From positions 1 through 25,545 of the IMG/VR virus record IMGVR_UViG_3300037308_000581: a stretch of 25,545 nt of DNA; one strand, 5' to 3'. The stretch comes from a virus (lineage: Duplodnaviria > Caudoviricetes). Numbering within the stretch: the stretch's first letter is position 1; every line of letters begins with the position of its first letter. This document shows positions 1 to 25,545 of this stretch, in pieces. The notes beneath the pieces were generated by a model that ran no database searches, was not told where the DNA came from, and worked only from the letters and a program-made list of their open reading frames with translations. The position numbers were made by a program, and so were the translations under genes.

Positions 1-124
1 CAGCAAGCACTTTGCCGACATGACTAGCCAAACGCTTTTGAGTCGTCGGCAACAACAAGATGCCCTTAGCTTCCTTCAACTCCCGCTCAATCAATACTCG
101 TGCAAACAACGGACGAATCTTCAT
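1..124 (-). CDS. groES: GroES/Cpn10-like co-chaperonin (partial, runs off window edge)
   Basis: Manual translation from ATG at 124: MKIRPLFARVLIERELKEAKGILLLPTTQKRLASHVGKVLA..., matching the GroES pattern MxIRPLxDRVxV..., mobile loop GIxL, GxVxAVG. Upstream GAGGT SD; TAATG overlap with the upstream ORF. Not in the ORF track. Confidence 0.85.
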   Translation of the reverse strand, partial: MKIRPLFARVLIERELKEAKGILLLPTTQKRLASHVGKVLA

Positions 125-228
125 TACCACCTACCTCTCTCTTGACCCCATTTAATGTATTTAATTAAAACTACGATATAACACACAACGGCTCCGGCAA
201 CAAGAAGCACATTAAGTACGTCCTCCAT
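124..228 (-). CDS. 34-aa single-TM membrane micropeptide
   Basis: MEDVLNVLLVAGAVVCYIVVLIKYIKWGQERGRW; AAGGGAG SD upstream; stop overlaps the groES start (TAATG). Confidence 0.7.
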   Translation of the reverse strand: MEDVLNVLLVAGAVVCYIVVLIKYIKWGQERGRW

Positions 229-307
229 AGGCGCACTACTCCCTTTCTCGTATAAATTTAATGGGGGATTTCAGTTCAGAAGGGTACCTTACCCAGAACT
301 ACAACAT

Positions 308-335
308 ATTATACTTACACACTTATAAAAGGCAA
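308..335 (-). promoter_or_regulatory. sigma70-type promoter for micro-ORF/groES
   Basis: Minus strand TTGCCT (335-330), 16-nt spacer, TATAAT (313-308), in an AT-rich intergenic gap. Confidence 0.65.
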
Positions 336-338
336 CAA

Positions 339-953
339 TTATTTAACGCGACCTAAATATTCACCAAGAGAAAACAAATAATCTAGCGCATCAGTAGGAT
401 ATTTCCCTGTAAGCCTGTGCAACATTTGCCGTTCTACTGGGAAAACCTCCCCCACTGTGCTGCCTTGTTCGTCCAAAACACCGCGCAACCCTAAACTTTT
501 CATATATTCCAAAGCCTCAGGAGAACGATAAATACCCTCTTGGCCAGAGGTAGCTCTAGTAGCAATATATGTACGCTCTTGTTCAGGAGTCATACCATAA
601 GGAAGCCCAAGCATCTCAGGAACAGGGATAGCTCGTTGCCGTTCACTGATTAAATCAGAAACGTTCCTAACCCCGCCAGCGGGGACGAGACTTTTCGTTG
701 CCGCATCAATAGCCTCTTGTGGTGATTCAATTGGAGTACCGGGAGCCATGGGTGCAGGGATGGTACCAGCTTGAGGAGAAGCGGTCCCCTGCATAGCCCC
801 AGCGGAAACCTCTGGTTGGCGCATCCCAGGCATTCCGCCCATAATACCACCGAGCCCTTGACCCATCATCCCGCCAAGAAGACCCATACCAATCTTCCCA
901 AGGGAGCCAACAACACCACCCAAACCCTTCCCGACAGAAGCAAACGCGCCCAT
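339..953 (-). CDS. Gly/Met-rich putative virion (ejection/pilot-like) protein
   Basis: 204 aa; Gly-rich hydrophobic N-terminus; second gene downstream of portal; C-terminal domain paralogous to that of 958..1887. Function inferred from position and composition only. Confidence 0.5.
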   Translation of the reverse strand: MGAFASVGKGLGGVVGSLGKIGMGLLGGMMGQGLGGIMGGMPGMRQPEVSAGAMQGTASPQAGTIPAPMAPGTPIESPQEAIDAATKSLVPAGGVRNVSDLISERQRAIPVPEMLGLPYGMTPEQERTYIATRATSGQEGIYRSPEALEYMKSLGLRGVLDEQGSTVGEVFPVERQMLHRLTGKYPTDALDYLFSLGEYLGRVK

Positions 954-957
954 TTAT

Positions 958-1887
958 TTACGAACCCCCGATAGTATACCGATCAAGAAACTTCCAAAAT
1001 TTCTTTTCGTCGTGCTTCCGGTTATAATTCTTACCCGAAAGTGCTTCGATCAACTGCCAATCTAGACCCGTAGGGTTATGTTGACCCGCCCTCCACTGTT
1101 GAGCAAGAGCCCGATATCGATCCCATACATCCGCCGTAAAGCCAAGATTACCACCCTTACCGCTATACAGAGCGGTAGAAGCAATCCAAGCTCTTTCTTG
1201 CTCCGGGGTCATGCCCGAAGGGCGGGTTTTACCCCCAAAAGAATATCCCTCGGTCCCCGTCGTAGGAGTGGTACCAGTGTTCGGAGTACCAGTAGCTTGC
1301 TGCGTGTCTGTAGGCTGATCAAACACCCGAGTAGCAACAGAACCAGGGGCGACATCTTCATCCGCAGGAACAACACCAGCCTGAGAAATCGCTTGCTGCG
1401 GAGGACCTTTCTTAATCTCCCCATATGGCACCCCGTGATACCACTCTTTCTTCTCCCTTGGGCTCCTGTTAAGACCCTGATATTCATACATAGGGTCTAA
1501 CAGATTAACTACCTCATTCAACCCATACCACTGATCATCTGTAGGATGCTTCCCAAACCACGAATAACCGGATCTCCCCATCGTCGTTTGTCGCTCACGC
1601 CGCAACGGGATGCCTAATTCTTGAGCCCTAGAAACCCAGTAATTACGACCCCCAGTTTGTTCCTCCCCCTCAGGGCCGTACATAACCCAATCAGCCTCAG
1701 AGCCGTAAGCCCGAAGCCCTTTAATAGCCTCGTCATAAAGAGACTTAGCACCTGCATCATAAACCTGCGTATTAAAATTGGGATCTGTTGTAATGGAACC
1801 CTCATACGCTTTCTTAGCTGCCTGATATCGTTCAACTGCTTTTTGCAACGGAGTTTTGATTGGTGGGGTGCCGATAGCGGAAGGCAT
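958..1887 (-). CDS. putative virion-associated protein with Thr-rich linker
   Basis: 309 aa; abuts the portal stop, SD AAGGAGG; linker TDTQQATGTPNTGTTPTTGT; C-terminal GMTPEQER domain. Confidence 0.55.
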   Translation of the reverse strand: MPSAIGTPPIKTPLQKAVERYQAAKKAYEGSITTDPNFNTQVYDAGAKSLYDEAIKGLRAYGSEADWVMYGPEGEEQTGGRNYWVSRAQELGIPLRRERQTTMGRSGYSWFGKHPTDDQWYGLNEVVNLLDPMYEYQGLNRSPREKKEWYHGVPYGEIKKGPPQQAISQAGVVPADEDVAPGSVATRVFDQPTDTQQATGTPNTGTTPTTGTEGYSFGGKTRPSGMTPEQERAWIASTALYSGKGGNLGFTADVWDRYRALAQQWRAGQHNPTGLDWQLIEALSGKNYNRKHDEKKFWKFLDRYTIGGS

Positions 1888-3747
1888 TTATTCCTCCTTC
1901 TTAGCAGGATTCGGACTATTCAAACTACGACTCTGCCCGCTCGTACCCTGTGGATTACTATTATCTTTTTGCTCTGGTGTAGAACCCCCGCTATTTGAAT
2001 TTGATTCTCCTTGAGTGCCTGGAGGGGGAGCAGTTAGGCCAAGCAACTCGGGTGGGGGTAGAATTTCTTCCAAATTGTTAACTCTATATGCTTCAAGACG
2101 CCGCCTAATCAAATTAAAAACAATCTGAGGAGCAATCATCTGAAGCATAGGAATAAATGGTTGCATGGTTTGCCACTCTACATCATTAGCGGCCATCCTC
2201 TCCTTAGCGATGGCCATACGACCATCAATAAGCGGAATAACAAAATCATCAGGAGCATAATCCGTACCCGCTACAGTAACTATCTGAGGGCTACCCGTCA
2301 AATCTACTGCGTGCATATACTGAGTAACGGAAAGATATTTCCCATTAAGCCGATAAACTTTCTCTAGCTCCTCCTTCCAGCTTTCAACCAATCTCTCATG
2401 AATACTAGAATATACTTGTTGACTCTGTTCAAGCAGGGCAAGAACAGTGTTAGGTTGAAGCACCTTAGATATCTGACCCGTAGTACTCTCAGTAACCATA
2501 CCCAAGCGATCGGCTTTAGCGTTGAGCATTTCCAACAGGGAAGCACACAACGGGCTAGGTTCTTGCAATTCCAGCGTCTTAAGCCCTTTCTCTATATCTT
2601 CGGGGGATGCTGCCGTGCGAATGAACCTACCTACTTCCAGCTTTACCCCCTCTCCAATAAGACCGGGAGTAAGCCGGTTCGAGACAAACCCTGACATCCT
2701 GCCCACCGTAGAAAGAATCATCCCATCCAGGGCAAGACGGAGAAGACGATTAACTGCAATATTAAGTTGCCCGATAATCGACCCATACCCTAGCCCATAG
2801 ATACCATCTACATTAGGCAGGAAGTAGTAATGGGAGAAATACTCAATAGGCTGGAAATCATCCAACGGCTGACCTAGTTCATCAACCTCATATCGAATAG
2901 TGATCCTCAGAGGTTTCTTTGTCACCCAGTCCACCCATACGATAACTGGGATCATGATACCGCCCTTCTCTTCAATAAAGCGGTGTTGTTCCAGAATCAC
3001 ACAATAATCAGTTGTCTGATTCTGGGAGCTAGGTTCAACCCCAATCTCCTTATCCATCAGATGATCAACGTCGGTATACTCTTCCGTCAAATCAGTAGCA
3101 GGGACAGGAAGAGAGGAAAAGAACCCCTGCGCATGCAAACGTTTACACTTCCAAAACGGAATAGTAAGCACATGCGTCTTACGGGGTAGGTCGGCCATCG
3201 AGACACGACCCTTTGTGTAAGGCAGGATAAGTTCAGAGGGGCGTACATTCTCTACGACCGGAATACCCTTAGACCAATCATAATAAGTCTTAGTGAACAT
3301 ACTCCCGCGAATGGCAACACCAAGGAACAAAGCATCCTTATCTGCTTTATATCCCTTCATCTTGTCGAGTAGCTGCCATGTCATATGGTCCTCTACCCGC
3401 TTCGCCCGTTGAGTATCGAATAGCCCCCCTTTACCTCCGGGGACTACTCGAATAATGCGACGATTAGTAAAAATAGACCCATAAGCACGAGCGGCAAACT
3501 GATTACACGCCTCAGTCAAAATAGGCATGTTCTCTGTACTGCCCCCTTCAACAGGGGAGCTAATCTCATGCCGCTGGTGGTACAAAGCAAGCCACTCCTT
3601 TTGCTTTGTAAACCACCCAGCATTCTGATCTTTATCGATCTTATATGATTCACATACCTCGTTCCCTAAATCTCGTGCCTTCTTTGACGACCAAACAGGG
3701 GTATCAAGAAGGTTCTGAAATTCAGGTGGTATTAGTTTCGGGTCCAT
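1888..3747 (-). CDS. portal protein (podovirus-type head-tail connector)
   Basis: 619 aa with portal-like motifs: PILTEACNQFAARAY, AKRVEDHMTWQL, G..FTKTYYD, YFSHY.FLP..DGIYGLG, T.LALLEQ...VYSSIHERL......EL...YRLN. Confidence 0.85.
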   Translation of the reverse strand: MDPKLIPPEFQNLLDTPVWSSKKARDLGNEVCESYKIDKDQNAGWFTKQKEWLALYHQRHEISSPVEGGSTENMPILTEACNQFAARAYGSIFTNRRIIRVVPGGKGGLFDTQRAKRVEDHMTWQLLDKMKGYKADKDALFLGVAIRGSMFTKTYYDWSKGIPVVENVRPSELILPYTKGRVSMADLPRKTHVLTIPFWKCKRLHAQGFFSSLPVPATDLTEEYTDVDHLMDKEIGVEPSSQNQTTDYCVILEQHRFIEEKGGIMIPVIVWVDWVTKKPLRITIRYEVDELGQPLDDFQPIEYFSHYYFLPNVDGIYGLGYGSIIGQLNIAVNRLLRLALDGMILSTVGRMSGFVSNRLTPGLIGEGVKLEVGRFIRTAASPEDIEKGLKTLELQEPSPLCASLLEMLNAKADRLGMVTESTTGQISKVLQPNTVLALLEQSQQVYSSIHERLVESWKEELEKVYRLNGKYLSVTQYMHAVDLTGSPQIVTVAGTDYAPDDFVIPLIDGRMAIAKERMAANDVEWQTMQPFIPMLQMIAPQIVFNLIRRRLEAYRVNNLEEILPPPELLGLTAPPPGTQGESNSNSGGSTPEQKDNSNPQGTSGQSRSLNSPNPAKKEE

Positions 3748-3755
3748 CTAACCCC

Positions 3756-5678
3756 CTAAAAATTAGCAAGCGTCACCACCGGGGGAATAACCTCAGGGGT
3801 GCGCTCAGAAATCAAACTAGCAATAACCCCATTCTCAACCTCGTCAAATGTAAAACCTACACGCGGAGGAATATTTCTCCAAACATGAGCAACCATACCG
3901 TCACCGTGTACTTGCATATCAAGATCAAAGGAAGAAAATTTCGCCATCTCGATAAGGCGCTTCATCTCCTTCATTTCGTTTGTCTGCGCCATGTATTCGA
4001 GAGTGGTCCAATACTCCCGACCAAACTCTTTCACCTTGACATATTTACGAAGCCCATTTTCAGTACGCTTCTCAGGATCAGGATTCGTATCAAAATACTG
4101 ATCATATGCGTACAGGTGAAACTTTTGAAAACCGAGACACTGCGCAAGGGAAATACCTCGGGTACAAGATGCAGAACCACCGGAAATCAAGATAGGCACT
4201 TTATGAAACTCGGGTACGATTTTCTCTGCTGTGCTTATATTAGCATGCCAACCAATAACCTTAGCCCCCTTCTCTAGCAGCACATCCACGGTAGAGGAAT
4301 GTACCATAGAAGCAACAAAATAAATAACGTCGGGGTGAGGATCAGAAATAAAATCTTTGACATGACCACGAGGATCAAGAAGGATACATCCATATGGTAC
4401 CACCCCCTCAGCAAGCAATTTATCATGCGCATGCTTAACACAAAACACATAATGTCCTTGCTCGACATGAGTACGAATGTCCCCAAGATGATCCCGGATC
4501 AACGAAGGACCCCCGGAGCACATAACTGCTACCATGTCATGCTTCTTGCACGGGGCAATCCAATTCTTAATGCGTGGAATATTTACACGCAAATTCTCCG
4601 CCACCTGTTCATTAGGAACACAAGTTTTAGTCTGTACCTGTAACTGGACAGTGCCAACAGGCCACATTGACAGCGGCGAAAAATACATTGCCACTTCTTT
4701 TTTCTCGCCGTTAACATAAACATCCTCGCCTTTACCGGAAGGCAACGGAGAACTATCAAGAATTACCGAATGACCAAAATATGGATGCAAGGTACGAAGG
4801 GTATCGTTATCAGGACGCGGATACAATTCATCTTCAATAAAGAAATACCGCACTTTATCTTTCAGTGAATTAAGATATTCCATCTTTACCTTTTCCGACA
4901 ACCCGGTAAAAAACATAAAAGCTACATCGATATCTGAGTGGTTTTCTGGGTCAGTGACAAACTTCACTGTACTCCCTAAACCGCCACAAGCGAGTTCGAT
5001 ATAAAACAGCCGCAGCGAATCATGAGTGTTGGTGCAACACTTCCACTCCTTGCCCTCCTCCTTCGGCACATGACGAACAAACTCAAACATGGGCAAGAAG
5101 CGTGTCATCTTAAATGAGGTTGACGGATAAATAGCCATCGAGATGCGAACATTGCCCAAAACATCCACAACGGGAAGGGCGGTAGCATTCTCTTTATCTA
5201 CGACTGTATTACACCCGAATTTTGTAACATCGACACCAGAACGATAATAATCATCCAACAGCACAACTTTTGCTTTCTCTTTACAATAATCAAAATCTGA
5301 TTTAATTGTTTGTACAGAATGCCCACCATCAATAATGGCAAGATCATACTCGCCATCAACGTCTTTAAGTGTGGTCTTCGAATCCCCAACAAGCAAACGC
5401 CACGAAAAATTTGGATACTGCTTAGCAAGCTCCTCAAGCTTTTTCTCAAACTCAAAAGACGAGATTACTGATTTCTTGTTTAACTCCTTTCTATTAATCT
5501 CTTCTGTTATTTTTTCAAAGTAATCTACGCCTAAATAACGCACCGGAGCACCGTCTGCAACTGAGAGTAGCAGACCAATATTCTCTACGCTACGGTTGCC
5601 ATCACCGACGCCGACTTCCAACAACGAGGTAACACGATTCAGAATAATAGCCTCTCGGATATGCTGATACCTACGCAC
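3756..5678 (-). CDS. class I SAM methyltransferase (Methyltransf_24-like) fused to Maf/DUF115 (MptE-like) domain
   Basis: N-term LLEVGVGDG (motif I), YLGVDYF, GDS, DLAIIDGGH, VLLDDY. C-term AVMCSGGPSL, GVVPYGCILLDP, ISGGSAS..RGISLA..LGFQKFHLYAYD, typical of the MAF_flag10/DUF115 family. Confidence 0.75.
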   Translation of the reverse strand: MRRYQHIREAIILNRVTSLLEVGVGDGNRSVENIGLLLSVADGAPVRYLGVDYFEKITEEINRKELNKKSVISSFEFEKKLEELAKQYPNFSWRLLVGDSKTTLKDVDGEYDLAIIDGGHSVQTIKSDFDYCKEKAKVVLLDDYYRSGVDVTKFGCNTVVDKENATALPVVDVLGNVRISMAIYPSTSFKMTRFLPMFEFVRHVPKEEGKEWKCCTNTHDSLRLFYIELACGGLGSTVKFVTDPENHSDIDVAFMFFTGLSEKVKMEYLNSLKDKVRYFFIEDELYPRPDNDTLRTLHPYFGHSVILDSSPLPSGKGEDVYVNGEKKEVAMYFSPLSMWPVGTVQLQVQTKTCVPNEQVAENLRVNIPRIKNWIAPCKKHDMVAVMCSGGPSLIRDHLGDIRTHVEQGHYVFCVKHAHDKLLAEGVVPYGCILLDPRGHVKDFISDPHPDVIYFVASMVHSSTVDVLLEKGAKVIGWHANISTAEKIVPEFHKVPILISGGSASCTRGISLAQCLGFQKFHLYAYDQYFDTNPDPEKRTENGLRKYVKVKEFGREYWTTLEYMAQTNEMKEMKRLIEMAKFSSFDLDMQVHGDGMVAHVWRNIPPRVGFTFDEVENGVIASLISERTPEVIPPVVTLANF

Positions 5679-6495
5679 CTACGTAATCTCCCTTACGTGG
5701 ACCTTTATAGTGCTTCATGTAGTTATTCAAAATAGTATATTCCCATACATTTTTCAACACGTGATTATTATGTTTATCGCTCCACTCCCAGGGATCAAAA
5801 TCCGCCGGAACAAGATTACGATAAAAATAACCACCGGCACGAAGAGTCTTCGACAATACCGCAGTATCGGTAAATTCGTCTAAAGTATACAAATCACCGC
5901 TCACAAAGGCATTAAACATAGTATTAAGGAATTTAACTCCTCGTGCTCTCAAATTAAAGGCAATAAAACCGTTCTCCGCATAAACACTTGCAAGTTTATC
6001 AGTAGGCTTCCGCTCCAACACTACTAAATCACAATTATCATCCAAAACAAGCGAGTAAAACTCGTCATCAATAGTACGTATAAACTCTACGTCTGCGTCA
6101 ACCCATACAAGCCAATCATAATCAAGTCTATTACGTCTAATATAATTAGATTCCTGAACCAGGGCCAAGATCTTCGGGAAAAACCTGTGGGCTTGAGAGC
6201 GGAAGGAATTACAAAAGGCCAAAGTTTCTTTCTCTCTCTCAGTACCTTTATGTACTTCATAAATATCCTTTATCAAAGAAACATGCCGATTATAAAACGC
6301 AACAAGATAATTTTCCTTCAGCCTGCGCAAAAAAGGAAATCCGTCGTTATTCTCAAAGACAGCGGGATTTTCTATATACACCGTTAAAGCGGGAAGGCAC
6401 AGAGAAGCACTATTAACAAAACGTTTACCATACCACTCATATGCCTTGGGGTGAAACGAAGATATCCACTTAACACGCTGCGATGCACTTCTCAC
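5671..6495 (-). CDS. GT-A fold glycosyltransferase
   Basis: WLVWVDADV (DxD motif), ENGFIAFN, acidic D-T-A-V-L segment, C-terminal HYKG; overlaps both neighbours. Confidence 0.75.
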   Translation of the reverse strand: MRSASQRVKWISSFHPKAYEWYGKRFVNSASLCLPALTVYIENPAVFENNDGFPFLRRLKENYLVAFYNRHVSLIKDIYEVHKGTEREKETLAFCNSFRSQAHRFFPKILALVQESNYIRRNRLDYDWLVWVDADVEFIRTIDDEFYSLVLDDNCDLVVLERKPTDKLASVYAENGFIAFNLRARGVKFLNTMFNAFVSGDLYTLDEFTDTAVLSKTLRAGGYFYRNLVPADFDPWEWSDKHNNHVLKNVWEYTILNNYMKHYKGPRKGDYVGA

Positions 6496-7444
6496 AAACT
6501 GTACCCTCTACGTTCTTGTTAAGGTGAGCACGACGCATAGCCGTAAACTTATTGCTATTCCATCCATCCATAAAGGGAGTGGTTTTAAGATCAGCCATGA
6601 AAAAACGTTCATCACCATCAAAGCAACATAAGTTCAGTTGACCATCCCAAGTAATGTGCGCCTCGGTAAACAAAGACCAGCAAGGCAGCGGATCTCTTAG
6701 GCACCCCATGCGCCCACGATTACCGGGAGTAGGTTTCCAGCCCCTCTCCTTCTCCTGCTTGAAACAAAAGCTACTCATTGTATATAGTGGTAGCGCATAT
6801 ACCTCGTCAAAGCAATCACGAAATTGTTCGATTTTTTCTCGCATCCTTTCACCTTGCTCACCATCATATTCAATATAAGAAGCATAGAGACGGCACATAT
6901 GCCCCGTTTCCAAATATACCGCATCCCGAACCTTGGATGCCTGCATAATATTTTCAAGCATCGCATAATAACTTTTTTCGTTAACGCGGGCGATCGACTT
7001 AAATTGCTCTACGTCTGCATAATTAAAAGAAAACTTCAAGCTGTCAAGCCCCGCAGCAAAGCATTTATGGAGCCGTTTAGGATTGGCAAGACTTCCATTA
7101 GTAGTGAGGAAAACATATGGATAATTAGCAATATGTTTCGCAAAATGAATCTCTTCCTCAAGTTTAACGTTAGTAAACGGCTCCCCGAGATAGAAGAGCC
7201 CGATTTCCTGTACCCCCGCCTCACGCATCTCCAGCAAAAGTCTCTTGAATAGCTCTTGGTCCATTACTTCATGCCGACGATTGCCGAGCCCACGAGCACA
7301 AAAATAGCAGTTAAAATTGCACCGCCCCGTTGTTTCAATCTTACACGAAATTGGGGCGGGACAAACCCCGCTCGGGTCACGATATTCCTGAGGAATACCG
7401 GTAACCTTATCTATACGTTTAGTAATAGTATCAGTAGCACCCAT
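6470..7444 (-). CDS. radical SAM enzyme with SPASM/Twitch auxiliary Fe-S domain
   Basis: CNFNCYFC (CxxxCxxC), GEP, TTNG; C-terminal CWSLF...DG.LNLCCFD...CEKC. Start placed at ATG 7444 (GAAGGAGG SD) rather than 7486. Confidence 0.92.
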   Translation of the reverse strand: MGATDTITKRIDKVTGIPQEYRDPSGVCPAPISCKIETTGRCNFNCYFCARGLGNRRHEVMDQELFKRLLLEMREAGVQEIGLFYLGEPFTNVKLEEEIHFAKHIANYPYVFLTTNGSLANPKRLHKCFAAGLDSLKFSFNYADVEQFKSIARVNEKSYYAMLENIMQASKVRDAVYLETGHMCRLYASYIEYDGEQGERMREKIEQFRDCFDEVYALPLYTMSSFCFKQEKERGWKPTPGNRGRMGCLRDPLPCWSLFTEAHITWDGQLNLCCFDGDERFFMADLKTTPFMDGWNSNKFTAMRRAHLNKNVEGTVCEKCIAAC

Positions 7445-7601
7445 CCAACCCCCCTCCTTCGGGGAAGCCACCTTGGCGTACTTCAATACTGAGTTCTTCT
7501 AACTCAGCACGAAGCTGTTGAATTTCATCGAGCATCTCAATAAGAATATCTTTTGCCTCGTCATCCAGGGACAAAGCAAGAATACGTCTCTCCATAATCA
7601 T
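7431..7601 (-). CDS. small acidic coiled-coil hypothetical protein (56 aa)
   Basis: MIMERRILALSLDDEAKDILIEMLDEIQQLRAELEEL...; GGAG SD; ATGA overlap with the upstream stop. Confidence 0.6.
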   Translation of the reverse strand: MIMERRILALSLDDEAKDILIEMLDEIQQLRAELEELSIEVRQGGFPEGGGLDGCY

Positions 7602-8398
7602 AACACTCCAAGAAATTTCCACGGCTCCGGGGTCCGTAATTCTTCTAATGTCCATTGATATGCAGCAAGAATTTCAAACAACCGCTCTCTCTTCGCCTCA
7701 AAATCATGGTAATCTGGTTGCTCTAAACTGTCATATCCCCACCCCATACAATCCGCCACTGAAGGACCAAGGGCTATTACTGGGACACCATATCGTAAAG
7801 CCTCGGTAGCAGCATTGGAGCTGTGAACAACTACACAATAAGCATCAGTCAAAAAATCACGAAGCTGCCCCTCGTATTTTTTCTTAACCACTATCGGGCG
7901 GTCTGTATAATAGGATAACTCCTTCACAACCTCACGAATCCAGCCTTCGTGATCCAATTTCAGCCAGGGAAAATGTTCAGAAAACATAGTTGTTGGACCA
8001 CAAACGATAACGTTCCTACCGTTACGATTTAAAGGATATAAATCTACAGACTTTTTTATTCTACACCACCGACTTCGATCAATCGGTGGGTAAACAAAGC
8101 GATCAAAAGCATCGCTAACAGAAAGACCGTTGGGCGTAACACGATAATAACCGCCGTAATGTCCTCTGAGAAAATAACCGTTGTCAATGTGGTAAAACGG
8201 ATGTTGTGCCCAAACCGCTTTACAAATAACCTCATTACACCCTCTCAAAACACCCCACACTACAGCCGGTCCAGGTAAAAGTTCAGTAGTCTCTACTATC
8301 TGACCACCACAGCCAACAGCGGCGGAAGCACAAACTACACGACTATGCACATGATCAGTCATGTACACACGAGGTTTATTGTTGCTTTGCTTTCTCAT
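7598..8398 (-). CDS. KpsS/Capsule_synth-like GT-B glycosyltransferase
   Basis: HIDNGYF; YTDRPIVVK; AYCVVVHSSNAATEALRYGVPVIALG resembles the KpsS/KpsC xSSxGxEALxxGxPV motif. Start placed at ATG 8398, just downstream of a promoter. Confidence 0.65.
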   Translation of the reverse strand: MRKQSNNKPRVYMTDHVHSRVVCASAAVGCGGQIVETTELLPGPAVVWGVLRGCNEVICKAVWAQHPFYHIDNGYFLRGHYGGYYRVTPNGLSVSDAFDRFVYPPIDRSRWCRIKKSVDLYPLNRNGRNVIVCGPTTMFSEHFPWLKLDHEGWIREVVKELSYYTDRPIVVKKKYEGQLRDFLTDAYCVVVHSSNAATEALRYGVPVIALGPSVADCMGWGYDSLEQPDYHDFEAKRERLFEILAAYQWTLEELRTPEPWKFLGVL

Positions 8399-8405
8399 AG
8401 GGCGT

Positions 8406-8433
8406 AGTATACACAATGTTGAGGCTATTTCAA
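8406..8433 (-). promoter_or_regulatory. promoter of the glycosyltransferase-portal operon (apparently leaderless)
   Basis: Minus strand TTGAAA (8433-8428), N16, TATACT (8411-8406), 7 nt, ATG 8398; no SD. Confidence 0.6.
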
Positions 8434-8457
8434 TGGCCATTTACCAGAGGAAACACA

Positions 8458-9003
8458 ATGAGCGACATTCATCTTTTCCAATTACTGAAACAACGATATC
8501 ACCGCCTCACTCAAGAACAAATAGACGGGGTAAATTTTCTTGTCGGTCGTCTCCGCAACAATGAAGAATTGCTCAACAATCAACGGGCCTACATTATGGC
8601 TACTGTTGAGCACGAGACCGCCGCTCGGTTCCAGCCGATCATTGAGTATGGAAGCCGAAAATACTTCGAGCGATATGAAGGCCGCAAAAACCTCGGAAAT
8701 ATTTACACCGGCGATGGATATAAATATCGCGGAAGAGGGTACGTCCAAATCACTGGCCGGAGGAACTACGCAAAGTTCGGGCTAGAGGACGAGCCGGAAA
8801 AGGCCCTCGAACCAGAAATTGCTTATGACATCCTGGTTAGAGGAATGATGAACGGAATGTTCACCGGAAGAAAACTCTCCGACTTTGTAAATGTGGACGT
8901 ATCCAATTTCATTCACGCTCGTCAAGTCGTTAATGGCGTTGATAGAGCAGCAAAGATTGCGGATTTTGCAGAGTCTTGGAGGACTGCTTTTCTATGGTAC
9001 TAG
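8458..9003 (+). CDS. glycoside hydrolase family 19 endolysin
   Basis: HET (catalytic Glu), EYG, GN...[26 protein letters not shown]; AGAGG SD before ATG 8458. Confidence 0.9.
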
Positions 9004-11546
9004 GATACCAGTACACCCCCCAACCTCGTCAGAGGTTAATGCACAACACCAAGGCTAAACAAATCCTATACGGTGGGGCAGCGGGCGGAGGGAAAGTCAT
9101 CGCCTATTCAGATAATGTCCTTACCCCTTTTGGGTTTAAGGCCAACAAAGATTTACAGATAGGAGACATTATAAACAAGCCGGAGGGTGGCACCTGTCGT
9201 ATAATCCAACTCCACCCATGGCAAACATTACCAACTACAAGAGTGACCTTTTCCGACCATACATCCCTAGACGTTCATATGGACCATCTATGGTACGCTT
9301 GGCGGGCAAGTAAGTCTCGCAAACTTCAAGGAAGCCGGGTTTTTGGAGAAGCTTCAGCAGAAATAGTTGAAACTCGGGAAATCAAAAGCTGGTTGGACAA
9401 AAGGCATAACGTACTTATCCCCCTATGTAAACCCCAAGAATTTACTACCCCCTCTAAATATGGGGTTTTAATCGACCCATATATTTTAGGCGTCTTATTG
9501 GGGGATGGTATCCTCTCTGCACAAGGCATAGTCCTCTCTACCGGAGAGAGGGATAAACCCTTCATGCGAGAGCAACTAAATGGATATGAAATATCTGAGT
9601 GGAAAGGAGCTTTTCGATTTTGTTTGGATAGTGGCAAAAAACTAATTAAGGATCTTACCACGTATAAATTATTAGGGGCCAAATCTGATACAAAATTTAT
9701 CCCAAACGCCTATAAACTGGGCAATCTAGACACAAGGAAACAACTCCTTGCTGGTCTTATGGACACTGACGGAACGGTAAATAAAAGAGGGCACCTGTCC
9801 TATACCACAGTAAGTAAACAACTAGCAGAAGATGTTGCCTTCGTCGTCCGCTCACTTGGTGGCATGGCTACCATCACAACTAGAACACCATTCTACAGAA
9901 AAAACGATGAAAAAATATATGGTAAGCTCGCATATACCCTATACATTAAATTACCGTTCAACCCTTGCAGAATGCCGAGGAAATCCGAAAGATTTTCCAT
10001 ACAGCAACATTACTATCGACGAATTATACACGTTGAGGAAACCGGGGAATCTTTTGTTGGAAGATGCATTACAGTATCTAACCCCTCAGGATTATACATA
10101 ACAAATGATTTTATCGTTACACACAATAGTAAATCAATCCGACAAGACGCTATCCGCTTTGCCATGGAGAACCCAGGATTTCAAGGATATCTATTCCGCA
10201 AGTCCCGCATGGAGCTACAGAACACCCATATCCGAGCCATCCAGCTAGAGCTACCACCACATTTAGGGATTGGTGAATACTCAGAAAAGCGCAATGCCTT
10301 CGAGTTCAAGAATACATCTATCATCAACTTCTGTTATGCGGAAGACTTGAAGGACGTTCGCCGTTACCTCTCTGAGGAAATGCACTGGTTAGGGATTGAT
10401 GAAGCAAGCACGTTCCTGCCCGACGCCCTGGGTTTCCTGATCTCCCGCGTCCGACTAGGGGGATGGACGCCAAAGGTAGATAAAGACAGGTTGCCTAGAA
10501 TTATCTACGCAACTAACCCTGGGGGTCCGTCACATAACTATCTAAAGGCTAAGTTCATCACTCGGTTTCATGATGACGGTATCACTCCTGTTCAGCCGGA
10601 GGAAATCTTTTATGACGACGAATTGAAAGATCCGTTCGATCCTAACGACAAGGGAATGACCTCGATATACATTCCCGCAAAAACGTCGGATAATAAATAC
10701 CTCGACAAGAACTATGCTGCCATGTTCTCCATGCTACCCCCGGAGCTAGCAAAAGCCTATCGACAAGGTGATTGGGATATCGTCTTAGGTCGGGCGATCC
10801 ATAACCTGGACCGCAACCGCCATATGATCCCCCCATTCGTGCCACCATCACACTGGACCATCTTCTCTAGCCTAGACTGGGGTATGGCTAGCCCCTTCTC
10901 CTGGGGGCTGTACTGTGTCTCTGAAGGGCTAGTACATCCTAACGGCACTTATCTACCGCCAGGAGCACTTATTCGCTTCAAGGAATGGTACGGGTGGACA
11001 GGTAAGCCAAACCAAGGATTAGGTATGGCGCCCCAAGATGTGGCTAGGGGATGTAAGGAAAGGGAGGAGAAATTTAACCTTACTTATCGAATTGCCGACA
11101 ATGAAATCTTCGCGAAAAAGGGCGGACCTTCTATTGCGGAATGGATACAAGAAGCTGTACCAGGGATGACATTCAACCCCAGTGTAAAAGACAGGAAACA
11201 GAACTACAACGAAGTCATTGCCCGCCTAGCGGGGAACCCATACTACTTTGCGTCGGGTGAAAAGCAAGGACTGGTAGAACAACACCCACAGCTATTCGTT
11301 ACTGCCGATTGCATTCATTTTTGGCGTACTGTCCCCACCCTAGAGCTAGACGAAACCGACCCGGAAAAAGGACCGGCAACAAAGAATGTTGAGGACCATA
11401 TCTATGATGAAGTAGCGTATGCCTGTCGTTCACGCCCATTTATCACATCCCTGCAACACCTAGAGGAATTAGAACTGAAGAAATGGAGAAGGGAGGCAGA
11501 GATTAAACCATCTGCCATACCCTTCTCCACAGTTCGATTAGGATAG
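8994..11546 (+). CDS. terL: terminase large subunit (intein-containing)
   Basis: Walker A GGAAGGGK|S split by an intein; Walker B LGIDEA; ATNPGG coupling motif; DNKYL; nuclease SLDWG and [17 protein letters not shown] before ATG 8994. Confidence 0.93.
9096..10127 (+). mobile_element. class 3 intein with LAGLIDADG homing endonuclease (344 aa)
   Basis: Inserted between GGGK and S of the P-loop. Starts [11 protein letters not shown], block B HLW, LAGLIDADG motifs [10 protein letters not shown] and [10 protein letters not shown], block F GRCITV, ends IVTHN/S. Confidence 0.92.
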
Positions 11547-11942
11547 TTCTTTCATGGCCCCTTCAACAAACTGTTCGGAAAGCTCCCAGGCTTTCTCGCG
11601 GGCATCGTCCACTGCCCTATCCTCGATGTAGAATTTAAGCTCCCGGAGAAAAACCCTATTATAAGATTTCGCTATAGACCGAACAACTTCGGGGGTGATT
11701 TCACGCCTTAGCTGATCCATCATTTTTTCTACGATAGGTGCGAGGAGAACTCTAAGCTCTCTAATCGCATCTATAGACAAATCGCCACGAATTCTCCACT
11801 TACCGTTTTGGATTTCTACATTCAGCACTTCCTCAAGAAGTGCTGTTTTATATCGTTCGATTGCATAATTAGCAATCTCTTCCATGTCAGAGACGGAAAA
11901 ATCGTTGATCTTTGCAATAAGCAGGTCACGCAACTTCTTCAT
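11538..11942 (-). CDS. hypothetical helical protein
   Basis: AGGAG SD before ATG 11942; converges on the terL stop. Confidence 0.65.
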   Translation of the reverse strand: MKKLRDLLIAKINDFSVSDMEEIANYAIERYKTALLEEVLNVEIQNGKWRIRGDLSIDAIRELRVLLAPIVEKMMDQLRREITPEVVRSIAKSYNRVFLRELKFYIEDRAVDDAREKAWELSEQFVEGAMKELS

Positions 11943-11943
11943 A

Positions 11944-12210
11944 TCACACGCTCCTAATATCATCAGCAGAAACAATCGCTTGAATTAAATACGTCAAATC
12001 AACCGCGCACTTACGCTGAAGGTGGGTAGTAGTCGGACCCATCCCCGTTAGGGCATAGGTGCCAGCAAGCAATTCAAGCTTTGCAAAAATCCCGCTAGCA
12101 TACCCAATATAGCATTCTTCCCCCATCACATAATGATAGGGATTAGGGGCAGCGAAATCTTCGCATTCAATCGCCCTCAAAAAAGCAGTGTTTTCATTTT
12201 CCTCAAGCAT
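11944..12210 (-). CDS. hypothetical protein
   Basis: 88 aa, GGAG SD, tight packing. Confidence 0.6.
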   Translation of the reverse strand: MLEENENTAFLRAIECEDFAAPNPYHYVMGEECYIGYASGIFAKLELLAGTYALTGMGPTTTHLQRKCAVDLTYLIQAIVSADDIRSV

Positions 12211-12214
12211 TGTT

Positions 12215-12421
12215 TTACTCCGCCCAGGCCCCCAAAAGATATCTTAACGCCCGAACTACTCTCCGATATCCCTGAGTACGATATAGTTCAGTTCCTTCCT
12301 TTTCCAAAAGATGAACCTCAGGAAACATATCATCAAGTTCTTTAACCAGAAGCCCAGCAAGAGGAGAGCGAGCAAAATCCCGTTTTAACACCTTTAACTC
12401 GCCGGGGGAATAATCACTCAC
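12215..12421 (-). CDS. hypothetical protein
   Basis: 68 aa, GTG start overlapping the upstream gene end, GAGGT SD. Confidence 0.6.
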   Translation of the reverse strand: MSDYSPGELKVLKRDFARSPLAGLLVKELDDMFPEVHLLEKEGTELYRTQGYRRVVRALRYLLGAWAE

Positions 12422-12716
12422 TTACTACCTCCACTTCCGACGAAGCATAATCCGCCGCTTTACTCTTAAACATTTCCATTATTTCCATACGGAGAAACGG
12501 ATCATCAATATATTCGTTCATAACAACCAAGAGGTTCTTGAAGAGAGTATAGAGGATGGCCGCCTTCACCTCGTCCTCTTTTACCTCCCCAATAATCCCA
12601 AGAACTCTCTTTCTTTCATCACGGGTTTGAATTTCATATTCAGGGGATAAGTTTGATAACAGGTCCCTGACAACTGCAACTATCTCAATTCCACCGACGG
12701 GGTGTTCTACGATCAT
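12414..12716 (-). CDS. hypothetical protein
   Basis: ATG 12716 with GGGAG SD and ATGA overlap. Confidence 0.6.
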   Translation of the reverse strand: MIVEHPVGGIEIVAVVRDLLSNLSPEYEIQTRDERKRVLGIIGEVKEDEVKAAILYTLFKNLLVVMNEYIDDPFLRMEIMEMFKSKAADYASSEVEVVSE

Positions 12717-13021
12717 AACTCCCACCACTCCTCTTCCTTTTGACGCTTACGTTTGAAGTGAGCTTTTGCTAATTCCATGACTTCTCGATTCTCAGAAGCG
12801 TCATACCGCGAGACGGAGTTTTCGTGCAACCTCCGCTCTCGCTCTTGACCTATAGAATATAGGGCGTATACACTGTGCTCGCCAGGGTCTAGCACTGTCT
12901 TACACTGCCCGACATAGGTGTAGCGCTTTGGTGCCACGCCACAGATAACGGGGACGCCATTCTCGCAGATATAGACGATCCGCCGCCGCATCAGCTTGAG
13001 ACACTCTTTCATCGCACGCAT
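12713..13021 (-). CDS. hypothetical basic protein, first gene of leftward unit
   Basis: ATG 13021 lies 6 nt after a TATACT -10 box. Confidence 0.6.
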   Translation of the reverse strand: MRAMKECLKLMRRRIVYICENGVPVICGVAPKRYTYVGQCKTVLDPGEHSVYALYSIGQERERRLHENSVSRYDASENREVMELAKAHFKRKRQKEEEWWEL

Positions 13022-13027
13022 ATTTAT

Positions 13028-13055
13028 AGTATAGTGCAATCGTGGAAAATTGCAA
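13028..13055 (-). promoter_or_regulatory. leftward sigma70-type promoter (leaderless)
   Basis: TTGCAA (13055-13050), N16, TATACT (13033-13028), 6 nt, ATG 13021. Confidence 0.65.
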
Positions 13056-13201
13056 GACCCATTTTAAAAAAAATTCGTACTTCTAGTGGTGGTTGTGCAT
13101 TTTCGATCGGTTGTATTTTAGGGGGGTGAAAAATTTTTGTAATTTTCTTTCGCGACCTTAAAAAAAAGTTTGAACGTTTTCAAGGCTTAGCAAACTAGCC
13201 G

Positions 13202-13231
13202 TTGACAACCGTTTTTTGTTATGCATACTAT
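13202..13231 (+). promoter_or_regulatory. rightward sigma70-type promoter upstream of structured element
   Basis: Perfect TTGACA (13202-13207), then TACTAT at N18 (or CATACT at N16); A-tract upstream. Confidence 0.6.
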
Positions 13232-13237
13232 ATAACA

Positions 13238-13448
13238 TATGACACTCACCTATCGGTTCGCTCATGATTTTTGTTCGCTACGCTTCATATCAGACAGAAA
13301 AGGATATCCCTATCGGTACTAGGCCTAGCGTAGCGGGCCGTGTACCACGGCACCTGACAGTGAGTTCCCACTGAGTCCTTCGCTACGATATCCGATAACC
13401 CTTTTCCTGTCTAGAATCTTTAGTAATATACGCGTTAGCGTACTTTTT
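13238..13448 (+). ncRNA. candidate structured ncRNA (or structured ssDNA origin element)
   Basis: Nested complementary segments: 13292-13303/13400-13412, 13311-13316/13392-13397, 13329-13335/13381-13387, plus hairpins 13337-13351 and 13358-13373; flanked by a promoter and a terminator-like hairpin. Confidence 0.5.
13429..13448 (+). terminator. weak intrinsic terminator-like hairpin
   Basis: TACGC-GTTA-GCGTA followed by CTTTTT; stem is only 5 bp. Confidence 0.35.
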
Positions 13449-13495
13449 GGTGATAATTGTATCCATATTATGAGAATCTAATATTATCGAAAAGC

Positions 13496-13523
13496 TTGAC
13501 ACTCAACAAAAAAATGTTATCAT
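13496..13523 (+). promoter_or_regulatory. rightward promoter of replication operon (extended -10, leaderless)
   Basis: TTGACA (13496-13501), N16 ending TGT, TATCAT (13518-13523), 6 nt, ATG 13530. Confidence 0.7.
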
Positions 13524-13529
13524 TGGGAT

Positions 13530-13877
13530 ATGGCTATCATCAGAGGTGGTGCCCGGTTGCGGCACCCGAAAAAGCTAGCAACCCAAGCGTTCTACTTTCC
13601 GGAGGATTTATACAAGGCATTGTCCTCCGCTTCCTCAATCTCCCTGTCGGAGAAGCTTCGCACGATCGTAGGATATGAGCCTATGACCTTGGAGGAGTTT
13701 GTTAAGTATGACGCTCCGACTCCGAAAAATAGGGCGCGACTCAACGTGACCCTTGAAGCCGCGCAATTGGGCATGCTATCTTATATGGCGCACGAGTTTA
13801 CGAAAGCTTTGGACGCCTATGTTTCTGCAACAAGGGTAGTGTGCGCTTATGTGCGTAGATTCACAGAGGATAGTTAG
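13530..13877 (+). CDS. putative tandem ribbon-helix-helix DNA-binding regulator
   Basis: Two RHH-like units: TQAFYFPEDLYKAL...SLSEKLRTIV and RLNVTLEAAQLGML...SATRVVCAYV; first gene after the promoter. Confidence 0.5.
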   Translation: MAIIRGGARLRHPKKLATQAFYFPEDLYKALSSASSISLSEKLRTIVGYEPMTLEEFVKYDAPTPKNRARLNVTLEAAQLGMLSYMAHEFTKALDAYVSATRVVCAYVRRFTEDS

Positions 13878-15078
13878 CTCTCTTCTTGCTACTATTCTTA
13901 ATGGTGGGCTAAGAGTAAGTATTCCAAACTACCAATTCGTCACTAATGATATCCTTAGAGAGATATCTAGAGTAGTGGCGGAACTAGTCGAATCTGGTAT
14001 TGCGCCTTACGCTCAGGTAGTAAAGATGCACCTAGGGCTAGAGTACGCGGTACCGATCGAGGAAATCATCCGTTCTCCCCTGTCGGAGGATGATTTCATC
14101 ACTCAATTGGAGCTGTGGAATACTTACTCTTCTGCTTTTAAGCTAGGGCAAGAGATTGTTGACATAGCCCTGGACCATACAGGGTATGCGGAAACTATTG
14201 ACCATATGCCGTATCCCTTGCCAGCAGAGGAATTGCTATCTAGGATTGATAAAGCTATTCTTCTTTCTCAAGCGGATAACACCTATTCACCCATAAAATG
14301 TGATGAAGATATCATTGCCAAATTCATGGAGAAGCATAATGTGGGTATAATTCGTACAGGTTTTCGTTTCCTTGATGAGAGTAAGGCTTTTCGCCCGGGG
14401 TCCCTTCTTGTTGTGGGGGCAAGGACGAGTGTGGGCAAGACTGCCTTTGGTATTAATCTTGCAACACAGTGTTGCAAATTGTACCCTACCCTTTTTATCA
14501 GCATGGAAATGCCCTTGTGGGATGTATACCTTAAGGCTATCGCAGTAACCAATCGGATTCCTTTTCTTGCCCTTACCACTATGGAAGAGGGGGAGTTAAA
14601 GAAGGAAAACGATACCGCGAATGCTATTTGGAATAATGGGCTATACGTATCAGATAAGACACCCCTGACAGAAAAGGCCCTTAAGACCCTGATTGAGAGG
14701 GCGATTAAACTATACGGTGTGAAAGTGATCGTTGTTGATTATCTGCAACTGATCGCAAGTACCGGAAAACAAACGCATTATGACACTGTGTCCAGTGTGT
14801 CAAAGATGCTCAAACGCTTGACTCTTGCTCATAAGTGTGGTATAGTGGCTCTCGCTCAATTGAATAGAGAAGCTGCTAGAGATGGGGAACCGTGTTTACA
14901 TCACCTGCGTACTTCGGGGGAGGTTGAACAAGATGCAGATTCGATCCTCCTCCTCAACCGTGAGTTGGGTGATCGGCGCCTTAATTTTTCCCTTGCAAAA
15001 AACCGAAACGGTCCTACATTAGGGTGGACACCTTTGGATTTTGACCTAGACACTGGCAAAATCTTGGAGATTGATTAA
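13849..15078 (+). CDS. dnaB: DnaB-like replicative helicase
   Basis: GARTSVGKT (Walker A), ISMEM, VVDYLQ (Walker B), LAQLNR, LRTSGEVEQDAD, KNRNG. Confidence 0.95.
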   Translation: MCVDSQRIVSSLLATILNGGLRVSIPNYQFVTNDILREISRVVAELVESGIAPYAQVVKMHLGLEYAVPIEEIIRSPLSEDDFITQLELWNTYSSAFKLGQEIVDIALDHTGYAETIDHMPYPLPAEELLSRIDKAILLSQADNTYSPIKCDEDIIAKFMEKHNVGIIRTGFRFLDESKAFRPGSLLVVGARTSVGKTAFGINLATQCCKLYPTLFISMEMPLWDVYLKAIAVTNRIPFLALTTMEEGELKKENDTANAIWNNGLYVSDKTPLTEKALKTLIERAIKLYGVKVIVVDYLQLIASTGKQTHYDTVSSVSKMLKRLTLAHKCGIVALAQLNREAARDGEPCLHHLRTSGEVEQDADSILLLNRELGDRRLNFSLAKNRNGPTLGWTPLDFDLDTGKILEID

Positions 15079-15854
15079 TGACGTTGCTGAAAAAGGATTG
15101 GGAATTTATCCTGCAAGCGCTGGCAGAGCCCTTTCCGGTTGATGAAATTCAATTCAGGATTGGTAATGTGGTTAGGAATAAAGTACAACCCTTGACGTAC
15201 ATTGATGCCCGTCAAGTTATGGATAGACTTGATAAGGTAGTGGGTTGTGAAAATTGGCAAACACATTTCTTTGTCCATGAGATTAGTGGCAAATCTACCG
15301 TATTTTGTGCTCTTACAATTCATGATGTGACCAAGATTGATGCTGCTGGGGCTACTGATTACGAGGCGGAAAAAGGCGCGGTTAGCGATGCCCTGAAACG
15401 TGCTGCGGTACAATGGGGTATTAACCGTGTAGCATACGGATGGAAACTCCCGTTTGTGGAATACGAGCAACGTGGTAAGACAAAGTTCTTGTCTGATCGT
15501 ACGGTTGAATATCTTAGGAACTACATTCGAAAAACATATTTCGGTGAGGAGGTAGAAGCGGAGGAAGAAAAAGCTTATACAACGACAGAATTAAAGCAAT
15601 TTGTTAGGAATTTACCTAATGTTTCCTTCGACACCGAGCAGGGAATCGATGATTTCCTTGCTGACCGGGAAACTCGTCATATTTTGAGCAATCTCGACGA
15701 TGCTTGGTTCTTCTCGGTTGCTAGGTATTTGGTTAAGGAGCTGGGTAAGTTTTATCCAAATAACTCAAAATCATACTCTTTTGAAATGATCAAGGAAAAG
15801 CTTGAAATGCACGGTTTCGGGCTTCCTGATTATGAAGCAGTAATGGAGATTTAA
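15078..15854 (+). CDS. Rad52/Rad22-family ssDNA annealing protein (Sak-like)
   Basis: L..PFP.DEIQFR, YIDARQVMDRLD.VVG..NW, KGAVSDALKRAAVQWGI.R. Confidence 0.9.
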   Translation: MTLLKKDWEFILQALAEPFPVDEIQFRIGNVVRNKVQPLTYIDARQVMDRLDKVVGCENWQTHFFVHEISGKSTVFCALTIHDVTKIDAAGATDYEAEKGAVSDALKRAAVQWGINRVAYGWKLPFVEYEQRGKTKFLSDRTVEYLRNYIRKTYFGEEVEAEEEKAYTTTELKQFVRNLPNVSFDTEQGIDDFLADRETRHILSNLDDAWFFSVARYLVKELGKFYPNNSKSYSFEMIKEKLEMHGFGLPDYEAVMEI

Positions 15855-16448
15855 ATGAAAGCTAGGGGTAAGCCTTGCGCACAAATTAGCGCGATGGACG
15901 ACAGTGGGTGGTTTACGATTGCCACCGTTATGACATATAAGAAAGACGATGGTCATCCAAGTATTTTCTTGTGCTTTGACGAGGATGTAGAAAGCGGATT
16001 GAAATATATCGCGGATGTGGCGAATGAAAAGAACTTGCCGTGGGCCTCTGCTCCAATTTTTCTGACTGACTCAAATCAAACGCCATTCGGGGTTTTTGGC
16101 CCTGGTGTTTTGGGGCGTAACGAGGATATTCGTTATCTTGGATGGTTCTCGGTTAAGCTTGACGATGAATATGTTAACCTTGGGAACGTATACTATAACA
16201 AGAAAAAGGGTACCTGTTGGCTTGGAGTTCCGCTTGATACATTGGATAAATTCTGCTCGTTTGCGAAAAAGCTGGGTGCAAAAAATGATTTTCCGGTTAA
16301 GGTTTTCTATAACCAAAAGGTAGACAGGAATGGAACGGAAAATGGTAAGAGGGTCGTATCGCGAAGCACTCCAAAACAAGTTACGAGAGGCAAGGGAAAA
16401 CAAACAACCCGTACTACCCCAGTCTACGACGACGAAGTTCCTTTCTGA
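15855..16448 (+). CDS. putative single-stranded DNA-binding protein
   Basis: Follows the annealase; beta/aromatic-rich core, disordered tail ending DDEVPF like the SSB C-terminal DDDIPF motif. Confidence 0.6.
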   Translation: MKARGKPCAQISAMDDSGWFTIATVMTYKKDDGHPSIFLCFDEDVESGLKYIADVANEKNLPWASAPIFLTDSNQTPFGVFGPGVLGRNEDIRYLGWFSVKLDDEYVNLGNVYYNKKKGTCWLGVPLDTLDKFCSFAKKLGAKNDFPVKVFYNQKVDRNGTENGKRVVSRSTPKQVTRGKGKQTTRTTPVYDDEVPF

Positions 16449-16461
16449 AATTCGCCAGTTA

Positions 16462-16782
16462 ATGGCGGGCGATCCTTTGCCTTTTGTAGAGAGTTTTGCT
16501 GAACAGCAAGAACTTTACGCAAAGGCAAAGGGGGAAGCTGAAGAGTTGTATGAGCTACGTAAACTTGTCCATGCCGCCGCTCAAAATGCGGGCACCGGAT
16601 CGGAAGCTCAAAGGACTCGTGAAGCAAGTGAGAATGAGAGATATAAGGAGTTGACTAACCAGTATGTTGCAGCAAATAAAACTGCCCTACTGGCTCTTGC
16701 GTCTTGTAAGTCTTTGGAGTGTGCTTTTGAAGCTTGGCGGACAAAATCTGCTAATGCACGCAGGGAAGGAGAGAAGATTTAA
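16462..16782 (+). CDS. UvsY-like recombination mediator (helical)
   Basis: All-helical; S.AQR.REA...E.Y and C-terminal WRTKSANARR pattern; recombination context. Start uncertain (frame open from 16330). Confidence 0.5.
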   Translation: MAGDPLPFVESFAEQQELYAKAKGEAEELYELRKLVHAAAQNAGTGSEAQRTREASENERYKELTNQYVAANKTALLALASCKSLECAFEAWRTKSANARREGEKI

Positions 16783-17060
16783 TGTGCGAGTCTGGCATAT
16801 GTAATGGTAATTGTTGTGACGAAGTAGGCGATCTTAATAGTCAGAGAGATTGTTGCTGCCATAATCATCTAGCCTGTGATGGAGGATGTATGAGCGATTT
16901 GGATGTAACGGATGCTGACTTGTTTTTTGGCATGCTTCGGGAAGTTTTTCCAGGGGACATAAGACTTAGGGCTTTCGATATTGAAGATCAAATAGGGGGG
17001 TTGCCGGAAGAGCTTACTCGTATGACGGGGGTTGTCCCCACTGATAGATGGGGTTTTTAA
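16782..17060 (+). CDS. hypothetical protein with Cys-rich N-terminus
   Basis: TAATG overlap and AAGGAG SD; 9 Cys in first 36 aa; second in-frame ATG 16890 with GGAGG SD. Confidence 0.55.
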   Translation: MCESGICNGNCCDEVGDLNSQRDCCCHNHLACDGGCMSDLDVTDADLFFGMLREVFPGDIRLRAFDIEDQIGGLPEELTRMTGVVPTDRWGF

Positions 17061-17061
17061 G

Positions 17062-17166
17062 ATGCAGCAAGAGAATAATGATATTGTTGAACTAGTAGTA
17101 ATGTTTTTACTCGGGGTGTTCTTGGGTGTCTGTATTTATGGTGCTGTGTTGCCCGTATGTCTCTGA
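17062..17166 (+). CDS. 34-aa membrane micropeptide
   Basis: MQQENNDIVELVVMFLLGVFLGVCIYGAVLPVCL; fills the gap between neighbours. Confidence 0.55.
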   Translation: MQQENNDIVELVVMFLLGVFLGVCIYGAVLPVCL

Positions 17167-17603
17167 TAAAGATAACTTCCGCTGATATTATCTTTAGCGC
17201 TTGCATAAGGATAGCACAGAATTGGGTTTGTGAACGTTGCGGTGTTGCTGGTATTCAGCAATGCGCTCACATCGTGGGGCGGAGGAAGCAAGTACTCCGC
17301 CACCACCCAAGAAATACTCTTTGTTTGTGTCATGGGTGTCACGCCCATTTTACTGCTAACCCACTAGAGTTTTATCACTGGCTGGTGGAAAAGAGGGGCA
17401 AGGAAGAAATAGACGATCTTTACCGTATTGGTAAAGGGGTAATTAAGTATAAACCTGATATCAAAGATATCACCTATTGGTATAAGCAGGAATATAATAA
17501 CTTGTCTGATTTAAGAAATTACGGGGTAAAACAAGTTTTGGAAGTTGCGTGTTACCCGCTGGTGGTAAAAAGGATTGAAGAATGGCGAAGGACCCTACTT
17601 TAA
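17157..17603 (+). CDS. NinG/Rap-like HNH-fold recombination nuclease
   Basis: D..FS..IR, CERC, CAHIVGR, R....N...LCHGCH. Confidence 0.8.
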   Translation: MSLIKITSADIIFSACIRIAQNWVCERCGVAGIQQCAHIVGRRKQVLRHHPRNTLCLCHGCHAHFTANPLEFYHWLVEKRGKEEIDDLYRIGKGVIKYKPDIKDITYWYKQEYNNLSDLRNYGVKQVLEVACYPLVVKRIEEWRRTLL

Positions 17604-17695
17604 TCTACAACACTCCTGCTATTTGTGTAGACAAGCTTCTTGATTGGCTTGTTGACCGAATGGCTACACACAGAACAAAGGTATATTGGATATGA
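17582..17695 (+). CDS. small hypothetical protein (37 aa)
   Basis: MAKDPTLIYNTPAICVDKLLDWLVDRMATHRTKVYWI; ATGA overlap with the next ORF. Confidence 0.4.
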   Translation: MAKDPTLIYNTPAICVDKLLDWLVDRMATHRTKVYWI

Positions 17696-17862
17696 ACAAA
17701 CTAGATACGACAGCACTAATCCGTACAAAATGGCGGCATAAGTATAATCATCGTAATATTTTTACGATTTTTATAAGGAAAGAAGAATTCAATCTCGCTG
17801 AAGAGATCGAATTTTTCAAGAAACATGAGTTTGAATTTATTTCGATGGACACGAAGGAGTAG
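17692..17862 (+). CDS. small hypothetical protein (56 aa)
   Basis: MNKLDTTALIRTKWRHKYNHRN...; fills the gap on the coding strand. Confidence 0.5.
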   Translation: MNKLDTTALIRTKWRHKYNHRNIFTIFIRKEEFNLAEEIEFFKKHEFEFISMDTKE

Positions 17863-17930
17863 AGAAATGGTTAAGAAGGTTTCTGAGTTTTTTAAAACCC
17901 TTGAGTATTGCGGACCGTAGGAGATCGACA

Positions 17931-18320
17931 ATGGGCCTTGGGGTAGTCAATATTGACATTGGTAGCGCCCTTGAACGGGTGGTGGATGCCGCTACCCGAT
18001 GGATTCCTGACGCCAATGAGAAGTTAAAGGCACAGGAGGAGGTTAGGAAGCAGCTCCATGAAATCTCTATGGCTCAAATTCAAACAAATATTGAGCAAGC
18101 GAAAAGTACTAGCGTATTTGTTGCCGGGGCTCGCCCTTTTATTATGTGGGTTTGCGGTATTGCTCTTGCTTGGACTTTTATTCTTGCTCCTATTATCCGC
18201 TACATATATCCAAGCATTGATTTCCCTCCTCTCGAATACTCCGAGCTAAGCACAGTTTTGATGGCCTTACTAGGGCTTGGCGGGTTTAGGACAGTTGAGA
18301 AGATTAAGGGGGTGGCATGA
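17931..18320 (+). CDS. holin (GTA holin 3TM-like family)
   Basis: QIQTNIEQAKS.SVFVAGARPFIMWVCG and LLGLGGFRTVEKIKGVA; AGGAG SD before ATG 17931. Confidence 0.85.
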   Translation: MGLGVVNIDIGSALERVVDAATRWIPDANEKLKAQEEVRKQLHEISMAQIQTNIEQAKSTSVFVAGARPFIMWVCGIALAWTFILAPIIRYIYPSIDFPPLEYSELSTVLMALLGLGGFRTVEKIKGVA

Positions 18321-18907
18321 AAGAGCGCCGGAAGCGTGCTGCTCCCCTCCCGGTAATCGGGGTTAAAGCCGATTATGATGCGGGTATGTCTTATGAGCAA
18401 ATGGCGGTAAAGTACGGAGTGCCTATTGAGACAATTAGGCAATTCGTATACCGTCATAAATTTGAAAAACGATTTGTTGTAGGTGCTGTTTGGAAACAGG
18501 TATTTAAGAAAGAGAGATTTGGAGTGCGTACCGAGAATAATAGAGACTACATTCTTGATGCGGTAATGAAAGGAGTATCCCCTGAACGTGCTGCTATGTC
18601 CATGGGTATTCGTCCCCTGGAGTTGAAAATGTGGCGCAGAGAGGATATGCATTTTGATACGCTGCTTGATGCCGCCAGGGCGCATTATCTCGCGGAAGCG
18701 GAAAAAAGCATCGGTCTTGCGGTGCGGGAAGGTAACCCGCAGCTTGCTTTACAGTTGCTAGAGAAGCTGAAGGATACGAAAGACGATTATGGGGGCAAAC
18801 AACAACAAACAGCCCCCACTATTTCCTTTAACTTTGGGTGGTCCCGAGACAACGAGGACGTAGTAGACGTTACCCCAGAACTGCCCCTCTTGGAAGGAAA
18901 GGAATGA
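18317..18907 (+). CDS. terS: probable terminase small subunit (two HTH + oligomerisation helices)
   Basis: HTH GMSYEQMAVKYGVPIETIRQFV; second HTH GVSPERAAMSMGI..W...D..F; G...A..LLE helix; beta tail and acidic C-terminus. Confidence 0.65.
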   Translation: MKERRKRAAPLPVIGVKADYDAGMSYEQMAVKYGVPIETIRQFVYRHKFEKRFVVGAVWKQVFKKERFGVRTENNRDYILDAVMKGVSPERAAMSMGIRPLELKMWRREDMHFDTLLDAARAHYLAEAEKSIGLAVREGNPQLALQLLEKLKDTKDDYGGKQQQTAPTISFNFGWSRDNEDVVDVTPELPLLEGKE

Positions 18908-18913
18908 ACAACA

Positions 18914-20818
18914 GTGGTAGTAGTTTGCGACTTCGAAACATATTCCGATCTAGATTTACCTACTGTCGGGTCTGATAGGTATTCCAGTCACATATCTACC
19001 GATATAGCTCTGTTTTGTTGGACTTCTGATGGGGTTATATTCAATCTTTGGGTTCCTGATAAGTTTGTTAAGCTAATCCCAAAGTCTGAAACAATTCGCC
19101 CGGTGTCTTGTATACCGGATGATGATATTCATGCGTTTTCCTCTCAGTTTGATGAACGGATTTGGAATCGGGTGGCGGTTCCGAAATATGGTTTTCCTAA
19201 GCTGAAGAAACCAATGCAGTGCCTTTCTGCCCGGTGCTTTCATGCCGGCTTTCCTGGCTCTTTGGCGGAAGCAGCTAAGATTATTTCCCCTTATCAAAAG
19301 GGGAAATCTGTCAAATATCTATTCAACACCCTGAATAAGAAGGGGACGTTGCCCCCTGATAAGTTTGAAATCTTGATAAACTATTGCAAACGGGATGTTC
19401 TTGCTTCTTGGCATTTGCATTTAAAACTTCCTTTGCTCTGCGATTATGAGCAAAAAGTCTTTGCGCTTGATCGCAAGATTAATGCTAGGGGTTTGCCTAT
19501 TGACGTAGAGCGGGTTGTAAAAGCTCGAAAACTGGTTGATGTGGCAACTGCGGATATCAATGATCGTGCTAAGAGATTAACCGGTGGGATAGTTGAGAAC
19601 ATTACAGAAGTCGCGAAGATTAAGGAGTTTTGCAAGCAGGAAGGTGCATCCGTCCTGTCAATTGATAAACGTACAATCGAGCACGAAATAAAGCGTGCGG
19701 ATATCTCTGCCTCTGTTAAGGAGGTTCTTGCCCTTAGGCAAGATGGCGGGAAATCCAGTCTTGCCAAGCTGGATGCTATGCTTGCTGCGGTTGATGAACA
19801 TGGGCGTATTCATCAGCACTTGCAGTACCATGGTACCCATACTGGCAGGTGGGCAGGCAGGATTATTCAGCCACAAAATTTCCCGCGCATAAAGCATATG
19901 ATCGACCCAAACGTATATGATCTATCGTTGCCCGCAGCATACAAGATTATTTGCAGTGTTGGAAAGCCGCTAACGGTTATTTCTTCCTCCTTGCGGAATT
20001 TTATTCGCCCTAAGCTGGATAAGGTACTTTTTGTTGCTGATTATGCTACCATCGAAGCACGCATTGTTTTTTGGCTCGCCAAGGAATTTGAAATCCTGGA
20101 AAAGGTGAAAACAGGTACCGATATTTATTGCTGGGCGGCGAGTGATTTCTATAAGCGGGAAATCACTAAGGAGAACGAGAAAGAACGCTTCCTATTCAAG
20201 TCTGCAATCTTGGGTTGTGGATATGGAATGGGGGCGGGAAGGTTCTCCGAGATGTTCGGGGTTTCCCTTGCCGAAGCGGAAGTTGCAATCAATTGGTACC
20301 GTAACCGCTTTGGGAACGTAAAAAAGCTATGGTATGCCCTTCAGGAGGGGGCTAAGAGGGCAATCCAGAACCCTGGAACGCGAGTTAGGGTGGGGCAGGT
20401 GGTTTTCTCCTGCGATCGTGAATATCTCATTCTCCGCCTTCCCTCGGGTCGGTGCTTGAGGTACTGGAACCCGAAGGTAACAGTAGTCGCGGAGGACTGG
20501 CGCGATATAATCACCTATGAAGGAAACAAGGCATTTAACGGGGCAAAGGTGTGGGGTGCTATTCGAATTTGGGGAGGTACGTTTCTGGAAAACATTTCCC
20601 AAGCTATCGCAAGGGATATCACAGTTGAAGGCATTTTTAGGCTTGAAGACAACGATTTTCCTGTTATATTACAGGTCCACGATGAAATTGTTAGTGAAGT
20701 TCCAAGGGGGCGTGACCTAACCAAGTTTATCGAATTGTTAACCACCCCTGTTTCATGGGCTCCTGATTTGCCCTTGGCAGTAGAGGCGAAGGAGTTGGAG
20801 CATTATGTTAAGTTATAA
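18914..20818 (+). CDS. family A DNA polymerase with 3'-5' exonuclease domain
   Basis: ExoI CDFET, ExoIII YCKRDV, TGRWAG..QPQNFPR, motif A DYATIEAR, motif B R...KSAILG.GYG, motif C VHDE. Confidence 0.95.
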   Translation: MVVVCDFETYSDLDLPTVGSDRYSSHISTDIALFCWTSDGVIFNLWVPDKFVKLIPKSETIRPVSCIPDDDIHAFSSQFDERIWNRVAVPKYGFPKLKKPMQCLSARCFHAGFPGSLAEAAKIISPYQKGKSVKYLFNTLNKKGTLPPDKFEILINYCKRDVLASWHLHLKLPLLCDYEQKVFALDRKINARGLPIDVERVVKARKLVDVATADINDRAKRLTGGIVENITEVAKIKEFCKQEGASVLSIDKRTIEHEIKRADISASVKEVLALRQDGGKSSLAKLDAMLAAVDEHGRIHQHLQYHGTHTGRWAGRIIQPQNFPRIKHMIDPNVYDLSLPAAYKIICSVGKPLTVISSSLRNFIRPKLDKVLFVADYATIEARIVFWLAKEFEILEKVKTGTDIYCWAASDFYKREITKENEKERFLFKSAILGCGYGMGAGRFSEMFGVSLAEAEVAINWYRNRFGNVKKLWYALQEGAKRAIQNPGTRVRVGQVVFSCDREYLILRLPSGRCLRYWNPKVTVVAEDWRDIITYEGNKAFNGAKVWGAIRIWGGTFLENISQAIARDITVEGIFRLEDNDFPVILQVHDEIVSEVPRGRDLTKFIELLTTPVSWAPDLPLAVEAKELEHYVKL

Positions 20819-21620
20819 GGATGCTCCCTATTCCTTAGAAAACGGGTATCTAAATTGGGTATTTAGACTTACGGGCGCTGGGTATGCAGTTTTTCCCATT
20901 AAAGGGAAAATTCCGTACCCCGGTTCTCATGGACATAAGGATGCAACTACAGATTACAAAGTATTCCGTAATCTCTTAAACGTGCACAATAACTGTGAGC
21001 CGAGCAATATTGCTGTCGCTACGGGGCAAGTAAGCCAGCTTACTGCCTTGGATATTGATAGTGAAGAAGCGCTTCAAAAACTTCAATCTGTGGGGCTATG
21101 TAAATTAGAACCACCTAATATTGTTCAAAAGAGTGGTCGTAAGGAAGGTGGATATCATTTTTTCTATAGGTATATTCCCCAATTGAAGACCACGACTAAT
21201 GCTCTCGTAAAGGTAGATGTTAGAAACGATAATTCGTCCATTACTATCATGCCTTCGGTGCATAGTTCCGGTAACCCGTATAAGATCATTGTTGGGGATG
21301 AAGCATTCCTTAACCGACAATTACCACCTATGCCAAAGCAACTTCTTGCCCTATTACTTCCAAGAGCCTCGTTTTCATCTAAAAAAAAAGAGCCGGGAGC
21401 TTACTCGCGCTTTACGATAGGCGATATTGAAGTGGGAGAGCGAAATTCGGCCTTTACAAGTCTCGCTGGGTTCCTATATAAAAATTTGAGAGGAGAAAAC
21501 GATCTTATCGAATTTATGGTATCGCAATGCAACGAGCAATTGCAATACCCCCTTAAGAGAGACGAGCTTGACAGAATACTAGAAAGTGTGAGAAAATATC
21601 ATGAAGAGCTTGACTTCTGA
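20805..21620 (+). CDS. bifunctional primase/polymerase (Prim-Pol) with PriCT-1 domain
   Basis: VFP...KIP....GHKDATTD, NIAVATG, LDID, GGYHFFY, DVR, PSVH.SG..Y; C-term GERN..FTSLAG...PL..DEL..I.ESV. Confidence 0.9.
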   Translation: MLSYKDAPYSLENGYLNWVFRLTGAGYAVFPIKGKIPYPGSHGHKDATTDYKVFRNLLNVHNNCEPSNIAVATGQVSQLTALDIDSEEALQKLQSVGLCKLEPPNIVQKSGRKEGGYHFFYRYIPQLKTTTNALVKVDVRNDNSSITIMPSVHSSGNPYKIIVGDEAFLNRQLPPMPKQLLALLLPRASFSSKKKEPGAYSRFTIGDIEVGERNSAFTSLAGFLYKNLRGENDLIEFMVSQCNEQLQYPLKRDELDRILESVRKYHEELDF

Positions 21621-21834
21621 TCGGACTGTGTGTAAAAAGGTCGTGTGTGACCATTGCAGGAGATGTAGGGTTATGAAGACCGCGGGTTTTAATGTTGAAG
21701 GATGCCCACATTGCAAGAAAACCTTGGATACTTATTTTCTTGGGTATCTAAAAGGATTTTTGTATCAGTGCAAAACTTGTGGTGGTACGTATACTCTTGA
21801 TACACCACCCGTATATAAGGCGGAAGAAGAATGA
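21601..21834 (+). CDS. zinc-finger protein
   Basis: CDHCRRC, CPHC, CKTC motifs in 77 aa. Confidence 0.65.
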   Translation: MKSLTSDRTVCKKVVCDHCRRCRVMKTAGFNVEGCPHCKKTLDTYFLGYLKGFLYQCKTCGGTYTLDTPPVYKAEEE

Positions 21835-22421
21835 AATACGTCCATGGTGAATTTCTCCTTAGGCAAAGTATTAGAGTTGAACGCTCTGGTGTTCATGCTC
21901 ATGTTACACCAGAGATTGAGCGCCTTATAACAGATGGAAATCATTTGGTCCCGTGGAAGCCGTTGTACGCGGGCGGGAAGTACTTTGTTTCCTCCTCTGT
22001 TCTTTTCCTCAAGGGAAAACGTCGCTATTACGACGTTCCTGTCTTAGGACCCGCAAGGAGCTATTCTCAACTTGAAATCCCCGCTTCGATGGCAAGAGAG
22101 ATTGGGGTTCCTGTGTTTTATACAATGTCGGGCAAGAATCTTAACGAGGCGCCGAAAATTAAAATCGGTACCAAATTCTCCCCCGTGGTGCACTTTGAAA
22201 TTCCGGTGATCTCGGTGCTCCCACACATACATGTTAAGAAGGACATCGGTGTTAAGCAGGTAAGGTTAATCGTGTTGAGCCCTAAAAAGATGACTCTGGT
22301 ATTACAAGTCTGTCCTGGTGAAGATATTGAGAATACTTGTATTCATCTTGATCCCGATGAATATGCCGCAATCGGGGTAGATGATAATAGTTTTGATGGG
22401 GTATTGGACTATGCGTGCTAA
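21831..22421 (+). CDS. pduL: PduL-like phosphotransacylase (phosphate propanoyltransferase family)
   Basis: Colinear PduL motifs: S..HAH, L...K.L...G.Y, V.VLGPAR..SQLEI, SG..L, VI....HIH, HLDPDE.AA.G. Confidence 0.8.
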   Translation: MKYVHGEFLLRQSIRVERSGVHAHVTPEIERLITDGNHLVPWKPLYAGGKYFVSSSVLFLKGKRRYYDVPVLGPARSYSQLEIPASMAREIGVPVFYTMSGKNLNEAPKIKIGTKFSPVVHFEIPVISVLPHIHVKKDIGVKQVRLIVLSPKKMTLVLQVCPGEDIENTCIHLDPDEYAAIGVDDNSFDGVLDYAC

Positions 22422-22611
22422 AGTATGTACTTTTGATAAGCGCTGGTACTTGTCTAAGATGGGTCGGGTACCGGAGTATGTAGAGTACGGAACGAAGAAA
22501 ATTCCTTCCTTTCCTCTCTGTGCTGCTAAAAATTTCATCACTCGTCATCGGAAAGGCTTGTTGATCATTCATCACCTGATTGAGGACACAGATGGCGAAG
22601 AAGAAATCTAA
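22411..22611 (+). CDS. hypothetical protein
   Basis: ATG 22411 overlapping the pduL-like gene end. Confidence 0.5.
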   Translation: MRAKVCTFDKRWYLSKMGRVPEYVEYGTKKIPSFPLCAAKNFITRHRKGLLIIHHLIEDTDGEEEI

Positions 22612-22801
22612 CCCTTTCGAAATAGAACAATGGGAGGGAGAGGTTTTCTCAGTTCATGGATTTACTCTGCGCTACTATGGGTATGATGTGGCAGAGCTAT
22701 ATAAAGATGGAGCACCTGCGTTTATTGAATTTCTTAAATGGGCAGAAAAAACTTATATCAGGAGAAAAGAGAATGAAACTACTAAAGCAACTCGTAAATG
22801 A
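22592..22801 (+). CDS. hypothetical protein
   Basis: GAGGA SD before ATG 22592. Confidence 0.55.
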   Translation: MAKKKSNPFEIEQWEGEVFSVHGFTLRYYGYDVAELYKDGAPAFIEFLKWAEKTYIRRKENETTKATRK

Positions 22802-22880
22802 TCCCGTAGTTATGCGCGGTCTTGCACTTTGGCTGTTTATTTTAATCTTGATTTTTGGTGGCACGCTATGCGGAAATTAG
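22773..22880 (+). CDS. 35-aa membrane micropeptide
   Basis: MKLLKQLVNDPVVMRGLALWLFILILIFGGTLCGN; AGGAG SD. Confidence 0.5.
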   Translation: MKLLKQLVNDPVVMRGLALWLFILILIFGGTLCGN

Positions 22881-23851
22881 TACTCATTTTTGGTTCTACG
22901 GGGCAGGATGGTTCTCTTCTGCTTAATGATATTGATGACCACCATTATTCTGTGCTCGCTGTTAAGCGCCCGACTTCGAACACTTGGCGCTGGAAGCATC
23001 TAAAAATTGACCCTTGTGTTGTGGTAGGGGACATTACAGACAATATCTTTGTAAATAATCTTATCGCGGATACAAAACCCGATTACATCTACAATCTTGC
23101 TGCCCATTCTTTTGTCGGTACCTCGTGGGATATGCCGCATGAAGTCATGGCGGTGAATGGTATCGGATTGGTGAATATCCTTTCCGCTGTTCTTCGGCAT
23201 TCACCTAACAGCCGAGTATTCCATGCCAGTACCTCGGAGATGTTCGGGAACGTTCTTGATCTTAACGATTTAATAGACGGCAGGAAGCTCACACTAGAAG
23301 ATCCTATGCACCCAGTTAGCCCATATGGTGCAGCAAAGTTGTATGCCCATCATATGTGTCAAATTTATCGTGATCGTGGCGTAAATGTTACAACTGCGGT
23401 GATGTTCAATCACGAATCTAAGTATCGCGGGGAAGAATTTGTAACGATGAAAATTGCCCGGCGAGTAAAAGGGGCGATGGATATATATCCCAGAAAGGCG
23501 TTTGTTCAGTTGGGAAATATGCAAGTTATGAGAGATTGGGGGCATGCTCAAGATTTTGTGGAAGCGATGCAGCAGGTAATTGGATCAAATAAGGATTGCC
23601 TGTTTGCGACAGGTAAAGCACACACTATTTCATATTTTGTTAAACAGTGTGCAATTCAGTACCGCGCTATAACGGGGCATGATGTACCCGATCCTGAAAC
23701 GTATGGTATGGCTGATGCTTATGTTCGGCCGTCTGAGTTGTATTACCTTCAGGGCGATCCTACTGATTTGACCGAGATTATTGAGCGCCCTCCGCTTGGG
23801 GTGGAAGCAATCGCCGCTGAGATGATGAGGTTTGTTATCAAAGGAGAATAG
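22868..23851 (+). CDS. gmd: GDP-mannose 4,6-dehydratase
   Basis: GSTGQDGS, YNLAAHSFV..SW, ASTSEMFG, SPYGAAKLY (YxxxK), FNHES..RG..FVT.KI, LGN....RDWGHA.D, RPSE...L.GD. Confidence 0.92.
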   Translation: MRKLVLIFGSTGQDGSLLLNDIDDHHYSVLAVKRPTSNTWRWKHLKIDPCVVVGDITDNIFVNNLIADTKPDYIYNLAAHSFVGTSWDMPHEVMAVNGIGLVNILSAVLRHSPNSRVFHASTSEMFGNVLDLNDLIDGRKLTLEDPMHPVSPYGAAKLYAHHMCQIYRDRGVNVTTAVMFNHESKYRGEEFVTMKIARRVKGAMDIYPRKAFVQLGNMQVMRDWGHAQDFVEAMQQVIGSNKDCLFATGKAHTISYFVKQCAIQYRAITGHDVPDPETYGMADAYVRPSELYYLQGDPTDLTEIIERPPLGVEAIAAEMMRFVIKGE

Positions 23852-23852
23852 C

Positions 23853-24401
23853 ATGATTCATACCGGGTTTTGGGATATTGAGACAACTGATCTCAAGGCG
23901 AATATGGGGCGTGTTCTTGTCTCCTGTGTAAAGGATATGATCTCGGGGCAAGTTATCTCCCTTCGGGCGGATTCCTATGAGTGGTTTGCCGATGACGTGA
24001 GCAACGACAAAGATTTGCTTATTGACATCGTGAAGGTCTTAGATAACGTTCGTTTCCTCGTTACGTGGAACGGCAAGCTCTTTGATAGGAAGTTTTTGAA
24101 TGCCCGGTGCATGGCGGCGGGGGTGGTTCCCCCTCGTCCTGTTTTCCATATCGACCTGTATCAGGTTTGGAAGACCCATTGCCGTTCCTATGGGTCTTTG
24201 GATGCGGTGCAACGTCTATTGAAAACCGAAACGCCTAAAACACCTTTGGATTGGCGCACTTGGCAGAATGCCGCCGCGCTGAAAAAAAATGCGCTTGATG
24301 ACGTTGAAACCCATTGCGTTGCCGACGTGGAAGCACTATCTGAAGTGTATCAAAGGATGTTGCATGCGGATTTGATCAAAACCTGTCCAAAGGGGTTCTA
24401 A
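23853..24401 (+). CDS. DEDD / RNase H-like 3'-5' exonuclease (YprB-like)
   Basis: WDIETT, TWNGKLFD, HIDLY, SLDAV, HCVADV; AAGGAG SD before ATG 23853. Confidence 0.85.
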   Translation: MIHTGFWDIETTDLKANMGRVLVSCVKDMISGQVISLRADSYEWFADDVSNDKDLLIDIVKVLDNVRFLVTWNGKLFDRKFLNARCMAAGVVPPRPVFHIDLYQVWKTHCRSYGSLDAVQRLLKTETPKTPLDWRTWQNAAALKKNALDDVETHCVADVEALSEVYQRMLHADLIKTCPKGF

Positions 24402-24402
24402 T

Positions 24403-24498
24403 ATGTGTGAAGCGTTGAACTTTATTGTGCTACTCTCTATCTACCTTGTTATCGTGGCAGTTGTATCGGAACTGGTTGTTTCTTTTATTGGAGTATGA
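24403..24498 (+). CDS. 31-aa membrane micropeptide
   Basis: MCEALNFIVLLSIYLVIVAVVSELVVSFIGV; ATGA overlap with the next ORF. Confidence 0.55.
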   Translation: MCEALNFIVLLSIYLVIVAVVSELVVSFIGV

Positions 24499-24638
24499 AA
24501 ATGATCGAGCTTGGTGCTGTTCTCTTTGTTTTTGGTTTTGTTCTCACTGGTGTTGCAACCATCGTAGCACCGGAATATACCCCCGCTTCAGAGGAAGAGG
24601 TAAAGCTTTCTCGGCAGGGGAAGTGGTTTAGCCTGTGA
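24495..24638 (+). CDS. 47-aa membrane micropeptide
   Basis: MKMIELGAVLFVFGFVLTGVATIVAPEYTPASEEEVKLSRQGKWFSL; GGAG SD; TGATG overlap with the next ORF. Confidence 0.6.
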   Translation: MKMIELGAVLFVFGFVLTGVATIVAPEYTPASEEEVKLSRQGKWFSL

Positions 24639-24724
24639 TGTTGTTTATCTGCATCTTTGTGGGGTTTATGGTTGTAGTACCTATTATGGGGTACATTGTC
24701 CGTAGACTCCCACATAATGATTAA
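24638..24724 (+). CDS. 28-aa membrane micropeptide
   Basis: MLFICIFVGFMVVVPIMGYIVRRLPHND. Confidence 0.55.
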   Translation: MLFICIFVGFMVVVPIMGYIVRRLPHND

Positions 24725-24735
24725 GGATTGTGAAA

Positions 24736-24846
24736 ATGCAGGCACTAAAAGAGGTTTTGTACTACCTCTGCGTTCTTATGGTAGTTCCGGTGATTATCAT
24801 GTTGCCAATCGGCATTTATGAATTGGTATCGGCGGTGCTGAAATAA
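24736..24846 (+). CDS. 36-aa membrane micropeptide
   Basis: MQALKEVLYYLCVLMVVPVIIMLPIGIYELVSAVLK; AAGGA SD; TAATG overlap with the next ORF. Confidence 0.6.
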   Translation: MQALKEVLYYLCVLMVVPVIIMLPIGIYELVSAVLK

Positions 24847-24929
24847 TGGGTGCAAAAGAGAATTATAAAACAAGGGCAACGTTAGTATTGTGGCAGATGG
24901 TTCTTTTTGACAACGAATTGCCGGAGTGA
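24846..24929 (+). CDS. 27-aa hypothetical peptide
   Basis: MGAKENYKTRATLVLWQMVLFDNELPE; coupled start. Confidence 0.35.
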   Translation: MGAKENYKTRATLVLWQMVLFDNELPE

Positions 24930-24932
24930 GAA

Positions 24933-25124
24933 ATGAGTACGGAACAATTGATTAGAAAGTATCAAGTTTGCGATACTTTGACCCCTGAAGAGCTAGCACA
25001 GATTGCGTTTACTACGCATACTGCTTGGGCTGCTCTCTCTTTGATCGGGGAGCCACAATATTCTTTGACCCGCACAGATCTATGGGTTACTTATCATAAT
25101 CTCTGGGACAGGCACGGGCTATGA
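24933..25124 (+). CDS. hypothetical protein
   Basis: 63 aa, GGAG SD, ATGA overlap with the next ORF. Confidence 0.6.
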   Translation: MSTEQLIRKYQVCDTLTPEELAQIAFTTHTAWAALSLIGEPQYSLTRTDLWVTYHNLWDRHGL

Positions 25125-25507
25125 CCCTGATCAACAAGTATTGCGAGACCCATAGGCTTCTCACCTTTTTGGATGACTATTTTGCCCCTAAAAGGTTGAA
25201 CTATGAGGTCATTGACAACGCCCTTAAAGAATGTGATTATAAACTCTTCGCAACAAGACAGGATGCCGTGGTTGCCTGTCTCGGGGCGAAAACAGAAGAT
25301 TTCGGAGGGATGATGGATACCACCGTTGTTGTCCATTATCTCTTCGCTCGAAATATCTTTACCGCTGTCCGATTGGTACACTCTCTCATGTGGGGGGTAC
25401 CAAAGGGCATTCCGATCCTGTTGGGTGGTCTTGTCCCTTCTGCCGTTGCTGAGTATTTCATCCGTTACGAGGGGCAAAAGTTTGTTACTAAGGTAGTGAA
25501 AATTTAA
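25121..25507 (+). CDS. hypothetical protein
   Basis: 128 aa, coupled start; no recognisable motif. Confidence 0.65.
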   Translation: MTLINKYCETHRLLTFLDDYFAPKRLNYEVIDNALKECDYKLFATRQDAVVACLGAKTEDFGGMMDTTVVVHYLFARNIFTAVRLVHSLMWGVPKGIPILLGGLVPSAVAEYFIRYEGQKFVTKVVKI

Positions 25508-25545
25508 TGAGGGGAAGGTATTATGGCAGATGTGGTTATAGAAAG

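Follow-up and report, generated by a model that had tools for sequence, protein, structure and literature searches.

A divergent PduL gene amid the replication genes of a tailed phage

PduL is known from bacterial microcompartments (BMCs) and, in some cells, as a substitute for Pta. What is a PduL-like gene doing among the replication genes of a tailed phage, and is its product still likely to be a transacylase? The locus lies on IMG/VR record IMGVR_UViG_3300037308_000581, a tailed-phage fragment (CheckV completeness 54%), of which the whole analysed stretch of 25,545 nucleotides is referred to here as the window. The original prediction had described a PduL-like phosphotransacylase standing alone in a phage replication operon.

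Family, fold and genetic context of the phage gene

The frame between 21831 and 22421 (+ strand) was open and encoded a product of 196 amino acids. Analysis of this product with the PF06130 (PTAC) profile of Pfam gave 64.3 bits (cut-off 25; E 1.6e-17), and the match, between residues 16 and 183, covered positions 2–175 of the 176 in the profile. The NCBIfam models PRK15070 (phosphate propanoyltransferase) and BMC_EutD_Gpos missed their cut-offs (66.5 against 209 and 62.8 against 315 respectively) and a PHROG search with the protein gave zero matches. An AlphaFold model built on a 46-row alignment had a mean pLDDT of 88.4 and contained the two-beta-barrel fold of PduL. This model matched 5CUO at full length with both Foldseek (E 6e-12, TM 0.79) and VIA-align (Z 20.5, rmsd 2.1 Å over 177 residues; runner-up Z 5.8); PduL was the sole full-length match in these PDB searches, and no phosphoesterase fold was listed. 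Below 5CUO, the fold searches returned double-psi beta-barrels (CDC48/NSF N-domains and RNA polymerase, Z <6), each covering approximately one of the two barrels of the model. No BFVD viral model matched at E ≤ 0.001, and the ESM Atlas route gave a low-confidence model with matches under the bar. The 21 residues before H22 were modelled as short strands (pLDDT 57 for residues 1–10) and the N-terminal amphipathic encapsulation helix was absent from the model. The phage protein is a member of PF06130 that lies outside the BMC-type and NCBIfam PduL subfamilies, and both checks proposed for the PduL assignment, by profile and by structure, bore it out.

The phage genes of the window comprised terminase, portal, holin, endolysin, DnaB, Rad52/Erf, PolA, a primase/polymerase (prim-pol) and an exonuclease. 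The features on which the following analysis draws were:

1888–3747, − strand: portal protein, a phage hallmark (phrog_1216, E 8.7e-13)
3756–8440, − strand: modification cluster between portal and endolysin (Pfam, with a DxD motif read from the sequence)
8976–11546, + strand: terminase large subunit, a phage hallmark (profile matches)
18914–20818, + strand: family A DNA polymerase, PolA (≤33% identity to GenBank phage proteins)
20805–21620, + strand: primase/polymerase with Prim-Pol and PriCT_1 (Pfam)
21601–21834, + strand: zinc-ribbon-like ORF of 77 aa that overlaps the start of PduL (Pfam zinc-ribbon below the cut-off, E 0.001–0.002)
21817–21823, + strand: purine run resembling a Shine-Dalgarno sequence, 7 nt upstream of the PduL start (putative function, from the sequence)
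21831–22421, + strand: divergent PduL/PTAC gene (Pfam, model and fold matches, residue map)
22381–22611 (in-frame ATG at 22411) and 22580–22801, + strand: two small ORFs with no family match
22829–23851, + strand: GDP-mannose 4,6-dehydratase-like (GMD) gene (PF16363, E 2.9e-68)
23832–24401, + strand: 3′–5′ exonuclease (RNase_H_2, phrog_403)

The start codon of the PduL gene overlapped the upstream stop by 4 nt and its 3′-end was overlapped by the ORF at 22381–22611. From PolA through prim-pol, the zinc-ribbon ORF and PduL to the two small ORFs behind it, each gene overlapped the next on the same strand, which suggests that they may share one transcript. Phage genes flanked PduL on both sides, with PolA and prim-pol upstream and the phrog_403 exonuclease downstream. 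The PduL gene is divergent but intact and lies within the replication region of this tailed phage. The replication setting named in the original prediction was recovered, with PduL overlapping its neighbours in a window that also encoded terminase, portal, DnaB, PolA and prim-pol. As had also been noted, the window contained no microcompartment gene: a BMC shell gene (PF00936) was not found in this 54% complete record, and neither was acetate kinase (PF00871). No acyltransferase was present among the 34 ORFs of the window.

Elsewhere in the window, the terminase contained a LAGLIDADG/Hom_end insert at about residues 248–324 that is likely an intein. The modification cluster encoded a Methyltransf_24 and MptE-like fusion (640 aa), a 274-aa DxD ORF without a family match, a radical SAM/SPASM enzyme and a DUF6716 glycosyltransferase-like ORF. 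The GMD-like gene scored 188 bits with TIGR01472, under the cut-off of 415; together with the cluster it may modify virion or host glycans. The best sigma-70-like matches, at 13202–13231 and 13496–13523, lay in the intergenic region between the two gene arms (13040–13530), and the promoter scan overall was at chance (26 matches against 22.1 ± 4.4).

The GC content of the PduL gene (0.448; GC3 0.454) was close to that of the window (0.449). The phage was present in three DNA runs, two from freshwater and one from groundwater, with no RNA run listed, and no variants were found within the PduL gene across the three. The upstream PduL junction was bridged by contigs X3 (21632–22352) and X2 (21770–22001) and the downstream junction by X2 (21985–22609), all with zero differences; as these contigs came from two other studies, the gene is not a chimera. 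A third contig (X1) of 40,438 nt spanned the whole window and may be its own source. Searches for relatives of the phage through PolA and through GMD recovered none among 19 and five candidates respectively.

Residues of the predicted active site

Residue roles were taken from the passages of PMC4784909 that describe the site (rPduL numbering) and were mapped through the 5CUO alignment, which covered the H48–H159 region, and through a family alignment, which covered all mapped sites. The family alignment comprised 396 distinct PduLs of length 165–480, a non-random sample for which the His motifs were required, and was split into 26 divergent rows and 370 others. P0007 (an unrelated repeat protein), P0029 (without HxH) and P0002 (a fragment of the query) were left out before the counts.

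The dimetal ligands named in those passages, H48, H50, E109, H157, H159 and H204, aligned with H22, H24, E82, H132, H134 and H172 of the phage protein respectively, such that all six predicted zinc ligands were retained. The phosphate-positioning R103 and S127 were also retained, as R76 and S100, as was Q107. The motifs originally read in the phage protein (H22-x-H24, E82, H132-x-H134, H172 and R76) were each aligned to an rPduL counterpart by this mapping, and the metal and phosphate residues were invariant or nearly so among the 370 other PduLs. That every one of them is kept, at 30–37% identity to the nearest relatives, points to selective retention and not decay.

The surroundings of this core were less conserved. 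Four of the six CoA contacts were retained (S45, K70, L99 and H204) and two were replaced (R97 by P and N211 by A), both at positions that vary in some cellular PduLs. In total, the periphery residues R47, Q74, Q77, R97, D114, A154 and N211 were replaced and R194 had no counterpart; according to the same parts of PMC4784909, Q74, Q77 and R194 face away from the bound substrates. Among the 370 other PduLs, the position of R47 was R/K in 364, Q74 was Q in 351, Q77 was Q/E/D in 354, D114 was D in 363, N211 was N in 346, A154 was A in 331 and R97 was R in 245. The observation that the arginines of both RHxH motifs are replaced was correct, and only the first replacement is unusual, the second position being R in 292/370. 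The second half was also shortened as described, with an H159–H204 spacing of 38 compared to 45 in 70/112. Overall, the phage PduL kept 22 of the 34 highly conserved (≥85%) columns.

R47 and D114 were lost together in 5/394 rows, representing approximately two independent events or lineages, and singly in six rows (R47) and two rows (D114). This joint loss suggests that the two residues pair structurally, and not that catalysis was lost. All seven periphery residues, which are sites picked after the query was seen, were lost in only 4/396 rows, namely the query (P0001), P0003, P0181 and P0005, compared to 336/396 rows in which at most one was lost.

Relatives and other phage copies

A search of 1.84 billion representatives gave 135 matches to the phage PduL at E ≤ 0.001. 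The nearest relatives shared about 30–37% identity with it, the best non-self match being P0003 (37%, E 2.6e-16), and profile searches extended the divergent set, whose members with a traced source came from metagenome collections only. P0003 and P0181 were 71% identical to each other, kept the metal core and shared the replacements of the query. A 44-row tree built under a mixture model had long branches; one branch (SH-aLRT 95) separated 15 divergent rows, the query among them, from the rest. P0001, P0003 and P0005 clustered together (SH-aLRT 94), with the query on a long branch of 0.9 changes per site. A phage-specific PduL clade of the query with P0003, P0181 and P0005 is a tentative lead.

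Fifteen short PduLs (P0141–P0153, P0055 and P0069; alignment A4), from metagenome assemblies only, formed a tight clade. Most of its members had Pro before the second HxH and lacked N211. A GTDB scan with A4, covering 33 of 64 parts, gave no A4 member, the best 80 of 568 matches being ≤36% identical; in a metagenome scan with A4, the best 80 of 206 were ≤37% identical. Pattern scans, an insensitive method, returned no relatives from IMG/VR with P0001 (no stretch matched), A4 (0/29), A7 (0/19) or P0083 (0/5), nor from GTDB with A7 (0/65).

Three queries matched 8, 9 and 12 of 50,697 GenBank phage records, all of them unannotated. Three of these records were inspected and proved to be host-like DNA filed as phage (L172, OR846747.1; L001, MT835662.1; L173, MT836789.1), one containing shell genes within a pdu operon and the other two resembling chromosomal DNA. 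With 12/50,697 matches and these three host-like records, the idea that GenBank phages commonly encode PduL was rejected; such records would inflate automated counts of phage PduLs. Of six PduL pattern scans of IMG/VR, one revealed four loci from 36 candidates, and another found one of these loci again. Two were in the host flanks of proviruses and one was an incomplete gene that lay at the end of a contig and overlapped a capsid gene. In the host-derived flank of one IMG/VR provirus record (L003:6557–8584), acetate kinase and PduL were fused, next to a phosphoketolase.

The fourth locus was in a genuine phage, IMGVR_UViG_3300037484_000776 (G006; regions L004:5930–6943 and L169:12361–19137), of 86,950 nt and 100% CheckV completeness, which encoded terminase, tape measure, RNR and PolA. 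Its PduL gene of 588 nt, which directly followed a MazG-like gene, encoded a near-canonical protein (P0177, 142 bits). GT32, Methyltransf_24, FkbM and Stealth CR2 genes were located 4–11 kb away. P0177 fell across a starred branch of the tree from the query, which suggests that the two phages may have captured PduL separately, though a clade uniting both proteins was not rejected by an AU test (p 0.204).

Copies of PduL in phages look rare in these collections. We take K15024 to be the PduL-type orthologue, which fits the JGI names on PF06130 proteins. Among the listed papers and the excerpts consulted there was no study of a phage PduL, and supplementary auxiliary metabolic gene (AMG) tables may list more phage copies. 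The one listing encountered was a single entry, 'K15024 (putative phosphotransacetylase)', among the viral AMGs in an excerpt of PMC12508846, and the original statement that no phage role of PduL is established agrees with this. A 'PduL' match in PMC7481178 was rejected as an abbreviation of Pandoravirus dulcis, and the main text of PMC11544783 gave no match. Upregulation of host pduL upon phage infection of Listeria is described in an excerpt of PMC12282133.

Possible functions and comparison with known systems

The reading that we prefer, with a probability of roughly 55%, is that the phage PduL is still an acyl-CoA:phosphate transacylase, encoded by an auxiliary metabolic gene and feeding host acetate kinase. 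Zinc binding and transacylase activity are predicted from the aligned residues. A two-zinc site would catalyse the reversible reaction of acyl-CoA and phosphate to acyl-phosphate and CoA, and during infection host acetyl-CoA would yield acetyl-phosphate and free CoA. In a fermenting host, acetate kinase could then convert acetyl-phosphate to ATP to the benefit of the phage, and co-expression with PolA and prim-pol would set this activity at the time when phage DNA is made. With V in place of A154 the acyl pocket would be narrower, which may favour acetyl over propionyl. The composition of the gene, like that of the window, and the near-canonical PduL of G006 argue for a transacylase; the seven periphery replacements, the missing R194, the 22/34 columns, the low NCBIfam scores and the lack of ackA in the window argue against it. 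As first proposed, an auxiliary metabolic gene, of predicted transacylase activity, is the best supported reading.

As the seven periphery residues are replaced together, a repurposed dimetal hydrolase was kept as a possible, if rather doubtful, alternative. The two-zinc/R103/S127 core would be kept, the CoA/acyl periphery rebuilt and water used as the nucleophile, with acetyl-phosphate, acyl-CoA or another phosphoester as the substrate; the enzyme could, for example, drain the pool of acetyl-phosphate from which host proteins are acetylated. The shared loss of the seven residues in P0001, P0003, P0181 and P0005, the clustering of P0001, P0003 and P0005, and the retention of the metal core alongside the same replacements in P0003 and P0181 are consistent with such an enzyme, as is the comparison of the PduL site to dimetal phosphatases in part of PMC4784909. 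Against it, S45, K70, L99 and H204 are retained, no gain of a conserved catalytic residue was identified, PduL was the sole full-length fold match, and the comparison with the three sister proteins covers their sequences. The location among DNA-metabolism genes would also suit a hydrolase, but phage metabolic genes usually sit among replication genes. It is unlikely that the query, P0003, P0181 and P0005 constitute a virus-borne hydrolase subfamily draining acetyl-phosphate or another phosphorylated signal, which, if true, would be the first case of the PduL fold serving a purpose other than transacylation. The suggested action on nucleotides or defence signals found no support in any part of the analysis.

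A transacylase could instead supply acyl-CoA or acyl-phosphate for phage-made glycan decoration and not for ATP. The GMD-like gene 400 nt downstream of PduL, the methyltransferase, glycosyltransferase-like and radical SAM genes of the window and the GT32, Methyltransf_24, FkbM and Stealth genes near the G006 PduL point in this direction. However, there is no acyltransferase among the 34 window ORFs, the association comes from two phages with no baseline frequency for such genes, and about 15 kb of the 40,438 nt contig lies outside the window. We consider this reading improbable, and of the earlier acyl-donor idea what stands is the co-occurrence of glycan genes. It is very unlikely that the gene was captured from a host and is now decaying or without catalytic function, or that the assembly is chimeric. 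The long branch and low NCBIfam scores would fit these explanations, but the frame is open, all ligands are retained, the composition is phage-like, the X2 and X3 contigs bridge the junctions and the X1 contig, possibly the source, spans the window.

As a transacylase, the protein would provide a compact and testable example of how a phage taps the acetyl-CoA/acetyl-phosphate node, on which ATP yield, free CoA and protein acetylation depend, and it would reveal which of the 'conserved' PduL residues an active enzyme can lose. As a hydrolase, it would represent a new activity on the PduL fold.

Comparison with the PduL of Rhodopseudomonas palustris (5CUO/5CUP; PF06130; described in part of PMC4784909), revealed the same two-barrel fold at 20% identity. 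The six zinc ligands, R103, S127, Q107, S45, K70 and L99 are shared, whereas R47, Q74, Q77, R97, A154, R194 and N211 are replaced, the H159–H204 spacer is 38 rather than 45, and the phage protein has neither the encapsulation peptide nor a BMC locus. Standing alone is itself not unusual for a PduL. In excerpts of PMC8065083 and PMC3812714, Moorella PduL1/PduL2 serve as the acetate-pathway phosphotransacetylase and the SR1 PduL is annotated as a phosphotransacetylase, both being cellular Pta substitutes that act with acetate kinase or occur beside it. Five small gut genomes (G001–G005; L094:10001–10540, L126:3681–4241, L143, L148 and L165), which are incomplete and were chosen among seven or eight loci whose PduL has a short spacer (36–41) and no N211, each encoded one PduL and AckA (5/5), with Pta and BMC genes found in none (0/5). 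These genomes were of 1.0–1.5 Mb, and three were titled Muribaculaceae despite their small size. Their shortened PduL is likely a housekeeping phosphotransacetylase, and the presence of AckA without Pta suggests that loss of N211 and a short spacer, the two features that this comparison addresses, are compatible with housekeeping transacylation. The original 'stand-alone' description accordingly applies to the window, where no BMC gene was found, but does not set the phage gene apart. Like the phage PduL, the gut copies lie outside BMC loci, lack N211 and have a short spacer (36–41); unlike it, they are cellular and retain R47 and Q74, and those of L094 and L126 fall among ordinary PduLs in the tree, apart from the query.

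The closest phage parallel is P0177 of G006, which like the query is phage-encoded without a BMC gene, has R47 and D114 replaced and lies near glycan-modification genes; unlike the query, it keeps N211, Q74, A154 and 29 of the 34 conserved columns. Phage-borne Pta/AckA have been proposed, in the parts of PMC7785012 (Cariaco prophage) and PMC12180181 (gut phageome) concerned, to shift acetyl-phosphate/ATP supply in infection, and an excerpt of PMC10401857 reports viral AckA and no Pta. The role proposed for those genes resembles the one that we favour for the phage PduL, but the Pta of PMC7785012 and PMC12180181 has a fold unrelated to PduL.
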